A stretch of DNA of 64,000 nt from Eubacteriales bacterium (GCA_034933205.1 JAYFNY010000012.1:10671-74670), one strand, 5' to 3'. Positions 1-64,000 are shown, counted from the stretch's first letter. Made by a program: numbers and translations. Notes: generated by a model not told the origin, from the letters alone.

Positions 1-266
1 TTCTCGATGAACCGACGCTTGGTCTGGACGTGATCGCCCGTCGCGAACTTTGGTCTGTGGTCAGGCAGCTGAAGGGAAAGGTTACGATCATACTTACCAC
101 ACACTATCTCGAAGAAGTGGAAGCTCTTTCCGATCGCGTTGGCGTGATGACGAAGGGGAAACTTGTTGCCATAGGAACGGTAGAGGAACTGAAGAAACAG
201 ACGGGCACGGAGCATTTTGAGGATGCATTCGTTGCGTTGGCAACGGAAACGGGGGCGATTGTATGA
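1..266 (+). CDS. ABC transporter ATP-binding protein, C-terminal part (5' end outside window)
   Basis: Reading from nt 3 gives LDEPTLGLD (Walker B/D-loop) and TIILTTHYLEEVE (H-loop). The stop at 264-266 overlaps the next start (ATGA). Confidence 0.85.
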   Translation, partial: LDEPTLGLDVIARRELWSVVRQLKGKVTIILTTHYLEEVEALSDRVGVMTKGKLVAIGTVEELKKQTGTEHFEDAFVALATETGAIV

Positions 267-1003
267 ATACACTGAGCGCTTTTTCAGGCAGAAATACCAA
301 AGAGATGCTGCGCGATCCGCTCAATCTTGCGTTTGGATTGGGTTTCCCCGTAGCGCTTTTGCTTCTTCTGACAGCAATTCAAAGCAACATACCGTTCAGT
401 TTATTTGAACTCGACCAGCTGACGCCGGGGATTGCGGTGTTCGGGCTTTCGTTTGTTTCGCTCTTCTCGGCCACGCTGATTAGCAAGGATCGTACAACCT
501 CATTTCTCATGCGGCTGTTTGCCTCGCCGATGCGGGCGTCGGATTTTATTCTTGGCTATACGCTGCCGATCCTTCCTATGGCTGTCCTGCAGACGTTGTT
601 TTGCTATGCGGTCGCTCTGGCGCTTGGGTTAAAGTTTACGCCCAATCTGCTGCTTGCGGTTCTCGTTTCTCTTCCGGCCGCGCTGCTTTTTATTGGAATC
701 GGTTTGTTATGCGGAAGCGTGTTCAACGATAAACAGGTCGGCGGTATCTGCGGCGCATTGTTAACGAACCTGAGCGCATGGCTCAGCGGAACGTGGTTCG
801 ATCTGAACTTGGTTGGCGGTGCGTTTCAATCGATCGCATATGCGCTTCCTTTTGCGCATGCCGTGGATGCAGGCCGGGCGGCGGTAATGGGCGACTATGC
901 CGCAATTATGCCGCATCTTTGGTGGGTGATTGGTTATGCGCTGGCGATACTTGCTGTCGCGATATTCGCTTTTCAAAGAAAAATGCATAAGGATAACGTT
1001 TAG
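263..1003 (+). CDS. ABC-2 type transporter permease
   Basis: 246 aa with about 6 hydrophobic spans. Translationally coupled to the upstream ATPase through a 4-nt ATGA overlap. Confidence 0.8.
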   Translation: MNTLSAFSGRNTKEMLRDPLNLAFGLGFPVALLLLLTAIQSNIPFSLFELDQLTPGIAVFGLSFVSLFSATLISKDRTTSFLMRLFASPMRASDFILGYTLPILPMAVLQTLFCYAVALALGLKFTPNLLLAVLVSLPAALLFIGIGLLCGSVFNDKQVGGICGALLTNLSAWLSGTWFDLNLVGGAFQSIAYALPFAHAVDAGRAAVMGDYAAIMPHLWWVIGYALAILAVAIFAFQRKMHKDNV

Positions 1004-1081
1004 TTTTCTCCATAGGGCGAAAGCGGCGTGTACGACGAAAGCGGCGTGGAAAAACCACGCCGCTTTTGCATTCGATCGACG

Positions 1082-1837
1082 CTATTTGTCCTTGGAACAA
1101 TAAACGGCAATCCCATCAGAGATCAGTTTTGCCGTACCCGCACCGTAGCGATCCATGTTGTTTGTGAAACGTTCGTCGGCAAGGTACATCGTTCCAAGAC
1201 CAGCGAGAATCTCGTTTGTACAGGGATAGTAGTATTCGCTGATGAACGACTGCCAGCGCTGCACCAACGCCTGAACGCGCGTATCTTTCGGATCGGTTCC
1301 GACAAGACCGGCAAACTCGGCGAAAATTGCTCCGGATTTTTCGGTCAGTTCAGCACAATCCTGCTTGCTGCGCTTCGCTTCGCGGCGCACGCTTTCCCGG
1401 TATGCTTCGGTATTTCCCCAGCGCTGCTTTGCTTCATTAGCAAATTGCTCGCGCATCGCATCGATTTCGCCAGTGTCAAACGGCTTAAATTCCTGCTCCA
1501 TAGTATTTGTTTTATCTCCTTTCAGTGTGTTGGAAATGAGCGAGATCAACCCGTCGAGTCGTTCGCGCTTTTGTTCAAGCAGGGCCCTGTGCTCTTGCAA
1601 AGCGCGTGTACGGTCGAATTTGGGGGAAGACAGGATCGCAGCGATCTCTTTCAGCGGGAAGTCCAGTTCTCGGTAGAATAGAATCTGCCAGAGCCGTTCG
1701 ACCTCCGCATCGTCATAATAACGATAGCCGGATTCAGCTGTCTTGCTTGGATGAAGAAGCCCCATTTGATCGTAGTGATGCAGCGCGCGGACGGATACTC
1801 CCGAGAGTTTACTCAAAGCTCCTATACTGAGCAGCAT
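1082..1837 (-). CDS. MerR family transcriptional regulator with TipAS-like C-terminal domain
   Basis: N-terminal HTH reads IGALSKLSGVSVRALHHYDQMGLL. The long helical C-terminus resembles TipAS. ATG at 1837 lies 11 nt after AGGAGG; the ORF-track GTG at 1849 overlaps that RBS. Confidence 0.85.
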   Translation of the reverse strand: MLLSIGALSKLSGVSVRALHHYDQMGLLHPSKTAESGYRYYDDAEVERLWQILFYRELDFPLKEIAAILSSPKFDRTRALQEHRALLEQKRERLDGLISLISNTLKGDKTNTMEQEFKPFDTGEIDAMREQFANEAKQRWGNTEAYRESVRREAKRSKQDCAELTEKSGAIFAEFAGLVGTDPKDTRVQALVQRWQSFISEYYYPCTNEILAGLGTMYLADERFTNNMDRYGAGTAKLISDGIAVYCSKDK

Positions 1838-1860
1838 GGATTCGCTCACCTCCTGAGATT

Positions 1861-1891
1861 ATGGTAAACTATGACGCAACGTCAGAGTCAA
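1861..1891 (-). promoter_or_regulatory. MerR-type promoter/operator: TTGACT, 19-bp spacer, TACCAT, with inverted repeat in the spacer
   Basis: The minus strand reads TTGACT-CTGACGTTGCGTCATAGTT-TACCAT. The 9-bp arms ACTCTGACG/CGTCATAGT match 8 of 9 and span the spacer. A 19-bp spacer is the MerR-family hallmark. It sits unusually close to the RBS. Confidence 0.5.
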
Positions 1892-2003
1892 GCTTTTTTT
1901 ATAAATCGCAAGAATTACGATTCCGATGGGATGTGGATGTTCGAACCGGAATGTGCTATGATCGGTTCAGCGGGTCGTTTTGTGCCTGTGACGGAGGAAA
2001 TGT

Positions 2004-2579
2004 ATGGAACCGAGAGAACTGTTGAACTTTTTATGCCGGATTGAACGTCTCAAGACGAACGGAAGACATAGCGTGACCAGTGGCGGCGTTACCGAAACCG
2101 TTGCGGCGCATTCCTGGCGGCTTGCGGTGTTCGCGATGCTTGTTCTGCCGGAATTTCCGGATATCGACGGGGATAAACTGATACGGATGTGTCTTGTGCA
2201 CGATTTCGGCGAAGCGATTACAGGGGATATTCCTTCCTTTCTGAAGACGTCACAGCAGGAGGCGACAGAAGTAGACGCGGTGGGAACGCTCCTTTCCGAT
2301 TTACCGGAACCACAGCGGGGAGAGATGAAAGCTCTGTTCTGCGAAATGGACGCAATGGAAACGCAGGAGGCGAAGCTTTACAAAGCGCTGGATAAAATGG
2401 AAGCCGTGATCCAGCATAATGAGAGCGATATCTGTTCCTGGCTGCCGCTGGAGTATGATCTGCAGCAAACTTATGCGCTTGAAAACGCAGCGCAATTTCC
2501 TTACTTAAAAGACCTCAGAAGCTTGATGCTGGATGATACAAAGAACAAGATCAATCAGTCGAGGGAGAAAGAGATATGA
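2004..2579 (+). CDS. HD domain phosphohydrolase (YfbR-like 5'-deoxynucleotidase family)
   Basis: Contains AAHSWRLAV ... LVHDFGEAITGDIP, the H...HD...D metal-binding motifs. 191 aa. Confidence 0.8.
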   Translation: MEPRELLNFLCRIERLKTNGRHSVTSGGVTETVAAHSWRLAVFAMLVLPEFPDIDGDKLIRMCLVHDFGEAITGDIPSFLKTSQQEATEVDAVGTLLSDLPEPQRGEMKALFCEMDAMETQEAKLYKALDKMEAVIQHNESDICSWLPLEYDLQQTYALENAAQFPYLKDLRSLMLDDTKNKINQSREKEI

Positions 2580-3115
2580 GCGATTACCTGGATTTGGTGA
2601 AGCGGCGCGAAAGCTGCCGAAATTTTGATATAACCCGTTTTGTGGAACATGACAAACTGGAGCGCTGCGCAGAGGCCGCATGGATAGCTCCATCCGCGTG
2701 CAACGGTCAACCGTGGAAATATCTCATTGTTACGAATCCTGAACTCGCGCAGAAACTTCGGCCGATGATGCAGGACTTAGGTATGAATAAATTCGTGAAT
2801 CAATGTCCGGTGTTTGCGGTTGTTCTGGAGGAGCCGACAAAGTTGAAAGTGTCTGCCTCTCAGCGATTCAAGGACCAAAACTTTGCGCCCATTGACGTTG
2901 CGTTTTCCGCATCGCAGTTTTGCTATGCCGCGACCGAGCAAGGGCTCTCTACCTGCATTATCGGCTGGTTCAACGAACCCAAAATTCGGGAATTGTTTGG
3001 ATTGTCGAAAAATGAACGCGTGCGTTTGATTTTAGCCGTTGGATACGCTGCAACAGACCAGCTGCGCGAGAAGAAGCGGAAGCCTCTGAATGACGTGATC
3101 CAGTTTTATGATTAA
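2576..3115 (+). CDS. Nitroreductase family protein
   Basis: RESCRNF near the N-terminus and SACNGQPWKY are typical of the nitroreductase fold. 4-nt overlap with the HD gene. Confidence 0.8.
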   Translation: MSDYLDLVKRRESCRNFDITRFVEHDKLERCAEAAWIAPSACNGQPWKYLIVTNPELAQKLRPMMQDLGMNKFVNQCPVFAVVLEEPTKLKVSASQRFKDQNFAPIDVAFSASQFCYAATEQGLSTCIIGWFNEPKIRELFGLSKNERVRLILAVGYAATDQLREKKRKPLNDVIQFYD

Positions 3116-3162
3116 GGAGATTTACAGGAAAGACGGAGGCGCGCTGTGTGACGCGCCTTATT

Positions 3163-4065
3163 TTAGTTCACACAGATTGGCGTAAGGGTAACAACGGTCA
3201 GCTCCGGTGGATTGAAGATTCTTGGCAGCCAGATTGGCTTACGAGAAAGTCCGCGGCTGATAATCAATGTGGTTTCCCCCAATTGATAGCGACCGCCGCC
3301 ATATTTTGGGAAGAAACCCTGGCCCGGTGCATACAGGCCGTTGAACAAGCCGGGCAGAATGATCTGCCCACCGTGGGTATGGCCGGAAAGCATGAGGTCG
3401 AACTTGTAGCCGAGATAGGATTCCACGCCGTTTGGCACATGGATGGCCAGAATCGAGAATTCCGAAGGGTTGCGCTGCTTTGCAGCTTCCTGAATTTGGT
3501 AAAGCTGCTTTTGCTTTCCACCCCGGCCGTCGTCTATGCCAAAGATACGGATCTTTGTTTCACCTTTGGCGATCAGCGCGCTGTCACCGGCCAGAATCGG
3601 GATTCCGGCTTGATGAATGAGGGCGCGAATCGTGGCGATCCGGCCGGTTTTATACTCATGGTTTCCTAGAATATAGTAGCAGGAGTATCGATCGGAAAGC
3701 GCGTTGAGCAGCGTGATGGTTGAGCGGCTTTCTCCATACTGGTCAAACAGGTCGCCCAGCAGCAGAACAACGTCGGGGGAAGCGTTGTCGATTGCCGAAA
3801 GAAGATCCGCCTGACCGCTTCCGTACGACGCGTTGTGAAGGTCGCTTACGACGCAAATACGGATGGAATCGTGAATCCGCGCGTCTGTTACCTCGTATTC
3901 ACGCGTTGTAATACGGTATTTCCCGCCGATATTGAGTGCCAGATAGAGCGCCATAGTAAGAGCAAATATCCTCCTCAAATGCGGATGCGGACAAACCGGG
4001 TGGGATATTTCGGGATATGGTTTCTGCGGAAAAGGGGATAGGCTCCTCTTTTTTTGTGTTTCCAT
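3163..4065 (-). CDS. Membrane-anchored metallophosphoesterase (calcineurin-like)
   Basis: Motifs VVSDLH, LLLGDLFD, GNHE and SGHTHGGQ. The start is uncertain: the ORF extends to 4122 and neither candidate has a clear RBS. Confidence 0.8.
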   Translation of the reverse strand: METQKKRSLSPFPQKPYPEISHPVCPHPHLRRIFALTMALYLALNIGGKYRITTREYEVTDARIHDSIRICVVSDLHNASYGSGQADLLSAIDNASPDVVLLLGDLFDQYGESRSTITLLNALSDRYSCYYILGNHEYKTGRIATIRALIHQAGIPILAGDSALIAKGETKIRIFGIDDGRGGKQKQLYQIQEAAKQRNPSEFSILAIHVPNGVESYLGYKFDLMLSGHTHGGQIILPGLFNGLYAPGQGFFPKYGGGRYQLGETTLIISRGLSRKPIWLPRIFNPPELTVVTLTPICVN

Positions 4066-4158
4066 AGGATTGAGTATAACAAATGTTACGTGCCACGGCC
4101 AGCAAGAAAACGAAAAATACACGTAAATTGCACAACGTCGCCAAATTCAGGATCATGC

Positions 4159-4188
4159 AAAACGAGCCACCCGTAATTGGGTGGCTCG
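4159..4188 (-). terminator. Rho-independent terminator downstream of the surface-protein gene
   Basis: 10-bp stem CGAGCCACCC/GGGTGGCTCG with a 6-nt loop, followed by TTTT on the minus strand. Confidence 0.6.
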
Positions 4189-4212
4189 CCGTATTGACAG
4201 GATGTGTACGAA

Positions 4213-7044
4213 CTAGCTTAATGAAATAAAGGTGCTGAAGATATAACCGATTGTGGTCGTATTGTACTGAACCTTGATCCAGTCACCTTCGGTTGCAAGA
4301 TAGGTATACGTGGAACCCAGAGTTGCTTTGCCGATGCGTGTGCTCGTCGTGCTGGCACTTGCGCGAACGTTGACCGCATAGAGGCAGTTCGTAATGGTTG
4401 CCTTTGTTGGCGTGGACGTTGTGCCAGGCGAGGACGTCGTTCCGGTCGAGGTTGCGCTGCCGGCGGAGGTATACGACGCAGAGGTCTTTGTTGCGTTAAG
4501 GTAACTTGCCCAGATATATCCCTTCGTCGTATTGTTGTACTGGATATAATACCAGCTGCCGGTCTTACCGAGAATCTTGAACGTATCGCCGACATAGGCA
4601 TAACCGACGAGCTTGCTTAGTCCGCTTGCATTGGCGCGAACATTGACCCTGCGATGGAAGTTTGCCGCAACACCGTAGTTATACTCGGTATTGGTCACGG
4701 TGATCTTGATGCTGGCGGTTTTGCCGTCCGCAGTGGCGGTAATGGTCGCTTCACCAAGCGTCAGTCCCTTTAGGAGACCGTTAGCATCGATGCTGGCAAC
4801 ACTTGCGTTGGATGAAGTCCAAGTCGCCGTCTGCGTGGTGGCGTTTGCCGGCAGGATCGTCGCCTTGAGGTAGGTGGAATCGCTGACTAAAAGGTCGAGC
4901 GATGCGCCGTAGTTAATCGTGATGCCGGTAACCGAAATCTTCGGTTTGGAAAGAACGACGCATTCGGCGTATTTTCCGCTGCCGTCCGTTGCCGCTGCGG
5001 TAATGATGGAGTAGCCTTTTGTTGCGCCGGCGGTAATATTTCCCTTGGAATCGACGGTTGCAACGGAGGTGTTCGAACTCGTCCACTTGATTGCCTGGTT
5101 CGTGGCGTTGGTCGGGTAGATCGTCGCCTTCACCGTTGCGGTGTCGCCCTCGCTCAGATCGAAGGAGGATTTATCCAGATACACGTTCAGGACCTGAATG
5201 TTATTTACCGTTACGACGCAGGAAGCGTATTTGCCGCTTCCGTCGGTCGCTTCCGCCTTGATGACGGCGGTGCCTTTGGAAGCTGCGATGATTTTCCCGC
5301 TGGAACTAACAGAGGCGACGTCCTTGTTACTGCTCGACCAGTTGATGGTCTTGTTCGTGGCGGTGGAAGGCGTACCGGTTACGGTCAGCGTTTCCTCGTC
5401 GCCTACGTTCAGCGCAAGGTCGGACTTGTTCAGCGTCAGGCTCGTAATGAGAACAGCGGGCAGAACCTTGACGGTGATGGTTGCTTTTACAGAGGAGTTG
5501 GAAGTCTGCGCCGTAATGGTCGCCTCGCCGTACTCCTTATCGGTGGGAACGCCAACCGCCGTGATTTTGCCGGTCGAGTCGACGGTTGCCACACTGGGAG
5601 CGCTGCTCGTCCAGGTAACGGCGGGATCCGCCGCACCGGAAGGCGTTACTACTGCGCTGATGGTTTTCCAGCTGCCTTTGTACAGCGTGATGCTGGTGTC
5701 GCTCAGCGAAATACCGTCTACAGCAACCGTATTGACCGTTACAGAGCAGGATGCAGTAATGGCTGGTACGGAAACTGTAGTTGCTGTTATGGTAACGGCG
5801 GTGTCGAAATTGCGCAGCACTTTAACCGTACCAGTCGAATCAACAGAAACATCATTTGGACTGGTACTCTTCCACGTTAATGTTTTATCCGTAGCGTCAT
5901 CCGGGCCAACAGTTGCTGCCAGGGAATACGTTCCATTGACCGGGAGGTTGAGAGAAGTTTTATCCAATACGAGCGCGCTGACAGGAGTATTCGGCTTTGT
6001 TACGTTAACAATAACAGTTTTGCTGACGTTGCTGCCGCGCGTACGGATAGTTACCACTGCCTGCCCGACGGAAAGACCCTTTATGGTCAGTGTACCGGCA
6101 GAAAAACTCTCGATGGCGGCAATGGCTGGTTTATCAACACTAACAACAAGGCACGCTGTTGAAAGGTCAGCAGAGGCACTGTCTTTCGGTGTTGCTTTTA
6201 CAGTATCCGAATTACCGATGACTAAGTTGAGCGTCTCCTTGTCGAGAGATAGACTTGCGGCAGATTCATGCACACCGCTGAACGCGCCATCTTTGAGCTC
6301 TATCGCAGCGATCTTTTTGACATAATCATCATCGGCGGCACCATCGTACGTCTCGGTGCGAGAGATAATTATGTATTTCTGCTTGATTGTAAGTGGATCA
6401 GTGGCGGAAATTACATCGAGTTTGCCATCCGCGTCAGAGGAGGCGGTGACAACATAATCGGTGCTTGCCAGAACCTTTTCATCAATCATATTTGTGTATA
6501 CTGCGTTGACGGTTAATCCAGCAAGATTCAGGATTTCACCTACATAGTAGTCCAACTGTGAAGGACCTGTTACGGTAAGCGAACTGAGAAGATTATTCTG
6601 GACGGAGATAGTAACCTCTTTTGTTACTGTAACAGAATCTGTATGACCTGTTGGAACATACGTGTAAGAAACGGTCAGAGTTTTTTTACCAAGATCAGAT
6701 GCCTGAAACACGTACTCTGAACCAGGCGTATAAATCTTGTCATTCATGTAGAGTACATAGGCTTCTGCACCTACTGTGTTACTGACCGCGCTACCCATGT
6801 TTGGCAATACGGTTCCCCCTGTATGGGTAGGAGTATTGTCATAAAGTTTTACAATCAGCGAAGCACTTGTCCATTTGAATGGGGTAGCACCGCTGCCATA
6901 CTGAAATAGAGTATTTGTAGCATCGGGGATTTCTACCACCAACTTTGCATCGACATCGTTATCCGCCAAGGCGGTTGTTGGCACAAGTACGAGCATGAAA
7001 ATCAGGCTCAGAACCAGTGCAATGGTGCGTTTCATTCGGTACAC
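4213..7044 (-). CDS. Secreted surface protein with multiple Big_2 (bacterial Ig-like) repeats and two C-terminal SH3b-like domains
   Basis: Signal peptide MKRTIALVLSLIFMLVLVPTTALA. Repeated modules of about 80-90 aa of the form (V..L.L....L.L..G.T..L.ATV.P..AT....W.SS...VA.V...G.V.A...G.A.ITA). The C-terminus has two units of the V.VR...S......G....G....L......W..IQY type. Confidence 0.85.
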   Translation of the reverse strand: MYRMKRTIALVLSLIFMLVLVPTTALADNDVDAKLVVEIPDATNTLFQYGSGATPFKWTSASLIVKLYDNTPTHTGGTVLPNMGSAVSNTVGAEAYVLYMNDKIYTPGSEYVFQASDLGKKTLTVSYTYVPTGHTDSVTVTKEVTISVQNNLLSSLTVTGPSQLDYYVGEILNLAGLTVNAVYTNMIDEKVLASTDYVVTASSDADGKLDVISATDPLTIKQKYIIISRTETYDGAADDDYVKKIAAIELKDGAFSGVHESAASLSLDKETLNLVIGNSDTVKATPKDSASADLSTACLVVSVDKPAIAAIESFSAGTLTIKGLSVGQAVVTIRTRGSNVSKTVIVNVTKPNTPVSALVLDKTSLNLPVNGTYSLAATVGPDDATDKTLTWKSTSPNDVSVDSTGTVKVLRNFDTAVTITATTVSVPAITASCSVTVNTVAVDGISLSDTSITLYKGSWKTISAVVTPSGAADPAVTWTSSAPSVATVDSTGKITAVGVPTDKEYGEATITAQTSNSSVKATITVKVLPAVLITSLTLNKSDLALNVGDEETLTVTGTPSTATNKTINWSSSNKDVASVSSSGKIIAASKGTAVIKAEATDGSGKYASCVVTVNNIQVLNVYLDKSSFDLSEGDTATVKATIYPTNATNQAIKWTSSNTSVATVDSKGNITAGATKGYSIITAAATDGSGKYAECVVLSKPKISVTGITINYGASLDLLVSDSTYLKATILPANATTQTATWTSSNASVASIDANGLLKGLTLGEATITATADGKTASIKITVTNTEYNYGVAANFHRRVNVRANASGLSKLVGYAYVGDTFKILGKTGSWYYIQYNNTTKGYIWASYLNATKTSASYTSAGSATSTGTTSSPGTTSTPTKATITNCLYAVNVRASASTTSTRIGKATLGSTYTYLATEGDWIKVQYNTTTIGYIFSTFISLS

Positions 7045-7395
7045 ATCCTTTCTTGCATGAAAGACATTCTGTCGGGGAAATTATACATGAGCGGTATATA
7101 TATGTAAACAGCGCCGGGAAAGATGTTACGGATATTTCACACATCCGCGATAAAATATGGCATATCAGCCTTAATATGGTCTTAGAATAGCACGATTCTG
7201 CAGTCGGTGTACCGTATTTCACAAATCGTTTGATTTTGATTGACAATTTACGATCAAAACTCTGTAGAAGCTGCCATAATTCAGAACAGAAAAAGCTCGC
7301 ACCGAATACGGCGCGAGCTGCGGGACAAAGGGAAGGCTGTTGCACACCCGTGTAAGGATAGCCGGTATAAATATACAATTCTCCCGAAATTCGGA

Positions 7396-8433
7396 TTACC
7401 AGTGATTGACAGCGTGCTCGGCAAACCCCGTAACTTGAGAAAAATCGATCCTGTTTTCACCGGAGATGGAAAAGCTGCCTTCGAATGTACCGAACATCTG
7501 GTGACATCGATTATGAACGAACAGCATTTTTGTGATGGTATCGCGATCGTAGCACGGAGTCAGGACCGCTGAAAAACGCCTGTCGTCTGAAAAGAGCTGC
7601 CAGGGCTGCATCGGATCGTCCTGACACAGAATTTGGACGTCGCCGAGTTTCACGACCGTATCGCCGTAATACACGATGTTCTCCGTTCCACGCGACTTCT
7701 CCTTGCTGCCGAACCCACAACCCAGATTAAAGCCGAACGGGACACCGTTCAGAACTGTACTCACGCTGCTCCAGTACCATTCATGAGAAAACGGCCATAC
7801 GCCGCGCCCCCAGTCGAGAAGCGAGAACGCTCGGCCTGACGTGAAGGGATACGACTTGTTTTCAAAACGGACATTTACCGCCGCCTGCAGCAGGTTCATC
7901 TTTTCGTTGAGGTAGAATTCCCGTTTCCGTTCAAACGGAGTACAGACCAAAACGGAATTGGATACGACAGGCGTAAGTTCGGCTTCCGCAGAGAAACCGT
8001 CGCAGCGGGCGACGAGCCGCCGCACGCCGCCCTTTGTTTCGAACGAAAGGAACATATCTTTGTGGGAAAACACAAGACAGGAGTCGGCATGCGCGTTTTC
8101 GGGAAGATGCATGCTGCGAAACGGCAGCGGAAGGGTCATACCCCGCTCGAAGATCCGTTCGCCGGTTTCGTGATTAAAAAAAGCGATATTACAGTTTCCG
8201 GCATAGGATACATGCCCGATGACCAGCTGGAGACAGAACCGCTCGTCCGCAATCTGGTAAAAATCCCATTCCTTGAGGCGAAACAGTGCGCCGCGGATAC
8301 GCGCACGGTCGTAAACCGCATCGCCGGTAAGGGAGTATCCCGCGACGGGGCAGCCTTTTCGATCGAGCACGGACTCCCCTGACGAAAAGATGTGAACGAG
8401 ATTCGTCTGTTTTTCGGATGAAAGGATACTCAT
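7396..8433 (-). CDS. DUF2804-like hypothetical protein
   Basis: 345-aa soluble protein. The family name comes from recollection of the EWDFYQI...GHVSYAG region only. 4-nt overlap with the downstream MFS gene suggests an operon. Confidence 0.45.
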   Translation of the reverse strand: MSILSSEKQTNLVHIFSSGESVLDRKGCPVAGYSLTGDAVYDRARIRGALFRLKEWDFYQIADERFCLQLVIGHVSYAGNCNIAFFNHETGERIFERGMTLPLPFRSMHLPENAHADSCLVFSHKDMFLSFETKGGVRRLVARCDGFSAEAELTPVVSNSVLVCTPFERKREFYLNEKMNLLQAAVNVRFENKSYPFTSGRAFSLLDWGRGVWPFSHEWYWSSVSTVLNGVPFGFNLGCGFGSKEKSRGTENIVYYGDTVVKLGDVQILCQDDPMQPWQLFSDDRRFSAVLTPCYDRDTITKMLFVHNRCHQMFGTFEGSFSISGENRIDFSQVTGFAEHAVNHW

Positions 8434-9743
8434 TGCGCTTCATTTCCCATGTAGGCCGCCGAAGAAGAAATACGTGCCTTATGCAGCCGGTTCGCCATGG
8501 TCAGCGGCAGGATCGAAAACGCCGTTACCGCGGCGGAAACAAGAAACAGGGAAGGCCCGGGGACCATTCCCGAAACATTGTTGATGACCATTTCTCTGCC
8601 CCAGGCGTTGATAACGGGTGCGGCGATCAGCGGCCCGAAGACCATAGGCAGGGCGACGTAGAATACCTGCTTGATTCCTTCAAACTGACCGCGCTGGTCG
8701 TCCGGATAGAGATTTTTGATCCAGGCCGTCAGCGTTTGCAATGTAAGGATGTAGCCGCACCCTGCCAGGAACATGCCGGCGATCAGCAGGACAAGCCCGT
8801 TGGCGAACGCAATGCAGATCAATCCGATGGTGTTGGCAATGAGCGCATACAGGATCACGCGCGCAAGTTGCCCTTTGTCGATGAGTCGCGCGGTTGGAAT
8901 GGTCATAATCGATGCGACAACCAGAGCGCCGCCTTGCAGTGCGCCCGAGATCGTGTAGCTGTAACCCAGGTAATTCACAAAGTAGATCGTAATGTAGGAA
9001 AAATACACGTTAAAGCCGATAAAGTAGATCAGCATAACCACGAATACCCAGAAAAGCTCCCGGTTCTCTTTGACCGTTCGCCAGTTGAAGACGCGAAGGA
9101 CCTGCTTGAAATAAGTCGGCTCGTCGCGCCGCGGCATCAGATCCGGCGAATCCTTCATAAAGAGCAGGGATACAAAACCGAAAACGATGATCAACATGCC
9201 CATCATAACGAAGAATGGAAAGTAATCGAGAGCGTCGATAATGGCGCTGGAAACCACCGTGCCAAAGATGGTTGCAATAACGGGCATGACCGCAAGCGCT
9301 CCGCCTAACCGGCCCCGATTCGAAGCGTTGGAGATGTCCGTCGTCCAAATGGAGAACCCTGCGTCGTAACCAAAGGAACCGAAGAAGCTCATGACGGCGT
9401 CGGAAAGGACGACGAACGTTGCGGCAAGCGTAATAGGGGACTTGGGGATAAATTCGCCCAATCCGAAAACGATTGTGAATACGCCCCAAAACATATAACC
9501 AATGCTGACGAACGGCTTGCGTTTTCCGATACGGTCGCTCCAGGTGCCGACGAGAAACGTACAAAAAGTGGTGACGACCGCGCTGAGCCCAACCATCCAA
9601 CTGATAATGGAGGGATCCGGCGCAATTTTATTGTAAACAAATGTGCTGAACCATGCGTTCTCTACATTCCAGCAGAGATTTCCGGCTAAACCAAGTACCC
9701 AGATGAGGATCCAGTTTTTTCGGCTGATATCCGACTGCGCCAT
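8430..9743 (-). CDS. MFS transporter (GPH-like)
   Basis: About 12 hydrophobic spans and a GTWSDRIGKRKPF loop motif. ATG at 9743 is preceded by GGAGGA; the ORF-track extension to 9929 is not hydrophobic and has no RBS. Confidence 0.85.
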   Translation of the reverse strand: MAQSDISRKNWILIWVLGLAGNLCWNVENAWFSTFVYNKIAPDPSIISWMVGLSAVVTTFCTFLVGTWSDRIGKRKPFVSIGYMFWGVFTIVFGLGEFIPKSPITLAATFVVLSDAVMSFFGSFGYDAGFSIWTTDISNASNRGRLGGALAVMPVIATIFGTVVSSAIIDALDYFPFFVMMGMLIIVFGFVSLLFMKDSPDLMPRRDEPTYFKQVLRVFNWRTVKENRELFWVFVVMLIYFIGFNVYFSYITIYFVNYLGYSYTISGALQGGALVVASIMTIPTARLIDKGQLARVILYALIANTIGLICIAFANGLVLLIAGMFLAGCGYILTLQTLTAWIKNLYPDDQRGQFEGIKQVFYVALPMVFGPLIAAPVINAWGREMVINNVSGMVPGPSLFLVSAAVTAFSILPLTMANRLHKARISSSAAYMGNEAQ

Positions 9744-10070
9744 ATTGTATTGTCCTCCATGCTTTTGAAATTCGCTTCGAATTGAGCTGATGTAATAGAA
9801 AAAATGAAATCGCAGGCAAGTCGGTCGTGCGACTGCCACTAGTATACCGCAAGAGAGCCGATGCGGAAAGGGTTCTTTTCTACGCTTACCGTGTTTTCGC
9901 CGGGATAGGCCTATATGTGATATAATCACGGAATAAGAGGATAGAATTCCGCGAGAATGTATGTAACCAGTGTGGCGCCCAAACGAGACTGTCTTTTGCG
10001 GGGCTGCCGGTACTGCCGCTTTGTTATCTCAACGGCAGGGCATTTCAATCACGGAAAGGAATCTAAAAAA

Positions 10071-10637
10071 ATGAGAAAAAAAGCGTCTGTCATGATTGGT
10101 CTGGTCATGATTTTTACGTTGCTTCTGTCCGCCTGCACGACAGCTCCGGCTGCTGCGGAAACCACAGCTGTTCCCTCTGCTGTGGAAACCACGCCTGTTC
10201 CCGCGGAAACCACCGCCGAGCTGTCGTTTTCGGTCGATACGCTGACAGGGGATACGATCGATGAAACGATCATCACCGGGCATAAGCTGACGATGGTGAA
10301 CTACTGGGCGACTTGGTGCGGCCCATGCGTCAGTGAGATTCCCGATTTGGTGAAGATCAGCGAAGAATATGCGGATAAGGATTTCGCGCTGATCGGCGTG
10401 CTTTCCGGGGACAACGATATCGACGGCGCAAAAGAATTTATTGCCGACCAGAACGTTTCGTATCCAATCGTACTGCCGCAGGCGTTTTTCAGCGATCATG
10501 CGGGCGATATCTATGCGATTCCCACCACAATGTTCTTCGACTCGGAAGGAAACCAGGTTGGCGATACGGTCGTCGGATCGAAAAGCTATGAGGATTGGGC
10601 CGGATTAATCGATTTGCTGCTCGGCCAGGAGGACTGA
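10071..10637 (+). CDS. TlpA/ResA-family thiol-disulfide oxidoreductase lipoprotein
   Basis: Lipobox LLLSAC, an ETT-rich linker and the thioredoxin motif WATWCGPC. Confidence 0.85.
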   Translation: MRKKASVMIGLVMIFTLLLSACTTAPAAAETTAVPSAVETTPVPAETTAELSFSVDTLTGDTIDETIITGHKLTMVNYWATWCGPCVSEIPDLVKISEEYADKDFALIGVLSGDNDIDGAKEFIADQNVSYPIVLPQAFFSDHAGDIYAIPTTMFFDSEGNQVGDTVVGSKSYEDWAGLIDLLLGQED

Positions 10638-10780
10638 TGAAAGCGATAGGACGCGCGTTGCCGTATCTGCTGATTGCGCTTGGCGCAATTTTGATTCTGA
10701 TCGGCATATGGGGCGGCGAGGTCGCCGTTGTATTTTCACGCGCGATCAATATCTGTCTGGAGTGCATTGGAATTGGCTAA
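10637..10780 (+). CDS. Small membrane CXXC-motif protein (CD1871A-like)
   Basis: 47 aa: MKAIGRALPYLLIALGAILILIGIWGGE...INICLECIGIG. ATG overlaps the TlpA stop (TGATG). Family name is from recollection. Confidence 0.6.
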   Translation: MKAIGRALPYLLIALGAILILIGIWGGEVAVVFSRAINICLECIGIG

Positions 10781-11681
10781 AAAAGGTTATCGAAAAAATG
10801 AATTCCGGCATGTCGTTCAGGGCGCGTGGACGGTCATTTCCAACGGGTACCTTGTTGGATTTCTGAAAGGGCGAATCTGGCAGGGCGATACGAAGGCCGT
10901 ATGCGTTCCGGGATTGAATTGTTACTCCTGCCCGGGCGCCTTCGGTGCCTGCCCGATTGGTTCGCTGCAGGCGGAGCTGGCCGCACGCGACATTAAGTTT
11001 CCGTATTATGTGGTCGGGTTCCTGCTTGCGTTCGGCGCGGTGTTCGGCCGGTTTGTCTGCGGATTTCTTTGTCCGTTCGGGCTGGTGCAGGATCTGCTCT
11101 ACAAGATTCGGTCGAAAAAGATCGGTAAATTTCAACTGGACCGTCCGCTGCGATATCTGAAGTATGCTGTCCTAGTGGTGCTGGTGATTCTGCTGCCCGC
11201 GTTGATTCAGAACGACGCCGGAACCGGTACGCCGTGGTTCTGCAAATGGGTTTGTCCTTCCGGCACGCTCTTTGCGGGGATTCCGCTCCTTTTGGCGAAC
11301 CCGGGTCTCCGGGAACTGGCGGGCTTTATTTTCAGCTGGAAAATGGGAATCCTGCTATTGGTTCTGGCCTTATCCGTGTTTCTTTACAGGCCGTTTTGCA
11401 AGTACCTTTGTCCGCTCGGCGCCGCCTATGCCCTGTTTAACAAAGCATCGCTCTATCGCCTGCGGCTCGACGAATCCGCCTGTACTCACTGCGGAACGTG
11501 CAGTCGCGTCTGTAAAATGGGCGTTGACGCTTCCCGGACACCGAACGACATGGAATGCATCCGGTGTGGAGATTGTGTGAAGAATTGTCCAACAAAAGCG
11601 CTGAGCGCCGGATTCTGTTTCGGTAAAAAACCGAATCCGGATCAAGTGGAAGAACAAATCGAGCAGAAAATACAGGAATAA
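10773..11681 (+). CDS. Integral-membrane 4Fe-4S binding protein (NapH/MauN-like)
   Basis: Cys-rich N-terminal region (CYSCPGAFGACP), several TM spans and two ferredoxin motifs, CTHCGTCSRVC and CIRCGDCVKNCP. The start is uncertain: TTG at 10773 after GGAG, or ATG at 10728 which overlaps the previous gene. Confidence 0.8.
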   Translation: MAKKGYRKNEFRHVVQGAWTVISNGYLVGFLKGRIWQGDTKAVCVPGLNCYSCPGAFGACPIGSLQAELAARDIKFPYYVVGFLLAFGAVFGRFVCGFLCPFGLVQDLLYKIRSKKIGKFQLDRPLRYLKYAVLVVLVILLPALIQNDAGTGTPWFCKWVCPSGTLFAGIPLLLANPGLRELAGFIFSWKMGILLLVLALSVFLYRPFCKYLCPLGAAYALFNKASLYRLRLDESACTHCGTCSRVCKMGVDASRTPNDMECIRCGDCVKNCPTKALSAGFCFGKKPNPDQVEEQIEQKIQE

Positions 11682-11696
11682 GGATTCAACAATAAA

Positions 11697-11736
11697 GAAA
11701 CGCGGCTTTTTATTTTGAGCAAGCCGCGTTCTTTTC
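11697..11736. terminator. Hairpin between convergent genes (bidirectional terminator candidate)
   Basis: 10-bp stem AACGCGGCTT/AAGCCGCGTT with T-runs on both sides. Confidence 0.55.
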
Positions 11737-11741
11737 TTGCG

Positions 11742-13007
11742 TTATTTTTCCAACGTGTCGATTTTCGCACCATATAGGCCGAACAATGCAACGGTATTCT
11801 CCTTCTTTTTACTGAGGGGCTTCTCTTCATTGGGAAACGAGAAACGTCCGTCGCTGATGATTTCGAGGCTTTCGCCTGCAGCCAGCGTGACCCCGTCCGG
11901 AAATTGCAGCGTTGCGCCGGAGCGCTCGGAAACAAGAACACATCCGGAAAGATCGGCGATTTCGGAGCCAAGATTGATCAGCGTGACGGACTGCCGGTCG
12001 GTATCGATGGATTGGATGGCAACCCCTGGCGGCGTTGTTCTGTCGGTTGGATTCGATACCAAAAGGTTGCCGGAAGAATCCTGCGTAATCAGAATGCCGA
12101 TCGGGAAGTCCTGCGTAACATAGACGTCGGCTCTGCCTAGCGCGGAAAGGACGAGTGGATTGGCGCTGTCCGCATCGACAGAGGTGTCTGTGGAAATAAC
12201 CGCAAGGGATGGGGAGACCAAGGCGGCAAAATCGGCGCCTGTCGCGTCGGGGTTACCATGATTGCCTACCTTGATTAGATCGCTTTTAAGATCAACGCCG
12301 GAATCGATCAGCGTTTGTTCTTCGGCAAACTGCATGTCACCGGTAAAGAGGAATGTTTTACCGTGATAGGAAAATTGAAGGATAAGGGAATTGTCATTGT
12401 CGTCATCCTGGTTCGGAACAAGAGGGCCGAGAACGGAGAAAGTAACGCCTTTTGCCACTTCGACGGTTTCGCCGGGTTTCAGTTCCGTGTGGTTCAAGCC
12501 GAGCATTTCAGCTCGCTTAACGATTTTCCCCAAACCACTCTTGGTCATATCCGCATAATAGGGAGAATAGACGACGGGGATCGTATAGTTCGCGGCGAGC
12601 GAGGCAAGCCCACCGATATGGTCACTGTGGCTATGGGTCAGGAAAACCGCTGAAATATTGTGTACATTCAGCGCATTTAGCCCTGCAAGAAGATTGGGAA
12701 CGGATTCTTCCGACCCGGTATCGATCAGAACGGCGGTTTGTCCAAAGCGGAGGACGGCCGCATCCGCTTTTCCGACGTTGACGAACAGAATGGCAAAATC
12801 TTCCGTAATAGGCAGTTCAGCCGACAAAGCGGCGGACGCTTCCTGGTTAGCGGCAGCGGTTGGGCCCGGTGTGGCGAGCGCTTCTATTTGAATCGGGTCG
12901 TCGTCCGGCAAGGGTTCGGTTTCAGCCTGCCCGCCGCATGCGGCCAAAGCAAGCGAGCAGAATAAAACAAGAAAAAAACGGAATGATCGGCAAATTTGAT
13001 GTTTCAT
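11742..13007 (-). CDS. MBL-fold hydrolase lipoprotein (ComEC C-terminal-like) with C-terminal lamin-tail-like domain
   Basis: Lipobox LALAACGG at the start, taken as ATG 13007. HxHxDH motif FLTHSHSDHIGG. The C-terminal ~110 aa (SVTLINLG...DLSGCVLVSERSG..LQFPDGVTLAAGESLEI) resembles an LTD. Confidence 0.8.
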   Translation of the reverse strand: MKHQICRSFRFFLVLFCSLALAACGGQAETEPLPDDDPIQIEALATPGPTAAANQEASAALSAELPITEDFAILFVNVGKADAAVLRFGQTAVLIDTGSEESVPNLLAGLNALNVHNISAVFLTHSHSDHIGGLASLAANYTIPVVYSPYYADMTKSGLGKIVKRAEMLGLNHTELKPGETVEVAKGVTFSVLGPLVPNQDDDNDNSLILQFSYHGKTFLFTGDMQFAEEQTLIDSGVDLKSDLIKVGNHGNPDATGADFAALVSPSLAVISTDTSVDADSANPLVLSALGRADVYVTQDFPIGILITQDSSGNLLVSNPTDRTTPPGVAIQSIDTDRQSVTLINLGSEIADLSGCVLVSERSGATLQFPDGVTLAAGESLEIISDGRFSFPNEEKPLSKKKENTVALFGLYGAKIDTLEK

Positions 13008-13209
13008 ATTCCGATTATAGAGTTTACCGAAAAGGAAATGCAAACATATTGCGGCGGACTGCGTGGCAATTCTGTTTCCGTTACGTGAAAACGGCGTGAA
13101 TTTCTCAATTTGAAACGCGGAATTCTGTGAAAAAGAAGCGTTCAATCGTTGAAAATTATGCTATACTTGCGAAATGCGGACATGATCGGCCGCAGACGCG
13201 GAGGTACCT

Positions 13210-14250
13210 ATGCTGTATAACTTCATGAACGATTATAACGAATGCGCGCATGAGCGGATTCTCGAAGCAATTTCCGAGGCGAATCGGGAACAGGACAATT
13301 CTTACGGCCTCGATACACGCTGCGAGCGGGCGCGTAACCTGATTCAAAAGGCGATTGGGAACCCGGAGAGCGACGTTCAATTTCTGGTTGGCGGAACACA
13401 GACGAATACGACGGTAATCGTAGCCAGTCTAAAGCCGTACCAGGGTGTCATCGCAGCCGTCAGTGGGCACATCAACGTTCATGAAACCGGGGCGATCGAG
13501 GCGACGGGACATAAAGTGCTTGTTCTTCCGACGCCGAATGGAAAAATCACCGCGGAACAAATCGAACAAAGCGTCCGCGCGCATTATGAAGACTCAACGG
13601 CGGAGCACATGGTGCAACCGGGCATGGTGTATTTGTCGCATCCAACCGAGGTTGGCACGATTTATCAAAAGAATGAACTGATCGCTATTTGGAATGTCTG
13701 CCAAAAATACGATATGCGGCTCTATATCGACGGCGCGCGGCTTGGAACGGCTTTGGTGGCGCGGGGGGCGGACATTACGCTGAACGATCTGTCTAAGTAT
13801 ACAAGCGCGTTTTCGATTGGCGGCACAAAACTCGGAGCGTTATTCGGCGAGGCGGTCGTGCTGAACGATTCGTCGCTGAAAAAAGATTTTCGGTATCATA
13901 TCAAGCAACGCGGGGGAATGTTTGCAAAGGGACGCCTTCTCGGAATTCAGTTTGAAACGTTTTTTACGGATGGCTTGTACTTTGAAATCGCTCGGCATTC
14001 CGTTTTGCAGGCGGAGCGGATTTCGGAAGGCCTTCGGAAGCGTGGATATCGCTTGTTTGTGGATTCGCCAACGAATCAGGTTTTCGCCATTCTGCCAAAG
14101 AGTGCAATCGAACAAATCTCCGAATCGTTCGGATACTCCTTCTGGCAAGCGTTCGACGAAGAAAACGACGTTGTTCGCTTCTGTACCTCTTGGGCGACTC
14201 CGCCGCAAATGGTGGACGCGCTGCTCGATCGTATTCCGCTGAAAAAATAA
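13210..14250 (+). CDS. PLP-dependent threonine aldolase / beta-eliminating lyase family protein
   Basis: 346 aa. The FLVGGTQTN and SIGGTKLGA (candidate PLP-lysine) regions resemble the low-specificity threonine aldolase family. Confidence 0.8.
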   Translation: MLYNFMNDYNECAHERILEAISEANREQDNSYGLDTRCERARNLIQKAIGNPESDVQFLVGGTQTNTTVIVASLKPYQGVIAAVSGHINVHETGAIEATGHKVLVLPTPNGKITAEQIEQSVRAHYEDSTAEHMVQPGMVYLSHPTEVGTIYQKNELIAIWNVCQKYDMRLYIDGARLGTALVARGADITLNDLSKYTSAFSIGGTKLGALFGEAVVLNDSSLKKDFRYHIKQRGGMFAKGRLLGIQFETFFTDGLYFEIARHSVLQAERISEGLRKRGYRLFVDSPTNQVFAILPKSAIEQISESFGYSFWQAFDEENDVVRFCTSWATPPQMVDALLDRIPLKK

Positions 14251-14406
14251 TCCGGCGAAGAAGCGCAAGCTTCTTTCCGTACAGTGACCAGCCTAACTTT
14301 ATGGGGCTGGAGGATTCGCATATTCCTCATTTTATCCAAAAACAAAACCCATCGAAATAGTCCGCAGGACTTTACCGATGGGTGGAAAGAGGCGCAGGCC
14401 TCTTTT

Positions 14407-15090
14407 TTATTGTGCGCTTTCCGTGTAAATAGAGTTGCCTGTCGCGGTACCCGTCTTTCGAGGACCGAAAATGCGCCAGAAAAGCAGAGAAAGAACCAAT
14501 CCTTCCAGGCAAAGGTTGATGGTCCTGCGGATAAGCTGGTAATCTTCACAGTATGCGTGAAGGATCGCGTCCGCGGCACTGAGTACGACTGCAGAAACGA
14601 GAAGCAGTGAAATATTTCGCTTTGAGAAGAATTTATGCAATGGGATATTGGGAAAAAGCAGCTTGAAAATCAACGCAAATAGACCAAAGAGCAGAATGGC
14701 ATGTAGAAAAACGCCAAATACGGGCTGCATAATGGAGCCGAGCGCTGGAAAAAGAAGGTTAATAAAGAAAAGCACCGACTTTCCAAGGATCCAGAATGGC
14801 AACAATAGGATGCCACGCAAAACGGAAGTCTGCGACAGAAAGAATTTTCGTAAGCGATCGCGCCGCCGCTCGATTCTTGCAGACGCGACAAATTGGGCTT
14901 CGCTGCCGTTCTTGGTTTGTTCGGCGGGCAGCACTTCTACAATCGGCGCCGTTTGCGAGATGCCGCCGAACAGGTCGCCGGGTGAAGTGACGAACAAGCT
15001 GAGCGTGACGGAGCAGGCGATGGTCAACGCAAGGCCGATGGCGAGGACTTTCCTGCTGAATCGATTCGGTTTCGAATTATCTTTCATCAT
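14407..15090 (-). CDS. Hypothetical membrane protein
   Basis: 227 aa with 5-6 hydrophobic spans and no recognisable motif. Confidence 0.5.
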   Translation of the reverse strand: MMKDNSKPNRFSRKVLAIGLALTIACSVTLSLFVTSPGDLFGGISQTAPIVEVLPAEQTKNGSEAQFVASARIERRRDRLRKFFLSQTSVLRGILLLPFWILGKSVLFFINLLFPALGSIMQPVFGVFLHAILLFGLFALIFKLLFPNIPLHKFFSKRNISLLLVSAVVLSAADAILHAYCEDYQLIRRTINLCLEGLVLSLLFWRIFGPRKTGTATGNSIYTESAQ

Positions 15091-15146
15091 GCGCGTATTT
15101 TACACGTTTGCCTGCGGGAATGCAACCGTGCCGCATTTGTCGCATA

Positions 15147-15178
15147 GAAAAAAGTACCCCGTTTCGCAACGGGGTACT
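15147..15178 (-). terminator. Rho-independent terminator after rpsI
   Basis: 11-bp stem AGTACCCCGTT/AACGGGGTACT with a 4-nt loop, followed by TTTTTT on the minus strand. Confidence 0.75.
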
Positions 15179-15208
15179 GATTTTGCGGTTGTGAGATAAC
15201 AACAAAAA

Positions 15209-15601
15209 TTATCTCTTGCTGAACTGGGGCGCTCTGCGGGCTGCATGCAGACCGTACTTTTTGCGCTCCTTCATGCGCGGATCGCGCGTGAGGTATCCGG
15301 CCTTTTTCAGGGCGGGACGAAGCCCGGGTTCCGCAACGAGCAGTGCGCGGGCGATACCATGACGGATCGCGCCGGCCTGGCCGGTGGTGCCGCCACCGTA
15401 AACGTTGACGAACACATCGTACTTCGAGAGCGTATCGGTAAGGGTCAGCGGTGCGCGGACGATCATTTTGAGCGTTTCCATGCCAAAGTAACTGTCCAGT
15501 TCGCGTTTATTGATCGTGATGTTGCCGCTGCCGGGGAGCAACCGAACGCGGGCAATGGACATTTTGCGTCTGCCGGTGCCAAGATATTGCGTAATTGCCA
15601 T
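15209..15601 (-). CDS. rpsI: 30S ribosomal protein S9
   Basis: 130 aa ending ...RRAPQFSKR, with the [18 protein letters not shown] core. Confidence 0.97.
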
Positions 15602-15619
15602 GTTCTGTTTCTCCTTTCG

Positions 15620-16051
15620 TTATTTCAGCGTAAGCGGCTGTGGCTGCTGAGCCGCGTTGTTATGCTCGGGGCCGGCGTAAATGCGCAGCTTTTTGAGCAT
15701 CTGATCGCCGAGCGGGCCTTTCGGCATCATGCGGCGAATCGATTCATATACGGCAAACTCCGGCTTGGTGGCAAGCAGGGCGCGGTAGCTGATCTCGCGA
15801 ATGCCGCCCGGGAAACCGGTATGATGGATATACTTCTTCTGATCAAGCTTTTTACCCGTCAGGCGAACCTTCGCGGCGTTCACGATGATCACGTGATCGC
15901 CGGTGTCGACATGCGGGGTGTATATAGGCTTATGCTTACCTCTGAGAATAGCTGCCACTTGCGAAGAGAGACGGCCAAGAACCATGTCCTTCGCATCCAC
16001 AACGTACCAGCTGCGCTCAACGGTTTCGCCTTTTGCCATATAGGATTTCAT
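15620..16051 (-). CDS. rplM: 50S ribosomal protein L13
   Basis: Starts [20 protein letters not shown] with GGAGGA upstream of ATG 16051; the ORF-track extension to 16198 is spurious. Conserved rplM-rpsI order. Confidence 0.97.
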
Positions 16052-16228
16052 GGCGATTCCTCCAAATATAATTTTCTGAAACCTGTGAACGAAAATTGTG
16101 TAATTGAGCGCTCGTTGCCGGGGCTGTGGCAGCTCTCGACCCAATGGCACAACGAATAGTTTAACAAACGGCAGGGGTGGTGTCAACCCATAAATCAATC
16201 ACCGCGGGGCGTTTTTTCCAATCCGCGA

Positions 16229-17365
16229 TCAGAATAATCCGCTATAGATCTTTACAACCGTGTCCGCCCAGGCTGTAAGCGAGTAAGTCTGTATGACGCG
16301 CTCCCTCGCAAGGGCAAGCGCATCGGCTTTGTCCGGGGAGTCCGGCTCGTTTAGTGTGCGGCGAATCGCCCGCGCGAGCGCCTCTTCGTCATTCGGATCA
16401 AAGAAGGATTCCTCGGGCAAAGCAAGGTCCTTCTGCGCGTCAATGGCGCTGGCAAGAACCGGCGTTTGGCAGTATGCCGCTTCGACCAGCGAATAGCAGA
16501 AGCCCTCCTCCCGGCTGGGGGAGAAAAACAGATCCGCAAGCCGGTAATAGCTGCCAACGTCGCTTCTTGGCGGCAATAGGAGAACCCAGCTTGGCAGGCA
16601 GGTTTCGTGAAGCTGCGCGAGGATTGCCTGCTCGACTTGCTCTCTGCGGGAGGAAAGTACGATTGCCAGCGTAATATTTTCGCCTGATGCGCGGAGGGAA
16701 CGAACCGCCTCCACGGCAAGATCGACGCCTTTGCGAAGATAGTCGAATCCGAACATCATCGCTACACGATCCTCCGGGCAGGTGCCGATTTCACTTTTGG
16801 AAAGGGGAACGAACGTATCGAGCCGTTCGAACGCGATGGCGTTTTCGGCGATACAGACCCGCTCTTTGGAAACGCCGTCCGAAATCAGATGCGAAGCGAC
16901 GGATCGGCTGCAGCATACGAAGCGTGATACGAAGGCAAGATACATGCGCTGGGGGAGCGCACGAAAAAAATCTTTGGGAATCGCAAGATGGTTATGCAGA
17001 TGCAGGACGATTTTCACCCGATGTCCGCAGGTGGCGCATGCCAATAGCGCGGCGATCTTTTCCTTATAGTGAATAAAGTGTTCGTGCAGGATATCGGCTT
17101 GCGACTCTTTGAGTATCCGGCGGATTTGATGGAAATAGGCGAAAAAACCCTCCTTCTCGATGATATAAACATTACTATTTTCCCGCACCATCCGGTTTGC
17201 CCAATCGGTATCGCCGGTACGGCGGGGGAAAACGCAAAACATCTCGCATTCGTCTGTCTGCAGCCGCAATTCCAGCGCGCGAAGAGACGCGACAAAGTTG
17301 CCTTCGTAGGGCGCGCCGTAGTCGGTCAGATGGAGAATGCTTGGATGGCGGGGCTTTTTACTCAT
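16229..17365 (-). CDS. Glycosyltransferase family 4 (GT-B fold)
   Basis: 378 aa with a C-terminal E-x7-E region (PSREEGFCYSLVEA). Confidence 0.8.
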   Translation of the reverse strand: MSKKPRHPSILHLTDYGAPYEGNFVASLRALELRLQTDECEMFCVFPRRTGDTDWANRMVRENSNVYIIEKEGFFAYFHQIRRILKESQADILHEHFIHYKEKIAALLACATCGHRVKIVLHLHNHLAIPKDFFRALPQRMYLAFVSRFVCCSRSVASHLISDGVSKERVCIAENAIAFERLDTFVPLSKSEIGTCPEDRVAMMFGFDYLRKGVDLAVEAVRSLRASGENITLAIVLSSRREQVEQAILAQLHETCLPSWVLLLPPRSDVGSYYRLADLFFSPSREEGFCYSLVEAAYCQTPVLASAIDAQKDLALPEESFFDPNDEEALARAIRRTLNEPDSPDKADALALARERVIQTYSLTAWADTVVKIYSGLF

Positions 17366-17621
17366 TGAATTCTGCCTTTCGTGCGTTGGAAATGATTCGG
17401 CTTTATTATACAGGACGCGGGCCGTTTATCTCAACCGGTATCTGCGGGGAATGCCGGCCATCCTTGACGGATTTTCGATAGAGCGAGTAAAACATCCGTT
17501 GTTCCAGGCGGGAACGAGATCTGAAAAATGAATATATCATAGATTCGTGCTTTCCATGGGAAACTTTGTCCAAAAAAGTATGGTATAGTTAATTTATCAA
17601 GTTAAGGAGGGGATTCTGAAG

Positions 17622-19307
17622 ATGCTACGTAAACTCACTGTGTTCCTGCTGGTGTTCCTGCTTGCATTCTCGTTTGCCTGTAAAGCAAAAACTGCAGAAC
17701 CCGCCGTCGCAGAAGTGACCGCTACACCTGAACTTACTCCCGAACCTGCGCTGGATCAGGATCTGGCGATCCTGTATACCAACGATGTGCACTGCACCGT
17801 GGACAGCGGAATTGGCTATGCCGGGGTGGCTGCGCTCAAACAGCAGCTGCTGGACGAAGGGTGCTATGTCGCTCTTGTTGACGCCGGAGACGCCGTTCAG
17901 GGAGATGCCATCGGAACCCTCTCAAAGGGCAGCTACATCATCGATATTATGAATGAGGTTGGATATGATGTGGCGACACCGGGCAATCACGAATTCGATT
18001 ATGGCATGGATCGCTTTTTTGAACTGCGTGATATGGCGAAATTTCCGTATGTTTCCGCAAACTTCACAGACCTTGCCACGGGGGAACCCGTGCTGGAACC
18101 GTATACCATGCTTACGTTCAACGGTATGAAGGTCGCGTTTGTCGGCGTGAGCACGCCAATGACGATCACGTCTTCAACGCCCGCTTACTTTCAGGATGCA
18201 AGCGGGAACTTCATCTATGGTTTTGGCCAGAAGGACGGTGCGGAAGGCTTCTATTCGACCGTGCAAAAGGCGGTTGACGCGGCGCTTGCAAACGGTGCGG
18301 CTTACGTAATTACCCTGACCCACCTGGGCATTGACGCGTCCACCTCGCCTTACACATCCAGCGAACTCATTGAAAACACGCGGGGGATCAATGTGGTCAT
18401 CGACGGACATTCCCACAGTGTAGTCGAGTGCGAGCGGGTAAAAAATCTGGACGGTGAACGCGTTCTGCTCACACAGACCGGTACCAAGCTGAATGCCGTC
18501 GGAATGCTGTACATTACGAAAGATGGGAGCATATCCACCGGACTTATTACCGATTACACAGAGAAGGACGCGCAGACCGAAGCTTATATTGCGCAAATTC
18601 AGGCGCAGTTCGACGAACTGCTCAACGAAGTGGTCGCAAAAAGTGAAGTGGACCTGACGATTTTCGAACCGGGAACCGATCCCGCCGTGCGCATCGTGCG
18701 AAACAGCGAAACGAATCTGGGCGACCTCTGCGCGGACGCTTATCGTTATCTTTCCGGCGCGGATATCGCCTTTGTCAACGGCGGCGGCGTTCGGACCGAC
18801 CTTGCAAAAGGGGATATTACCTACGGGGCCATCATCAAGGTGCATCCGTTTGGAAACGAATTGTGCATGGTTGAGGCAACCGGACAGGAGATTCTGGATG
18901 CTTTGGAGATGGGCGCTCGTGTAACGCCGGAAGAAAACGGCGGTTTCCTGCAGGTTTCCGGATTGAGCTATGAGATCCATACCTATGTTCCTTCGTCGGT
19001 CAAGCTGGATGAAAATAACATGTTTGTCAGCGTAGACGGCGAATATCGCGTGAAAAATGTGATGGTTGGCGGCGAACCGCTCGATCCGTCGAAAACGTAT
19101 ACGTTGGCTTGCCATAATTATCTTTTGAAGAACGCCGGGGATGGATACACCATGTTCCAGGATAATACGTTTCTTCTGGATTCCATCATGATCGATAATC
19201 AGGTTCTGATCAACTACATTGTCGGCGGACTTGGCGGCGTAGTTGGCGAGGAATATGCCGATCCGCATGGACAGGGGAGAATCGTTGCGGTGGAAACTGC
19301 TCCGTAA
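17622..19307 (+). CDS. Secreted bifunctional metallophosphatase/5'-nucleotidase
   Basis: Signal/lipobox LLAFSFAC. Motifs NDVHC, DAGDAVQG and GNHEFDYG, followed by a C-terminal 5'-nucleotidase domain. Confidence 0.9.
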   Translation: MLRKLTVFLLVFLLAFSFACKAKTAEPAVAEVTATPELTPEPALDQDLAILYTNDVHCTVDSGIGYAGVAALKQQLLDEGCYVALVDAGDAVQGDAIGTLSKGSYIIDIMNEVGYDVATPGNHEFDYGMDRFFELRDMAKFPYVSANFTDLATGEPVLEPYTMLTFNGMKVAFVGVSTPMTITSSTPAYFQDASGNFIYGFGQKDGAEGFYSTVQKAVDAALANGAAYVITLTHLGIDASTSPYTSSELIENTRGINVVIDGHSHSVVECERVKNLDGERVLLTQTGTKLNAVGMLYITKDGSISTGLITDYTEKDAQTEAYIAQIQAQFDELLNEVVAKSEVDLTIFEPGTDPAVRIVRNSETNLGDLCADAYRYLSGADIAFVNGGGVRTDLAKGDITYGAIIKVHPFGNELCMVEATGQEILDALEMGARVTPEENGGFLQVSGLSYEIHTYVPSSVKLDENNMFVSVDGEYRVKNVMVGGEPLDPSKTYTLACHNYLLKNAGDGYTMFQDNTFLLDSIMIDNQVLINYIVGGLGGVVGEEYADPHGQGRIVAVETAP

Positions 19308-19371
19308 CAGCCGAAAGGAATGCAAAAGCTGGTCGAAGAATCTTCGGTCGGCTTGTTTTTACGACTATAGA

Positions 19372-19770
19372 TCAGATCGTCTTCAACAGATTTAGAAACT
19401 CGCCGAACGGACACACAAACCGCTCAACGGCGGGATGATGATAAAACACGCAGAACGCGTCCGTTCCATCGAACGGGGCGCTTGTTTCCGACCAAAGAAG
19501 GATTCGCTTGTTTTGACTGGTTGCGAGCGCAACGCCGAGTTCGGCATGCGTTCCGAATCGTCCGGGCAGGAGGAGCACGACAAGTTCCGCTTCCGCAACG
19601 CCGCGGGATTCCAGACCGGCGACTTCCCGTTTTCGCTCCGAAGACGTTTTCGACACGTCTCCGTGCTGAGTCCAGTCATAGGTGCGGCTGTGACCGCTTG
19701 CAGTCAATACGCTTGCCGCCCGGTTGACTTTCTCTGCGTTTGTAACGCCGCTGGCAACATAATACTTCAT
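19372..19770 (-). CDS. Nucleoside 2-deoxyribosyltransferase-like protein
   Basis: 132 aa. The GRFGTHAELGVALA segment resembles the catalytic-Glu segment of the NDT/Rcl fold. Sits 6 nt downstream of tdk. Confidence 0.5.
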   Translation of the reverse strand: MKYYVASGVTNAEKVNRAASVLTASGHSRTYDWTQHGDVSKTSSERKREVAGLESRGVAEAELVVLLLPGRFGTHAELGVALATSQNKRILLWSETSAPFDGTDAFCVFYHHPAVERFVCPFGEFLNLLKTI

Positions 19771-19776
19771 AGGCCG

Positions 19777-20415
19777 TTAGTCGTCTTCCTCTTCCGTCAT
19801 TGTGGCGCATATGCCCGGAATCGCACCTTTTTCAAGGTCATCCGTACGTAACCCGGGACCGGGATCGCCTAACATCCAATGCTTGCGGCAAAGCCCGATG
19901 TACTTGTCGCTTGCGCCAAGTACGACCTGCTCGCCGGTTTTCGTAATTCCGCCTTTCCCGTCGAGGCGGGCGTTGTTGGTTGCCTTTTTTCCGCACCAGC
20001 AGATGGTTTTCACTTCTTCAATCGTATCCGCCCGGGCCAGAAGCCGAGCACTTCCGGGGAAGAATTCGCCGCGAAAATCCGTCTTTAGGCCGTAACAGAT
20101 TACAGGAATGTCGTAATCGTCCACGATTGGGAGCAGCAGATCCACCTGATCGGCGCTTAAAAATTGCGCTTCATCAATGATCAGGCAGTCGTATTTTCGG
20201 TCGCGAACGTCGTCCCAATTAATCTGGTCGAAAAGAATACACTCCGCGACTAGCCCGCTGCGCGAGCGAATGGTGTAAACGCCGTCGCGGGTGTCCACTC
20301 CGGGTTTAATTAATAGCGCACTTTTGCAGCGCTCTTTATAGTTATACCAAACCATAATGGCGTTTGCGGTTTTACTGGAACCCATTGCGCCATAACGGAA
20401 GTAAAGCTTTGCCAT
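19777..20415 (-). CDS. tdk: Thymidine kinase
   Basis: P-loop GAMGSSKT, Walker B IIDEAQF and a C-terminal zinc ribbon (CWCG...GLCRKH). Confidence 0.95.
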   Translation of the reverse strand: MAKLYFRYGAMGSSKTANAIMVWYNYKERCKSALLIKPGVDTRDGVYTIRSRSGLVAECILFDQINWDDVRDRKYDCLIIDEAQFLSADQVDLLLPIVDDYDIPVICYGLKTDFRGEFFPGSARLLARADTIEEVKTICWCGKKATNNARLDGKGGITKTGEQVVLGASDKYIGLCRKHWMLGDPGPGLRTDDLEKGAIPGICATMTEEEDD

Positions 20416-20538
20416 AGAGCCTCCAAACGGGAAAAATATGAAAATTCGAAAAAAAACGGATATAAGCGAAAAAGCTGCGGTACCGCAACGGATCGTAATC
20501 GATGCGGTACCCGTTTCAAACGCTCGGTCAGCGAGAGA

Positions 20539-21528
20539 TTACCTGCGGCCTTTGTCGTACGGGATGCCCTCGGACTTCGGAGCGCGGGATCTTTTGCTCG
20601 TGAGAATAAGAAGAATCATGGTTACCAGGTAGGGCACCATTAAGTACAGGTATTCGCTTTGGTTGAGATTTTCAAATTTCGGTAAAAATGGAATGCTGCC
20701 GGAATAGGATCCAATGATCTTGAACAGAGCGAAAAACAGGGATGCGCCGAGGATATTCCAGGGTTTCCAGTTACCAAAGATCATAACGGCAAGAGCGAGG
20801 AAGCCATAGCCCGCGACGGTGGACTGGAAGGTCGATCCCGCCGCGACCGTGTAGGCAAGCCCGCCGATGCCGCCGAGAGCCCCAGAGATGAAGACGCCCG
20901 CGTACCGCATGCGATAAACGTTGATACCGACGGAATCCGCCGCCTGAGGATGCTCGCCGCAGGCGCGCATCCGAAGCCCGAATCGGGTTTTATAGAGAAG
21001 AACCGCCGCGACAATGAAGAGCAGAGCCGCCCAAATGGTGGTCTGGTAAAAGCTTTTGAATAAAAAGTTCTGCCAGAACGTATCCTTCGTTGCGATACCA
21101 AGTGTTTCCTGTGTAATACGGCACCACGTAGGAATGATGATATTGGTTTGCCCCTGCCCCTGAATGGCCCAGGTGATCGCGATTGCCAGCGCCGGAGCCA
21201 TCATGTTCAGCGCCGTGCCGCCGATCGTCTGGTCGGCTTTCAGGCTGACGGAAGCGAATGCGAGCAGCAGGGAGAAGAGCGCCCCGGAGAAGGCGGCAAC
21301 CAGTACCGCGATCATCATACCGAGCTGGGGTGCGTTCTGGCCGATGGAGGTATTCAGGTCAAGCGAGCGAAGCGTCAGGCAGGCAAAGAGCGCGCCGACG
21401 ATCATAATCCCTTCCAGCGCGATGTTGATAATGCCGCTGCGTTCGCTGAACATTCCGCCCAGGGCAACCAGCAGCAAAGGAACCGCGAACAGGATTGTTG
21501 CGCTTAAAATATCGGATACGATTTTCAT
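20539..21528 (-). CDS. ABC transporter permease (BMP/nucleoside-type importer)
   Basis: 329-aa polytopic protein. 4-nt overlap with the upstream permease. Confidence 0.9.
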   Translation of the reverse strand: MKIVSDILSATILFAVPLLLVALGGMFSERSGIINIALEGIMIVGALFACLTLRSLDLNTSIGQNAPQLGMMIAVLVAAFSGALFSLLLAFASVSLKADQTIGGTALNMMAPALAIAITWAIQGQGQTNIIIPTWCRITQETLGIATKDTFWQNFLFKSFYQTTIWAALLFIVAAVLLYKTRFGLRMRACGEHPQAADSVGINVYRMRYAGVFISGALGGIGGLAYTVAAGSTFQSTVAGYGFLALAVMIFGNWKPWNILGASLFFALFKIIGSYSGSIPFLPKFENLNQSEYLYLMVPYLVTMILLILTSKRSRAPKSEGIPYDKGRR

Positions 21529-22700
21529 GATTGGGTTGCCTCGCTTTCGGCAGAATTTTCGGCAGCGGTTTCGTCGGAAAGCGGCAGATCAACTTCTGCG
21601 ACCGATTTTTTCGGAGTAATCCATTTGGCAATGACGGAACGCATAAGCAAAGAAAATGCGGAGAGATAGATAATGACCGATATGATGATATCGATGATCT
21701 CCCGCACAAATTCCGGTTGCATTGCATCCCCGCCGACCTGTATGTAGGAGACGAACAAAGCGGAGAAGATTGTTCCAACCGGATTGGAGGACGCGAGCAG
21801 CGCAACGGGAATACCGTTGAATCCCATGGAGACGAGGGATTTCAGCAGCGAATATTGACCCGTTCCCGCCAGGTAGTACAGCCCGCCTCCAACGCCGGAA
21901 AGCGCGCCGGCAATCACCATGGAAAGAATGATGCTGCGCTTGGAATTGATCCCGGCGTATTCGCTTGCGGCGCGATTAAAACCGCAGGCTTTCTGCTCGT
22001 ATCCGAAGGTCGTTTTATTCAGGACGATATACATCAGAATTGCGAACAGGATCGCAATAAAGATGCCGATGTTCATGTAGTTCGATCCGAACAGCTGATC
22101 GAGGCCGAGCTTCGGTAGAATAGCCGAAGGGTTGGCAACGTCCAGCGGCGCGGTGCGGTCCATCTGCGCCAGACCCCAGTCCCTTGCAAGCATCTGACTG
22201 AGGTTGACGATAACGAGATTGGCGGAGAATAAGCCGATCCAGTTGAACATGATGGACGTAATGACTTCATGCACGTTGAACAGCGCTTTGAACAAACCGG
22301 GGAAAACGCCCCAAATCGCGCCGCCGATCATTGCCAGAAGAAGGCACACATACCACGGAAGCTGCAGTTCGATCGCACCGATCAGCGCGAAGGCGGAACC
22401 GACGGTGTACTGACCGGTCGCGCCGATGTTGAACAGACCGGTTTTAAACGCAAATCCGACGGAAAGGCCCGTCATAATCAGAGGCGCGGCCTGATATAAA
22501 ACTTTCGCGAATTTGTCGCTCGAACTGAACCCCGCCGAGATCAGCGAGAGGAACCCCTGACCGGAGTAGGGCGCATTAAAGCAGATCAGCAGGATGAATC
22601 CAAATACCAGACCGAACCCAATGGAAACGACGCTTGCGAGCAGGCTCTGGAAACCCGCGCTCTGAAATCTGCTTTTTGAAAAAAGTTGTTTCAATTTCAT
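21525..22700 (-). CDS. ABC transporter permease (BMP/nucleoside-type importer)
   Basis: 391-aa polytopic protein. 4-nt overlap with the upstream ATPase gene. Confidence 0.9.
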   Translation of the reverse strand: MKLKQLFSKSRFQSAGFQSLLASVVSIGFGLVFGFILLICFNAPYSGQGFLSLISAGFSSSDKFAKVLYQAAPLIMTGLSVGFAFKTGLFNIGATGQYTVGSAFALIGAIELQLPWYVCLLLAMIGGAIWGVFPGLFKALFNVHEVITSIMFNWIGLFSANLVIVNLSQMLARDWGLAQMDRTAPLDVANPSAILPKLGLDQLFGSNYMNIGIFIAILFAILMYIVLNKTTFGYEQKACGFNRAASEYAGINSKRSIILSMVIAGALSGVGGGLYYLAGTGQYSLLKSLVSMGFNGIPVALLASSNPVGTIFSALFVSYIQVGGDAMQPEFVREIIDIIISVIIYLSAFSLLMRSVIAKWITPKKSVAEVDLPLSDETAAENSAESEATQS

Positions 22701-24304
22701 GCGCTGTATGCCTCACTTTCATGGGACTGACGTTTCGCACCGGCCATATAAAGACCGAGTTCCTGAACCGTAATGCGTTTCGGGTCGAATTCGCCGACAA
22801 TTTCTCCCTCGTACATGACAAGAATGCGATCGGACACGTTCATGACTTCGTCCAACTCGAGACTGACGAGGAGGACCGCTTTTCCGTTATCGCGCGCGGA
22901 GATCAGCTGATGATGAATATATTCGATCGCGCCTACGTCGAGGCCGCGCGTTGGCTGCACGGCGACGAGCAGCTCCGGATTCTTATCGATTTCCCGCGCG
23001 ACAATCGCCTTTTGCTGGTTGCCGCCGGACATGCTTCGCGCCGGGGTAACAGGCCCCTGACCGCTGCGAATATCGTACTGGCGGATCAGACATTCGGCAT
23101 ATTCACGCACCTTGTCCTTGCGTATGAATCCTTTGTTCTGAAATTCGGGTTCCCAGTACCTCTGCAGAACAAGGTTCTCTTCAAGACTGTAGTCCAGCAC
23201 GAGGCCGTATTTCTGACGATCTTCCGGAATATGGCTCATGCCGAGTTTGCTGCGACGGCGGATGGACATAACGACCGGTTTTGTCTTGCCAAGCGATTCG
23301 GAGGACTGGCGAGCATGCTTGCGGCCGATCTGCAGGATCGGTTCACCTTTGAGCGTGATGCGCCCGGCGGAAGGTTTCTCCAACCCGGTAAGCGCGTAGA
23401 CAAACTCCGTTTGACCGTTTCCCTCGATTCCCGCAAGGCAGACGATTTCGCCTGCGCGAACGCTGAATGAAACGTCTTTGACGGCATTGTTCTTATGCGC
23501 TTTGCTGGGTACCGTCAGGTTCTCTACCTCCAGTACGGTCTTGCCGGGCTTTGCGTCTTCCTTGCTGACAATAAAATCTACGTCGCGGCCGACCATCATG
23601 CGGCTGAGCTTTACCTTGTCCGTATCCTTAACGTCAACGGTTCCGATGCACTTCCCTTTGCGAAGGACCGTGCAGCGGTCGGCAACGGCCATAATCTCGT
23701 TCAGCTTGTGCGTGATAAAGAGAATGGACTTGCCTTCAGCGGCAAAAGAACGCATGATATCCATCAGTTCGTCGATTTCCTGCGGCGTTAAGACCGCGGT
23801 CGGTTCGTCGAAAATGAGAATATCATTGTCGCGGTAGAGCATCTTCAATATTTCAACCCGTTGCTGCATGCCGACCGAGATATCCTCGATGACCGCGTCC
23901 GGATCGATCTTCAAGCCATAACGTTCGCTGAGTTCGACGACCCTCTTATGCGCTTCCTTCTTTTGAAGGAACCCCATCTTGCTCGGTTCCACGCCAAGAA
24001 TAATATTATCCAGCACGGTGAATATTTCCACAAGCTTAAAATGCTGATGCACCATACCGATATGCAGGGCGTTTGCGTCGTTGGGATCTTTAATCTGGAC
24101 GACTTCACCGTCCTTCTTTATAATACCGCCTTCCGGCTGGTACAGACCGAACAATACGCTCATCAGGGTGGATTTTCCCGCGCCGTTTTCACCAAGCAAG
24201 GCGTGGATCTCACCGCGCCTCAGACGAAGGGTAATATCGTCGTTTGCGCGGATACCCGGGAAATCCTTTGTGATATTCAACATTTCGATGACATATTCTC
24301 CCAT
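22697..24304 (-). CDS. ABC transporter ATP-binding protein, tandem ATPase domains
   Basis: Two cassettes: GENGAGKST ... ILIFDEPT and GIEGNGQTE ... SGGNQQK ... [12 protein letters not shown]. Start taken at MGEYVIEML (ATG 24304). Confidence 0.9.
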
Positions 24305-24409
24305 TGGATCAAATCCCTTCCCATCAGACTTAACACAGAATAAGAAATGACGATAATTGCGGAAACGGGGCCAGGCGTTCACCCGGCCCCGTTATTGGAG
24401 TTGGAAATC

Positions 24410-25474
24410 TTAGCTCATGTAGTCGACCGCGATATCGACTGTGGGTGTGACTGCAGGATCAAAGCTGCCGTCGATGGCGATGGAGCCATCCAGAATCTTG
24501 GCATACAGAGCATCGTATTCGGCAACGGTAAACGTGGAGAACTTCCAGGAGGACTCTGTCGTCGGGATGCCAACGGATTTGGTCGCGCCGCCAAGCAACA
24601 CATGCTGACCGGCAAGATCTGCGGGCCAGGTGCCGCCGTTATCGTAGAGCTTCTGCAGATAACCGGCTGTGGTGTTCGGCAGTTCCTTGTACGCAGAGGT
24701 GAGGAAGCGCTCGGACAGGTGGGACTGGTCGGAGTCAACGCCGATTACCCAACCCTTCGGGGAAGCTTCGTCAGCTGCCGCAACAACGGAGTTGTAGATG
24801 CCGCCGCCGCAAGCAAAGACAACCTGTGTTCCGTCGGAATACCAGCCATCCATCTTGACTTTGATTTCGTCGCTTGGCGCGAACGTTCCGGCATACCAGT
24901 ACTTGATCGAGACATCCGCGGTGTTGCCGAGCTCGGCAGCTGCCGCATTGACGCCCTGAACAAAGCCGTAACCATAGCGGACAACGGCCGGAACCGCCAT
25001 GCCGCCGCAGAAGCCGAGCTTCGTGAGACCGTCCTTAACGGCCGCATAGCCCGCGCAGTAACCAGCGATCTCTTCCTGATAGGAGCAGATGGTGGTGTTC
25101 GAGGTCGGCGTCATATCGCCGGTGGTGAGGTCGATGCCGAGGAACATAACATCCGGATAAAGCGCTTGGGCTTCCGTGATCGACGGGCCAAACATATAGC
25201 CAGGGCAAACGATCACTTTTGCGCCTTTTTTCACGGCGTTTTTCATGGCTTCGACACGCGCTTCATCGGAATCTTCCGAAGGACGGTAATAGTTATAGGT
25301 CTTGCCGCTTGCTTCCGCAAACTGCTTGACGCCTTCCCAGGTGCCCTGGTTGAAGGACTGGTCGTCGATGTTGCCGACGTCGGTGACCAAAGCAATTTCA
25401 TACGTTTTTGGTGCACAGGCGGCGAATGATAGGATCATAGCCAGCATCAAAAGAACCGCGATAACTTTTTTCAT
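24410..25474 (-). CDS. BMP-family ABC transporter substrate-binding lipoprotein
   Basis: Lipobox ILSFAAC, then DVGNIDDQSFNQGTWEG, which is typical of the Bmp/PnrA family. Confidence 0.9.
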   Translation of the reverse strand: MKKVIAVLLMLAMILSFAACAPKTYEIALVTDVGNIDDQSFNQGTWEGVKQFAEASGKTYNYYRPSEDSDEARVEAMKNAVKKGAKVIVCPGYMFGPSITEAQALYPDVMFLGIDLTTGDMTPTSNTTICSYQEEIAGYCAGYAAVKDGLTKLGFCGGMAVPAVVRYGYGFVQGVNAAAAELGNTADVSIKYWYAGTFAPSDEIKVKMDGWYSDGTQVVFACGGGIYNSVVAAADEASPKGWVIGVDSDQSHLSERFLTSAYKELPNTTAGYLQKLYDNGGTWPADLAGQHVLLGGATKSVGIPTTESSWKFSTFTVAEYDALYAKILDGSIAIDGSFDPAVTPTVDIAVDYMS

Positions 25475-25524
25475 GAGGTCCTCCTTACGTATTTGCGCTT
25501 GTTTAGAACGCAGAATCTAATGTT

Positions 25525-25553
25525 AGTATACCATAGCCACAATTTGGAAACAA
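25525..25553 (-). promoter_or_regulatory. Candidate promoter of the BMP/ABC operon
   Basis: The minus strand reads TTGTTT-17 nt-TATACT with TG at the extended -10 position, about 45 nt upstream of the start codon. Confidence 0.35.
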
Positions 25554-25612
25554 CGACTTCATGCATGCATGGAAAGTATTATTTGCTCTTGTTATCCAGG
25601 GGGAAAAACCTG

Positions 25613-25641
25613 TTGACTTCATTCGTTGCCTCACGTATAAT
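25613..25641 (+). promoter_or_regulatory. Near-consensus sigma-70-type promoter for rpsU
   Basis: TTGACT-17 nt-TATAAT, about 55 nt upstream of the rpsU ATG. Confidence 0.6.
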
Positions 25642-25695
25642 GTCTTTTAGCGTCTTCTTGAAGGAAGAGTCGTATAAGAGGGGAGGGGAGAAAAA

Positions 25696-25866
25696 ATGGA
25701 AATTCGCGTAGGTGAAAACGAGTCCCTGGAAAGCGCTCTGAAACGATTCAAACGCAAGTGCGCACGCAGCGGCGTCTTAGCAGAGGTCCGTCGTCGCGAG
25801 CATTATGAAAAGCCCAGCGTCAAGCGCAAGAAGAAGGCCGAAGCGGCCAGAAAACGCAAATATTAA
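25696..25866 (+). CDS. rpsU: 30S ribosomal protein S21
   Basis: Absent from the ORF track because it is under 60 aa. Hand translation: [68 protein letters not shown] upstream. Confidence 0.95.
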
Positions 25867-26092
25867 TTTTTCAGATTGAAACGCAAGAGCGGATCGGCAA
25901 CGGTTCGCTCTTTGTATATGCAGGCTGGTAAAAGCGAATTTCTGTATAATTTAGAAAGGAAAGGCTGCAAAACGCCCCTCGAAATACAGCACGATTTGAA
26001 ATTCACCTGTAAAATTGAAATACCCACTGGCGTAATACCTATAGATCTGGTAGTATAAAATAAGAAATGCACCATATAAGGAGCATACCATC

Positions 26093-26554
26093 ATGAAATG
26101 CAGATACTGCGCCAGCACCGAGAGCAAGGTGATCGATTCTCGGCCGACAGAAGACGGCAGCGCCATACGTCGCAGGCGTGAGTGCATGAATTGCGGGAAA
26201 CGTTTTACGACCTATGAGAAGATCGAAGAGATCCCCATTATGGTCGTCAAACGGGATGGGCGGCGCGAGCCGTTCGACTCGGAAAAAATCCGGATGGGAA
26301 TTCGGAAAGCCTGCGAAAAACGGCCTGTCGCGGCAGACGCGCAGGATCGTCTTGTCGAGGACGTGACGCGCGAAGTTTTCAATACGCTCGCGTCCGAAGT
26401 AACGACGCGCGATATCGGCGAAATCGTCATGAAGAAGCTGAAGGACGTCGACGAGGTTGCCTACGTCCGCTTTGCTTCCGTATACCGCGAATTTAAGGAT
26501 ACGCAGACGTTCATGAAAGAACTTCAGCGGCTTTTGGATGAGAAGCAGGAGTAA
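26093..26554 (+). CDS. nrdR: Transcriptional repressor NrdR
   Basis: Zinc ribbon MKCRYC...[12 protein letters not shown] followed by an ATP-cone. 153 aa. Confidence 0.95.
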
Positions 26555-26642
26555 TGGAAGAAACGTTACGCGAAACAGCCTGATTTTTGGGAGGGCGCGG
26601 CGTTGGCGGCAAACCGTCTGCGCGGCGCATTTTTGATTTCTT

Positions 26643-27515
26643 ATGATTCAACATTTGAGCGATCCGATACGAGGGAAGTCCTGCCTTGTGGGAAACGAAG
26701 CGATTCGATACGGTTCGAAATTTCGGTTTGTAAACGGTGTAGGGATTTATTCATCGCTGGAGATTGCAAAACAAAAGGGTTTCGATCATGGGTTTTCCGC
26801 GCGTGGCGGTGGTGTCAGCGAGGGCTTCTTTGCTTCGCTGAACCTTAGCTTTACCCGCCCGGAGAACCGTGAAAACGTAATGGAGAATTATCGCCGGTTC
26901 TGCAGCGCCGCCGGTATTCCCTTCGAAACAATGGTCATGGATAATTATGAACACGGGACGACGGTTCTGTGCGTGGATCGGCGCGACGCCGGGAAAGGGT
27001 ACCTTTTGGACCCGTTGCCCGGCTGCGACGGTTTGGTAACGAACGATCCCGCAATCACGCTGATTACGGGTCACGCGGATTGTATGGCGTTTTATTTCGT
27101 CGATCCGGTAAAGCGCTGCATTGGGCTTGCGCACGCAGGCTGGCGCGGAGCGCTCGGCCGCATTGGCGCAAATGTGGTTGAAACGATGCAGAAAAGGTTT
27201 GGCACCGATCCGAAGGACGTAGTCGCATGCATCGGCCCCTCGATCTGTCCGAATTGCTTTGAGGTTGGTCAGAATGTTGCCGAATCTTTCCGTGCCGGTT
27301 TTCCGAATACTCCGTGTGTGCTCGATCACTTTGGAGAGCGGCCTCACGTTGATTTATGGATGGTAGCGGCGCGGCAGTTTATCGACGCGGGAGTTCTGCC
27401 GGAACACATTTCCGCATTCGGCGTGTGCACAATGGAAACGCCGCGTCTGTACTCGCATCGACGTGACCATGGCAATACCGGTGGAATGGCGGCTTACCTT
27501 CGAATCCTGCCGTGA
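26643..27515 (+). CDS. pgeF: Laccase-domain protein YfiH/PgeF family (peptidoglycan editing factor / purine nucleoside phosphorylase-like)
   Basis: HGFSARGGGVS, TGHADCM, LAHAGWRG and CPNCFEV are the family's conserved His/Cys segments. Confidence 0.85.
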   Translation: MIQHLSDPIRGKSCLVGNEAIRYGSKFRFVNGVGIYSSLEIAKQKGFDHGFSARGGGVSEGFFASLNLSFTRPENRENVMENYRRFCSAAGIPFETMVMDNYEHGTTVLCVDRRDAGKGYLLDPLPGCDGLVTNDPAITLITGHADCMAFYFVDPVKRCIGLAHAGWRGALGRIGANVVETMQKRFGTDPKDVVACIGPSICPNCFEVGQNVAESFRAGFPNTPCVLDHFGERPHVDLWMVAARQFIDAGVLPEHISAFGVCTMETPRLYSHRRDHGNTGGMAAYLRILP

Positions 27516-27755
27516 AGCAATACCCGATCGAATGTGAGTTTGATTGACAATCCGCCGATGCGAGAGTATAATTCACTCGTTTCAGTATCTGCGTTATCTG
27601 CGTTTTTGCGTCGATGAGGCAATGCTGCTTTCTTTGCGGATATCTCCATTGGATGCACGCATTTCATAAAAGCGTATTTTTTTATGATACGGGCGTACAA
27701 TTGGAATAGATACGATTGGAATAGAATTGAAATACAGTACAATACAGGGAGACAG

Positions 27756-28892
27756 ATGTACATGAAACAAAAGACGGCGATAGCGATTCTGCTCGTCCTC
27801 GTTCTGGCGATGACCGCACTTGCCGGCGGATGCCAGAGTAAAACCGTTGTGGTTGCCAAGGTCGGCGACCAGGAAATCACGCTCAAACAGCTGGAAAATG
27901 CATACAGCAGCGGGTTGAGCTATGCGTCTTATTATGGATATGATACGAGCACGGAGGACGGGATCGCTTCCTACCGCGATTATCTGCTCGACAACCAGAT
28001 TTCGACCGCAATGAAGATCTATCAGGCAAAGCTTGCCGGTATTACTCTGACCGACGAGGAAAAGGCCACCGCGAAAGAGACTGCGGACAAGAACTATAGC
28101 GATACGTATCAGTCGTTTGTCGACCAGGCGACCAAAGCGGGCGCTTCCAACGTGGACGCCTATGCGAAAACGCTTTTAACAAAAGCTCTGGTTTCCAATA
28201 ACACGACCGTTTCCAAACTGAAAGCGCAGATGCTGGAGGATGCCGAAAACGATATCCTCGTTTCGAAGCATCGTGATGCGCTGCTGAAGGATGTTTCTTT
28301 GACGGAAGACGAGCTGGCGGCAAAGTATACCGAAGAGCTTGCCGCGCAAAAGGAACTTTTCACATCCGATCCGACGCAGTATTTTACGTATGAGTCCTAT
28401 TCCCAGTATGGATACTATGCGCCGCCGATCTATGTTCCCGAGGGACTCTTCCGTGTTCGTCAGATTTTGGTAGCGGATGAGGAGACGGCGCTGCTGGTCA
28501 AACAGAAAATTGACGCCGGCGAAGATTTCGAAACGCTTCTGACGCAGTATAACACGGATCCCGGCATGCAGAGCGACGCGAACAAAGCCGGATACCTCGT
28601 TGGAACGGGTGCGAACTATGTGACGGAATTCCTGAATGCGGCGCTGGCGCTGACAAACGATGGAGACGTGTCCGCTCCGGTCAAATCCGATTACGGCTGG
28701 CACATCATCAAGCGTGTTTCCACCGAGCCTGCGCATGAGATTGCCTATGCGGACGTGAAGGATGTGTTTGATGCGTATGAGCAATCGAAATATCAGTCCG
28801 ATTCTTATTCGGATATCGTCGCAGGCTGGGTTGCGGATGCGACGCTGGTGACCAAGTATCCGGAAAATTACGCGTCCGTGGGGAAAGAATAA
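27756..28892 (+). CDS. Parvulin-type peptidyl-prolyl isomerase lipoprotein (PrsA/SurA-like)
   Basis: Lipobox LAGGC. C-terminal PpiC domain: FRVRQILV ... GYLVG ... SDYGWHIIKRV. Confidence 0.8.
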   Translation: MYMKQKTAIAILLVLVLAMTALAGGCQSKTVVVAKVGDQEITLKQLENAYSSGLSYASYYGYDTSTEDGIASYRDYLLDNQISTAMKIYQAKLAGITLTDEEKATAKETADKNYSDTYQSFVDQATKAGASNVDAYAKTLLTKALVSNNTTVSKLKAQMLEDAENDILVSKHRDALLKDVSLTEDELAAKYTEELAAQKELFTSDPTQYFTYESYSQYGYYAPPIYVPEGLFRVRQILVADEETALLVKQKIDAGEDFETLLTQYNTDPGMQSDANKAGYLVGTGANYVTEFLNAALALTNDGDVSAPVKSDYGWHIIKRVSTEPAHEIAYADVKDVFDAYEQSKYQSDSYSDIVAGWVADATLVTKYPENYASVGKE

Positions 28893-28907
28893 CGGAGTGG
28901 TTTAAGA

Positions 28908-28997
28908 ATGAGTAGAGGGTTACGCATTTTTAGCTTAATCGTTGCAATTATGATGATTATTGGCACGATAGCGTCCATTCTGTTCGCCCTGCTGTAA
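28908..28997 (+). CDS. Possible 29-aa hydrophobic micropeptide
   Basis: MSRGLRIFSLIVAIMMIIGTIASILFALL forms a single TM-like helix. It lies between the PPIase stop and a strong terminator. There is no clear RBS, so this is speculative. Confidence 0.25.
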   Translation: MSRGLRIFSLIVAIMMIIGTIASILFALL

Positions 28998-29010
28998 AAA
29001 ATCGCTGTAG

Positions 29011-29042
29011 AAACGAAGCCATGAAAGTGGCTTCGTTTTTTT
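29011..29042 (+). terminator. Rho-independent terminator
   Basis: 11-bp stem AAACGAAGCCA/TGGCTTCGTTT with a 6-nt loop and a T-run. Confidence 0.7.
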
Positions 29043-29426
29043 CCTTTTTAAATATGTATGAATTATAGGAAGAAATAACAACGCAGAGAATTCCCGCGTA
29101 TCTAGGCGGAAATCCGCAGGGTATTCGACCATGGTCTTCCGCTCGGCGAACAAACAGATCAAAAGTGGTACTCGAGCCAGCTCTGACTTCTTGCTCAAAT
29201 GAAAGACGGATCGGATATGGTTTAGAAAAACGAGATCGCTCGTGATATTTGTTCTTTTGTAACCTGCAAGAAAAATGCAGGAAATCTTGCGAATAGTTGA
29301 TTGAGCAACGCATTGCCGAGATCGAAAAAGTGCGCGAAAAATAAGCATTTTTGCACAAATGTAATTTTTATATATCATAATCGCTGAATTGATATGACCG
29401 CAAGAGAATACGTTTTGCGATTTTTC

Positions 29427-29455
29427 TTGCACAAGAGGAAGTACGCAGGTATAAT
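29427..29455 (+). promoter_or_regulatory. Candidate ppdK promoter
   Basis: TTGCAC-17 nt-TATAAT, about 35 nt upstream of the TTG start. GAAGGAGGAAG RBS follows. Confidence 0.5.
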
Positions 29456-29490
29456 TATTATTTGTCAGATCAGAGAAGGAGGAAGAGGTT

Positions 29491-32121
29491 TTGTCACACA
29501 AATACGTAAACTTGTTTAGCGAGGGTAACGCGGATATGCGCGCGTTACTGGGCGGTAAGGGAGCGAACCTTGCGGAGATGACCAATCTTGGTTTGCCGGT
29601 TCCCTTTGGATTTACCGTTTCCACGGAAGCTTGCACTCGTTATTATCAGGACAAAAAGACAATTGCGCAGGAAATTGTCGACCAAATAGAAGCCGCGCTG
29701 GCTATTACGGAAAAAAATGCGCGTAAAAAGTTTGGCGATCCGTCCAATCCGTTCCTTGTTTCCGTCCGGTCCGGCGCGCGAGCCTCCATGCCGGGAATGA
29801 TGGACACCATTCTAAACCTGGGCTTGAACGACAAAACGGTGGTCGGTCTAAAAGATCTTACGAAAAACGAGCGTTTTGCATTCGATAGCTACCGACGTTT
29901 TATTCAGATGTTTTCCGACGTTGTGATGGAAGTGGAGAAGGCGAAATTCGACGAGATTTTCGAGGACGTCAAGCACAAGAACAATTGTGAGCTGGATACC
30001 GAACTGAATGCGGAAAATCTGAAAGAAGTTGTTTCCCGTTATAAAGAGCTTTATTTAAGAGAAAAGGGATGCGAGTTTCCGCAGGATCCGCGCGAACAGC
30101 TTATGGAAGCCATCAAAGCCGTGTTCCGCAGCTGGGATAATCCGCGCGCTATTATTTATAGAAGAAAGAACGATATCCCTTCCGATTGGGGAACGGCCGT
30201 CAACGTTCAGAGCATGGTTTTTGGAAACATGGGCAACGATTGCGGAACCGGCGTCGCGTTTACGCGCGACCCCTCGACCGGCGAGAAGAAGCTTTATGGC
30301 GAGTTCTTGATGAATGCGCAGGGTGAAGACGTTGTAGCCGGCATTCGCACGCCTTCCAAGATTGACGAGCTGAAGAATACCCAGCCGGAAGTTTACCAGC
30401 AATTCGTTCAAATCGCTGAAACGCTGGAGCAGCATTACAGGGACATGCAGGATATGGAGTTTACCATTGAACGCGGCCGTCTGTTTATGCTGCAGACCCG
30501 AAATGGAAAACGTACGGCCGCCGCGGCGCTTCAGATTGCGGTCGATCTCGTAAGCGAAGGCATGATATCGAAGGATGAGGCGCTGATGAAGATCGATCCG
30601 CGTTCGCTGGACGCGTTGCTGCATCCGACATTTGAACCAAAGGCGCTGAAAAATGCAAAGGCGGTTGCCAGCGGATTGCCTGCTTCTCCCGGTGCTGCGT
30701 GCGGTCGCGTCTATTTTACGGCACAGGATGCGAGCGAGGCATCCAAACGCGGCGAAAAGGTCGTGCTTGTCCGTCTTGAGACGTCGCCGGAGGACATTGA
30801 AGGAATGTACGCTTCGGAAGGAATTCTGACGGCGCGCGGCGGTATGACGTCCCATGCGGCGGTTGTCGCGCGCGGAATGGGAACCTGCTGCGTGGCGGGC
30901 TGCTCCGAAGCCTCAATCTCGGAAAAGAATAAAACGCTCGTTTTTACTTCCGGCAAATCTTACCGGGAGGGGGACTGGCTCTCTCTGGATGGATCGACGG
31001 GCAACGTATACGGCGAAGCGCTGCCAACCGTAGAAGCGCAGGTTTCCGGTAATTTTGCAACCATTATGCAGTGGGCGGATGAGGTTCGTACGCTGCATGT
31101 GCGCACGAACGCCGATACGCCGCACGATGCGGAAGTTGCCGTAAAGTTTGGCGCGGAGGGAATCGGGCTTTGCCGCACCGAGCATATGTTCTTTGACGAA
31201 AGCCGGATACCCGCCATGCGCGAGATGATCGTAAGCAAGGACGAACCTTCCCGCCGCCGCGCGCTGAATAAGCTACTGCCGATGCAGCGCGGTGATTTCA
31301 AGGGAATCTATAAAGCGATGGGCGGTCGCCCGGTAACCATCCGGTTTCTGGATCCGCCGCTTCATGAATTCCTTCCGACAGAAGAATCGGATATCCGTGC
31401 GCTTGCGAAAGAGATGAACCTGACCTACGACGAACTGCTGCATACGGTTGAGAGCCTGCACGAGTTTAACCCGATGCTTGGTCACCGCGGCTGCCGTCTT
31501 GCGGTAACCTACCCGGAGATTGCGGAAATGCAGACGCGTGCAGTCATCGAAGCGGCAATTGAGACCCGCCTCGAAGCCGGCATCGAAGTCGTACCTGAAA
31601 TCATGATTCCGTTGGTTGGTGAAGCAAAAGAACTGGAGTTCGTGAAAAACATTGTGGATGAGACCGCGAAGACCGTCATGCAGGAACGTGGAGTGGAAAT
31701 TCCATATCTGGTAGGTACGATGATCGAGGTCCCGCGCGCCGCGCTGACGGCGGACAAAATCGCCGAACATGCGCAGTTCTTCAGCTTTGGAACAAACGAC
31801 CTGAGTCAGATGACGTTCGGCTTCAGTCGCGACGACGCCGGCAAGTTCCTCGACGAGTATTATAAGAAAAAGATATTTGAGTCCGATCCGTTTGCCCGCC
31901 TCGATCAGGAGGGCGTAGGGAAACTCGTTAAGATGGCGGCGGAACTTGGCAAGAGCGTTCGTCCGAACATCAAGCTGGGCATTTGCGGCGAACACGGCGG
32001 AGATCCTTCGAGCATCGAATTCTGCCACAATGTTGGGTTGAATTACGTATCCTGCTCGCCCTTCCGTGTGCCGATTGCGCGCCTTGCCGCAGCACAGGCA
32101 AAGATCAGCGAAAAGAAGTGA
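29491..32121 (+). CDS. ppdK: Pyruvate, phosphate dikinase
   Basis: 876 aa. N-terminal GGKGANLAEM, the phospho-histidine segment GGMTSHAAVVARGMG and a C-terminal PEP-utilising TIM barrel. TTG start. Confidence 0.97.
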   Translation: MSHKYVNLFSEGNADMRALLGGKGANLAEMTNLGLPVPFGFTVSTEACTRYYQDKKTIAQEIVDQIEAALAITEKNARKKFGDPSNPFLVSVRSGARASMPGMMDTILNLGLNDKTVVGLKDLTKNERFAFDSYRRFIQMFSDVVMEVEKAKFDEIFEDVKHKNNCELDTELNAENLKEVVSRYKELYLREKGCEFPQDPREQLMEAIKAVFRSWDNPRAIIYRRKNDIPSDWGTAVNVQSMVFGNMGNDCGTGVAFTRDPSTGEKKLYGEFLMNAQGEDVVAGIRTPSKIDELKNTQPEVYQQFVQIAETLEQHYRDMQDMEFTIERGRLFMLQTRNGKRTAAAALQIAVDLVSEGMISKDEALMKIDPRSLDALLHPTFEPKALKNAKAVASGLPASPGAACGRVYFTAQDASEASKRGEKVVLVRLETSPEDIEGMYASEGILTARGGMTSHAAVVARGMGTCCVAGCSEASISEKNKTLVFTSGKSYREGDWLSLDGSTGNVYGEALPTVEAQVSGNFATIMQWADEVRTLHVRTNADTPHDAEVAVKFGAEGIGLCRTEHMFFDESRIPAMREMIVSKDEPSRRRALNKLLPMQRGDFKGIYKAMGGRPVTIRFLDPPLHEFLPTEESDIRALAKEMNLTYDELLHTVESLHEFNPMLGHRGCRLAVTYPEIAEMQTRAVIEAAIETRLEAGIEVVPEIMIPLVGEAKELEFVKNIVDETAKTVMQERGVEIPYLVGTMIEVPRAALTADKIAEHAQFFSFGTNDLSQMTFGFSRDDAGKFLDEYYKKKIFESDPFARLDQEGVGKLVKMAAELGKSVRPNIKLGICGEHGGDPSSIEFCHNVGLNYVSCSPFRVPIARLAAAQAKISEKK

Positions 32122-32133
32122 CGAAATTCAATC

Positions 32134-32168
32134 AAAGAGCGTCCGCCGAAAACGGCGGACGCTCTTTT
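32134..32168. terminator. Bidirectional terminator between convergent ppdK and the M15 peptidase gene
   Basis: 15-bp stem AAAGAGCGTCCGCCG/CGGCGGACGCTCTTT with a 4-nt loop, flanked by A- and T-runs. Confidence 0.75.
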
Positions 32169-32184
32169 GCGTCCTTTTTACAGA

Positions 32185-33537
32185 TTAGGATTCCGTTCCA
32201 GCGCTTTCTGCGTATTCGAATACTTTTCTGAGGCCATCGTTTCCGTCGTGGCTGATGCGGATATTATCCGTCAGGGTAAAGTGCATTCCATCGCTTGTAG
32301 AAACATAGTAGTGCCCCCACTGGAACCCAGCACGGTAAAACGCCAGCTCATAGAGCAGGTAATTGATTACCGTTTCCGGAATATTCTGATATACCCATAA
32401 CAGAGAGTCGCCGGAGTATGTGAAATCGTAATACATGAGCCCGTTATCGATCTTGATCCCATTGTATGCAAGTTTGTTCTTTACTTCATCGTCGATGACG
32501 GCCTTGTTTTCCTTATTGTTATCGTTAACTCCCATGCCTCCGTTCAGGTCGGTTGCTGCTCCGAAAGCATGGTGGCTGATCGATTGCTTGCTGGAAGTGA
32601 AGCGCGAACAATACGAGCCGTTATAGGTGTCGATTAAAGCGCTAAGGAGGATTACGCCGGAATCTCCGTTCGTTCCGGAGACGCGAACGCGCACGTTATT
32701 GAGATAGTAGGAAACCTTTTCGTAATAAGGAAGCGCGGATTTATGGATACGCCACGGTTCACGGTCCGGCAGACAATTGAACGATACGATATATTCGTTT
32801 TCCCAGTCCGGGTCTGCGACAATGTATCGGTCGTTGACCCACTGATACCGGTAAAGGAACGCGTCCCGGTCGCCAAAGAATCGGATTGCGGTTTCATAGC
32901 TGTTATTGCTGAAATCCGATCGCTGAATCCGTTTCCATTGGTCCGAGAGCACATAGAAACGCGTTCGATATACTTCCTTCGGTTCGGCCTGGCCAACGCT
33001 GGAAGCGGTAATCGTAAGCGTGTGGATGCCCGTATGCAGAGAAGAAATCTGCGTCAGCGAGTCGAGAGAAACCCCTTCGTTCGTGAGAGGATCGTCAAGA
33101 CCATAGGCGTATACGTTTTTTTCTTTTTCGAAGGTGACGGTTTTTGTATAAGGATAAAACAAATCCTCGTTATAATCGCAGTTTATTGCGACAGTCACGG
33201 AAAGAAGCGGATAATTGGATTGCACCGTTCCGCGAAGTTTATAGCTTTGTCCAAGCGTAAGCCGACTTTCGATCGTTGGCATAGGAGAGTCTGCATTTTC
33301 GTCAAACGTCAATACGCTGGGGATAAGGGGCGTAGGTTCCAAAGTCGGTGAAGGCGTTACAAGAATCGGCGTAAGGACGGGGGAGGCGGCGATTTCCTGC
33401 GGCGCACGCCGGCGCGCACGCAGCGGCAGAACAATTGCAAGAAACAGCAGGCAGGCGCCGCATACGGCGCAAAGCGCGATGACCGCCGCGCCGCGCATAC
33501 CGACGCGGGGTGATTTGCTGGAATGATCCTTACCCAT
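32185..33537 (-). CDS. Membrane-anchored protein with C-terminal M15 (VanY/D-Ala-D-Ala carboxypeptidase-like) metallopeptidase domain
   Basis: N-terminal TM span AAVIALCAVCGACLLFLAIVL. The C-terminus has SHHAFGAATD ... DGMHFTL (H-x6-D...H zinc ligands). ATG at 33537 lies 9 nt after GGGAGG. Confidence 0.65.
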   Translation of the reverse strand: MGKDHSSKSPRVGMRGAAVIALCAVCGACLLFLAIVLPLRARRRAPQEIAASPVLTPILVTPSPTLEPTPLIPSVLTFDENADSPMPTIESRLTLGQSYKLRGTVQSNYPLLSVTVAINCDYNEDLFYPYTKTVTFEKEKNVYAYGLDDPLTNEGVSLDSLTQISSLHTGIHTLTITASSVGQAEPKEVYRTRFYVLSDQWKRIQRSDFSNNSYETAIRFFGDRDAFLYRYQWVNDRYIVADPDWENEYIVSFNCLPDREPWRIHKSALPYYEKVSYYLNNVRVRVSGTNGDSGVILLSALIDTYNGSYCSRFTSSKQSISHHAFGAATDLNGGMGVNDNNKENKAVIDDEVKNKLAYNGIKIDNGLMYYDFTYSGDSLLWVYQNIPETVINYLLYELAFYRAGFQWGHYYVSTSDGMHFTLTDNIRISHDGNDGLRKVFEYAESAGTES

Positions 33538-33740
33538 ATGATTCAACCTCCCGATTGCCTGAGGACATTTTAGCACAGAATTCACGCGTAAAGCAAAGCG
33601 GCGGCATCCGAAGTTCCCGCCATTTTTGACAGTCTGTATGTGCAATGTTAAAATATTGCAGAAGAAAATATGTTTTTCAAATACTGCAGATACGCAGATT
33701 CGGAATTCTATGGAATCAGAACAGATCAGAGGGGATTCTT

Positions 33741-35129
33741 ATGTCGATCGTAATGGCTGTTGCAGTGCCGCATCCGCCGGTTATCCTGCCGGAAATCGGC
33801 AAGGGTCAGGAACGTGAGATTCGGCGGACGATTGAGGCTTATCGCGCGGCTGCGGACCGTATACGCCGGCAAAAGCCGGAAACGCTTGTCATACTTTCGC
33901 CGCATGCAACAAGCTATGCCGACTACTTCCACATATCGCCCGGGAAAAAAGCACGCGGCGACTTTCGCCGCTTTGGCGCAAAACAAGTGGAAGTGACTGC
34001 GTTCTATGACGAAGCGTTTGTTGCGGCCCTGGAAAAAAACGCGAAGCGGGCCGGAATACCGGCCGGAACGCGCGGGGAACGGGACAGCGCGCTTGATCAT
34101 GGAACGATGATTCCGCTTACATTTCTGGCTTACGAACAGGAATTGCCTTGCGAAATCGTCCGGATCGGGCTTTCGGGACTCGATCCTATTGCGCACTACA
34201 AGCTTGGGAAATGCATCAAAAAGACCGCGGAAGAACTGGATCGATCGGTGGCCGTGATCGCCAGCGGCGATCTATCGCATAAATTGCTGGAAACGGGACC
34301 ATACGGCTTTGCGCCGCAGGGCCCCGAGTTTGACCGCTTTTTAACGCAGGCGTTTGAGAAGGGAGATTTTCTATCTCTGCTGACAATGGATCCCGGACTA
34401 AGCGAGGAAGCGGCGGAGTGCGGGCTGAATTCATTTCGAATTCTAGCGGGGGCGTTTGACCGGACGGCGGTGTCAAGTGAACTGCTCAGTTATGAGGGGC
34501 CGTTCGGCGTTGGATACGCGGTCGCGGTGTTTATGCCGAAAGGCGAGGACGAAAGCCGGGCGTTCGACGTGCGATATCAGCAGGTGGAGCGCGCGCGGAT
34601 TGGGGCGCTGCGCGAACGTGAGGATACCTATACGCGGCTTGCACGCAGCACGGTGGAGAGTTTCGTAAAAACAGGGGAACCGCTGCCTTTGCCGGAAGAC
34701 TTGCCGGACGAAATGAAACACACGCGAGCCGGCGTATTTGTTTCACTGAAAATCGCCGGAAAGCTGCGCGGCTGCATCGGAACGATTAACGCCGTTTGCG
34801 AGAACATCGCAGAAGAGATTATGAAGAACGCAGTTTCCGCCTGCAGCGACGATCCGAGATTTGATCCCGTACAGCCGGAAGAGTTGGACCGGATCAGTTA
34901 CAGCGTCGATGTGCTGGGAAAAACCGAACGAATCGACTCGCCCGATAAACTGGACGTGAAACGTTACGGAGTAATTGTAACATCGGGTTATCGAAAAGGA
35001 TTGCTCCTGCCGAACCTGGACGGGGTCGATACGATTGAGGAGCAGATTCGAATCGCGAAGCGAAAGGCGGGGATTCCGGAGAGCGAGCGCTGCATTCTGG
35101 ATCGTTTTGAAGTGGTACGGCACACATGA
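33741..35129 (+). CDS. amrA: AmmeMemoRadiSam system protein A (AMMECR1 domain) fused to an N-terminal LigB/Memo-like extradiol-dioxygenase-fold domain
   Basis: The N-terminus MSIVMAVAVPHPPVILPEIG is typical of class III dioxygenase-B-like proteins. The C-terminus has the AMMECR1 signature GVFVSLKIAGKLRGCIGTI. 4-nt overlap with the radical SAM gene. Confidence 0.8.
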   Translation: MSIVMAVAVPHPPVILPEIGKGQEREIRRTIEAYRAAADRIRRQKPETLVILSPHATSYADYFHISPGKKARGDFRRFGAKQVEVTAFYDEAFVAALEKNAKRAGIPAGTRGERDSALDHGTMIPLTFLAYEQELPCEIVRIGLSGLDPIAHYKLGKCIKKTAEELDRSVAVIASGDLSHKLLETGPYGFAPQGPEFDRFLTQAFEKGDFLSLLTMDPGLSEEAAECGLNSFRILAGAFDRTAVSSELLSYEGPFGVGYAVAVFMPKGEDESRAFDVRYQQVERARIGALREREDTYTRLARSTVESFVKTGEPLPLPEDLPDEMKHTRAGVFVSLKIAGKLRGCIGTINAVCENIAEEIMKNAVSACSDDPRFDPVQPEELDRISYSVDVLGKTERIDSPDKLDVKRYGVIVTSGYRKGLLLPNLDGVDTIEEQIRIAKRKAGIPESERCILDRFEVVRHT

Positions 35130-35953
35130 AAGCCACTTGCCGGATATGTCCGCGCGCGTGCGAAATAGAGGAAGGCGGGCTTGGGTTCTGCAGGGCGAGG
35201 ACGAACCGAAACGGAATGGTCGTTTGCGAGAATTATGCGCGCGTAACCGCGATCGCGCTCGATCCAATTGAGAAAAAGCCGCTTCGACAGTTTCATCCCG
35301 GCAGTAAAATCCTGTCCGTTGGCAGTTACGGCTGCAATATGAACTGCACATTTTGCCAGAACTGCGAAATTTCGATGGCACGGGCCGAATATGTGGAATG
35401 GCGGGAAATCCAGCCGAATGAGTTGGTCGCGCGTGCGGAGGCGCTGATTCCGGCAGGAAACGTCGGCGTTGCGTTTACGTATAACGAACCTCTCGTCGGC
35501 TACGAATATGTGCTGGACAGCGCAAAGCTCGCCAAGGAACGGGGGCTATCCGTCGTACTTGTGACCAATGGTATGATCTGCAGCGATCCGTGGCAAAAGC
35601 TGCTGCCTTATGTGGACGCGGCCAATATCGATCTCAAAGTATTTTCGCGTGAGGGCTATCAAAAACTTGGAGGGGATTTGGATACGGTTCTCGAAACAAT
35701 CTCGATTGCCGCAGAACGGATTCATGTCGAGGTTACTACGCTGGTCGTCCCCGGACTTAGTGACGATGAGACGCTTTTGCGAAACGAGGCGCAATGGCTC
35801 GCCGGAGAATCGAAAGGGATTGCGCTGCATCTTTCACGTTTTTTCCCGCGGTATCGTATGAAGAATGCGGCGCCGACCCCGACGGAAACCATTGGCAGAC
35901 TGGCGAACATTGCCCGCGAATTTCTGCCGTTTGTTTATTTCGGGAATTGCTGA
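35126..35953 (+). CDS. amrS: AmmeMemoRadiSam system radical SAM enzyme
   Basis: CNMNCTFCQN (CX3CX2C) after the N-terminal CRICPRAC...GFC cluster. 275 aa. Confidence 0.85.
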   Translation: MKATCRICPRACEIEEGGLGFCRARTNRNGMVVCENYARVTAIALDPIEKKPLRQFHPGSKILSVGSYGCNMNCTFCQNCEISMARAEYVEWREIQPNELVARAEALIPAGNVGVAFTYNEPLVGYEYVLDSAKLAKERGLSVVLVTNGMICSDPWQKLLPYVDAANIDLKVFSREGYQKLGGDLDTVLETISIAAERIHVEVTTLVVPGLSDDETLLRNEAQWLAGESKGIALHLSRFFPRYRMKNAAPTPTETIGRLANIAREFLPFVYFGNC

Positions 35954-36011
35954 CGATACGGTCAGCAAACGGAAGCTTGTCGTGTTCCATGCGGAATGGT
36001 ATCATGATGCC

Positions 36012-37796
36012 ATGGAACAAAAAAGCTTAAAAAACCGAAAAGCCGGTATCCGAACGCTTCTGTGCGTAGGGGTGCTGGCTGTTTTATTCCTCTTTTTGAC
36101 TTTACGCGTGCCTTACGGTTATGACTGGACGGACGAACAGTATTTTTCCGAAGTAGCGTACCGCCTGCTGCAGGGGGATCGTCCATTGGTGGACACCTGG
36201 GAAGTGCATCAGTTTTCCGCAATGATTTCAGCGCCGATCCTGGGCGTCTATCGACTTGCCAACAATGGCAGTATGGATGGTTCGATCCTTTTCATGCGAT
36301 ATGTTTACATCACCATTCAGTTTGCGGTTTCCCTTGCGGCGTTCGGAATTTTGCGCAAACGACACGGAGATTTACCGGCGTGCATAGCCGCCGCGATGAT
36401 CCTTTCGTTTACGCATTTCTCCATCAACAGCTTTTATTATGATACGATGGCGCTGCTCTTTACGATAGTCTCGGCGCTTTTTGTCATACAGTTTTTAGAG
36501 CACGGAAGATTCGAAAGGCTGTTTGCATTTTTTAGCGGCGTTTCCTTTGCTTTGGCGATACTTGCATTTCCTTACTTCCTATTCGGGGCATTCGTTTATC
36601 TTGTCTTTTGGCTGATGCGAATCCGCTCGAAGGAACATGCGAAACAGAACCGGATCGGCGCGTTGCTATTTCTGTCGGGCGGCGCGTTGATTGCGGCCGC
36701 AGTAGCCATATACATCCTGTCGGGCGCTTCCGTAGCCCAAGTACTGAACGGGCTTCGTTTTATGATGGCGGATCCGGATCATCAATCGGAAAGCCTTTTT
36801 ACGATTTTGAAGCAATACTTCAATACGATTCGCGTCGTATTTTCTCCTGTCAGCTATGGCGCTGCGTTCTATCTGTTGCTGGGAATTATGTATCATTTCT
36901 CCACAAGAGCCGTGCTGCGGCGGGTTATTAAGACGATTGGCGCGGCGCTTCTGCTGCTATTGATGTTCGGCGGGCTTGCGGTCGCTTGGTTTTACTGGTG
37001 GAACGGAATCTACCGGATCAATCTTCTGGCCATGACGTTTGCCATGTGTGCGCCCGGATTGTACTTTTTTACAGAGAGACGAGAGGAAAACGGTACGCTT
37101 CTGATGTATTTCCTTGCGTGCGCTTTGTCCATTGCGGTGCAAATCGGGAGCAATACGAGATTATATGCATCCTCCGGAATGCTGCTGCCGGCTTCTGTCG
37201 CGACGATTCTCTTCCTGTTTGAACACCGCGGCGAACTGGCTGTGGAACACGGCGACGATGCGCCGGAAAGACCGCGCTTTGAGCGAAAGATATTGCGTTT
37301 CAGCGCGATTCTCACAGCGGCGTGCTTTCTCTGCGTCGCCGGGATCATGGCGTTGCGGCTGCAATCCGTTCACCGGGACGAGCCGATTCGTTCGCTGAAT
37401 ACGGTTCTGGAAAGCGGAGCGGCAAAAGGAATCTATACGACGGAAAAAAGTGCGGCGCTGCATCGGCAACTGATAGCGGATATCCGTGAGAACGCCCCTG
37501 CGGAAGGATCGATTCTGATCACGTATCTTTTCCCGGAAGGGTATCTGGTGACAGGATTACGGGCGGCGACGCCTTCTACATTCAACATGTGTATGGGCTC
37601 GGCCTGGCTGGAGGAATACTACGCCCAGAATCCGGAACGGATCGCGTCCTACGTCTATGCGACAAGCATCGATATTCCATTTAATGCGCCTGCTGAAAAT
37701 GGAATAGGCTTGTATCAGGAGAATCCGGAATATCAGATGAAAAAAACGGATACGGGTACCGTATTTATACGAACAGACCGTACGGTTGGTGATTGA
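36012..37796 (+). CDS. Polytopic membrane protein, possibly a GT-C-like glycosyltransferase
   Basis: At least 10 hydrophobic spans and a C-terminal soluble domain. Start taken at MEQKSLKN. The functional call is a weak impression only. Confidence 0.5.
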   Translation: MEQKSLKNRKAGIRTLLCVGVLAVLFLFLTLRVPYGYDWTDEQYFSEVAYRLLQGDRPLVDTWEVHQFSAMISAPILGVYRLANNGSMDGSILFMRYVYITIQFAVSLAAFGILRKRHGDLPACIAAAMILSFTHFSINSFYYDTMALLFTIVSALFVIQFLEHGRFERLFAFFSGVSFALAILAFPYFLFGAFVYLVFWLMRIRSKEHAKQNRIGALLFLSGGALIAAAVAIYILSGASVAQVLNGLRFMMADPDHQSESLFTILKQYFNTIRVVFSPVSYGAAFYLLLGIMYHFSTRAVLRRVIKTIGAALLLLLMFGGLAVAWFYWWNGIYRINLLAMTFAMCAPGLYFFTERREENGTLLMYFLACALSIAVQIGSNTRLYASSGMLLPASVATILFLFEHRGELAVEHGDDAPERPRFERKILRFSAILTAACFLCVAGIMALRLQSVHRDEPIRSLNTVLESGAAKGIYTTEKSAALHRQLIADIRENAPAEGSILITYLFPEGYLVTGLRAATPSTFNMCMGSAWLEEYYAQNPERIASYVYATSIDIPFNAPAENGIGLYQENPEYQMKKTDTGTVFIRTDRTVGD

Positions 37797-37859
37797 ATCA
37801 CCTGAAAAATCGATCAAAATGGTTTATCATCTTATCAAACAAGACGGAGGCGAACGAAC

Positions 37860-38849
37860 ATGAGCGATACAAACCAATTCATTCAAACGATCTTAAGTGA
37901 CGACGCGGTTGGCACGATGAGTAAAGCGAGCGGCGCAAAGAAGGCGCAGGTCGAGTCGCTGATCGGCGCGGCGCTGCCCCTGATGCTGGAAAGCATGCAA
38001 AGCAATATCGGTACGAAAAAAGGCGAAACCGCTCTGACAAACGCGCTTACCGACCATGCGAAGACGGATGCGTCAAACGTGAAGTCGTTTCTTTCCGGCG
38101 TGGATCAAAAGGACAGCGTAAAAATCTTGCAGCATCTCTTTGGCGATAACACAAATAAAACGGTTTCTGCGCTGGCAAGGAAAACTGGAATGGAAAAGTC
38201 GCAGACAACGTCGGTACTGCTTCAGCTGGCGCCGTTGCTGCTATCGTTGCTGGGACAGCAAAATCATGGTTCTTCCGGCGGGATCGGCTCTATTCTCGGC
38301 TCTTTACTGGGAAGTTCCGATTCGGGATCCATCATCGGTTCGTTGCTCGGCAGCGATACCAGCGATGCGGCGGGTTCGGTTCTTGGCGATTTATTGAGTG
38401 CTGGGTCCGGCAGCGGAAGCTCCTCTCTGGGAGGCGCGCTGCTGGGCAGTTTGCTTGGAACGAACGACAGCTCATCCGGCTCGAATTCTGGCCTTGCTGG
38501 AACGCTGCTGAATACGCTGCTTTCCGAGGATCATGAAAGTGACAACGACGGCGGAGATCTGCTTGGAAGCCTGCTTGGTGGGTCTTCCTCCGGAAACAAC
38601 GGCGGCGGATTGCTCGGGAGCCTGCTTGGAGGCGGCTCCGACAGTATCGGCGGCAGTTTGCTAAACGGTATTTTCGGCGACGATACTCAAAAAAGGAAAA
38701 GCACAACAAAAAAGAAATCGACGTCAGGAGCCAAGAAGAGCGCCTCTTCTGTAAAGAAAACGAGTTCCGGTACGAAAAAAGCGCCTTCCAAAAAGAAGAC
38801 GGCGGCAAAAAAAGCGCCGTCCAGCCGTACTGTGAAAAAGGGAAACTGA
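37860..38849 (+). CDS. DUF937-like protein with low-complexity LLGSLLG repeats and a Lys-rich tail
   Basis: The N-terminal ~130 aa are helical. Repeated (G/S)xLLGSLLG units follow, then KKKSTSGAKKSASSVKK... Family name is from recollection. Confidence 0.55.
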   Translation: MSDTNQFIQTILSDDAVGTMSKASGAKKAQVESLIGAALPLMLESMQSNIGTKKGETALTNALTDHAKTDASNVKSFLSGVDQKDSVKILQHLFGDNTNKTVSALARKTGMEKSQTTSVLLQLAPLLLSLLGQQNHGSSGGIGSILGSLLGSSDSGSIIGSLLGSDTSDAAGSVLGDLLSAGSGSGSSSLGGALLGSLLGTNDSSSGSNSGLAGTLLNTLLSEDHESDNDGGDLLGSLLGGSSSGNNGGGLLGSLLGGGSDSIGGSLLNGIFGDDTQKRKSTTKKKSTSGAKKSASSVKKTSSGTKKAPSKKKTAAKKAPSSRTVKKGN

Positions 38850-38860
38850 ATATCTTGCAA

Positions 38861-38895
38861 CAACAGCCGCCGATTCGGCGGCTGTTGTGGTTTCT
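38861..38895. terminator. Hairpin between convergent genes
   Basis: 12-bp stem CAACAGCCGCCG/CGGCGGCTGTTG with a tight loop, followed by a T-rich tract. Confidence 0.6.
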
Positions 38896-38931
38896 GCTCA
38901 GGATCCGGGCGCAGACGTTTCAAAAGAAAGG

Positions 38932-39369
38932 TCAGACCGTGTATACCATAGGGATAAAGCGAATTCCGTCCTGAAGCTGCTCGTCGGTAACCGCGGTAAA
39001 CCCGAGATGCTCATAAATCGTTTTTGCATAAGGCGAGGCGTTTACGGTCATACGGTTACAGGAACAGTTCCTGCGCGCCTCGGTAAATAATTCCCGTCCT
39101 GCGCCTTGTCCCTGCCAGACGGTTTCCACAAAGAACAGAGCGATATGGGAACCGTCCTCGCCGCGAGTGGCAAGCGTGCCGATCAAAACATCCTTTTCAA
39201 AAGCGCCGTAGAAACGTAGCTTGGAGATCTCGCCGGAATTCTCCAGAAACGTGCAAAAGGTTTCAACTCCTTCCGGCGGGTATTCTGGCGCTTCGAACTG
39301 CAGAAAGACACGCCGTACGAGATCGAGCGCGTTTTGTACACTGGTGCTTGGAAGAAGTTGAATGGTCAA
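38932..39369 (-). CDS. GNAT family N-acetyltransferase
   Basis: 145 aa with the acetyl-CoA motif WQGQGAGRELF. Confidence 0.85.
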   Translation of the reverse strand: MTIQLLPSTSVQNALDLVRRVFLQFEAPEYPPEGVETFCTFLENSGEISKLRFYGAFEKDVLIGTLATRGEDGSHIALFFVETVWQGQGAGRELFTEARRNCSCNRMTVNASPYAKTIYEHLGFTAVTDEQLQDGIRFIPMVYTV

Positions 39370-39381
39370 AGGAGTTCCTTT

Positions 39382-39960
39382 CTATTTCGCATCCAAGGAG
39401 GATTCTCGAGCGTGTATTTGTTCATATAGACGGCAAACAACGTTCCAGTTTCGGATGGTAGCGGGGGTGAGAAGCTTTTGTAAGCGGTTTGCCAGGTTCG
39501 AAGTTCGAATACTCTGATGCAGGAGAAGATATGCGTTTCGCTGGACAAGTAAATACTCGTCTTTAGAGGCGGAAAGATTGCTTTGCGGGGAACAAAGACT
39601 CCGTTCGGGTGGGGCGGATGCGAAGCAGACATACAGATTTCCGGAGTTCGGATGGTCGGTGTTCGCTTGTGCAAGCTGTTCCGCCGTAAACGGCATGCCG
39701 GATATGATTCGGGCAAGTTCTTTGGCGGAGCGGAGAATGACATTGGTTTGAATTCCAGCGTTCGACATGAGCGCCGATTCCGCCGCCGACACGATATCCT
39801 CTTCGGATTGGTTCGATTGAAATAATACGTTTCCACTTTGAAGGAAGGTTTCCACATGCGAAACTTCAATCGATTCGAATATTTCCTTCAGCGTTTCCAT
39901 TCGAATACGGTTCGTTTTACCTACGTTGATGCCGCACAGGAAAGCAACATATTCTGTCAT
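39382..39960 (-). CDS. DUF1697 domain protein
   Basis: MTEYVAFLCGINVGKTNRIRMETLKEIF...ETFLQSGNVLF is the characteristic N-terminus. Start taken at ATG 39960. Confidence 0.8.
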   Translation of the reverse strand: MTEYVAFLCGINVGKTNRIRMETLKEIFESIEVSHVETFLQSGNVLFQSNQSEEDIVSAAESALMSNAGIQTNVILRSAKELARIISGMPFTAEQLAQANTDHPNSGNLYVCFASAPPERSLCSPQSNLSASKDEYLLVQRNAYLLLHQSIRTSNLANRLQKLLTPATIRNWNVVCRLYEQIHARESSLDAK

Positions 39961-40135
39961 ACGCGTTATCCCTCCCGATTGAATCGTTGGAAATGGTATG
40001 GGTCGATTCAGGTTAACGACTAATGGTAAAATTGTTCGCCAACACGTCGAGCCGAAAAAAAGAGACAAATACACAGGCTACACTTCTATTTCGCGGGGAG
40101 TCCGTATCCTGCGATGTTTGATATCTTGTTATGGC

Positions 40136-40582
40136 TCAGGACCAGCTTTGCAGCTCGATGACGTTGCCTTCGGGATCCCTGGCGTATACGACGTTGATCG
40201 TCCGTCCATCCGGATAGGTGAAGGAGACGACTTCTCCGACTGCGCTGCCGCCATTTTTCAGAATACAGGCAAGTGTTTCAGACACGCTGTCCACTTCAAA
40301 TGCAATGTGTGAAAAACCGGCGATGTTGACCAGCCCATTTTGCTGTTCGATGATGGAATCATAAGAGAAGATCTCAAGCGTAGGATGGTGCTCCCCATAG
40401 CCGGGCAGAAGCAGGTGCTCGCCAAACAGATGCGCGTTTGGTATCCCGGTCAGGCGATCCAGCCATTCTCCGGAAAGATCGCGCGTTTCTTGGATGCTCC
40501 GGCAGCCAAGCACCTTTTTATAGAAATCAACAAGGGAATCAACGTTCTTCGCGATGAGATTCGTATGCACAAATCGGATCAT
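40136..40582 (-). CDS. VOC (glyoxalase/bleomycin-resistance fold) family protein
   Basis: 148 aa: MIRFVHTNLIAKNVDSLVDFYKKVLG ... HIAFEV ... DPEGNVIEL. Confidence 0.8.
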   Translation of the reverse strand: MIRFVHTNLIAKNVDSLVDFYKKVLGCRSIQETRDLSGEWLDRLTGIPNAHLFGEHLLLPGYGEHHPTLEIFSYDSIIEQQNGLVNIAGFSHIAFEVDSVSETLACILKNGGSAVGEVVSFTYPDGRTINVVYARDPEGNVIELQSWS

Positions 40583-40669
40583 ATTCTTTCCCCTTTTCAG
40601 TCGATGTGGCATGGCACAATTTGATGTCGGCTGCACTCGGCGGCGTTTTCGAAAATCGCAGGTCGTCGT

Positions 40670-41569
40670 TCATTCGCGTATCTCCTGAAACTGCGATACG
40701 ATTTTCGAAAGGGAAACACGATAGTAGTGAAAGGTAGCCTCCGGTTCAAACCCGCAGGAGCGGTAAAGATGCAGCGCGCGCTGATTGGTGCTGTCCACTT
40801 CGATAAGGATTTGATCCATACCAGTGGCAAGGAGATTGTTTATCATCCAGGTGACGATTCCGCGTCCAATTCCACGACCTTGCATCCGGGGCGATACGGC
40901 GAGTCCATAGATCGTTGCTTCGCCAGGCTCCCTTTGAATCGCACCGATTCCAGCCGCCTTATCGTTCAAACGGGCGATATACTGCGTTCGACCCTTAGCA
41001 TCCAGCGATTTTTGCAGAAAGTCTCGCGAAGACTCCAAAGGTTCAGAATATGCTCCGCTGCTGATTTCAGCCATATCCGCAAGATCGGCAGGAGTTGCCT
41101 TCAGCACGATCAGGCCGTCTGGTACCGTGCGATTCGCGGTGGAGTTCTTGCAATCGTAGCGGAGGCTGTATTCCGCATGGCTGAACGTTGCTCCAAGGGA
41201 AGATATTGCTTCGATACCGGCGGAGGAATGTGGCTCGCTTAGAAAAAGCATATCATCGATCCCGAATTCCCGTGCGATATTCACCGCAGCCTTTGTTAAC
41301 GCGAGAAAGTACCCTTTTCTGCGGTGATCGGGATGCGTCATCCCGAAAAGCTCCATTTCCGCTTGGGCAGGAGCGAATACCGTGAGTAACGAGACGATTT
41401 CGCCATCTTCCCGCAGGGTTAAGAGACAAGGGAGCTTCGAGGAAAAATTCAGCGAGGGATCGAGGAACAACGTGCCGGAAAGGTTGTCGTACGAATGACA
41501 GACGGCCTCAAGCGCGCGCGCTTCGCGAATGACGGAAAGATCGGGGGATAAATAAGACTGAATGATCAC
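40670..41569 (-). CDS. Two-domain GNAT family N-acetyltransferase
   Basis: 299 aa. The second half carries RMQGRGIGRGIVTW; the first half is a degenerate GNAT (HRRKGYFLAL). Confidence 0.8.
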   Translation of the reverse strand: MIIQSYLSPDLSVIREARALEAVCHSYDNLSGTLFLDPSLNFSSKLPCLLTLREDGEIVSLLTVFAPAQAEMELFGMTHPDHRRKGYFLALTKAAVNIAREFGIDDMLFLSEPHSSAGIEAISSLGATFSHAEYSLRYDCKNSTANRTVPDGLIVLKATPADLADMAEISSGAYSEPLESSRDFLQKSLDAKGRTQYIARLNDKAAGIGAIQREPGEATIYGLAVSPRMQGRGIGRGIVTWMINNLLATGMDQILIEVDSTNQRALHLYRSCGFEPEATFHYYRVSLSKIVSQFQEIRE

Positions 41570-41740
41570 AGGAAATTCTCCTTACTAGTATCTGTGTGCA
41601 GAAGACGGAAGCGGTAATCCAACCGTCAGAATCCATTTTCACGCGGTTATGACCTCATGTCAATGCGGCAATCCAGTGCGATTGAGAACCATGGCCGCGT
41701 GGGGAACCGTTTTTACGGAACGAAGTTCAAACCGGATCTC

Positions 41741-42244
41741 TTACTTGCAGACGAATAAAATCTGCTGAGCGACCTGCTCGGCAGAAAGGCTGGTCGTGTC
41801 GATCTTGATCGTATTCAATGCCTCGTAAAGTGGAATGCGCGGTAAACTGCGCGCCAGAACGTTGTCGTTTGTGCGCTTTCCTGCATCGATATCGGACTGT
41901 AATCGTTCTTTCAGTGCATCGTTCGAACAAACAAGCGAAACGGTAAAAACTTCGCATCCTGCCGTAGTTAAGCGAGCAAGGATCGCATCAATAATTTCCT
42001 GCTGGTGCATGACCCAGCCGAAAATGATGTTCTCGTATACGGAGCAACGGATGAAATTATTCAGGAGAAAACAGATATTCTCCATTACCATACTCTTGGT
42101 TTCTTCTGTTACAACGAAAGGGTGCATATCCCAGCACCAGTCACCGTCGAGGAAAACACTATTGGGGAGCTTGCGTTTCAGGATCTGGCAGACTGTCGTT
42201 TTACCGATTCCCATCGTACCGCCGACAAGATAGATACGTTTCAT
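41741..42244 (-). CDS. P-loop kinase-like AAA family ATPase
   Basis: Walker A GGTMGIGKTT at the N-terminus. 167 aa, the size of a small-molecule or nucleotide kinase. Confidence 0.7.
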   Translation of the reverse strand: MKRIYLVGGTMGIGKTTVCQILKRKLPNSVFLDGDWCWDMHPFVVTEETKSMVMENICFLLNNFIRCSVYENIIFGWVMHQQEIIDAILARLTTAGCEVFTVSLVCSNDALKERLQSDIDAGKRTNDNVLARSLPRIPLYEALNTIKIDTTSLSAEQVAQQILFVCK

Positions 42245-42256
42245 TTTCCTCTTCCT

Positions 42257-43408
42257 TTACCGGCCCGGGTTGGCTTCTTCTGCACGTAAGATTGTGTTTT
42301 TTCCGTTGCGTTTCGACTGGTACAGCGCGCTGTCCGCCGCGTGGATCATATCGTCGAATTCCTGAATGTTTTTCGGCGTGCGAACGACATAACCGCCGCT
42401 GCAGGTTAGATCGGGGTTTTGCGCTTTACACAGCAATTCGGAAGCGGAACCGCATCGCTCGATATTTTTCACAAGATTGGTCCGGTCGGGCTCCGGTACC
42501 GCAATGAGAAATTCGTCGCCGCCGAAGCGATATACGTTTTGCGGGAGAAATCTTGTTTGAAGCTGACCGGCGAACATACGCAACAGGCCGTCGCCATAAT
42601 CGTGGCCTTTGGAGTCGTTCATCGCTTTGAAATCGTCGACGTCAAGCAACATCAGAAAGAGCGGTTTTCCGAAAAATGAGGGGGTGTCCATGGAAAGACT
42701 ATGCCGGTTTTTTAACAGGGTAAGCTCGTCATGCCGGGACATCCAGTTGAGTTTCTGATTGAGCTTTTCATACTCGACGCGCGTTGTTGCGTCAGAAAGC
42801 TTGGTATGATACCGAATGATATTGATCAGTAAAACCATTAACAGCAGAATCAGATAATTCGTTGGCAGGGAACGGTCCGCGCCACAGAAAAAAATGAGAA
42901 TACAGTAAAATATCGCGAACAGCGAGGTGAAAAATGGGATAGAAATCATCGGGCGGATCAGGGCGAGGCCTGCAACGCAGATGACGTTGGTAATAAAGAC
43001 GAAGAGCTGGTTTCCCAGGATATAATCGGTGGCGGAAATGACCATCCCCCACACAATGGCAGCCGCGCAATAAAACAGGCCCACAATCATAAGCAGCCTG
43101 TGGTTTGTGACCTGGCGGATCATACGTGTAAAAAAGAAAAAGCTTACGGCGCTTAGTAGAAGGTAACTACTATAACACCATATGCGCAACCAGTACCATT
43201 TGAACGAAGGATCCGAAAAAAAGCCGTAGAAAATCAGCATGATCAACTCGAGAAATACAACGCAAAACGACATAACCCGACAGTAACGCAGATTATCAAT
43301 GTCAATGATTCTCTGTATTTCCGGGTCCAGCCGTTGTAGGACGAAATAGAACTTCAGTCGATCGCTCGTAGTTTTCCAATTCATTCCGGAGGAACTTACC
43401 GCCTTCAT
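42257..43408 (-). CDS. Membrane-bound diguanylate cyclase (GGDEF domain)
   Basis: About 6 N-terminal TM spans, then a GGDEF domain with an intact RFGGDEF motif. Confidence 0.9.
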   Translation of the reverse strand: MKAVSSSGMNWKTTSDRLKFYFVLQRLDPEIQRIIDIDNLRYCRVMSFCVVFLELIMLIFYGFFSDPSFKWYWLRIWCYSSYLLLSAVSFFFFTRMIRQVTNHRLLMIVGLFYCAAAIVWGMVISATDYILGNQLFVFITNVICVAGLALIRPMISIPFFTSLFAIFYCILIFFCGADRSLPTNYLILLLMVLLINIIRYHTKLSDATTRVEYEKLNQKLNWMSRHDELTLLKNRHSLSMDTPSFFGKPLFLMLLDVDDFKAMNDSKGHDYGDGLLRMFAGQLQTRFLPQNVYRFGGDEFLIAVPEPDRTNLVKNIERCGSASELLCKAQNPDLTCSGGYVVRTPKNIQEFDDMIHAADSALYQSKRNGKNTILRAEEANPGR

Positions 43409-43506
43409 TCTTTATGGGTCTGCTTCGTAACGTATTTTACCAAATCGGATAAAAGAAGTAAAATTGTGCTCTGGGAATTCTATGCGGTACGCGACAGGTT
43501 TGCCTG

Positions 43507-44064
43507 TCACTTGTTTCGGTACCGGGAGCCGATCTGTTCCTCTGCCAGAGTGGCAAAGACGCAATCATCGTGCCAGCTGTCGCCGACACGGTAGCTCCGG
43601 ATAAAATGGGCTTCTTTCCGGAAACCGAGATTTGTCAGCAGACGGATCGAGCGGACGTTTTCGGAATCGACGGAAGCGGTAATCCGATGCTTCCCCAAAA
43701 CTTGAAAAGAATAATCCATCACGCCGCGCACAGCCTCGCGCGCATACCCGTTCCCCTGGTATTCAGGTGAGAGGGTATACCCGATTTCGATTTGGTCAGC
43801 ATCCAAAAAATGGATGCCGATATCGCCGATCATTCTGCCATCTGCCAGACAAACGGCCAATTGCAGCCATGCGCCGACTGTATGCGGAGTAACCCGCGAA
43901 TTTTCAAGGAGGAACGTTTCTATTTCAGCGACGTCCTTCGGATGCCAGGATTGAAACCGGCAGACTTCCGGCAGGGAGCGATACCGAAAAAACGCTTCGG
44001 AATCGCGAATGTCCAGCCGCCTAAGAAATAATCGCTTCGTTGTGATGTTAATTTCTTCCTTCAT
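43507..44064 (-). CDS. GNAT family N-acetyltransferase (RimJ/RimL-like)
   Basis: TKRLFLRRLDIRD start and QGNGYAREAV motif. Start taken at ATG 44064. Confidence 0.85.
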   Translation of the reverse strand: MKEEINITTKRLFLRRLDIRDSEAFFRYRSLPEVCRFQSWHPKDVAEIETFLLENSRVTPHTVGAWLQLAVCLADGRMIGDIGIHFLDADQIEIGYTLSPEYQGNGYAREAVRGVMDYSFQVLGKHRITASVDSENVRSIRLLTNLGFRKEAHFIRSYRVGDSWHDDCVFATLAEEQIGSRYRNK

Positions 44065-44267
44065 GATGGCTCCCGAATCTAAAATAGAATGGAATCTAAA
44101 TATCGAATGGTATCTAAATGGGGTAACGAATCCTTCGAAGACGAGCCGCTTTGATCCGAAAGTTTCGCAGTGCTGCCGAATCGAAAAAACGTGACAGCGA
44201 ATATCGGGGTGCTGCATCGCTCATAGAATAACGACCGGCGTTTTCCTCACGTTGACTGGAAACGAAT

Positions 44268-45062
44268 TCAAAACGACGATGAGGAATGCTCAAAATGAGT
44301 GGCCGATTCCGTATTCCTGGCTAGAATCTGCTCAACCGAACCGACATCCAGCAGGTTTACCGTTTCAAATCGGCCGTTGTAAAACACGCCCCAATTATTA
44401 AAGACGCAGGGGAGTTCTTTTGCTTTTTTCAGCGAATCGACCGCAAGCAGCGAAAGAGGAATGTGGTTTCTCTCGCAGTATTGCTTCAGTTCTTCTGTCT
44501 TTTGGAGGATAAACGGGCATTGCATACTGTAATATATGGTCAACTCCGTTTGATCGATTCGCTGCTTCCGTGCTTTTTCTGTGAATCGAGGCGCCGTTCC
44601 GTCAAAAGAGAGCGCTAATAACTCATACCCGTCTTCCGTTGAGTCAACGGCCATAAATCCGTATTTTTTTGCGAATGCCTGACTGGAAAGCCAGTTTTTC
44701 TGTTTTTTTGACCCGAGCATGCAAATGCCGGATTTCCCGGCTTGTTTCGCATCCGCAATGCAGGAATCCATTAACGCTTTTCCATAGCCCTTGCCTTTAT
44801 ATTCGCCGGAAACCCATAAACAGTAGATATAGTAGAAATTTTCGCCGATCACCGGAACCCATGCCGTTTCAACCGGCGCGTATTCGATAAACACCGTGGA
44901 TTTCACATCCAGCTTTCGGAAAACATGACCTTCTTTGATTCGTTCGGAAAGCCAAGCCCTTTTCGCTTCTACACCCGGATGAGGCTTTTTACTCCGGATG
45001 ATACAGCACAGGTGCTCGCTGGCGATATTCGATGAAGTCAGGTCGATAAAATCATGCTCCAT
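44268..45062 (-). CDS. GNAT N-acetyltransferase with C-terminal YoaP-like domain
   Basis: YKGKGYGKALMD motif in the N-terminal half. The C-terminal ~90 aa (YYSMQCPF...NNWGVFYNGRF) resemble YoaP. Start taken at MEHDFIDL. Confidence 0.7.
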   Translation of the reverse strand: MEHDFIDLTSSNIASEHLCCIIRSKKPHPGVEAKRAWLSERIKEGHVFRKLDVKSTVFIEYAPVETAWVPVIGENFYYIYCLWVSGEYKGKGYGKALMDSCIADAKQAGKSGICMLGSKKQKNWLSSQAFAKKYGFMAVDSTEDGYELLALSFDGTAPRFTEKARKQRIDQTELTIYYSMQCPFILQKTEELKQYCERNHIPLSLLAVDSLKKAKELPCVFNNWGVFYNGRFETVNLLDVGSVEQILARNTESATHFEHSSSSF

Positions 45063-45151
45063 ATTTGGTTTCCTATTCTTGTGGGAATCCGATTCTTCTT
45101 CGGCGCCGCATCGCCAATGAAAGCGTTTTGCTTCGGTAACGATCAATCGAA

Positions 45152-45592
45152 TCAGCGTTCGAATTTTAAATAGACCATATCGACAAGCTGCGTCCCGTCT
45201 TCAAACATCGGATGATCGTAATGATCCGTGAAAAAGTTCTTGATTCGATGCGAATCGGTAAAACCGCAACTCTTGTAAAAATTCAAGGAAGAAGGGCAGT
45301 CGCCCGTTCCAACATACAGGACTTTGCAATCCGAATAATGAGCTGTCAGAAATTCGATTAATTTCTTCCCGTACCCTTTTCGCTGATCAACGGGATTTAC
45401 GGCGATATTTTTCAGCTCATAGACTCCATCCGATTCTTTCGTAACAACGCATTCCGCTTTTACGCCGTTATCGTCCAGTACAAACATATCGCCGCGGTCA
45501 AGATACAGATCTACCATGTCTTCCTGTTCGTCGGCGAGCAGAAGCAAATCGAGATAGTCCTTTTTCCGATTCAGGACCGGTCTGATATTCAT
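45152..45592 (-). CDS. GNAT family N-acetyltransferase
   Basis: 146 aa with QRKGYGKKLIEF motif. This is the last GC-rich gene before the compositional break. Confidence 0.85.
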   Translation of the reverse strand: MNIRPVLNRKKDYLDLLLLADEQEDMVDLYLDRGDMFVLDDNGVKAECVVTKESDGVYELKNIAVNPVDQRKGYGKKLIEFLTAHYSDCKVLYVGTGDCPSSLNFYKSCGFTDSHRIKNFFTDHYDHPMFEDGTQLVDMVYLKFER

Positions 45593-45662
45593 GAATCGTG
45601 GTTCTCCTTCAAGCTTTCCGTGCTTCTTTTCTCAATTCTCGACATTAGCACCACCGTTTCAA

Positions 45663-45910
45663 CGTGGCCCGATTGCTCCATCTTGATGTCTCCTTATTGA
45701 CCAGTTCTCGTGAACCTTCGATTTTCTGCCCATCCGTTCGCGGAAATTGTTCAACCGCTTTTTTCGGTTTGCGAAAACTTATCGACACGCTTTTGTACGT
45801 TCGCGGGAATTGCTCCACTGTTTGAACGTACCTTATATATGGCATCCGGGTCTGGCGTCCACTGTCTCCACCTTGACGCCGGATTGGTACAAGGGAATTG
45901 CTCCACGATT
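45663..45910. repeat. Four imperfect direct copies of a ~20-bp motif at the island boundary
   Basis: Minus-strand copies are GTGGAGCAATTCCCTTGTACC, GTGGAGCAATTCCCGCGAACG, GTTGAACAATTTCCGCGAACG and ATGGAGCAATCGGGCCACG. Spacing is 88, 63 and 74 bp. Confidence 0.5.
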
Positions 45911-45958
45911 GCCATTGTCTCAACCCTTATTCATAGATTTTCCTGTAGCCATGATAGA

Positions 45959-46942
45959 TTATTTTTTGCTCTTCTTTTCCAGCTGCTTTATGCTATTCAG
46001 GTAGTCCTGCTCCACACTGCTCAATGTTTTCGCTTTGTATTTTTTATACTCCGTCTGCGCCTTGTCCATTGCCTGATCATGGCTGACAGTCCCATTTCCA
46101 ATCAGCAGCTTTTCTCCTGTGGAGGTCAAAATGCCATCAAGATGTCTGGCCCAGTCCTCCATCGTCATCGGAATCTCACGCTCTGCCTGTCTCTCAGCAA
46201 AATCAAGATATCCGGAAACGAGCTGGCCCATTGCGCGAAGCTCTTTTTCATTCAGATAGTTCTTTGCAGTCTTCGCTTCACGGAGCGTAGGCTGATCTCC
46301 TGAAAAAGTCATCAGACCCATGAAATCCTTTTCTGCGTCAGCACGATGATAGATCACCTCCGCCGCAGTCTCGCCGGAAACGGCATAATGGATCTTGTTT
46401 TGTACTCGCTTGAAAAATTGTATGGAGACTTCCGCATTAGGGTTGTAATCAACACTGGTCGCATAGATTTCCAATACCTGACGATAAAATACCTTTTCAG
46501 AAGCCCGGATGTCTCGGATTCTTTCCAACAGCTCCTTAAAGTATCCGCCACCGCCCAACTCTTTCAGGCGGTCATCATCCATCGCGAAACCTTTTTTGAT
46601 GTATTCCTTTAAAATGTTTGTTGCCCATATACGGAACTGAACACCACGCTGGGATTTGACACGATAGCCAACGGAGATGATAACATCCAGATTATAAAAT
46701 TTTGTTTTATAGTTTTTTCCGTCAGCACCAGTTGTCAAGCATTCCTTGACAACTGAAGCACTGTCAAGTTCTCCGTCCTTAAAAATATTATTTATATGCA
46801 GACTAACATTTTGCTTAGTCGTTTGAAAAAGCTTTGACATATCTGCCTGACTCAACCACACTGTTTCATCCTGCATAGTGACATCTATTTTTGTCAAACC
46901 GTCTTCAGTCTGATATATAATTACTTCTCCACGGTCGTCCAT
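45959..46942 (-). CDS. RhuM family virulence/defense-island protein
   Basis: N-terminus IIYQTEDGLTKIDVTMQDETVWLSQADMSKLFQTTKQNVSLHINNIF ... FYNLDVIISVGYRVKS.RGVQFRIWAT is the RhuM signature as I recall it. GGAGG RBS. Confidence 0.85.
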   Translation of the reverse strand: MDDRGEVIIYQTEDGLTKIDVTMQDETVWLSQADMSKLFQTTKQNVSLHINNIFKDGELDSASVVKECLTTGADGKNYKTKFYNLDVIISVGYRVKSQRGVQFRIWATNILKEYIKKGFAMDDDRLKELGGGGYFKELLERIRDIRASEKVFYRQVLEIYATSVDYNPNAEVSIQFFKRVQNKIHYAVSGETAAEVIYHRADAEKDFMGLMTFSGDQPTLREAKTAKNYLNEKELRAMGQLVSGYLDFAERQAEREIPMTMEDWARHLDGILTSTGEKLLIGNGTVSHDQAMDKAQTEYKKYKAKTLSSVEQDYLNSIKQLEKKSKK

Positions 46943-47364
46943 GCTGATGGCCTCCTGTTCTAATTCATTTCACAGCATTTCCTTTGTGCTGCAAGTTATA
47001 ACTAAATAATCGTACATATCCATCAAAATATAGCCTCTATATTAAGCTGAGTCTATCAAGACCACGTTTTTGATACAAGGATTTGTGTAGTGAAAAGGCC
47101 CTGTAAACAAGGCATTTCCCGTGTTTTGATAGTTCCTACGGCTCGTTCTGCACCTGAAATTGGGCATTTTGAGACGAGCCATTCTTGCTGTTAATGCCAT
47201 CTTTACAAGGTCTCCTTTCGGTCAGAATATGGATAATTAAAAAGTGGGGCAAAATTAAACGGTGCTGCTCTTTATCCCTGCCACGGCAAAACACCGTCAG
47301 ATCATTAATAGTAAACTACGCTCGGATGTAATCTGTTAAATCTACATCCACAACAGTAATGATA

Positions 47365-48072
47365 TTAGTTGTTCAGTGCTATCGATAGTTCTCCACCGAA
47401 ATTGTTCATTACGAAACGATCATCCTGCAACAAAGTTTCCTTGGTCACTCGATATTCGAATGGGAACAGATATGTTGAGGCGTTCAGCTCTTGAAAAGAA
47501 TAATATCCACTGTCATCCACATTCATCATGGTATAAACCAAAAAACTACTGATCTCATCTCTTGCAACCTTGTGCTTACTGATTCGGTATTTTCCGGGTT
47601 TGTCGCAAATGAGAACTCCAAACTCTTTTAGTGTGGATACCAGTTTGTCAATGGAGTGATATAGTGTCGTACGCTCTCCCCACTCATCAAACAGCTTCTG
47701 CTTCAGTTGGGCCAGCGTAATCTCATCCTGGAACTCTGACATTTTACCGATAAGTTTGCACATATCCATAAAAACCGGATAAGCCGCCAACATCATGCTC
47801 CAGTGAATTTCAAGCGCATAATCCGGATATTTCTTAATCAGTTCGAGTGCTGTAGGTCTTAATTTTTCTGTATATTCATTTTCATAGCTCCAGATGCACA
47901 TTAGAATTTCTCTGGTCTTACGAACATTTGTGGGACTCCCGATTTCAAAGCCCAAGTATTCATTCAATTTTTCTTTTATTTCATTCTCTGTCAACTCGCT
48001 CGAAACCAACTCCACGGCTTGATTCAACCATGATAGTTTCAAGTTTCTCGATAAGCCTACCATCTTTGCCAT
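47365..48072 (-). CDS. brxA: BrxA-like protein (DUF1819), last gene of the BREX type 3 set
   Basis: 235-aa helical protein. ATG follows the pglZ stop directly (TGAATG). The call rests mainly on position in the canonical type 3 order. Confidence 0.55.
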   Translation of the reverse strand: MAKMVGLSRNLKLSWLNQAVELVSSELTENEIKEKLNEYLGFEIGSPTNVRKTREILMCIWSYENEYTEKLRPTALELIKKYPDYALEIHWSMMLAAYPVFMDMCKLIGKMSEFQDEITLAQLKQKLFDEWGERTTLYHSIDKLVSTLKEFGVLICDKPGKYRISKHKVARDEISSFLVYTMMNVDDSGYYSFQELNASTYLFPFEYRVTKETLLQDDRFVMNNFGGELSIALNN

Positions 48073-49527
48073 TCACTTTACCGCCTTTATTTTGATAAAA
48101 GGTACTATGACCTCGTCAATTGATATGCCGCCGTGCGTCATGACTTCCTCGCCCTTGGCATCAAAGGAGTCTCCTACATCACAAATCAGATAATCGAAGT
48201 CCTTATTCAGATAATATTTCGGATATTCTATCATTCCATACTTTTGTATGAGTCCTGCTTTGTCAGCAAAGTTTTGTAGCACCAGCATTCTGTGGCTCTT
48301 TGTCTCTGTTTCCACTCCAGTACCCATTAATTTTCCAAGTCCAGTGCATGGCGTGTTTCCATGGTCTGCAGAGATATAAACATCAAAACCTTCTGAAAGA
48401 AACCGCTTTGTCATGTCTACCAGCTTATGCTGATCGGAGAGAACACCAATGTCATTTAGCATTCCCAGACGGCCTTGGTGCTGCGCATGCACCATATCAT
48501 CGACATCGTTAATTATGACCGCGCCACACTTTACAAAGGAGCCAAACTGCGCCTCGTAACCACGTTCATAACCTATCTGATTATCTGTATAGCCCATTGA
48601 TTTTGCACAGGCCACAAATTCCTGCTTTTCCTTGCTTTGTTTCCACGGCTCCAGCAGCTGACCTGGTGTTTTATTTGATAACAGGCACTGCCGTGAAATC
48701 GACGTGGTGCTTGGAATCATAGCAAACGCAGCTGTCTGCTCATATTGAACATTCTGAAAGGACTTAGAGATAATCCTCCAGTCAAATTCTGACATACCAT
48801 CCATTACTATAATCACAAATTTGCTGCTATGGTCGTGCATGTAATCCATCGCACGGCTAACAAGCACGGGTGTCTCCCGGCTCATTTCAGAGGACAGCTT
48901 ACCAAACTGCGCCAAAACATAATCTTTAAAAACTCTGTTTACGACTGAAGTGTCAACATTCAATTTGTGCTCAGTAGCAAGCGTATCAATCTTCGCCTTT
49001 ATCTCTGCAATGGCAAACCAATCACGATATGAATTAACTTGCTCCTGCTTCTGCTGCAATTCAATATCAAGCTGTTCAAGATACGCGGCAACATTTTCCG
49101 GGCTGTCAACCTTTTCCTGAATAAAGTCCTCCGTCTGTTTGCGCTGACGAAGATCGTCGAAATTCTTCAAATATGCTAAGCATAAAAGCTCCAGATCAAG
49201 GTTCCTGTGTGATTTCAAAACCTCAATATTCAACTTTGGAAACAGTCTGTCCATTGAAACAATATAAGCCCGAAGTCTTCGTTGAAGGTCATAGGGAATA
49301 TAGCTATTAGAATGTGCAAGTACCAGCAACTTGTCCTTTGTACTTTTCAGCTTACCCTCATACTCAATTCGAAAAGTCAAATCATCTGTATAATGCACCA
49401 CTTCAAAGCCATGCGCCTGAAAGTCAGCACTGTAATGAGTTGCTTCATCCAGTCCTTCGTCATCTATAAGGAGTATTCGATTGTTGTATTCTGCTGCTGC
49501 CTGTTTCAGCACATAGTCTCCAAACAT
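48073..49527 (-). CDS. pglZ: BREX PglZ-domain alkaline-phosphatase-superfamily protein
   Basis: PglZ core FVIIVMDGMSEFDW ... ISADHGN. The N-terminal ILLIDDEG... region is typical of PglZ N-domains. Confidence 0.8.
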   Translation of the reverse strand: MFGDYVLKQAAAEYNNRILLIDDEGLDEATHYSADFQAHGFEVVHYTDDLTFRIEYEGKLKSTKDKLLVLAHSNSYIPYDLQRRLRAYIVSMDRLFPKLNIEVLKSHRNLDLELLCLAYLKNFDDLRQRKQTEDFIQEKVDSPENVAAYLEQLDIELQQKQEQVNSYRDWFAIAEIKAKIDTLATEHKLNVDTSVVNRVFKDYVLAQFGKLSSEMSRETPVLVSRAMDYMHDHSSKFVIIVMDGMSEFDWRIISKSFQNVQYEQTAAFAMIPSTTSISRQCLLSNKTPGQLLEPWKQSKEKQEFVACAKSMGYTDNQIGYERGYEAQFGSFVKCGAVIINDVDDMVHAQHQGRLGMLNDIGVLSDQHKLVDMTKRFLSEGFDVYISADHGNTPCTGLGKLMGTGVETETKSHRMLVLQNFADKAGLIQKYGMIEYPKYYLNKDFDYLICDVGDSFDAKGEEVMTHGGISIDEVIVPFIKIKAVK

Positions 49528-49530
49528 GCG

Positions 49531-51279
49531 TTATGCCTCCAATCTGACTGCCAGCATCAAGCGGAAGTCCGGATACACTTGTGTACCTTTCTTATGCTCA
49601 GATTCAATGGTGGCCTTCTCTTTTTCCAGCTTCGCCAATCGGCCTCGGCGGATATTTTCTATTCCGATATGCTCAGCAGCTTCCATCCGGAGCTTTAAAG
49701 CATACATATATTTGTTATAGCTTTCCTGATTCAGCTGCAGTTGCTTCCCCTTCAATTCCATGAAGGTATCATAAGCGAATTCCATGCTGAGCTTCTCAAG
49801 ATTTTCATATTTCTCTGCCTTTATATTTGGAGCAGTTCCAATCGTCAAACGACTGGTGCCATCAAGGAAAACATCCATCAAACGCTTTCCTGCCATCGGA
49901 CGTAAAATCATATCATCATTTACAAAGATGGGGATAATACGCTTTCCGCTTTCATCATCAGATATAGAAAGCTCCCACAACATAAAATAACCGGCCTCAT
50001 TGGGGAAATTAGCAATGCTCACTGAAAGCAGCGGATTTGTTCTATCCTGAAGAATTTCTGTCCGCAAATGTTTTGTAATTTCTTCATCACCAATACTGAT
50101 ACGGTCAATCAGCCGAGGGTCATTGCCTTTCCAGCACTCATAATAGGTCATCATGGTACGAAGGGCCACATCCACATCAAAATCAGATTCTGTTCCAACC
50201 AGACGTGTCAAATCCTTTTCTTCACGGATAACATCCTTATATTTCTTTGCATTGGCGAGCTGCTGCTTCATCTCGGCTTCAACCGGATAGGTATTCTTTT
50301 CAACCTGTCCCGGATGACCAACGGAACGCATATAGACCTCAGTAAAATCACACTCAGCGACTTCGCTGTCTAAAACATCGGAGTATTTATCTACGCCCAT
50401 TTCCTTCAAAATTACAGACAACTTTTCTTCCAGCACTTCACGCACACGATTTTCCACTGTATCCGAAACGATAAAGTTATAAATATGTACGTCTCTCTGC
50501 TGGCCAATACGGTCTGCACGACCACAGCGCTGCTCGATTTTCATCGGGTTCCAAGGCAGATCATAGTTGACGATGATATTTGCAAACTGAAGGTTGAGAC
50601 CTTCCCCACCAGCATCAGTCGAAATAAAGATACTGGTACTGTTCTTGAATTCCTGCATAGCTTCGTTTCGTTCTTCGATATCCATGCTACCGTTTAAGAC
50701 CGTAACAGAGAAGCCGCGATTTGTCAGAAGCTCCTGCAGATATTTCTGTGTGGCAACAAACTCCGTGAAGATAATGATTTTCTGGGTCTTGTCATCGCTC
50801 ATTATGGCATCAATGGTTTCCAGTAACGGCTGTGTTACAAGACCGGTCGGACAAACCACAAGTACTCGGCTGACAAGTCCACGGCTCTTCAGTTCTTTGA
50901 CAATCATCCCGGCTTCGATCGTTTTGCCGAGACCAACTTCGTCCGCCAGAATATAGCGGATATTGTTTGTCTCCATTGCGCGATTGAGCACATGAAGCTG
51001 ATGCGGCAACGGGATAATACCGCTTGCCAGTGACGAAAGGAAGCCTCCGGCGGTCTCGTTTTTGATTTTTGAAAGCTGTACAACATATCGCAGATAATTC
51101 TCATCGTAGCGAATGCTACCGACTTCTGAATTCAATTGTTCTTCTGTCGCTTTGTAGACATGGCCGGTAGCCGGATTGAAAACCTTGTAGGAAACATAGC
51201 CCCATACTTCAATTTTCTCCAGTACCTGCACATTCGCTTGTTCCAGCGTGTCAAAAGCGAAATCGCCGATTTCCAGCAT
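49531..51279 (-). CDS. brxHII: BrxHII-like SNF2-family helicase lacking the DExH (motif II/III) segment
   Basis: Motif I LADEVGLGKT and motif Ia VVCPTGLVTQ run directly into helicase-C motifs (IIIFTEF..., STDAGGEGLNLQ, QRCGRADRIGQ). There is no DExH box anywhere in the 582 aa. Confidence 0.75.
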   Translation of the reverse strand: MLEIGDFAFDTLEQANVQVLEKIEVWGYVSYKVFNPATGHVYKATEEQLNSEVGSIRYDENYLRYVVQLSKIKNETAGGFLSSLASGIIPLPHQLHVLNRAMETNNIRYILADEVGLGKTIEAGMIVKELKSRGLVSRVLVVCPTGLVTQPLLETIDAIMSDDKTQKIIIFTEFVATQKYLQELLTNRGFSVTVLNGSMDIEERNEAMQEFKNSTSIFISTDAGGEGLNLQFANIIVNYDLPWNPMKIEQRCGRADRIGQQRDVHIYNFIVSDTVENRVREVLEEKLSVILKEMGVDKYSDVLDSEVAECDFTEVYMRSVGHPGQVEKNTYPVEAEMKQQLANAKKYKDVIREEKDLTRLVGTESDFDVDVALRTMMTYYECWKGNDPRLIDRISIGDEEITKHLRTEILQDRTNPLLSVSIANFPNEAGYFMLWELSISDDESGKRIIPIFVNDDMILRPMAGKRLMDVFLDGTSRLTIGTAPNIKAEKYENLEKLSMEFAYDTFMELKGKQLQLNQESYNKYMYALKLRMEAAEHIGIENIRRGRLAKLEKEKATIESEHKKGTQVYPDFRLMLAVRLEA

Positions 51280-51290
51280 TCCTCTTCACC

Positions 51291-53786
51291 TCAATCTTTG
51301 ATACGACCTAAGCTAATATCGTAGTACATCAAGAGATTTGCATCCTCCTGAATTGTCTGCTCCGGCAGACGCTCTGCAATGTCCACGATGGCCTTGTAGT
51401 TTTTGTCCTTCCACAGCCGAGAGAAGCCCACACGGACTGCTTCGGAACGGAACAGTTTGAGCTTGCCCTTGCTGCTCATATAACCTTCGAACTCTTTCCA
51501 GAGATTCTTCTCACGCAGTTTGGTAACGTCACCTTCTTTGGTCACATCAGGGATATACCAGCGGCCCTTCTCATCCTGAAGGAAGTTTTCTTCAAGAAGA
51601 ACAGCTAACTCTGGCATAGATTCATATTGATCTACTGACTTTACTTCCTGCATGAACTTTGGCTGAAGCTGTGCGTATGTCTGTGGCCCGTCAAAATCTT
51701 CGCTAAGTTGTTGATAAAGCCAAGAAATTGCAGTTTTTTCATTTGTAACAAATAAACTGAATTGGATAGGCTCAACATCCGCCTTGATTCGAGCTTTATC
51801 ATACTCGTTTACTTGGTTTGGCAGGAAATACATGTCATCGCGTTTCAAATACCTGCTATCCAGTCCCCTGAAAAAACTTGTAGAGTCGATAGGTACAGCA
51901 ATTCCTTGCACGATATGATATGCCACCATTCTGTCGTAAAGCAAATATGCTTGACGTTCTGTTACGATTTTTATTTTATCATCCTGAATAACGACTTTTG
52001 GTACCTTTTCAAGATGTTGCCGGACAAAGTCCCACACTGTTTCCTCACTACCAATATCTTGAGAGAATTTTTTGCGAAACTCGCCCATAGGTTTATATGC
52101 TGAAATTACCAAATCCTGTTTTATTGCCTGACTTGCTTCTTTTACTTGGTTAAAGCTATCTCGCTTTTTATCCAAAACTCTGACATCTGCCACAACAAAT
52201 CCTGCAGATTGTATTGCTTCCTGAATTGAATTCCACACAGCATTTTTTGAATTATGAAATTCAATAGTAATCCAACGACCAGGCTTGAGAATCCTACAGT
52301 CCTCCAAAAAACAATTTGACATTAACTGTTGATAATCCAAAAGATTCTTTCCATGAAGTTGGCTTACAATCGCCTCCCTTTTTTCATTCGTAAATACATT
52401 AAGCCAAGATTCCCATATAAAATTCAGTTCCGAATACATGATATTGCTTCCAAAAGGAGGGTCAGTAAAAATATAATCAATAGTATTATCCGGAATCTGA
52501 GGAACCGCAGTTGAACTTTGGGTTGTAATCAATACATTTCCTTCGGAATAATTTGAGTAAGCCTTTGAATAATCTCGAACTGCATCTCTGAATTGATTGA
52601 TAATGTTCAGTTCCTTCACCAACGATGGTATATAAAGCGTTCCTGGAGTAGGGCCGCCTCCTGCGCCCCATGTGCCACTTTGATATGTCAATGCATATCG
52701 CTTAGTCATTCTAAATAACAGCTTTGAGACAATACTTTTTATTCTCAAACTACCATTTGTCCAGAGATAACTTAATGCCAAAAGAGAACGTTTATAGTAA
52801 AATTGATATGATCGTGTAATTCCACGCGTAATGGCTTCTTGAGTCTTTTCTCCATTTGGTATAATCGCGATTGGAATAAAGCCTTCCACCGGAGTATCCT
52901 CTATCTTTTTGATAATATCGAGGTCATATTCATCGGTTTTTTTGGTACCGCGTGCAGCACCACTATATCCGATAAACACTGGGATTTGCTTGTAGGTTTT
53001 GATTGTCTCTCCTATTATTTTGTCATATGAAATTTCAATCGCATGCTGACAGTCATTCTTTTTCAATTTAGCACCACAAGATTGGCAACTAAACTGTGTA
53101 GGTATTTTCCCATTTTCAACATCCACGGCTTCATCCCAGAAGACGAACTCATGCCCACAATGCGGACAAATGAAAACATCAGACCATACGCAAGAGTCTA
53201 CATTGGCCAATACAGTACCGTCGACTTTTGTCTTATACATCCAACCGTACTTTTTTTCACATTCGTCTGCAAGTCTTTGAGCCTCTTTAAAAACCTTATC
53301 GAAGCTATATGATTGGTTGTATGCGTTAGAAATAAATGTAGCTTCGGGAGAAATATCACAAATAATCGCTTTCCGTGGTTCAGTTGGATGAAAAAGGCTA
53401 CCCTCTCCGCATAATTGAGCTGCAACACCAGTCATCCCCGTTCCGCAAAAACCGTCAAAAACAAGGTCACCAGGTTTCGTGTAATGCTCCAAATATTTAA
53501 CAATTGCCGCATGAGGAACTTTTGTATGATAAGGATGCATTCTATACACTGGATTATATTTACCTTCACTTACATCCGCAGCAAAAGGCTCGCAATGATA
53601 GTCATCCGTTGCTTCATCGTAAGGAGTCCCATTTTCCCTGATGAATTCATCTATAAATGGATTAGGACATGCCGTATAAAACGGTGCATTTGAAAGAGCA
53701 ATGATATCTTCATCCTTGGCAATCGGAAAGCCCTCAATGTCGCGAACTTTGTCGATATCCTCTTTCGTTAATTTTCTTGGTTCCAT
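51291..53786 (-). CDS. pglXI: BREX type 3 DNA methyltransferase PglXI (N6-adenine type motifs)
   Basis: SAM motif I VFDGFCGTGMTG (aa ~110) and motif IV TDPPFG (aa ~441). A Cys4 ribbon lies between them (CPHCGHEF...CQSCGAK). Confidence 0.85.
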   Translation of the reverse strand: MEPRKLTKEDIDKVRDIEGFPIAKDEDIIALSNAPFYTACPNPFIDEFIRENGTPYDEATDDYHCEPFAADVSEGKYNPVYRMHPYHTKVPHAAIVKYLEHYTKPGDLVFDGFCGTGMTGVAAQLCGEGSLFHPTEPRKAIICDISPEATFISNAYNQSYSFDKVFKEAQRLADECEKKYGWMYKTKVDGTVLANVDSCVWSDVFICPHCGHEFVFWDEAVDVENGKIPTQFSCQSCGAKLKKNDCQHAIEISYDKIIGETIKTYKQIPVFIGYSGAARGTKKTDEYDLDIIKKIEDTPVEGFIPIAIIPNGEKTQEAITRGITRSYQFYYKRSLLALSYLWTNGSLRIKSIVSKLLFRMTKRYALTYQSGTWGAGGGPTPGTLYIPSLVKELNIINQFRDAVRDYSKAYSNYSEGNVLITTQSSTAVPQIPDNTIDYIFTDPPFGSNIMYSELNFIWESWLNVFTNEKREAIVSQLHGKNLLDYQQLMSNCFLEDCRILKPGRWITIEFHNSKNAVWNSIQEAIQSAGFVVADVRVLDKKRDSFNQVKEASQAIKQDLVISAYKPMGEFRKKFSQDIGSEETVWDFVRQHLEKVPKVVIQDDKIKIVTERQAYLLYDRMVAYHIVQGIAVPIDSTSFFRGLDSRYLKRDDMYFLPNQVNEYDKARIKADVEPIQFSLFVTNEKTAISWLYQQLSEDFDGPQTYAQLQPKFMQEVKSVDQYESMPELAVLLEENFLQDEKGRWYIPDVTKEGDVTKLREKNLWKEFEGYMSSKGKLKLFRSEAVRVGFSRLWKDKNYKAIVDIAERLPEQTIQEDANLLMYYDISLGRIKD

Positions 53787-53788
53787 CG

Positions 53789-54619
53789 TTACACCTCACT
53801 ATCTTTCCGCTTCACTACGATACGCAGTTTAGCTGCATCTTTTCCCTTGATATAAGACTCCACAATGCTATTCAGCTTGTTCTTGAATGTAGCCACATCA
53901 CAAGGGCCAAGCTCATCCAGCTTTGCAACTATATCCTCCGTATCGATAACCACTGGCTCAAAGCCCTGAAGCAGCGCCTTGATGCTATTCACGAAGTGAT
54001 CGTCTACATGCTTTGGCAGTGTTTTGGTGGAAATAAACTCATCGATGACCTTCTGCTGTTCCGCACTCAAGTACTCCTTCTGGCTAACCACAATCGGGTC
54101 AGAGATTGTGTTGAGCAGCGTATTTGTCCATTCCGTCACCAAATCATCCATGCGAATATCAATGTTGTCCAGTTGCCCGGCTACATTTTTTGCCTTGTCG
54201 CCATAGGTATAGTGGCAGTGAGGGCAAATGTGACTTGTCTTCAACTCAACAGGTGTTAGTTCATAACAGACCTTCAGATCAGCCATATCCTGTTCAATGG
54301 CAGTCAGCTTTGCACCTGAAAGGATCTCTATGCTACGCAGCTTGCGCAGATTTGCCAGTGCAACACTTTCCTGCAATTTTCCACGGCGCTTTGCATCCTC
54401 GATGTCAAGGCGCTTTTTCTTATGCTCCTCAAAGTACATCGTAATGTATTTATCTTTCAGTTTATCCAGTTCGGTCGTAACCTTCTGCGCTGCCGTTTCA
54501 CCGGAAGCGCCATCTGCGATGTCGTCTCTGATTTCGCGAAAGGCTGCCTTTCCGGCCTCAAGCTCCTGCTTGAAAACTGCTCCAAGATCAAGGAACTCAA
54601 TATTAGCAATATAGCTCAC
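53789..54619 (-). CDS. brxC: Probable C-terminal fragment of BrxC (split gene); GTG start may be fortuitous
   Basis: 276-aa helical protein with CPHCHYTY. Added to the upstream 5' fragment it reaches the ~1200+ aa expected for a type 3 BrxC. Its stop is 2 nt from the pglXI start. Confidence 0.5.
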   Translation of the reverse strand: MSYIANIEFLDLGAVFKQELEAGKAAFREIRDDIADGASGETAAQKVTTELDKLKDKYITMYFEEHKKKRLDIEDAKRRGKLQESVALANLRKLRSIEILSGAKLTAIEQDMADLKVCYELTPVELKTSHICPHCHYTYGDKAKNVAGQLDNIDIRMDDLVTEWTNTLLNTISDPIVVSQKEYLSAEQQKVIDEFISTKTLPKHVDDHFVNSIKALLQGFEPVVIDTEDIVAKLDELGPCDVATFKNKLNSIVESYIKGKDAAKLRIVVKRKDSEV

Positions 54620-54659
54620 AACTGCAGAGCAATCTGTCTTTCGTAATTATTTCATTCAA

Positions 54660-55904
54660 CTATTCAACCAGGCAGCGTGGCATCGGTATTTTGGACGCTA
54701 TGAATGCTGAAATCCCGAGAGGCACTATATAAGTCACCGGGAAGCACAGCAGAAGCACAGCGATAACTGTCACAGGCTTTCTCATTATATATCCATATAT
54801 GGCACCGCACACAACTGCTACTGCATATGCCCCATCCATTCCTGTCATCAGTGCAAAAGCAAATCCAATGGCTACTCCCGAGAAAATTATAGGGAATATG
54901 CTTCCACCTCTCCAACCCATATTCAGGCAGAAATTGACCAGGAATAGCTTGCACACTGCGATAACGAAAAGCACCGATACGCTCATTGTCTGCCAATCTG
55001 CCATAATTGTACCCATATCGGTTTCTCCCGACAACATTGTAAGGGGTACGTACCAGCCTACCAAAGCAAGCACCGCTCCGCCAAGCATGCATCTTACAAT
55101 TATGTGATCTTTCAACTTATTGCCAATCATTGATGTCAGCTTATTGAATATCAAATATATAAATGCTCCGGCAATACCTGCGAGTATCAATGGGATTATC
55201 CATTTCCACTGTTCAATGCCGTAGCCATGTGCTCTGTCAAATCTTGAAAGGCCCATTCCGCCGCCAAGGACTGCAGTCAGTCCTTTTACGATCAACATCC
55301 CCCCTGCTACTCCGCACACATAAACAAATATTCTGGTTTTTTTATCGACAAGCTTTGCCTTGTAATGTTCGTTTTCATTATCGGGTTCAAGGCTGTCGAT
55401 TATTCCAAATAACGGCGATCCAAAAATCACTCCCAGCGTAGCGGACATGCCTGTTTCCGCCAGCGCAGCCACTTTTTCTCCTTTGTACCTGAGTCTGTCA
55501 CCTACCAGGCAGCAAAGCCCGGCTATTATGCCGGTAAGACCTGCTTCAGGTCCTAATGCCCCGCCGAAGATCAACGGGAGCAATGCAGACACCGCCAGAA
55601 TATGAAGATTATCATATGGGTATCTACCGTCTTTGTGAATCTTTCCCAAAACTACAGGCAGCTCATCTGGAAGCAGTCCGTATTTTTTCTGCCACAAACC
55701 TATAAGGCATCCTCCGATGAGGCATACCGTCATGAAGTATATCAGGCTGCCGTCAGCGTTGAACTTTTCCGGCAGCCAAGTCCAGAAAAACTCAATGCCA
55801 AGATCCATTATTTTCAATATCAACCATACTATCGCCCCCGAAGCAGCTCCAAGTATAAATGATAAAATACCAAAAGCAACTATACTGATTATTTTTTTCA
55901 TCAT
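54660..55904 (-). CDS. ClC-family (voltage-gated chloride channel superfamily) membrane protein
   Basis: 414-aa polytopic protein with ClC selectivity-filter-like motifs GGALGPEAG, FGSPLFG and RGGSIFP. Confidence 0.85.
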   Translation of the reverse strand: MMKKIISIVAFGILSFILGAASGAIVWLILKIMDLGIEFFWTWLPEKFNADGSLIYFMTVCLIGGCLIGLWQKKYGLLPDELPVVLGKIHKDGRYPYDNLHILAVSALLPLIFGGALGPEAGLTGIIAGLCCLVGDRLRYKGEKVAALAETGMSATLGVIFGSPLFGIIDSLEPDNENEHYKAKLVDKKTRIFVYVCGVAGGMLIVKGLTAVLGGGMGLSRFDRAHGYGIEQWKWIIPLILAGIAGAFIYLIFNKLTSMIGNKLKDHIIVRCMLGGAVLALVGWYVPLTMLSGETDMGTIMADWQTMSVSVLFVIAVCKLFLVNFCLNMGWRGGSIFPIIFSGVAIGFAFALMTGMDGAYAVAVVCGAIYGYIMRKPVTVIAVLLLCFPVTYIVPLGISAFIASKIPMPRCLVE

Positions 55905-55917
55905 TCAATTCTCCAAT

Positions 55918-55945
55918 ATTATATAGCATAACACTTGCAAATCAA
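55918..55945 (-). promoter_or_regulatory. Candidate promoter of the ClC gene
   Basis: The minus strand reads TTGATT-16 nt-TATAAT, then GGAG 6 nt before ATGATG. It lies inside the AT-rich tail of the brxC 5' fragment ORF. Confidence 0.45.
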
Positions 55946-55964
55946 TTATTCCATTGAAATCATA

Positions 55965-58937
55965 TCAACAAAATCGAAATTTAACAATGCGATTTTTTAA
56001 GTTTTTACGCATAAAATCCAACTGACATTCTATCAATGGCTTTGAATTTCTTTGGTATATAATCATTTGTAGACAAAACGAACAGTAGTCTTTGAAGGTC
56101 ACATACTCGGCGACGGTTTTGATGAGTGCAATTTGTTCTGCCAGTTCATCAACCTGTTCTCCGGTCAGACTAAAGTTGTTCAACTTCGCTGGTGTGTTAT
56201 ATTTTGCCGAGTAGTTGCTGAACTCGTCACGAACGGCAGTGCAGGCTTTCTGCATCCTATCAACCTGTTGCGCGTTTGCAAGCGGCTCACCCCAGAGTTC
56301 GAAGCCCTCCTGCAGCTTGCGTGCAGCCAGAACAGAGGAATTGCTCAGTTCCTGAGCCTTTGCAAGTAGCTGTTTCACACCTTCCTCACGGTCATTCGGA
56401 TTATCCAGCAGCGCGCCATTGATATCCAGCACCTCAAACAGCTTCTTCAGCTCCACCATAGAAATCTGAGCCGGTCTGGACAGATACTTGAACTCGTACA
56501 AATCCATAACGCCCAGCTTCGATACCTGGTCGAGATTTGAGGCCGTGATGACGGTTCCACTCTTCAGGGTCATCGTTGCATAACCGGCATAAACCATAGA
56601 CAGAAATACAATCGGTGTAAACAGAAAGCTGATCTTGAACTTCTTATCTTCAAACACATCGCCAAACTTCAACTCAAAAATGTCGGAATAGTTGATAACG
56701 CCCTGCGGCGGCAGCTTTTTGAGTAAATCAATAAAGTAAGCAGCATACTTGGAACCTTCCGGACGGATTTTATCGCCATCCAGAATGCCAAAACTCTGCA
56801 GCATCAGTGTTGCAGGTTGCGTCTTGCGTCCTGCAAAGTAATCAAAGGCCTGACGGGCATTTTCTGCCATGTTCTTTCTGGTTACCTTGGTCTTCATGAC
56901 AGGGAACTCCGGATAAATGCTGTCGAAGTATTCATCGAGGCAAACCGATGCTGCAAGGTCAACGGTATCCTTGAAATCCATGTCTCTGTTGTAGCGGCCT
57001 TTCAGCACTTCAATCATCTGGCGTTTTTGGCCCTTATACTGCACTTCAAAGCATGTGTTCTTATTCTCGCCCAAGTACTTGATAAGTCTCTTGCGCACCA
57101 TACCAGCCTTGTTCAGATAGGCATCCTTATCCTTGCCCTCACTGATCTGCGCCAGAGAGTTGGCTGCGGCAAACAGACCGAGCAGCTCCTTAAATTCGTC
57201 TGAGGACTTAAAGAAGAAATACACTTCATCTTCCAGATTTTTCACAGCGATTGTAGTTGCGCTGTACGGCGGCATGATGTGGATATAGAAATCTCTCTCC
57301 GGCTGGGCCGTGCTACGTTCTCCCGGCAGGCCAAGGAACAGATAGCCTTCACGGAAAATGTTATGGGAATCCCAATTCAGGTCTCGCTGGTAGATTTCAA
57401 AGCCCGGAACGTACTGCTTTGCGTCCCAATCCAGACATCCATAAACCAACTGATAGAAGAATCGATTCAACTCGCTATCTGCCATAACAGAAGCTTTCTG
57501 CTTAATCTTCTCGTCATAGTCAACAACCTTGTCCACGTCAATGTAGTACTGATTGTTGCCGTCATTGAAGATGATGAACTGACCGGAAACGGTGGTCATG
57601 ATATCCTTCAAAGTTGTCTTAATCAGAGAAAGCAGAAAGTCTGCATCCTGCTCCGGCATCGGCAGGAAAAGGCACAGATCGTCCTTCATATTTTCAGCAG
57701 TCAGGCCGAATTGTACATCCAGACCATTTGTGGTCAAACGGTGCACACTCAGCGCATAAATAATCTTGATTGCCAACGGTTTATAAGCTGGCTTCGGGAA
57801 AGCACGATTAATAATGTCCTCCAACTGCCCGCTGGCAGTAACGACACGATTGATGGTTACATCACTCTTCAGCAGTCCATTGGACTTGATTGCAGGCCAG
57901 TAATCATCGAAAGAAATAATGCCCGGTGCATTTTCCGGCACTTCTGTATCAAAAATATCCCGAATAGTCGTGGAAATATTCTTCAGAATGTGTCTGTTCT
58001 CAATCAGGTAAATCTTATTAAACACATCAATGTACGAAGGATGAATAGGATACAGATCTACAAACTCCTCCAAGCGAGAGGACATACCTGTATAGAGATT
58101 GGAGAACTTCTCCAGATGCTTACGAATCAAGGCCTTCTGCTCCGGTGACTTTTTCAGAATACGCTCGGAAACAACGTAGGATGTGGCTTCCTTGGTGATG
58201 ATAAGTTGTGTGAAACGGTCAGATACATGCTTCAACGTATCTGAAACGAAGCTGAATCTTGGATTGTCGAAAATCTTCTCCTGCACGCCAAAGATGACGC
58301 GGAGCTTGCTCTTGGAGCACATTTCTCCCAGTGCACGGAAGAACTCCAGATCAAGAACAATCTGGCGCTCGTCACGGGATGTCAAATAAGAAAGGAACTC
58401 ATCAACTACAATCAGATAGCCCTTGTCCGGATATTTTTCAGCGAAAGCAATCATCATATCCTGAATTACTTTTTTGGGATTCCGAACAGTGGCCTGCTCC
58501 GGGAATTCGAAGTCGATATTCCTTTTATCAAAGTCATCCTGAATGTAGCCCGACAGAATATCATAAAGTGACATAGTAACGCCACCAATTTCAATGCGCA
58601 GCACTTCAAATTTGCCTGCGATGCATTCCACATCTTTTGCAAAGGTCTTATTCTGCAGATACTGCAAATTGTCTGCATCTTTAGCAATGGAGGAGATAAC
58701 ACTCATCAAGTGAGATTTACCAGTACCATAGTTACCAACAATAAGCACGCCTTTATTATCAACGACCTCATCCATTTGCAGTTGGTCGATAACCGGTGCT
58801 TTCATACTCTGCGCCATGCCCTCAGACATCACGTAGGTCTTAATGTTATTGATTTCCTCTGCCTTATTGCTGTTGGACTGAATCAACTGCAAGGTAGATT
58901 CAATCGGACTAAAGCTAATAAGCTCTGAATATTTCAT
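55965..58937 (-). CDS. brxC: BREX type 3 BrxC/PglY-like P-loop ATPase, N-terminal ~950 aa, with an apparently foreign ~39-aa tail
   Basis: Walker A LIVGNYGTGKSH and Walker B-like YLIVVDEF. ATG at 58937 lies 8 nt after AAGGAGGA. The last ~39 codons (CSFCLQMIIYQRNSK...) lie in very AT-rich DNA that also holds the ClC promoter. Confidence 0.75.
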   Translation of the reverse strand: MKYSELISFSPIESTLQLIQSNSNKAEEINNIKTYVMSEGMAQSMKAPVIDQLQMDEVVDNKGVLIVGNYGTGKSHLMSVISSIAKDADNLQYLQNKTFAKDVECIAGKFEVLRIEIGGVTMSLYDILSGYIQDDFDKRNIDFEFPEQATVRNPKKVIQDMMIAFAEKYPDKGYLIVVDEFLSYLTSRDERQIVLDLEFFRALGEMCSKSKLRVIFGVQEKIFDNPRFSFVSDTLKHVSDRFTQLIITKEATSYVVSERILKKSPEQKALIRKHLEKFSNLYTGMSSRLEEFVDLYPIHPSYIDVFNKIYLIENRHILKNISTTIRDIFDTEVPENAPGIISFDDYWPAIKSNGLLKSDVTINRVVTASGQLEDIINRAFPKPAYKPLAIKIIYALSVHRLTTNGLDVQFGLTAENMKDDLCLFLPMPEQDADFLLSLIKTTLKDIMTTVSGQFIIFNDGNNQYYIDVDKVVDYDEKIKQKASVMADSELNRFFYQLVYGCLDWDAKQYVPGFEIYQRDLNWDSHNIFREGYLFLGLPGERSTAQPERDFYIHIMPPYSATTIAVKNLEDEVYFFFKSSDEFKELLGLFAAANSLAQISEGKDKDAYLNKAGMVRKRLIKYLGENKNTCFEVQYKGQKRQMIEVLKGRYNRDMDFKDTVDLAASVCLDEYFDSIYPEFPVMKTKVTRKNMAENARQAFDYFAGRKTQPATLMLQSFGILDGDKIRPEGSKYAAYFIDLLKKLPPQGVINYSDIFELKFGDVFEDKKFKISFLFTPIVFLSMVYAGYATMTLKSGTVITASNLDQVSKLGVMDLYEFKYLSRPAQISMVELKKLFEVLDINGALLDNPNDREEGVKQLLAKAQELSNSSVLAARKLQEGFELWGEPLANAQQVDRMQKACTAVRDEFSNYSAKYNTPAKLNNFSLTGEQVDELAEQIALIKTVAEYVTFKDYCSFCLQMIIYQRNSKPLIECQLDFMRKNLKNRIVKFRFC

Positions 58938-58951
58938 CTCGCATTTCCTCC

Positions 58952-64000: not shown

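Follow-up and report, generated by a model that had tools for sequence, protein, structure and literature searches.

The type 3 BREX operon carried by the window, i.e., the whole 64,000-nt stretch of DNA analysed here, has very probably been inactivated by the insertion of 1,453 bp of passenger DNA into brxC, and the ClC-type channel gene brought in by that insertion would be cargo. Inactivation of brxC by a channel cassette had been one of the two possibilities put forward in the first-pass annotation of this DNA, and it is the one favoured by intact orthologues of 1,231 aa, the gap-free fusion of the two brxC pieces, a near-isogenic empty site and further knock-outs in the downstream genes. 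The features on which the argument is based are the following:

58952..59374 (-), brxF, 140 aa, first gene of the operon (PADLOC BrxF 1.1e-17)
56094..58937 (-), brxC 5' part, native; BrxC residues 1-949 from the ATG at 58937; DUF6079 positions 1-967; PADLOC BrxC PDLC02482 positions 1-953
54641..56093 (-), inserted foreign segment, 1,453 bp; AAAGACTACTG...AATAATTACGA on the minus strand, with AA at both junctions
55965..56093 (-), foreign tail of 41 codons plus stop of the truncated BrxC; translation DYCSFC...RFC
55918..55945 (-), ClC promoter, sigma-70-like, TTGATT-16-TATAAT (10/12 consensus positions)
54660..55904 (-), gene for a ClC-family (YfeO-like) membrane protein, 414 aa (Pfam Voltage_CLC 1.9e-29)
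53789..54640 (-), brxC 3' part, native; residues 950-1231; DUF6079 positions 971-1238; contiguous with the 5' part in contigs L036, L015 and L016
51291..53786 (-), pglXI methyltransferase, 831 aa, intact in the window (PADLOC PglXI E = 0)
49531..51279 (-), brxHII helicase, 582 aa, with an internal deletion (junction 50830/50831)
48073..49527 (-), pglZ, 484 aa (PADLOC PglZ 5.3e-66), equal in length to that of the intact locus L016
47365..48072 (-), brxA, 235 aa, last gene of the operon (PADLOC BrxA 1.7e-55)

An interrupted brxC in a type 3 BREX operon

All six signature genes of type 3 BREX are found on the minus strand (47365-59374, PADLOC and Pfam) in the canonical order brxF-brxC-pglXI-brxHII-pglZ-brxA, which is also the layout of the intact locus L016. 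In a type 3 system BrxC is a single-chain ATPase of ~1,230 aa; in the window, 1,453 bp of foreign DNA separate codon 949 of brxC from codon 950, and BrxHII lacks 308 internal residues. These two defects make the locus a decaying copy rather than a working system.

The 5' piece of brxC belongs to a large P-loop ORF (55965-58964, minus strand; 999 aa if a GTG is the start, 990 aa if translation begins with the ATG at 58937), whose residues 10-962 correspond to positions 1-967 of the 1,238 in the Pfam profile DUF6079, while residues 2-270 of a 276-aa ORF (53789-54619, minus strand) correspond to positions 971-1238. The GTG of the latter, at 54619, is the first in-frame start of the brxC 3' part; its frame stays open for nine more codons upstream and pglXI begins 2 nt past its end, just as had been read before, and no Shine-Dalgarno-like sequence was found 5-12 nt from that GTG. 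According to precomputed Pfam domain calls, the break falls inside the fifth DUF6079 domain, a weak match to which persists in the 3' piece. Once joined, the pieces form a protein of 1,231 aa that aligns without gaps, and with 95-97% identity, to intact orthologues (including WP_009252807 from Eisenbergiella tayi). Since these orthologues measure 1,224-1,231 aa, with some of exactly 1,231 aa, the size of about 1200+ aa given in the first-pass annotation, roughly the sum of both fragments, proved right, and the alignment to full-length BrxC that it had proposed as a check sets the breakpoint at 949/950 with zero residues missing. The best 120 BrxC relatives listed are single proteins, 78-97% identical and nearly all of 1,219-1,239 aa, and none of them terminates where the 5' fragment does.

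The uninterrupted site is preserved in the metagenome contig L036 as GTGACCTTCAAGACAGATTGC, and over the 129 nt to its left this contig matches the window at every position (100% identity; 56092-56220, counting the AA that the insert shares), from which it follows that the insert measures exactly 1,453 bp. The empty site TTCAAGACAGAT, present in L015, L016 and L036, reads GTGACCTTC-AAG-ACA/C-GAT. Zero brxC bases were lost at the insertion, and a 2-nt AA stands at each junction, because of which the placement of the insert can slide by up to 2 nt. The complementary profile coverage (1-967 plus 971-1238), the gap-free fusion and the empty sites in these three contigs thus identify the split as an insertion. 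The split itself had been seen beforehand; its extent, given then as 54620-56090 and ~1.4 kb, has to be corrected to 54641-56093 and 1,453 bp. Similarly, no transposase or inverted repeat is present, as had been stated, and the supposed absence of a target duplication has to be qualified, since the junctions share 2 nt, AA, as a minimal duplication or overlap.

Content and source of the inserted segment

The insert consists of nine codons that end an unrelated remnant ORF, a spacer of ~130 bp of AT-rich DNA, the native ClC promoter and ribosome-binding site, the ClC gene (the sole gene within the insert) and 19 nt of its 3' flank. The foreign tail of BrxC overlaps the last codons of the remnant ORF brought by the fragment (KTTVRFVYK*, 56063-56092); it had been interpreted as likely read-through into foreign DNA, with ~39 codons instead of the actual 41. 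The promoter TTGATT-16-TATAAT (55945-55918, minus strand) and the ribosome-binding site described for the next gene are there too, the latter as a GGAG upstream of the ClC ATG, and no terminator-like site follows ClC on its strand.

The assignment of the 414-aa product to the ClC family is sustained by its match to PF00654, Voltage_CLC (103.4 bits, above the gathering cut-off of 24.8), in which residues 65-404 cover positions 2-342 of 346, so that the domain is nearly full length, as in the ClC/YfeO-like proteins of Clostridia. The best NCBIfam match, PRK03655 “ion channel protein”, is under its cut-off, GPEAG and GSIFP motifs can be read off the sequence, and at the sequence level no match to any solved structure was found. 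A ClC-F fluoride exporter under a crcB/fluoride riboswitch was also considered and discarded, because scanning 53000-57500 against Rfam by E-value brought up nothing relevant and hence no riboswitch in the insert. The protein is 58-89% identical to chromosomal homologues, which occupy ordinary chromosomal neighbourhoods, and the insert shares homology in its promoter and 3' flank with the 89%-identical gene at its native locus (contig L017), the homology to whose upstream region starts at ~55958. In contrast to the Clostridia proteins, the window ClC has been relocated from such a chromosomal neighbourhood to accessory islands, lacks the fluoride riboswitch and has a serine at position 220, where all 10 homologues have proline. 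Together with this S220, allelic variants at residues invariant in the 10 homologues (K74E, P119L, E120V, E173K, E179G, Y195F, G218D and T379A), which reach even the glutamate of the GPEAG motif, argue for a weak constraint, and judging from these substitutions the gene appears to hitch-hike as cargo under weak or no constraint, rather than as a defence effector.

The cassette is not restricted to brxC: 1,456 bp (54638-56093) are found 100% identical amid unrelated flanks in four contigs (L002, L003, L005 and L011), and among its contexts, some of them non-BREX, it is 100% identical in one (context B) and 99.7% identical in another (context C). In both B and C, homologous DNA runs past the boundaries of the window insert on both sides, and the remnant ORF crosses the left one, which makes the insert a sub-fragment of passenger DNA. 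It would derive from a longer segment with the ClC gene, one that is in circulation among other regions of accessory or defence type, such as contexts B and C. As a separate observation, the links between ClC haplotypes and contexts are unreliable, given that metagenome assembly can collapse a shared cassette.

A repeat of 1.45 kb shared by at least three contexts could in principle generate a chimeric assembly that mimics an insertion, and contig L025, which links the brxC 5' part to the right flank of context C, has that appearance. Nevertheless, both brxC junctions recur in over 20 contigs, which come from various samples and assemblers (ENA, JGI, Logan and NCBI) and include one of 614 kb at ~158x and a pilon-polished one of 535 kb, and the window itself spans both junctions, which leaves such an artefact with a practically negligible probability.

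Route of entry into brxC

The fragment may have entered either by microhomology-mediated illegitimate recombination (templated insertion or end joining) or as a 1,453-bp circle, integrated conservatively through a crossover of 2 bp. The AA found at both brxC junctions is also found at both cut points of the donor arrangement, which in addition contains an exact 11-bp direct repeat, AATTACGAAAG, with one copy ending 1 nt before the left boundary of the insert and another at its right end, and a 16-nt motif that occurs three times near the cut points. The repeat search revealed no terminal inverted repeats at the insert, and the folds of both ends, on both strands, revealed no terminal hairpins (z = 0.09 to 1.0 versus shuffled sequences). 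A DDE-type insertion sequence, a MITE or a composite transposon were accordingly rejected (no terminal inverted repeats, only AA at the junctions instead of a target-site duplication of at least 3 bp, and ClC as the sole gene), and the same holds for an IS200/IS605-type element or an integron cassette (attC), for which hairpins near the ends or an imperfectly palindromic recombination site would be expected. Microhomology-mediated rearrangements are common in these islands, as seen in the 7-nt repeat ATGATAC that flanks a deletion in context B and in the AG at the brxHII junction.

A more specific version of the circle route, in which the 1,453-bp unit would be a non-autonomous mobile cassette, excised as a circle and inserted into brxC by true transposition with a conservative recombinase acting in trans and a 2-bp AA crossover, seems unlikely. 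Its geometry is exact: in the window as in donor context C the unit is bordered by AA, the distance from AA to AA equals the length of the insertion (1,453 bp), nothing of the target was lost and its AA stands at each junction, and the circular joint would read ...AATTACGA-AA-AGACTACTG... The lack of inverted repeats and of a long target duplication is expected for such elements, and the 11-bp repeat and the 16-nt motif lie near the cut points. This arrangement presumably resembles that of serine-recombinase elements (IS607 family, Tn4451/Tn5397), with which it would share the lack of terminal inverted repeats, an apparent 2-bp crossover, no target loss and an arithmetic compatible with a circle, but the cassette, known from a single event, carries neither a recombinase gene nor recognisable shared end motifs. 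No linked recombinase, circle or second event was found, the 11-bp repeats are 4 nt out of register with the AA positions, the half-sites show no mutual similarity and the left boundary falls within the remnant ORF, which in contexts B and C continues across it without a break. Moreover, it is not rare for 1.7 kb of AT-rich DNA to contain an exact 11-mer repeat (an estimated ~0.3 expected), and an overlap of 2-3 nt is just as typical of microhomology joining. For its part, simple microhomology joining does not explain the 11-bp direct repeat of the donor, and a single insertion event, into brxC only, does not allow the mechanism to be inferred statistically.

Decay of the operon and alternative explanations

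The insertion is accompanied by further damage. In the window, L001, L006 and L010, brxHII has an in-frame deletion of 924 nt, with a 2-nt AG microhomology at the junction, by which residues 151-458 (relative to L007) are gone, leaving 582 aa instead of the 890 aa of L007 and L016. Near-identical sibling contigs all have the brxC::ClC allele and most of them bear more BREX lesions: pglXI has the nonsense change Q369* in five contigs, Q576* in two and a frameshifting 5-nt insertion in L010, its 3' part has been replaced in L004, L014, L034 and L035, where everything from there through brxA is deleted, and L024 has an additional deletion in brxC. L023 has the brxC lesion alone within the portion covered, which indicates that the insertion came first. 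This resembles the pseudogenes that insertion sequences cause in defence genes, with one clean insertion, a truncated ORF with a short nonsense tail and a remaining operon that collects lesions afterwards, yet it differs from them in that the insert has neither transposase nor inverted repeats, a junction overlap or duplication of only 2 nt, and as content a housekeeping-type gene fragment bearing a promoter. Some facts fit the explanation as insertion, cargo and decay less well: brxF, pglXI, pglZ and brxA show no damage as yet in the window, the interrupted allele occurs widely (326 blocks of the assembly collection index this exact ClC protein), and the insertion persists despite recombination of its flanks with functional brxC alleles in L024 and L026, which would also fit a selected allele.

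That possible selection may have acted on the loss of BREX, for instance if BREX hindered the spread of the island or DNA uptake by the host, or, as a variant, if the truncated BrxC or the internal promoter created a harmful partial system that selects for pglXI knock-outs; this is conceivable but rather doubtful. Among near-clonal siblings (at least 99.95% identity over 12 kb), two of the roughly six independent single-base changes in BREX genes are pglXI nonsense mutations and the other point changes are synonymous, with a frameshift and a deletion affecting pglXI as well (p ~1e-3 in a rough binomial estimate), to which the wide distribution of brxC::ClC can be added. Genetic work on a type 1 BREX system reports that partial genotypes are unstable or toxic (PMC9009780), although type 1 findings may not carry over to type 3. 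Furthermore, the counts are small, coverage is low in some contigs, and Q576*, present on two backgrounds, could come from recombination or mixed assemblies.

The second possibility raised in the first-pass annotation, namely a functional variant with a two-polypeptide BrxC and a ClC recruited into the operon as a membrane-depolarising abortive-infection effector, is highly improbable. It is true that the break removes no brxC residue and leaves the 3' ORF open, that the allele is common and L023 shows no other lesion in its covered part, and that the ClC promoter, with no terminator after the gene, could express the downstream genes. However, the best 120 relatives listed are single-chain, the other BREX-3 loci examined have no ClC gene, the same cassette turns up in non-BREX contexts, ClC homologues lie in ordinary chromosomal neighbourhoods, no ribosome-binding site can be recognised for the 3' piece, the break disrupts a DUF6079 domain, most siblings and the window have extra disabling lesions, and ClC varies at invariant residues. 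The two outcomes that the first-pass annotation had named as refuting it, intact homologues that end with the 5' fragment and ClC genes placed regularly at this position in BREX-3 loci, were both looked for and neither was seen.

Implications for the defence locus

The explanation that we favour, insertional inactivation of brxC with the channel as cargo, would place the event on a mobile island in a gut bacterium resembling Lachnospiraceae, where a fragment of the circulating ClC-bearing segment would have entered brxC without transposon hallmarks. Of BrxC, residues 1-949 would thereby remain, followed by 41 residues of nonsense, and the last 282 residues would be left with no usable translation start. 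In a type 1 BREX system, restriction requires the C-terminus of BrxC (PMC9009780). Transcription from the ClC promoter, with no terminator behind the gene, probably continues into pglXI-brxHII-pglZ-brxA. The BREX system would then be defunct and its remaining genes in the course of being lost, pglXI seemingly faster than by chance. In this view, brxC::ClC would represent a defence locus undergoing loss, rather than a new channel-armed defence system.

An interrupted brxC in a type 3 BREX operon

A complete type 3 BREX gene set is encoded on the minus strand of the window at 47.3-59.4 kb, with brxC, the gene for the DUF6079-type ATPase, present as two pieces on either side of a ClC-family gene.

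Genes of the BREX-3 operon in the window
58952-59374 (-): brxF
55965-58937/58964 (-): large P-loop ORF, the 5' part of brxC (DUF6079 profile positions 1-967)
54660-55904 (-): 414-aa ClC-family gene
53789-54619 (-): 276-aa ORF, the 3' part of brxC (DUF6079 profile positions 971-1238)
51291-53786 (-): pglXI
49531-51279 (-): brxHII
48073-49527 (-): pglZ
47365-48072 (-): brxA

Because the two ORFs cover the DUF6079 profile almost end to end, they make up a single, essentially complete BrxC, and their conceptual fusion of 1,231 aa aligns without gaps to intact orthologues. Such full-length orthologues of 1,231 aa were found with identities of up to 97%, the closest named one being that of Eisenbergiella tayi. 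The first-pass annotation had described brxC as split, which both the DUF6079 coverage and the uninterrupted loci (empty sites) confirm. The promoter that it placed in the inserted DNA (TTGATT-16-TATAAT, 55945-55918) is present as described; so are the ribosome-binding site (GGAG) and the tail of AT-rich sequence on the 5' ORF, and the composition profile dips to a GC content of 0.33-0.37 around 55600-56200.

The limits of the insertion come from two kinds of comparison. Aligned with the window, four contigs (L002, L003, L005 and L011) share 1,456 bp (56093 down to 54638) at 100% identity, with flanks that are otherwise unrelated, and the exact ClC protein is encoded by many public contigs. 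As for the empty site, two loci with uninterrupted brxC (L015 and L016) read GTGACCTTC-AAG-ACC-GAT across the point of interruption, and the sequence is likewise uninterrupted (...GAGTATGTGACCTTCAAGACAGATTGCTCTGCAGTTGTGAGC...) in a JGI contig (L036) that is identical to the window over the 129 nt left of the site. Taken together, these comparisons show an insertion of exactly 1,453 bp, with no brxC nucleotides lost and with the target dinucleotide AA at both junctions, where the overlaps are 2 nt on the left (AA) and 3 nt on the right (AAG). A 6-bp AAAGAC target duplication was considered and ruled out, given that the empty site is TTCAAGACAGAT; nor could a deletion between the AAGAC repeats on either side restore the gene precisely, since a +1 frameshift would result.

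Source of the inserted DNA

The same ClC DNA is found in two donor-type arrangements outside brxC. In one of them (context B, contig L003, a Lachnospiraceae MAG), it runs on past both boundaries of the insert: a short remnant ORF (...FYEKNGFHKAGYQITKGKTTVRFVYK*) crosses the left boundary uninterrupted, and on the right side it stays homologous to the 3' flank that an 89%-identical ClC gene has in its native locus, as far as the next gene downstream. In the other, longer one (context C), an HTH gene is followed by the remnant ORF, ClC, genes of 54 aa and 113 aa, an MFS transporter gene and, on the opposite strand, hsdM. Context B is a segment of the C type, shortened by a deletion of 1.97 kb between two ATGATAC repeats and now lying directly beside an IS21 element. 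In L003 (4884-9695 and 11376-14488), the ClC fragment follows genes for an HKD-SNF2 helicase, a DUF4391 protein and a 304-aa ORF, with the IS21 element beyond; this 304-aa ORF is probably truncated, since its last six codons and stop are supplied by the shared fragment.

More distant ClC homologues (58-79% identical) occupy ordinary chromosomal settings, beside spoIVB and spo0A or beside catalase and Fur genes. This, together with the continuation of the DNA in contexts B and C, argues that the insert is a piece of a chromosomal gene that was captured and is now carried as a passenger by accessory regions. Its promoter is native to the ClC gene. The native source chromosome was not found, contexts B and C being themselves mosaics. 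Neither plasmids nor phages gave a megablast match to 53700-56400, and an exact search with the left end of the segment retrieved nothing from viral contigs or the JGI metagenome collection. Protein searches returned no homologue of the 43-aa remnant ORF; a FYEKNGF motif had suggested the tail of a GNAT acetyltransferase, which Pfam did not confirm, and the ORF is unrelated to the GNAT genes of the window (44268-45592). In another contig (L025 1-3553), the brxC 5' part and the insert are joined to the right flank of context C, not to the brxC 3' part; this contig may be a chimera assembled across the 1.45-kb repeat that the loci share, or a genuine recombinant.

Mechanism of insertion

The segment bears no conventional mobile-element mark, as it holds no transposase gene, the repeat search found no terminal inverted repeats in it, DNA folds gave no hairpin or attC-like structure at either end (an idea thus rejected), and an Rfam scan returned nothing relevant among structured RNAs, fluoride and other riboswitches included. 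When tested, it did not match DDE insertion sequences, IS200/IS605-type elements, integron cassettes or riboswitch-controlled ClC-F loci, and its likeness to serine-recombinase elements is geometric only. Compared with insertional pseudogenes, the outcome for brxC is ordinary, and what sets this case apart is the inserted DNA and the absence of mobile-element hallmarks. This absence, the 2- and 3-nt overlaps at the junctions and the use of short microhomologies (7 nt and 2 nt) in other rearrangements of these islands favour a microhomology-mediated illegitimate event, as far as can be inferred from the sequences.

The competing explanation is a conservative, circle-based excision and integration of the 1,453-bp unit, which two facts keep under consideration: the donor arrangement also has AA on either side of the unit, at a distance of exactly 1,453 bp, and both cut points have a copy of an exact 11-bp repeat, AATTACGAAAG, within 1-4 nt. 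In donor-type arrangements, one copy of this direct repeat ends 1 nt before the left boundary of the insert and the other lies at its right end (L003 9800-9810 and 11257-11267; donor-type contig L030 539-549 and 1996-2006), the right-hand copy corresponding to window 54638-54648. The repeat lies, however, 4 nt off the AA positions with which a conservative exchange would fit, and a 1,457-bp circle formed by recombination between the 11-bp repeats and followed by a single crossover is ruled out because the insert measures 1,453 and not 1,457 bp. The rest of the window shows no enrichment of matches to AATTACGAAAG: there are 5, a number reached by 5 of 100 shuffles. A circle mechanism would predict a circular joint ...GAAATAATTACGA-AA-AGACTACTGTTCG... 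and a donor scar ...CAAATTACGAAAGG-AA-GCTAGTATGATAC..., but there is only one insertion event from which to judge between it and the favoured microhomology event. A broader proposal joins several of these elements: the promoter-plus-ClC unit would be a transposase-less cassette moving between defence islands through a small circle and a conservative 2-bp (AA) crossover, its insertion into brxC would put BREX into a "switched-off or rewired" state favoured by selection, and pglXI loss would then be selected for through the truncated BrxC and the internal promoter. As a whole, we consider this combination improbable.

Cargo or effector?

The ClC protein is a full-length member of the ClC/YfeO-like family, and a sequence search against solved structures gave no hit at 1e-3. 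The alleles found in these islands differ by one to three residues, mostly at positions that are invariant among ten homologues, including P119 and E120 of the GPEAG motif (E120V being one of the variants). The allele of the window carries Ser220 (codon 220, nucleotide 55247) where all ten homologues have Pro, which some siblings (near-identical contigs with the same brxC::ClC arrangement) retain. In the available DNA, non-synonymous changes within the segment stand to synonymous ones as three to one. Such a pattern is consistent with weak or absent constraint, and we read the ClC gene as cargo on account of the variants at invariant residues and the 3:1 ratio; the earlier suggestion of a channel recruited into defence finds no support. 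The gene may still be expressed, as its promoter is intact and no terminator follows it, and predicted read-through from this promoter into pglXI-brxA is plausible.

Decay of the operon

Is the split BREX system functional? The sequence evidence says no, given that the brxC 3' piece has a GTG start lacking a Shine-Dalgarno-like sequence, that the break falls inside the fifth DUF6079 domain (precomputed Pfam domain calls), and that further lesions affect brxHII and the siblings. In the window, a 924-nt in-frame deletion (junction 50830/50831, with a 2-nt AG microhomology) removes residues 151-458 of the SNF2 ATPase core of BrxHII, while the full 890-aa product is encoded in siblings L007-L009 and L020-L021 and in the related intact locus L016. 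The siblings are 99.95-100% identical over the 12-kb operon and their brxC::ClC junctions are identical in all; several carry other lesions.

Lesions in sibling contigs (window positions)
52682: pglXI Q369* (L007, L008, L009, L020, L021)
52061: pglXI Q576* (L006, L009)
51761: 5-nt insertion in pglXI (L010)
from 52345: replacement/deletion, mid-pglXI through brxA (L004, L014, L034, L035)
brxC 5' part: extra deletion (L024)

The brxC insertion preceded the other lesions, since sibling L023 has an intact pglXI and an undeleted brxHII over the extent of its contig (at least 754 of 890 codons). The inactivation of brxC by insertion, one of the two readings of the first-pass annotation, is the one that the data support. 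Set against window 53790-56560, siblings L024 and L026 differ densely and almost entirely synonymously in the brxC flanks of the insertion, beside a nearly identical insert, which indicates that these flanks recombined with functional brxC alleles and yet kept the insertion.

Within the clonal frame, the two pglXI nonsense mutations are the only non-synonymous point changes in the BREX genes, which suggests a cost of pglXI in the presence of a broken BrxC or of read-through from the ClC promoter. The pattern exceeds the prediction of neutral decay (p ~1e-3, a rough estimate), and the independent knock-outs look like selection against the methyltransferase after the break in brxC. Such a cost agrees with reports on type 1 BREX, in which the BrxC C-terminus is required for restriction and not for modification, and partial genotypes were unstable or toxic in laboratory work (PMC9009780); in addition, the C-terminus of type 1 BrxC holds a dimerisation domain according to a 2026 study (PMC13326643). 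From these type 1 results, we infer that the same may apply to type 3 BREX.

Surroundings and implications

Just upstream of brxF (window 59405-61929) lie a small ORF (59405-59617), whose sibling equivalent is an HTH_26/HTH_3 protein, and a 766-aa AAA_13 ATPase (PADLOC candidate PDC-S06, 2.5e-208) with a homologue in context B; they may be a regulator and a second defence gene. On the other side, siblings L001, L006 and L010 cease to match the window at ~45640-45665, just past the rhuM gene (45959-46942), which probably marks the edge of the mobile island, with two GNAT acetyltransferase genes (44268-45592) immediately outside. At 62955, the window has a T where every sibling covering the position has a C (minus strand).

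By gene content the locus qualifies as type 3 BREX, a system that requires intact BrxC and BrxHII, and here both genes are broken. Defence-system callers would score it as a complete BREX-3, incorrectly, and annotation users might misread the embedded channel as an effector, which would also be incorrect if, as we read it, the channel is cargo. The repeated, independent loss of pglXI among near-clonal siblings after the brxC lesion would provide evidence from a natural population that partial BREX-3 genotypes are costly. Furthermore, a gene fragment has moved together with its promoter, exact to the base pair and without recognisable mobile-element machinery, and now occupies three contexts in accessory regions. 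At least two of them are defence loci, namely the BREX-3 operon and the helicase-DUF4391 locus, which has a candidate defence match. The movement of this fragment offers a small case study of how defence islands turn into mosaics.
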